Below are positions 1 to 11,104 of a stretch of 11,104 nt of DNA, piece after piece; the stretch's first letter is position 1, and each line of letters starts with the position of its first letter. Origin of the DNA: Candidatus Latescibacterota bacterium (GTDB taxonomy: Bacteria > Latescibacterota > UBA2968 > UBA8231); the NCBI GenBank assembly GCA_965243025.1, contig CBDETY010000002.1, forward strand, positions 1-11,104. Direction: 5' to 3'. The notes under the pieces were generated by a model. That model was given only the letters and a program-made list of their open reading frames with translations. It was not told where the DNA came from and did not search any database. Both the position numbers and the translations under genes were made by a program.

Positions 1-1
1 T

Positions 2-64
2 CAGCGGGAGGGGATCGCGGCGGTCAAGCGGCGGATTCACCAGATGCTGCCGCCGCCGGCGTGA
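2..64 (+). CDS. 3' end of an upstream gene (partial), hypothetical
   Basis: Open frame from the window edge reading QREGIAAVKRRIHQMLPPPA, stop TGA 62-64, with G/C-ending codons; followed by GC-rich hairpins. Confidence 0.5.
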   Translation, partial: QREGIAAVKRRIHQMLPPPA

Positions 65-239
65 AAGCCAGCCAGGTTTCCGTCAGCAGAAGCGGGGGGC
101 TCCGAGGAGTCTTCCGGCAAGCTGCCCCGCGAACGGGGCCCTGGGGCCTCCCGACCGCTTGACCTTCCCCGGATGAGGCAACCGGGGGTTTCCGGCTGCC
201 CCGGCCCGCCTGCCACCGGCCCCCCCGGCGACCTCAAGG

Positions 240-269
240 TTGACGCCCAGGCTCAAGTGGTGGTACCAT
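240..269 (+). promoter_or_regulatory. Putative sigma70-type promoter upstream of the pentapeptide gene
   Basis: TTGACG (240-245), 18-nt spacer, TACCAT (264-269) preceded by TG-G (extended -10). Confidence 0.5.
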
Positions 270-300
270 GCCGGTGCCGCATCACCAGCGGAAAGCCCGC

Positions 301-327
301 TTGTCGGGTCCTCCCGCTGAATACAAT
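301..327 (+). promoter_or_regulatory. Possible second promoter
   Basis: TTGTCG (301-306) and TACAAT (322-327), but the spacer is only 15 nt. Confidence 0.25.
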
Positions 328-399
328 AGCCCGCTCTACGGTCCGGTCCTGCAACCCGGGCCAGGGTGAATAGGCGGGACTTCCCTCGCATCTTTCCGC

Positions 400-1791
400 G
401 TGGTGATGTGGCAAGGCCCGGCTCCAGTGGGGGAGCCGGGGACCCCTTCGCCTGCTCACCGGGAAGGTGCAACCCTGACCCCGCCTCACGAGCCTCCACA
501 ACCCGCCCGCCCCCATCGGCCCGCCCTGTTCGGCCGCCTGGCCGACCGATTGCGGCTGCGCCTGGGATTCTCCAACCTCGCCGGTGCGGAACTGGCTGGC
601 TTGTACCTGGAATCCGAGGACCTGGCCGGGAAGAACCTGGCCGGAGCCAACCTTTCCGGGGCATGGCTGCAGTCCGCGACGCTGACCGGGACCAATCTGC
701 GCCGGGCACATCTGCGCGGGGTGATGCTGGGCAAGGCGACCTTGATCGGCGCCGATCTGACTGGATCGAACCTGCAAGGAGCTTGGTTGGGCGTAGCGGA
801 CCTGAGAGAAGCGAACCTGCCAAGAGCCGTACTGCTCGGGGCGATGCTGCCTCTGGCGAGATTGGATCGCGTGGACCTGAAACTCTCTCGGATGAGGAGT
901 GCCTATCTCCCATGGGCCGTGCTGAAGGAGGCAGACCTGACAGGGGCGGACCTGCGCGGTTCGAACCTGTCTGTGGCCTGCCTCATCAGGGCGAGGCTAC
1001 CGAGCGCAAACCTGGCGGGGGCGCGCCTGTCCGCGGCGAATCTCCAGGAAGCCGAGTTGGACAAGGCCTGCTTGGCAGGAGCTTGGTTGGGCCGGTCGAC
1101 TCTGCCCGGTGGCATCACAGGACGCGGTGGCGAACCCTGGAAACTGTCCGGTGCCGATCTGACTGGCGCACGCCTATCCGGGGCCGACCTACGCGGCGCG
1201 AACCTATCCTACGTCAACCTGTCCGGCGCCCACCTGGAAGGTGCGCTCCTGGACGGCGCCAATCTGCGTGGAGCCAACCTCAGCAACACGAAGCTGAGAG
1301 AAGCCCATCTGTTCGGCGCCTGGATGACGGATGCGGAGCTGGAAGGGGCGGACCTCTCCGAATCCACCCGAGGGACAGCGATCGGCCTCGGAAAGAAGTC
1401 CCAGCCTAGTCAACTGAAGATGGATTTTGACCCTTCGCTCGATGTTGGCCCGCCCAGAGATCCAGATGAAGAGGGGGAAAGGGAAGCACAAGCCGAGCCA
1501 CCTTTGTACCTGGCGATCTCTCAGGGCAACATCGACGCTGGGGTCCCGTTGGACCTTCTGAAGTGCCCCGCGGTCCTGGCACTGCACGAGGCGGGCTGGG
1601 CCTATGCGGAGGTCCAGCCCGACTGTGTCCTGGTGGCCACCGCCGGAGACCCGCGCTGGTACGAACTCCGAGCGTACTCTCCAGGGCCGGACTTGGTCGC
1701 TTGGCTGGATGCCTTCGATGAGCACGAATCCGTGCTCCCGTGCTCCTTCGTGCTCGAGCCGTTGGAGTTCGCCAGTTTCCTATGGGGATGA
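400..1791 (+). CDS. Pentapeptide-repeat protein with C-terminal domain of unknown function (domain X)
   Basis: About 574-1365 is a long A(D/N)Lxx array (NLAGA, NLSGA, ADLTG, ANLRG), followed by an acidic/Pro linker (PPRDPDEEGEREAQAEPP) and a globular tail homologous to ORF 4662-4973. Start uncertain (GTG 400 or ATG 406). Confidence 0.92.
   Translation: MVMWQGPAPVGEPGTPSPAHREGATLTPPHEPPQPARPHRPALFGRLADRLRLRLGFSNLAGAELAGLYLESEDLAGKNLAGANLSGAWLQSATLTGTNLRRAHLRGVMLGKATLIGADLTGSNLQGAWLGVADLREANLPRAVLLGAMLPLARLDRVDLKLSRMRSAYLPWAVLKEADLTGADLRGSNLSVACLIRARLPSANLAGARLSAANLQEAELDKACLAGAWLGRSTLPGGITGRGGEPWKLSGADLTGARLSGADLRGANLSYVNLSGAHLEGALLDGANLRGANLSNTKLREAHLFGAWMTDAELEGADLSESTRGTAIGLGKKSQPSQLKMDFDPSLDVGPPRDPDEEGEREAQAEPPLYLAISQGNIDAGVPLDLLKCPAVLALHEAGWAYAEVQPDCVLVATAGDPRWYELRAYSPGPDLVAWLDAFDEHESVLPCSFVLEPLEFASFLWG
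777..1092 (+). repeat. Intragenic direct repeats in the pentapeptide array
   Basis: AGGAGCTTGGTTGGGC at 777-792 and 1077-1092 (300 bp apart); GCCGATCTGACTGG at 751-764 and 1153-1166. Confidence 0.8.
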
Positions 1792-1847
1792 CATAGGGCC
1801 CAAGAGTACACCGACCCGAAGACCCCCTCTTCACAGGAACCGCCTCG

Positions 1848-2366
1848 ATGAACGCCCTTGCCTTCGCCTTCGCCCTCGCTCTGGCGGTCCCGGTGACCGC
1901 CGGCGAACGGGCCAACCGCACCATCGCCGCCGCCGACCGCGCCGTCGCCTACGCTGACCGCGCCAGCGACTACGCCGATCAAGTGGTCGCCGCCGCGGAT
2001 AGCTGCCGCGAGGCGTTCGGCCGGCTCAACGTGGGGGACTTCGAGACCTTCCGGCCAGTGGGACTGGATCTCGACAGACACGGCCGCGAGGCGGGCCGGG
2101 CTCTTCAACTCGCGGTGCGCTATGTCCGGAACGCCGAGGACGAGGCCGCTGCCGCATGGGCCGCACACGGCAGCGTTGAGGACTTGACCCGCGCCCGGGA
2201 GGCGCAACCGAAGGCCGTCAATCAAGCGGCCCAACGAGCCGACCAGGCCCACGAGCGCGCCCTCGAAGCTGCCGGCCGGGCGATGGAGGCGGCAAAGGCC
2301 GTGAAAGACCTGAAGTACCACGCCGCCCTCTTGGGTGCCCTCCTTCAGCGGGGTGGCCCGGAGTGA
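1848..2366 (+). CDS. Secreted Ala-rich alpha-helical/coiled-coil hypothetical protein
   Basis: AGGA upstream of ATG; hydrophobic N-terminus MNALAFAFALALAVPVTA ending in a V-T-A signal-peptidase-like site; heptad repeats; G/C-ending codons. Confidence 0.8.
   Translation: MNALAFAFALALAVPVTAGERANRTIAAADRAVAYADRASDYADQVVAAADSCREAFGRLNVGDFETFRPVGLDLDRHGREAGRALQLAVRYVRNAEDEAAAAWAAHGSVEDLTRAREAQPKAVNQAAQRADQAHERALEAAGRAMEAAKAVKDLKYHAALLGALLQRGGPE
1926..2009 (+). repeat. Four degenerate 21-bp (7-aa) tandem repeats
   Basis: AAADRAV / AYADRAS / DYADQVV / AAADSCR; the first two units are gccgccgccgaccgcgccgtc and gcctacgctgaccgcgccagc. Confidence 0.7.
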
Positions 2367-2396
2367 GTTTCTGCAGGGAGCGCTGGCGTACACCCA

Positions 2397-4658
2397 ATGA
2401 CCGTCTTCAGAACTAGGCGATTCCTCTGGCCGGCGTACGTCGTGGTGATGTGCCTGGTGTCGGCTGTCTGCTTTGGAAGCCTGAAGGACGACCTCCTGCT
2501 CGATGGGCACGACCTGGATACCTTCCAGGACAACGTCGCCATCGGAGAGGACTTCTCCTTCTTCTTCTCTTCGGAGAAGCAGCAACCCACCGGCCGCCCG
2601 GTCGCTGACCTGGTCAAGTACATCGCCTACGAGATCTGGGGGAACGATCCCGGCATCTTCCACCTGCTCGTCGTAGCCGTTCACACCCTTGCCGCCCTTC
2701 TCCTGGCAAGCCTGTCCTTGCGACTGGGGATGGGCCTCCGGCTCAGCCTGGCGGGAGGTCTGCTCTTCCTGGTCAACGTCGCGCACTTCCAGCCCCTCCA
2801 CTGGATCTCCGCCTTCGACTACCCCTTGGCCCTGGCGCTGGGTCTGGGCAGCGTGAGCTGCTACCTGCGTTACATCTCCACCCAGCGATGGGGATGGCTG
2901 CTGGGATTCTACCTTGCGTCGGCCCTCAGCATGGCGAGCCATGCGGCGATGGCCTTCCTGTGGCCCTTCTGTCTCTACCTGTCATGGATTCTCGGACAGG
3001 ACACGAGAACCACCATTCGTCTGCTTCTGCCTCTGCTCGTCCTGATGGTATCGGAACTGGCCTTGATCGTGGCCATGACTCCCGGCGAGAGACAGGCCTT
3101 CGCTCTGCATCAGGAGAGGGACGCCACCGAGTTATCTCTCGAGACGGGCAAAGTTCTGCTCTATCTTGGCAGCCGGCTGCTGACCACCGCCCACTGGTTG
3201 CCTCTTCCTGTCTACGAACTGCAGCCGTGGGAGCTATACGTGGGTGCCGGGGTACTTGCAGGCCTGGGCGTGCTGGTGTACCGGAGGGGCTCTCCGGGTT
3301 CGTTGTGGTCGGTCTGGGTCCTCCTGTCCCTGCTTCCCTTCCTGCCGATGAAAGATACCGAAGCGCTACTGGTTCACCCCGCCGGAGGACCCTCTCGTTA
3401 TCTCTACTTGGCCACGGCGGGGACCTCGCTGCTGCTCGCTTGGGGCATGGAGGAAGCCCGTTCGCGACTCGGAAGTGTCCTCAGGTCAGGCGGACGGTAC
3501 CTGCTGTACGCGGCCGTCCTGACCGGCATCCTACTGAGCAGCTATCACTTTCTGAAGCAGTCGGAAGCGATCTCCCTCTACTCATCGGGCAGGCACTACA
3601 TCGCCCGTGGCGACTATGAGACAGGCGTGGAGCAGTTCAAGCGCGCCATCGCCCAAGGGAGGGATGCGATCCCCTTGCACGATGCCTACAAGCGCATCTG
3701 TCACGTGGGGATGGGGATGGAGGGGACTGAGACCATCCTTGACGAGGCGTTGGCCGCCTTCCCCACGAGCGTGGTGCTGAACACCTACAAGCTGGCCTTC
3801 GACTCCCTGAAGCCCGATTCCGTGCTCTCGAGACGGGCGTGGGAGCAGCTGCAGGGCCTTCACGCCGGGGAATCTCAGATCAGGGTGGGGTCAGGGAGGC
3901 GCCTCGTCTGGACCGACCGGGACATCACCGCGAGGATCAGGCAGAGTATCCCCGGATTCTACCACAACACTGGGCAGAACCTGGGCACGGGATTGGTGAC
4001 CCTGGAAAACCTGGACAGGGCCATCCTCGCCTACCGGCGCGCCCTGGAGTTCGACCCGAGTAGAATGGTGACCTACGAGCACCTGGTCTCCGCCCTGGCC
4101 TCCGACGGGCGGCCAGACGAGGCCGTGATGGCCGCTCTGGAGGCGGTGGAGCGGAATCCCGAGGCGCCGGCTGGATTGCAGGTAGCGGCGTCGCTCGCCC
4201 TGTTGGCAGCAGGGAGAGCGGAGGAAGCGGTAGCACTCTGTCACCGGGCCCTGAAGGACGGGTCCCCCACCGAGGTGCAGTCGCAGGCGGTCATCGAGAT
4301 CTACGGCAAGGTTCTGAGTGGGCAATACGGAGAAGTGAGCAGCGCGGCGGCCAGCCTGATGGGGCACGATCTGTTGGAGGGCGGACGCGCCGAAGAGGAA
4401 GAGGCGGTCAGGGCCTTCCGGCAGGCCCTGGCGAAGGACGCGGAGAGCAGCCGCGCCCACTTCGGCCTGGCACTGGCTCTGTTGGCGCAGGGGCACGTGG
4501 AGGAAGCGGAGGCTCTATGCGGAAGAGGAGTGGCGAGGTTCGGCCGGGCCGCGGCGGAGGAGGCCGGTGCGGTGGAAGGTGTCCAGCGTCTCATCGCCGA
4601 GGGCCTCCAGGTGGAGGCGGCCCGGAGGATACTCGCTACCCACTGGCCGCAACTGTGA
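2397..4658 (+). CDS. Multi-pass membrane protein, GT-C/TMTC-like glycosyltransferase with C-terminal TPRs
   Basis: N-terminal TM then an acidic loop (DDLLLDGHDLD), GRP..FHLL...VH motif, LLFLV...HFQPLHWISA and a later SRYLYLA motif as in TMTC/PMT-type proteins; about 10 hydrophobic segments; TPR-like helices (AILAYRRALEFDP, AFRQALAKDAESSRAHFGLALAL). Confidence 0.8.
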   Translation: MTVFRTRRFLWPAYVVVMCLVSAVCFGSLKDDLLLDGHDLDTFQDNVAIGEDFSFFFSSEKQQPTGRPVADLVKYIAYEIWGNDPGIFHLLVVAVHTLAALLLASLSLRLGMGLRLSLAGGLLFLVNVAHFQPLHWISAFDYPLALALGLGSVSCYLRYISTQRWGWLLGFYLASALSMASHAAMAFLWPFCLYLSWILGQDTRTTIRLLLPLLVLMVSELALIVAMTPGERQAFALHQERDATELSLETGKVLLYLGSRLLTTAHWLPLPVYELQPWELYVGAGVLAGLGVLVYRRGSPGSLWSVWVLLSLLPFLPMKDTEALLVHPAGGPSRYLYLATAGTSLLLAWGMEEARSRLGSVLRSGGRYLLYAAVLTGILLSSYHFLKQSEAISLYSSGRHYIARGDYETGVEQFKRAIAQGRDAIPLHDAYKRICHVGMGMEGTETILDEALAAFPTSVVLNTYKLAFDSLKPDSVLSRRAWEQLQGLHAGESQIRVGSGRRLVWTDRDITARIRQSIPGFYHNTGQNLGTGLVTLENLDRAILAYRRALEFDPSRMVTYEHLVSALASDGRPDEAVMAALEAVERNPEAPAGLQVAASLALLAAGRAEEAVALCHRALKDGSPTEVQSQAVIEIYGKVLSGQYGEVSSAAASLMGHDLLEGGRAEEEEAVRAFRQALAKDAESSRAHFGLALALLAQGHVEEAEALCGRGVARFGRAAAEEAGAVEGVQRLIAEGLQVEAARRILATHWPQL

Positions 4659-4661
4659 GGC

Positions 4662-4973
4662 ATGGGGCCGATGCCGAAGCTCGACGCCTTGACCTTCCGC
4701 ATCCGTCAGGTGAATATCGAGGACGGGGTGCCGGGATCGGGCACCGACTGCGCGGCGGCGCTGGCGCTTCTGGACAAGGGGTGGGCCTTTGCGGAGGTCG
4801 ACATCGACTGCGTGCGCGTGGCCACGCACGGCGACTTGGAGCGCATCGCCGAAACCGGCGAGCCGGAGCCGCTGCGGACGTACCGTCGCAGTCCCGAGTT
4901 CGCCGCCTGGATGGCGGACTACGACGCGGATCGGCCCGTGCTACCGCGCTCGTTCGAGCTCCAGCCGCTGTGA
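4662..4973 (+). CDS. Small hypothetical protein: stand-alone domain X
   Basis: Starts 3 nt after the previous stop (alternative ATG 4671); G/C-ending codons; aligns by eye with 1516-1764 (GWAFAEV.DCV.VAT.GD and VLP.SF.L.PL). Confidence 0.85.
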   Translation: MGPMPKLDALTFRIRQVNIEDGVPGSGTDCAAALALLDKGWAFAEVDIDCVRVATHGDLERIAETGEPEPLRTYRRSPEFAAWMADYDADRPVLPRSFELQPL

Positions 4974-5454
4974 GGAGTGCAACGGCTCGATCCGCCAGCC
5001 CTGGACGGGGCGCCGGGCCATCGTCTGCAGCCCGGAGTGCCGGAACCAGCGCAAGGCCCGGCTTCGGCAGGCCGGGCGGGATCAGGCCGGGGACCGGGCC
5101 CGGTTGCGGCCGGACGCGCCGACGCCGTATCGTCCTCGGGAGAAGGTGGCCGCGGCGATCGCGGCGGCCGGCACCCTGCAGGGCGCGGCCGCGGTCCTCG
5201 GGATCGGCTGGACGGCCGCCGAGCGGCTGATCCGCTTCCACCGCCTCGGGGCGGCCTTGAAGCGGGCGAACGCCGCCCACCGGGCCGAGGCCGGGGCCCT
5301 GCCGGGCGAGCCGGGGGCGCCGCACGCCTCGGGCGTGCGCATCCGGAAGCTGCCGCCGAACGTCGGCGCCGGCGCCGAGCCGGCCGGCGGCACGGAGTGG
5401 CACGACCCGGCCCCGGAATGGCGTGGGCTGGTACAGATCGATCCTGACGCCTGA
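4969..5454 (+). CDS. Zn-finger (CxxC..CSxxC) plus HTH-like protein; start codon not identifiable
   Basis: CEEC-x16-CSPECR followed by a basic helix, then AAAIAAAGTLQGAAAVLGIGWTAAERLIRFHRL (Fis/HTH_8-like pattern). The only canonical in-frame start is TTG 4789, deep inside the upstream ORF. Confidence 0.65.
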   Translation, partial: CEECNGSIRQPWTGRRAIVCSPECRNQRKARLRQAGRDQAGDRARLRPDAPTPYRPREKVAAAIAAAGTLQGAAAVLGIGWTAAERLIRFHRLGAALKRANAAHRAEAGALPGEPGAPHASGVRIRKLPPNVGAGAEPAGGTEWHDPAPEWRGLVQIDPDA

Positions 5455-5503
5455 GTTCAGCAGGAGGGCCGACTGGTTGCCGGAACCAATCTGATCGCAG
5501 TCG

Positions 5504-5530
5504 CGCAGGGCTCGGCTTCGGAGCCCTGTG
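5504..5530. other. GC-rich stem-loop (possible terminator or REP-like element)
   Basis: CGCAGGGCTC-ggcttcg-GAGCCCTGTG, a 10-bp stem with one G.U pair; no clear U-tract. Confidence 0.5.
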
Positions 5531-5680
5531 CTCGGGGCTTTGGAGGGCCGTTCTGTCGTGGTGGTCAACCCGGCCCTGGGGACGTATGCGGGGCGGGTGG
5601 TGGCGACCGTGCGGGCCGATACGGTGACAGTCTCCGAGGTCCTGCTGCGGGAGGGTCTGGTGAAGAGGTATCGCCCTTGA
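5528..5680 (+). pseudogene. C-terminal fragment of a thermonuclease (SNase-like) gene
   Basis: Not in the ORF track. Reads VLGALEGRSVVVVNPALGTYAGRVVATVRADTVTVSEVLLREGLVKRYRP*, matching the SNase C-terminal pattern (D/G)xYGR.LA.V...vn..Ll.eGLA..Y. In-frame TGA at 5492, so the N-terminal catalytic half is missing. Confidence 0.65.
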
Positions 5681-5798
5681 CGGAAGAGCGGCCCGAGAAG
5701 TAGTTCTTCAGAACGAAAGCGGGGCCGCCTTTTCAGGCGGCCCCTGAAACCATCACCGCCCGGCTGGCACCGGGCGAAAAAAGGGGAAGGGAACCCCG
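5677..5798 (+). promoter_or_regulatory. Structured leader with hairpins and RBS
   Basis: TTGACG at 5677 (no good -10); perfect stem GGGGCCGCCT-tttc-AGGCGGCCCC (5721-5744); CGCCCGG-ctggca-CCGGGCG (5757-5776); purine-rich AAGGGGAAGGGA before ATG 5799. Confidence 0.55.
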
Positions 5799-6124
5799 AT
5801 GGACCTTTCTGCGTGGAGCAAGGTACCCTCGCTTCGTCCGCGCGTCAACCCGTATCTGCTCAGCGAGATCGGCGAGATCAGGCAGCGATTCGCCCTGTCT
5901 TCGCCGCCGAAGAGTTGGCCCGGAACATCCGGCAACAGGACGCCATGATCCGGCAGATGGCCTCATTCGGGCGCCGGCAGCCCTTGGCCTTCTCTTGGGA
6001 GTTGCCTGCGCCATCGCCACCGAGGCGCCGGTTCGAGATCCGGCACTACTTCCCGCCGACCGATGGCGAGGCGTGCGTCTACATCGAACCTCACCCGATC
6101 AGACCCGGGAGCCCCGCGCCATGA
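5799..6124 (+). CDS. Hypothetical protein, probably one frameshifted gene (or two coupled ORFs 5799-5948 and 5945-6124)
   Basis: ATG 5799 has a good RBS (MDLSAWSKVPSLRPRVNPYLLSEIGEIRQRFA...); gene-like codons switch to the 5813-6124 frame near 5895 (VFAAEELARNIRQQDAMIRQ...); stop overlaps the next ATG. Confidence 0.5.
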
Positions 6125-6417
6125 CCGGTATCGAATGGACCGCCCTTCTCGCCGTGGTCGCCGCCCTGGAGGTCACCGTCCTGGTGCCCCTGGTGGTGAT
6201 CCTGCATTCCCGCCTCTCCGCAGAGCTGAAGGCCCTGCATCGGGAGCAACAGGAAGAGCGCCGGGAGCACCGCAACCTGCTGCACCAGATCCGGGACGAC
6301 ACCCGCGTCACCGAGCGCCTGGCCCTGGAACAGAGCGGGCGCCTCACCCGGATCGAGTCTGCCACGGTCCCGCCCGAAGACGAGGACGCGCCCGACGACA
6401 GGGGCGACGACGGATGA
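6121..6417 (+). CDS. Small membrane protein with one TM helix, coiled coil and acidic tail (98 aa)
   Basis: True start is probably ATG 6121 (ATGA overlap), not 5995. MTGIEWTALLAVVAALEVTVLVPLVVILHSRL then LKALHREQQEERREHRNLLHQIRDD. Confidence 0.8.
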   Translation: MTGIEWTALLAVVAALEVTVLVPLVVILHSRLSAELKALHREQQEERREHRNLLHQIRDDTRVTERLALEQSGRLTRIESATVPPEDEDAPDDRGDDG

Positions 6418-6588
6418 CCACTCAACGGACTCCAAGACATGCAGCTGGCTTCGGCCTTCGCCCGGGCGGGCTGAGCCCGCCGCCCCGTGCGAAGAGACAA
6501 CCGGCCTAGCTGGTTCACCCACTTCTTCTGGGCGATGCTCGCCCTCCTGGCCGTGCGCGTCGCCCTGGGCTACTTGGGGATCTGGTAG
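6414..6588 (+). CDS. Small membrane peptide gene, apparently frameshifted
   Basis: ATG 6414 overlaps the previous stop and reads MTTQRTPRH...KRQPA* (stop 6509); another frame (GTG 6487 to TAG 6588) reads ...SWFTHFFWAMLALLAVRVALGYLGIW*, a clean TM helix. Confidence 0.45.
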
Positions 6589-6630
6589 AAGCCACCCACC
6601 ACAAGGGTTCCTGGCGAGCCCTCACATGCC

Positions 6631-9543
6631 ATGAACGAGGTTGCCTTCAACGCCCGCCTGGCCGGGGTGCTGGAGACCAAGCACCCGGGTTGGCGCGGCC
6701 ACATCCGCGCCGAGTCACGGGGGGTTGTCCGGTCCGGTCTGCAGCCGGACTTGGTCCTTCATCCGCCCGGGGCCGCACCGGTGGTGCTTGAGACGGAGTT
6801 CGCGCCAGCCGCAGGAGTAGAGGACGACGCCCGACGCCGACTGGGAGAAGAGCTGGCCACGACCGGCGATCGGATCGAGCAGGCCATCGCCGTCCGGATT
6901 CCGCAGGTCCTGAGACGGGTTGAGACGGGTGTCGCAGAGCTGGATCGGGAGATCGAGCACGCCTCCTTCCGCTACTGCACGTTCTCTTCCCATGCCAGCG
7001 ACGTCTCCCCGGTCCGCTGGCCGAGCGAAGGCTGGCTCGAGGGCGGCATCGACGACTTGGCCGTCTGCCTTGAGACCGTCTCCCTGTCAGAGCAGAGGGT
7101 AGCCCAGGGGGTGGACACCCTGGAGCGAGGGATCGCCGAGGCCAGCGGGGCCCTGCGCCGCACGGCGGGCTCCCACGCAGCTGAGACGATGGCCGAGGAA
7201 CTGTATCAGGAGGACAGCGAGCAGACCTCCCGCATGGCCATGGCCATCGTCGCCAACGCCCTGGTCTTCCACACGGCGCTCGTCGAGCCCCACGGCATCG
7301 AAACCATCGACGAGCTGCGCACGTCGCGCGGGGAGGTCAGCAAGCCGCGGTTGCTGGCCTGTTGGAAACGCATCCTCCGGGAGATCAACTACTACCCCAT
7401 CTTCAAGATCGCCTCCCGCCTGCTGTGGCCGATCCCCAACGGTACCGCGAACGCGGTCCTCGACCGGCTGGCGGTGACGGCCAGCGACCTGGCCAGCCTG
7501 GGGGCCACGACCCTGCACGACCTGTCGGGACGCATGTTCCAACGGCTGATCGCCGACCGCAAGTTCCTGGCCACCTTCTACACGCTGCCGGAATCGGCCT
7601 CCCTGCTCGCCGAGCTGGCCGTGGCCCGCCTCGAGGATCGGGATTGGTCGGAACCAGACACGCTCACGTCGCTCAGGATCGCGGACCTGGCCTGCGGCAC
7701 GGGTGCCCTGCTGTCGGCCTCGTACCGGGCCCTGGCGCAACGCCATCGCCGGACAGGCGGCGACGACGAAGGCTTGCACCGGGCCATGATCGAGAAGGCC
7801 CTCGTGGCGGCCGACATCATGCCGGCGGCCACCCACCTGACCGCCTCGATGCTGTCGAGCGCCCACCCGGCCATCACCTTCCGTCGCACCCAGGTACACA
7901 CCATGGCCTACGGACGGCAGGAGCACCAAGGGCGAGAGGAGGTCATCTCCTTGGGGAGCCTCGACCTGATCGAGGAGAGTGCCGCGCCGTCCCTGTTCGG
8001 AACCGGCATCGGGGTAGCCCACGGGGCTGGCGCCACGGTGGAGACACCCACCAGCGACCTGGTGCTGATCCGTGGAACGGCCGACCTGGTCATCATGAAT
8101 CCCCCCTTCACGCGGCCCACCAACCACGAGAGGCGATTGCCGGTGCCCGTGCCCTCGTTTGCCGGGTTCGGCAACGCCGCCGAGGAACAGCGGGCGATGA
8201 GCACCCGGCTGAAGGGGATCTACACTCGACTCCGGTCCAAGGGAGCTCCGGCCGGCCACGGCAACGCTGGGCTGGCCTCCAACTTCATCGACCTCGCCCA
8301 CGCCAAGATCAAGCCGGGCGGCGTCCTGGCCCTGGTACTGCCGTCTGCGTTTGTGAACGGAAGCTCCTGGGGCCCTGCCCGCGCCTTGCTCCAACGCGAG
8401 TACGAGGACCTCGCCGTGCTGACCATCGCGGCCCACGGTTCGACCGACCGGGCCTTCTCGGCCGACACGGGCATGGCCGAGGCCCTCGTGGTGGCCACCA
8501 AACGCCGGGGGCCGCGACGAAGGGAGAACGCACTGTTCGTCAACCTTCGGCATCGGCCGCGCAGCCTCGCGGAGGCGTTCGAGATGGCCCAGGCGGTGCG
8601 CCGCCTACCCCCGCAGCACCAGGGCCAGCTGCGCGTGGGCACCCACGAGATCGTCGGCACCTACATCCGCGCCCCCTTGAACCAAGGCGGCTGCGCGGCC
8701 TTACGGGAGACGACGCTGGCCGAGACCGCCATCGACCTGACGAGAACGGGCACGCTCCGCTTGCCGCGAGGATTCTCGGCACGACTTCCCACGACGGCCC
8801 TGGAGGTGCTCGGCCGCCCTGGGCTATACCACATCGACATCAACGGCTACCACACCGACAGGAGCCCTCGAGGCCCGTTCGACATCATCCCCGTTCAGGG
8901 AGTGCGTCCGCAGTATCCGGCCCTGTGGAGCCACGACGCCGGCCGGGAGCGGCGCCTCGTCGTCGAACCCGACACCGAAGGGGTGGCACGTCCGGACTGC
9001 GAAGACCGCGCCGCAGCGGCCTGGAGGCGGACGGCCTCGCAGCTGCACTTCACCCTCGACTTCCAGCTCAACTCGCAGGCCCTGGCTGCCTGCGTCACGC
9101 CGGGGAAAGCCATCGGCGGGAGGGCGTGGCCCAACTTCCTTCCGGCGCAGGCCGAGTGGACCTGGCCCCTGGTCCTGTGGGCCAACACGACTCTGGGGAT
9201 GCTCGCCTTCTGGTGGATCGGCACTCGCCAGCAGCAGGGCCGGGCAATCCTGACGATCACGCAGTTACCCCGCCTGACGGTCCTGGATCCCCGAGCCCTC
9301 AGTCAGGACCAGCTCGACCGCGCCAAGGTCCTGTTCGAGCGGTTCTCAGGGGAGACGTTCCTGCCGGCCAACGAGGCATACCGGGACCCGGTGCGCCAGG
9401 GCCTCGACCGCGCTGTCCTGGTGGAACTGCTGGAGTTGTCTGGAGAGGTTCTCGAACCGCTCGCCGTCCTTCGCGACCAGTGGTGCGGGGAGCCGAGCGT
9501 GCACGGGGGCAAGAAGACGCGGATCAGAAAACCGGAACACTGA
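6631..9543 (+). CDS. Single-chain Type IIG-like restriction-modification enzyme (nuclease, amino-methyltransferase, target recognition domain)
   Basis: N-terminal QPDLVL..VVLETE (PD-(D/E)xK-like); gamma-class MTase order TFYT (X), DLACGTG (I), ADIMP (II), NPPF (IV), FSADT (VIII); about 300-aa C-terminal region consistent with a TRD. Confidence 0.85.
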   Translation: MNEVAFNARLAGVLETKHPGWRGHIRAESRGVVRSGLQPDLVLHPPGAAPVVLETEFAPAAGVEDDARRRLGEELATTGDRIEQAIAVRIPQVLRRVETGVAELDREIEHASFRYCTFSSHASDVSPVRWPSEGWLEGGIDDLAVCLETVSLSEQRVAQGVDTLERGIAEASGALRRTAGSHAAETMAEELYQEDSEQTSRMAMAIVANALVFHTALVEPHGIETIDELRTSRGEVSKPRLLACWKRILREINYYPIFKIASRLLWPIPNGTANAVLDRLAVTASDLASLGATTLHDLSGRMFQRLIADRKFLATFYTLPESASLLAELAVARLEDRDWSEPDTLTSLRIADLACGTGALLSASYRALAQRHRRTGGDDEGLHRAMIEKALVAADIMPAATHLTASMLSSAHPAITFRRTQVHTMAYGRQEHQGREEVISLGSLDLIEESAAPSLFGTGIGVAHGAGATVETPTSDLVLIRGTADLVIMNPPFTRPTNHERRLPVPVPSFAGFGNAAEEQRAMSTRLKGIYTRLRSKGAPAGHGNAGLASNFIDLAHAKIKPGGVLALVLPSAFVNGSSWGPARALLQREYEDLAVLTIAAHGSTDRAFSADTGMAEALVVATKRRGPRRRENALFVNLRHRPRSLAEAFEMAQAVRRLPPQHQGQLRVGTHEIVGTYIRAPLNQGGCAALRETTLAETAIDLTRTGTLRLPRGFSARLPTTALEVLGRPGLYHIDINGYHTDRSPRGPFDIIPVQGVRPQYPALWSHDAGRERRLVVEPDTEGVARPDCEDRAAAAWRRTASQLHFTLDFQLNSQALAACVTPGKAIGGRAWPNFLPAQAEWTWPLVLWANTTLGMLAFWWIGTRQQQGRAILTITQLPRLTVLDPRALSQDQLDRAKVLFERFSGETFLPANEAYRDPVRQGLDRAVLVELLELSGEVLEPLAVLRDQWCGEPSVHGGKKTRIRKPEH

Positions 9544-9570
9544 AAGGGTCGTTGACCTTACCGCGAGCCA

Positions 9571-9610
9571 AGATGGATCGCTCACTATAGATGGATCGCT
9601 CACTCACTAT
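9571..9610 (+). repeat. 18-bp tandem duplication
   Basis: AGATGGATCGCTCACTAT (9571-9588) then AGATGGATCGCTCACT-CACT-AT (9589-9610); the second copy has an extra CACT. Confidence 0.9.
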
Positions 9611-9628
9611 ATTTGAGGAATATCTCTC

Positions 9629-9868
9629 ATGGAAAGCTCAGAGAATCTACTACTCCGCATCCTAGAAAACAGGATCTTCATAGGCGCCCTGTTCTCTATC
9701 CAGAAGGACGCTGACATTGCCCTCATGATACAGGGATTGCAAGATCCGACACTCGATGCTCGCTTGGAAGCCGAGTTTGGGCCTACTGCGGCCAAGTTCA
9801 CAGCTGATGCTGTTCAGGCTGTAACGAAGAATCTTCGGGAGATTCTTCATCAAAGAAGCCAATGGTAA
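9629..9868 (+). CDS. Hypothetical protein (79 aa), AT-richer than its neighbours
   Basis: GAGGA RBS upstream of ATG; amphipathic helical sequence; many A/T-ending codons. Confidence 0.6.
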   Translation: MESSENLLLRILENRIFIGALFSIQKDADIALMIQGLQDPTLDARLEAEFGPTAAKFTADAVQAVTKNLREILHQRSQW

Positions 9869-9974
9869 GGATCGGCCTCACGAAGGTCACAATTGCCTCT
9901 CCTACGAGAGCCTTCTGAGAGTTGACAGGGGGTATGCCTGCATGAGCACCCCTGATCTGCGGATCATCCATGGC

Positions 9975-10002
9975 TTGACTCCACCGGAAATGGGGTTAGA
10001 TT
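9975..10002 (+). promoter_or_regulatory. Putative sigma70-type promoter
   Basis: TTGACT (9975-9980), 16-nt spacer, TAGATT (9997-10002). Confidence 0.5.
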
Positions 10003-10035
10003 GCGCTCATTCCCGGGAAGTCATGTGGTTGCGAG

Positions 10036-10075
10036 GCGCCGTCCATTTTCCATGAATGGGCGGCGCTTTCCTTTT
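10036..10075 (+). terminator. Rho-independent terminator
   Basis: GCGCCGTCCATT-ttccatg-AATGGGCGGCGC (12-bp stem, one G.U pair) followed by TTTCCTTTT. Confidence 0.8.
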
Positions 10076-10142
10076 GAGCAGGTCACGCCTGAACTCAAAC
10101 TCACGTTACGGATCTTGGCCGCCGGGTGCAATGGGATCTGCC

Positions 10143-10526
10143 CTACTGGACCCAGGGGACAGAAGCGGAGTTACTATCGAATGTTGTGGACCGGGTAGCC
10201 GGCCCACCGGGTAGACGGTAGAAAGGAAGAGAGCGTATCCTCAGGCCGGGGGTGACGGTGACCTGGACCCGTCGGTCGCCGCCGTCGACGCGCGGGATCG
10301 TGGAGCTCAGGTCGAGCCGGTGCCAGGTGCCGTCGGCCACCAGGTCCAGCTCGGAAGGCGACGGCGACAGGGCCGCCCGAATGGGGGGCGCGAGCGGTTC
10401 CCCGATGTTCCAGGGATTGCCCGATTCGGCCGCGTAGAGGAAGCGGCCCAAATGCTTCAGGTCGTCCCAATCGTTGTCGCCGTCGCGGTCGATGTCGAGC
10501 AGGTCGAAATCGTAGTGCTCGGCCAT
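10143..10526 (-). CDS. Hypothetical protein with EF-hand/dockerin-like Ca-binding loop; probably 3'-truncated
   Basis: DIDRDGDNDWDDL matches DxDxDGxxDxxD; G/C-ending codons until about 10240, then the frame runs into unrelated AT-richer sequence. Confidence 0.65.
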   Translation of the reverse strand: MAEHYDFDLLDIDRDGDNDWDDLKHLGRFLYAAESGNPWNIGEPLAPPIRAALSPSPSELDLVADGTWHRLDLSSTIPRVDGGDRRVQVTVTPGLRIRSLPFYRLPGGPATRSTTFDSNSASVPWVQ

Positions 10527-10862
10527 GTAGGTCGTTCATGCGCCATGCTCCTTCGCAAGATGTCCACGACTTTGCTGGACCGGCCCCCTCGGGCGGGGCG
10601 GCTTGGGCAATGATACCGGGATCGCCCGGGCGGAAAAAGGCCGCGTAGGCGCTCGCCGGGAGCCGGAGGCGGCGCGGTTGCTGGCGGCTGCCGACCCGCC
10701 GTAGGAGCCGCCCAAGGGCGTCGCTGTGGCCTTCGAGGGGCCCGCCCGGCTCAGGGCGGGCGCGGGCCAGCTCGGGCCACGGCGGGCAGGATCTCGCTAT
10801 TGGGATCGGCGGTTCCCCGGCCCCCCGGAGCCCCGAGCCGTGACTCGCGGTTGAGCCACGGA

Positions 10863-10982
10863 ATGATCGATCACGACGCCCGCCTCGGCAGCCTGGAGGC
10901 GGGCAGATCGGTCCTGCTGGTCCTCGAACGAGGAGCTCCGCGTGGAGCGGGTCTTCCTCCAGGGCGGGAGATCGATCGCCAG
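10863..10982 (+). pseudogene. Degraded C-terminal end of an amidohydrolase (NagA-like) gene
   Basis: Stitching frames gives DARLGSLEAGRSVLLVL / NEELRVERVFLQG / REIDR, matching the amidohydrolase tail GsLe.Gk.ADlvvld.el.v..v...G; two frame changes near 10927 and 10964. Confidence 0.6.
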
Positions 10983-10986
10983 CAGC

Positions 10987-11088
10987 GGCGATCATCACCG
11001 CCTGGGCTGGGACGGCCGCGACGACACTCTACCGTCTGGTGACGGCCGAGGGAGCGACGACTGCAGCAAGCTGACCCTGCTGCGGTGA
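10987..11088 (+). pseudogene. Degraded C-terminal end of a FlgD-Ig/T9SS-like sorting domain
   Basis: GDHHRLGWDGRDD / LYRLVTAEGATT / KLTLLR* matches G.h...WDGrd..G..l.SGvYlyrL......rKl.llr; the middle GxxxxSGvY part is missing and frames are shifted. Confidence 0.65.
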
Positions 11089-11104
11089 GTCGCCGTCCCG
11101 CTCC

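Follow-up and report, generated by a model that had tools for sequence, protein, structure and literature searches.

Pentapeptide-repeat proteins of the MfpA and Qnr type carry a short dimerisation helix at their C-terminus. According to passages of one published study, MfpA, Qnr, McbG and AlbG are regarded as DNA mimics, and the same passages report no inhibition of BREX by McbG and QnrB (PMC7261183). In the leading regions of plasmids, SSBs, methyltransferases and many uncharacterised genes have been described, in passages of another study, as clustering with anti-defence genes, and about 10% of those uncharacterised genes are phage-annotated (PMC11541004). The window considered here (the whole stretch of 11,104 nucleotides that was analysed, from a Candidatus Latescibacterota bacterium) encodes two copies of a small domain, called X below, one fused to a pentapeptide-repeat beta-helix and the other forming a gene of its own. 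The reading that we favour, with somewhat better than even confidence, is that X is a mobile-element domain of the phage protein family phrog_19191, which was duplicated here and would act as a non-enzymatic binding module, this last part taken by itself being well short of an even chance.

The first copy lies at 1504-1770 on the forward strand, like all the features that follow (X HMM E 5.6e-23; phrog_19191 E 2.3e-5; residues 379-467 of the open frame). The second is a stand-alone gene at 4662-4973 encoding 103 aa, or 100 aa if the ATG at 4671 is its start (HMM envelope 4683-4973, E 4.6e-24; phrog_19191 E 7e-4; GC3 0.90). Alignment by BLASTP of residues 369-455 of the 463-aa ORF at 400-1791 with residues 10-103 of the 103-aa ORF gave 44 identities in 94 positions (47%) with 7 gap positions and an E of 4e-20, which agrees with an earlier sequence-only reading of this DNA that had recognised the domain as present twice, fused and stand-alone, and had counted by hand 41 of 78 identities and one 7-aa indel between 1516-1764 and 4701-4970. 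The similarity at the DNA level that it had also pointed out corresponds to a direct repeat of 87 nt (1564-1650 versus 4749-4835) that is 71% identical. A word-index search with copy 2 returned itself alone (one of 14 candidates). The tree placed the two copies as sisters with support of 96/85, and since they are closest to each other they stem from a lineage-specific duplication. The copies are 2.9 kb apart and are separated by two envelope-type genes, namely a 172-aa ORF at 1848-2366 that belongs to no family and has an N-terminus that looks like a signal peptide by eye, and a 753-aa membrane protein with C-terminal TPR repeats at 2397-4658 (TPR families), which has a chromosomal paralogue at C3:4616210-4617835 (43.5% identity over 563 aa). 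Both of these genes, the first putatively secreted, look like ordinary cell-envelope genes, an observation that counts against the role considered for X.

The fused copy belongs to an ORF of 463 aa if counted from the first GTG, the true start being uncertain. It consists of a generic pentapeptide-repeat region at 550-1341 (Pfam PF00805, PF13599 and PF13576), an acidic, low-constraint linker of about 54 aa at 1342-1503, which contains an in-frame ATG at 1420 and has a GC3 of 0.56 versus 0.75-0.83 in the flanking domains, and X copy 1. The PF00805 match (E 1.8e-54; 181.2 bits against a cut-off of 20.2) falls into 8 stretches of tandem A(D/N)LXX repeats, and because the reading frame runs uninterrupted from the repeats to the end of X, this is a fusion by sequence, as had been proposed. 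The suggestion that the pentapeptide part might be of the Qnr or MfpA kind did not hold, since it scored 59 bits against the 240 required by the NCBIfam Qnr model NF033086 and 65.4 against the 360 required by the MfpA model NF000349, and all Qnr subfamily models stayed below 60 bits with cut-offs of 425-500. Among the loci examined, the pentapeptide-X fusion was seen on this contig only. Word-index searches for fused forms, made with the X alignment against longer proteins and with residues 350-463, returned none at a low sensitivity that also missed the window's own long ORF. As the fusion was seen nowhere else, it may be recent and possibly inconsequential; if functional, it would be a natural experiment suggesting that X brings something to a target.

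Both X copies match phrog_19191 (PHROGs v4, function not assigned) over about 81 of its 91 profile positions, as do all 61 aligned relatives, with a best E of 9.8e-21. The domain had been described as unnamed, which is right with respect to Pfam and NCBIfam, where no model for X was found and no Pfam family was matched by more than one of the 61 relatives, and wrong in that it was already catalogued in PHROGs. It is also uncharacterised, as had been said. The family phrog_19191 has no assigned function, its phage members are uncharacterised, and a literature search by the name phrog_19191, whose reach did not extend to supplementary tables, found no paper. An exhaustive profile search with a two-sequence alignment at E<=1e-3 returned 63 proteins, comprising the window's own protein, two false positives and 60 others, of which 59 are 77-142 aa long and the remaining one is a 224-aa tandem X-X protein. 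The candidates P0002 and P0025 (1181 and 943 aa) were rejected as members because they are Ig-like repeat proteins that share only a short CPASLAL-like motif. Copy 2, at 100-103 aa, fits the stand-alone size of the family, and copy 1 departs from it as the C-terminal domain of a 463-aa ORF. Some relatives have X inside longer ORFs bearing other extensions. The view of X as a modular unit is supported, and the domain is real and autonomous.

The family pattern is TQxxIxxG / CPxAxAL / FD...VxPxxF, and, apart from a frequent Thr-Gln in strand 1, the only polar residues conserved in at least 90% of the 61 sequences are C30 and D88; no His and no second Cys is conserved in this set. Both Cys residues are indeed kept between the two window copies, as had been noted, and family-wide only the first of them (C30) is conserved, the second (C50) being a Tyr in a contig of about 95% identity from the sponge metagenome of another study (hereafter the X6 contig). 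Metal binding, which had been offered as one option, is therefore unsupported, because C30 and D88 are the only conserved candidates. The conserved Cys could equally mean catalysis. The conservation of C30 and D88 would suit a small thiol enzyme or thiol-based sensor, in which the Cys, with Asp and Gln, is catalytic or redox-active; however, a conserved His or second Cys is missing, the domain is very small, no enzyme was matched by fold or sequence in PDB or Pfam, and diverged paralogue arrays are more typical of binders, so that we regard this alternative as improbable.

The AlphaFold2 model of X (pLDDT 95.8, for the stand-alone copy) predicts a compact, independently folding alpha/beta domain of about 85 aa with the order b1-a1-a2-b2-b3-a3-b4-a4-b5, in which C30 stands at the start of helix 2 and D88 at the end of helix 4. 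Comparison with the PDB returned nothing at E<=1e-3 by Foldseek (best TM 0.25-0.33), a single match of E 0.24 by profile and, by VIA over 48,161 chains, 20 chains with Z>=2, none with Z>=5 and a best Z of 3.1. In these three comparisons with solved structures no known anti-defence protein resembled X in sequence or fold. These misses do not prove a new fold. In contrast to the PDB, the BFVD searched with Foldseek gave 8 matches at E<=1e-3 and probability 1.00 (TM 0.60-0.76 by query and up to 0.91 by target), all of them uncharacterised phage proteins. The Atlas clusters nearest to the model are 90-100% viral, and a search restricted to named Atlas clusters gave no usable match. The predicted complex of the two X copies scored 0.00 in both runs, which were made without controls and so speak neither for nor against such a contact.

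The resemblance of X to small phage hypothetical proteins, pointed out in the sequence-only reading, is thus confirmed by phrog_19191, by the BFVD phage proteins and by genes of Gordonia and Tunturiibacter phages. Searches by tblastn with the relatives P0024 and P0006 matched 18 and 13 phage records, respectively, all of them Gordonia phages but one Tunturiibacter phage and every match annotated as 'hypothetical', and the corresponding search with copy 2 of the window found no phage record at E<=1. The relatives sit among small phage genes that form arrays, where adjacent, diverged paralogues are frequent, and two or three neighbouring X copies occur in four of the seven phage loci examined (three in Gibbles and two each in Keelan, Guey18 and Tunturi_3). 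The two-copy layout recurs widely. Selection on X is purifying, as judged from dN/dS between the copies and from conservation across the family, and the pentapeptide fusion was seen on this contig only. In cells the distribution is patchy, with X found in 5 of 61 related genomes and in 9 of the 168 genomes from the phylum. The neighbours of cellular X genes include genes for tyrosine integrases, for a Toprim primase, for SSB and RadC and for a ParB-like protein, as well as DUF7007, DUF3560, an IS1595 transposase, a group II intron reverse transcriptase, an MmeI/Eco57I-type methyltransferase and an S-AdoMet-lyase-like protein whose 26.4 bits are under Pfam's cut-off of 28. Many of the neighbours are themselves without an assigned function. 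Five further loci, obtained by scanning genome contigs with a degenerate DNA pattern, were discarded as chance matches, none of them fitting the X HMM. The family phrog_19191 belongs to phages and to elements of the integrative or conjugative type.

The DNA-handling neighbours (ParB, SSB, the methyltransferase and, on the window, a Zn-ribbon/HTH ORF), as well as the fusion to a DNA-shaped pentapeptide helix, could be taken to mean that X binds nucleic acid itself, for example as a small DNA-binding regulator of mobile-element genes. Such a function is hard to reconcile with the charge of the family, which is net negative in 47 of 61 members (mean -5.2; -7 and -12 for the window copies), and the structure searches matched X to no HTH, ribbon-helix-helix or OB-like fold, for which reasons we hold it to be very improbable. 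With respect to the window itself, a restriction-modification gene had been said to lie nearby, and this corresponds to the ORF at 6631-9543, which encodes a 970-aa N6-adenine-methyltransferase-like protein, possibly of a fused restriction-modification type (PADLOC MTase_II 8e-10, mad2 1.2e-8). Its direct Pfam matches are weak, with NPPF and DxxCGxG motifs recognised by eye, and its homologue in genome G004 (27.6% identical, E 1.1e-42) matches N6_Mtase (9.4e-8), MmeI_Mtase (2.8e-6) and Eco57I. Neither X nor the pentapeptide ORF nor the Zn-ribbon ORF was matched by PADLOC.

Directly after X copy 2 lies an ORF of about 162 aa without a start codon of its own at 4966-5454 (GC3 0.93; no Pfam family), which encodes a putative Zn-ribbon with four Cys arranged as CxxC-x15-CxxxC, a candidate for the DksA/TraR or the TRASH/FCS-like type, and an HTH-like part. 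Beyond a weak HNH-endonuclease PHROG match (0.0025), none of the Pfam, NCBIfam and PHROG families matched it with the thresholds applied, and across 61 genomes it matched itself alone. A look-alike ribbon in genome G001 came close to zf-dskA_traR, with 23.5 against a cut-off of 24.9. At the junction (4965-4973), the TGA stop of X (4971-4973) overlaps the first Cys codon (4969-4971) of this ORF, which is in the +1 frame, and GC3 switches frame in the 4940-5029 bin. After 4789 the Zn-ribbon frame contains no ATG, GTG or TTG. Initiation at the TTG at 4789, which would create an overlap of 185 nt, is unlikely, as that frame has a GC3 of 0.72 compared with 0.86-0.93 for the frame of X, and one synonymous versus five non-synonymous changes. 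An assembly error is also unlikely, since the contigs from three studies are in agreement and 4527-5453 is free of indels in the diverged X6 contig. The sequence at the junction is CCG CTG TGA in the window, and in the X6 contig the Pro codon is CCC, which creates a CCC-C run. None of the sequencing runs listed as containing the stretch is recorded as RNA. A start-less ORF in the +1 frame, with a junction that is free of indels in a second study, makes a recoding or reinitiation puzzle that can be tested separately.

This arrangement bears on the proposal that X is a docking unit linking the pentapeptide DNA mimic to the Zn-ribbon/HTH DNA binder, through X:X or X:Zn-ribbon contacts, in a regulator/anti-regulator module. 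Copy 2 abuts the Zn-ribbon/HTH ORF, with the overlap of frames preserved without indel in the X6 contig, and the codon changes in the downstream frame (seven synonymous versus five non-synonymous among the differences shown) suggest that X and the Zn-ribbon may form one product or be translated in a coupled manner. Additionally, phage Gibbles encodes a CxxC..CSxxC ribbon about 300 nt upstream of its X array, each of the three loci of genome G001 has one at a distance of 4-6 kb from X, and one X protein of G004 has a Cys-rich C-terminal tail. On the other hand, of the 14 X loci scanned, 9 lack the ribbon motif, and among the five that have it three belong to the single genome G001; the ribbons are alike at the motif level only (E 0.034 and 0.002, each from a single pairwise comparison); no homologue of the Zn-ribbon/HTH protein could be detected in 60 relatives; the family members are mostly stand-alone; and the window shows no evident slippery site for a frameshift. 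The docking of the two proteins by X is unlikely in our judgement, though we rank it ahead of the other alternatives.

It could also be argued that the window copies are decaying passengers and that the fusion and the start-less Zn-ribbon ORF are functionless by-products of a recent rearrangement. The low GC3 of the linker, the occurrence of the fusion on this contig only, the missing start codon and the changes in X relative to the X6 contig (four synonymous and five non-synonymous codon changes among the differences listed) are in line with this. Nevertheless, all family-conserved positions are present in both copies, both frames are intact, and the same arrangement is found at about 95% identity in the metagenome of the second study. 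Besides, dN between the copies is 0.42-0.46 and dS 0.79-0.91, giving a dN/dS of about 0.5, which by sequence comparison suggests purifying selection that is only moderate and is read at a dS near saturation. We regard decay as improbable.

Returning to the function of X, we put forward tentatively, at well short of an even chance, that it is a non-enzymatic binding module with which mobile elements would act at the host interface, in a role of the establishment or anti-defence kind. What points to an anti-defence or binding role is the neighbourhood only. On its own, X would bind a nucleic-acid-handling protein of the host or of the element and block or modulate its action, the pentapeptide-X fusion would tether a DNA-shaped beta-helix to the same target as stand-alone X, and C30 and D88 would mark a binding or functional surface and not a metal site. 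The window contains no integrase, SSB, ParB or conjugation gene, which counts against this role. A far bolder proposal is that X founds a structurally new family inhibiting host nucleic-acid-targeting immunity, with pentapeptide-X as a two-part anti-restriction effector in which X anchors the DNA-mimicking beta-helix on a restriction/modification-type enzyme, and with stand-alone X extended by +1 recoding into the Zn-ribbon/HTH regulator, so that one gene would yield a free binder and a DNA-tethered form; we regard this combination as highly improbable. Although members of the X family are common in phages and integrative elements, Pfam has no entry for it, no structure of it is solved and no paper on it was found. 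Arrays of small acidic paralogues near SSB, ParB, RadC and methyltransferase genes are the richest current source of new anti-defence proteins, which makes the X family a reasonable candidate for screening. If X is an ordinary structural or regulatory phage protein, it is merely a new domain without an assigned function.

Compared with known systems, the window resembles the programmed +1 frameshifting of prfB in that a +1 change of frame coincides with a UGA stop and the frame after it bears signs of selection, but it has no slippery codon of the CUU-U type and no evident upstream Shine-Dalgarno stimulator. Like the gyrase protectors MfpA, Qnr, McbG and AlbG, the fused ORF has a pentapeptide-repeat beta-helix, which makes up its N-terminal 260 aa; unlike them, the protein is longer, with about 50 repeats, and no link to gyrase was found, and in comparison with MfpA and Qnr it carries a C-terminal X in place of the short dimerisation helix. 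With anti-defence islands (phage early regions and plasmid/ICE leading regions, with ArdA, Ocr, SAM lyase, orphan methyltransferases, SSB and PsiB), the relatives of X have in common the type of neighbourhood (SSB, ParB, RadC, methyltransferase and many small uncharacterised genes), and X the small size and acidic charge, the patchy distribution and the arrays of paralogues, whereas the window lacks transfer or integration genes and X matched no known anti-defence protein among solved structures. The closest counterparts are the members of phrog_19191, for example those of the Gordonia phages Gibbles (genes 102, 104 and 105), Keelan (4 and 5), Yvonnetastic and Volt and of the Tunturiibacter phage Tunturi_3 (gp41 and gp42). 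The window X differs from them in that its contig is bacterial, the organism being probably sponge-associated, and not that of a phage, in having one copy fused to a pentapeptide-repeat helix, as in no other locus examined, and in the spacing of its copies, which lie 2.9 kb apart and are not adjacent, while it shares with them the profile, the predicted fold, the stand-alone size, the multi-copy layout and the conserved pattern.

Domain X occurs twice in the window, as the C-terminus of a 463-aa ORF (400-1791, + strand) and as a stand-alone 103-aa ORF (4662-4973, +); all coding frames were called by third-position GC content (GC3). Residues 369-455 of the former aligned with residues 10-103 of the latter by BLASTP (44/94 identical, E 4e-20) with a single gap region of 6-7 residues, and at the DNA level the copies have an 87-nt stretch in common (71% identity). 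Pentapeptide repeats (PF00805, 181 bits) make up the N-terminal part of the longer ORF and the frame stays open, without a stop, from the repeats into X, confirming the sequence-only reading of a domain of about 85 aa present both fused and alone. The linker (1342-1503, about 54 aa) is acidic, has an in-frame GC3 of 0.56 vs 0.75-0.83 in both flanking domains and contains an in-frame ATG at position 1420; therefore, it resembles a tether under little constraint and may once have been a spacer separating two genes. Two further ORFs, of 172 aa (1848-2366, +) and 753 aa (2397-4658, +), lie between the X copies. Selection between the copies is purifying but not strong (dN 0.42-0.46, dS 0.79-0.91; Nei-Gojobori with Jukes-Cantor correction), with dS near saturation. 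Maximum-likelihood analysis of 32 X domains placed the window copies as sisters (support 96/85), and likewise two adjacent copies of another X-carrying genome, G004 (95/85); the program cautions that the window pair lies close to where long branches join.

The repeats had been likened to the gyrase-protecting proteins Qnr and MfpA, which was not borne out, since the PENTAPEPTIDE part of the 463-aa ORF scored only 65.4 bits for MfpA (cut-off 360) and 59 for Qnr (cut-off 240). The single model passed was that of the Alr5209 family (150 vs 125 bits; a short repeat model, with four matches). Judged by these scores, the pentapeptide part is generic, and a DNA-mimic role is an analogy rather than family membership. 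PMC7261183 presents McbG and QnrB as gyrase protectors of a DNA-mimic-like kind, neither of which inhibited BREX.

The family to which X belongs is already catalogued but unstudied. Both window copies lacked a match in Pfam and NCBIfam and matched a single PHROG family, phrog_19191, of 'unknown function', over almost its whole length (E 7e-4 and 2.3e-5), and a literature search under this family name found no paper. An exhaustive HMMER search of 1.84 billion representatives with a profile built from both copies, as the sequence-only reading had proposed, recovered 63 proteins at E<=1e-3, the window's own among them; 59 were 77-142 aa long and one, P0031 (224 aa), was a tandem X-X protein. Two candidates, P0002 and P0025, were dropped as Ig-like repeat proteins matching a short motif only. 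The 61-sequence alignment (A2) comprised the two window copies and 59 relatives, excluding P0001, P0002, P0025 and P0031; all 61 matched phrog_19191 (best E 9.8e-21), and no Pfam family was matched by more than one of them at E<=1. Ten representatives that were checked all came from short metagenome contigs, one named 'hypothetical protein' at source and nine unnamed.

The conserved pattern of X reads (V/I)TQxxIxxG ... CPxAxAL ... (W/F)IxxFD ... VxPxxFxL, with G22 invariant in A2 and I19, C30, A33, A35, V46, D88, V93 and P95 conserved in at least 90% of the sequences. One Cys and one Asp are therefore the only conserved polar residues, and the proposed metal binding is not supported. Retention of both Cys holds for the two window copies, to which the second Cys is specific, and fails for the family, in which only C30 is kept. 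The family is mostly acidic (47/61 net negative, mean charge -5.2).

The suggested likeness of X to uncharacterised phage proteins was strengthened by several comparisons. Searches by tblastn with two family members matched 18 and 13 phage records, all of Gordonia phages with the single exception of Tunturiibacter phage Tunturi_3 and each annotated 'hypothetical protein'; the window's own X copy matched no phage record at E<=1. In seven phage loci, X sits among long runs of small unannotated genes, and within the stretches fetched an HMM scan found more than one copy in four of the seven (three in Gibbles; a pair side by side in each of Keelan, Guey18 and Tunturi_3). Moreover, an AlphaFold2 model of X built from A2 (pLDDT 95.8, pTM 0.86) predicted the order strand 10-14, helix 16-21, helix 31-38, strands 43-46 and 50-54, helix 56-65, strand 72-75, helix 78-88 and strand 96-102, and matched eight predicted viral structures at E<=1e-3. 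Every one of the eight is an uncharacterised phage protein, and Gordonia phages Yvonnetastic and Volt contribute two apiece. The nearest ESM-Atlas clusters were unnamed and 90-100% viral, and no named cluster matched. Foldseek against the PDB returned nothing at E<=1e-3 (best TM 0.2-0.3), VIA-align against 48,161 representative chains gave 20 hits at Z>=2 and none at Z>=5 (best Z 3.1 over 57 residues), and a profile search of PDB sequences gave a single match at E 0.24. None of the three methods thus found a solved analogue of the predicted model, which does not in itself prove a new fold.

The cellular distribution of X is patchy. Counting the window's genome, X was present in 5/61 related genomes and, at E<=1e-5, in 9/168 genomes of the phylum; it was also found in at least 2/401 sampled genomes of another phylum, that of an Oscillochloris genome, with 13 candidates per genome scored. 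One of the latter (G351; loci L038 and L040-L043) carries five copies on four contigs. Three of the five score identically, as copies on a repeated element would, and one of the five adjoins a DUF6197 gene. The window's genome holds a third copy on the chromosome (C3:1029553-1029804), next to DUF3560, RadC, SWIB, an IS1595 transposase and a group II intron reverse transcriptase. The three copies in genome G001 lie in integrative elements with tyrosine integrases, Toprim primase, a ParB-like protein, SSB, RadC and DUF7007.

Within this phylum X often lies in longer ORFs (GC3 calls with predicted starts): the chromosomal C3 copy has an N-terminal extension of about 100 aa, one G001 copy (269 aa) has extensions on both sides, copies in G001 and G052/G111 have C-terminal extensions of about 85-100 aa, and one G004 copy has a Cys-rich tail (CxxxC...CxxC). 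These extensions matched nothing in Pfam or NCBIfam. Pentapeptide repeats were absent from every other one of the 43 loci scanned, and two word-index searches, which are weak evidence, returned no fused forms of greater length. Therefore, X is modular, as had been supposed, and its fusion to pentapeptide repeats is so far unique to the window contig; the multi-copy layout recurs elsewhere and only the fusion is confined to this contig.

The assembly comprises three contigs with GC of 65-67% (C3, 6.78 Mb; C1, 14.6 kb; the window, C2, 11,104 bp); the window ends overlap neither each other nor the other contigs, and no tRNA gene was found in the window. On contig C1 (14,617 bp) a set of 6-7 ORFs recurs roughly three times at intervals of about 4,988 bp (starts 1102, 6090 and 11078). 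The contig resembles a concatemeric assembly of a small circular plasmid and shares no sequence with the window.

Copy 2 of X ends in CCG CTG TGA (stop 4971-4973), and the protein-like frame that follows (4965-5454, +), in the +1 frame relative to X, encodes CxxC-x15-CxxxC and then an HTH-like segment. Its first Cys codon (4969-4971) overlaps the TGA of X, and no ATG, GTG or TTG occurs in this frame between 4789 and that codon. GC3 is high in the X frame as far as 4939 (0.86-0.93) and in the +1 frame from 4940 to 5389 (0.90-1.00), the switch falling exactly at the junction. Contigs from runs of three studies cover the junction; runs X1 and X3, which may be the source, match the window there without change, as does X5. 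The contig of run X6, labelled sponge metagenome and about 95% identical, has 67 differences from the window between 4301 and 5540 together with 14 gap letters, all of the latter before 4527 or at 5453 and none at the junction. Among the 40 of these 67 differences that were listed, synonymous vs non-synonymous changes numbered 4 vs 5 in the X frame (including C50Y, which removes the second Cys), 1 vs 5 in the +1 frame upstream of the junction and 7 vs 5 downstream. The frame switch is therefore real and kept in a diverged relative, the upstream +1 overlap is non-coding, and the Zn-ribbon/HTH frame shows signs of selection. This start-less +1 junction is new here, together with the pentapeptide fusion.

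The Zn-ribbon/HTH ORF could be a broken former fusion, a gene that lost its start or one recently disabled; it could also be translated by non-canonical initiation or reinitiation, from an internal GTG (5146, preceded by GGGAG) giving an HTH-only product, or by +1 recoding. No obvious slippery site was seen at the window junction; in X6 the Pro codon is CCC instead of CCG, giving a CCC-C run. According to the sequence-only reading, X would dock a putative pentapeptide mimic to this Zn-ribbon/HTH binder, for which one may cite the adjacency of X and the recurrence of a CxxC..CSxxC ribbon about 300 nt upstream of the Gibbles X array and 4-6 kb from X in 3/3 G001 loci. The ribbon was missing from the other 9 of 14 loci scanned, one match in the window was an off-frame chance match, pairwise similarity among the ribbons was marginal, and the Zn-ribbon/HTH protein had no homologue in 60 related genomes. 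We consider such docking improbable. The earlier interpretation is supported in part, in that X is modular, phage-like and uncharacterised.

Altogether, X is an autonomous, locally duplicating domain of a mobile-element-borne family, mostly acidic and without an enzyme-like signature. Three clustered copies in G004 lie 3-6 kb from an 899-aa protein (L015:1677-4376) matching N6_Mtase, MmeI_Mtase and Eco57I, a homologue (27.6% identity, E 1.1e-42) of the 970-aa methyltransferase-like protein of the window (6631-9543, +). This protein has NPPF and DxxCGxG motifs, identified by eye, and no Pfam match in its N-terminal ~200 aa and C-terminal ~350 aa. Directly past the window gene GC falls to 0.51 (9500-10000), and a perfect 16-nt direct repeat has two units 18 nt apart (9571-9586 and 9589-9604). 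A 127-aa Asp-rich, DxDxDG-like ORF (10143-10526, - strand) has at least five weak paralogous matches on the chromosome, two of which lie no more than 15 kb from the X copy there.

In G052, the gene directly upstream of X (L019:7540-8289) has a sub-threshold match to S-AdoMet-lyase (E 7.5e-6, 26.4 vs 28 bits), a family known from phage anti-restriction. Our tentative proposal is that X may be a binding module that acts where mobile element and host meet, in establishment or in anti-defence; the fused copy would then tether a DNA-shaped helix to the target of X. According to PMC11541004, the anti-defence genes of plasmid leading regions cluster with SSBs, methyltransferases and numerous uncharacterised genes, some 10% of which carry phage-associated annotation. 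The neighbourhoods of X resemble the leading regions so described in gene context, a likeness of context rather than proof of function.
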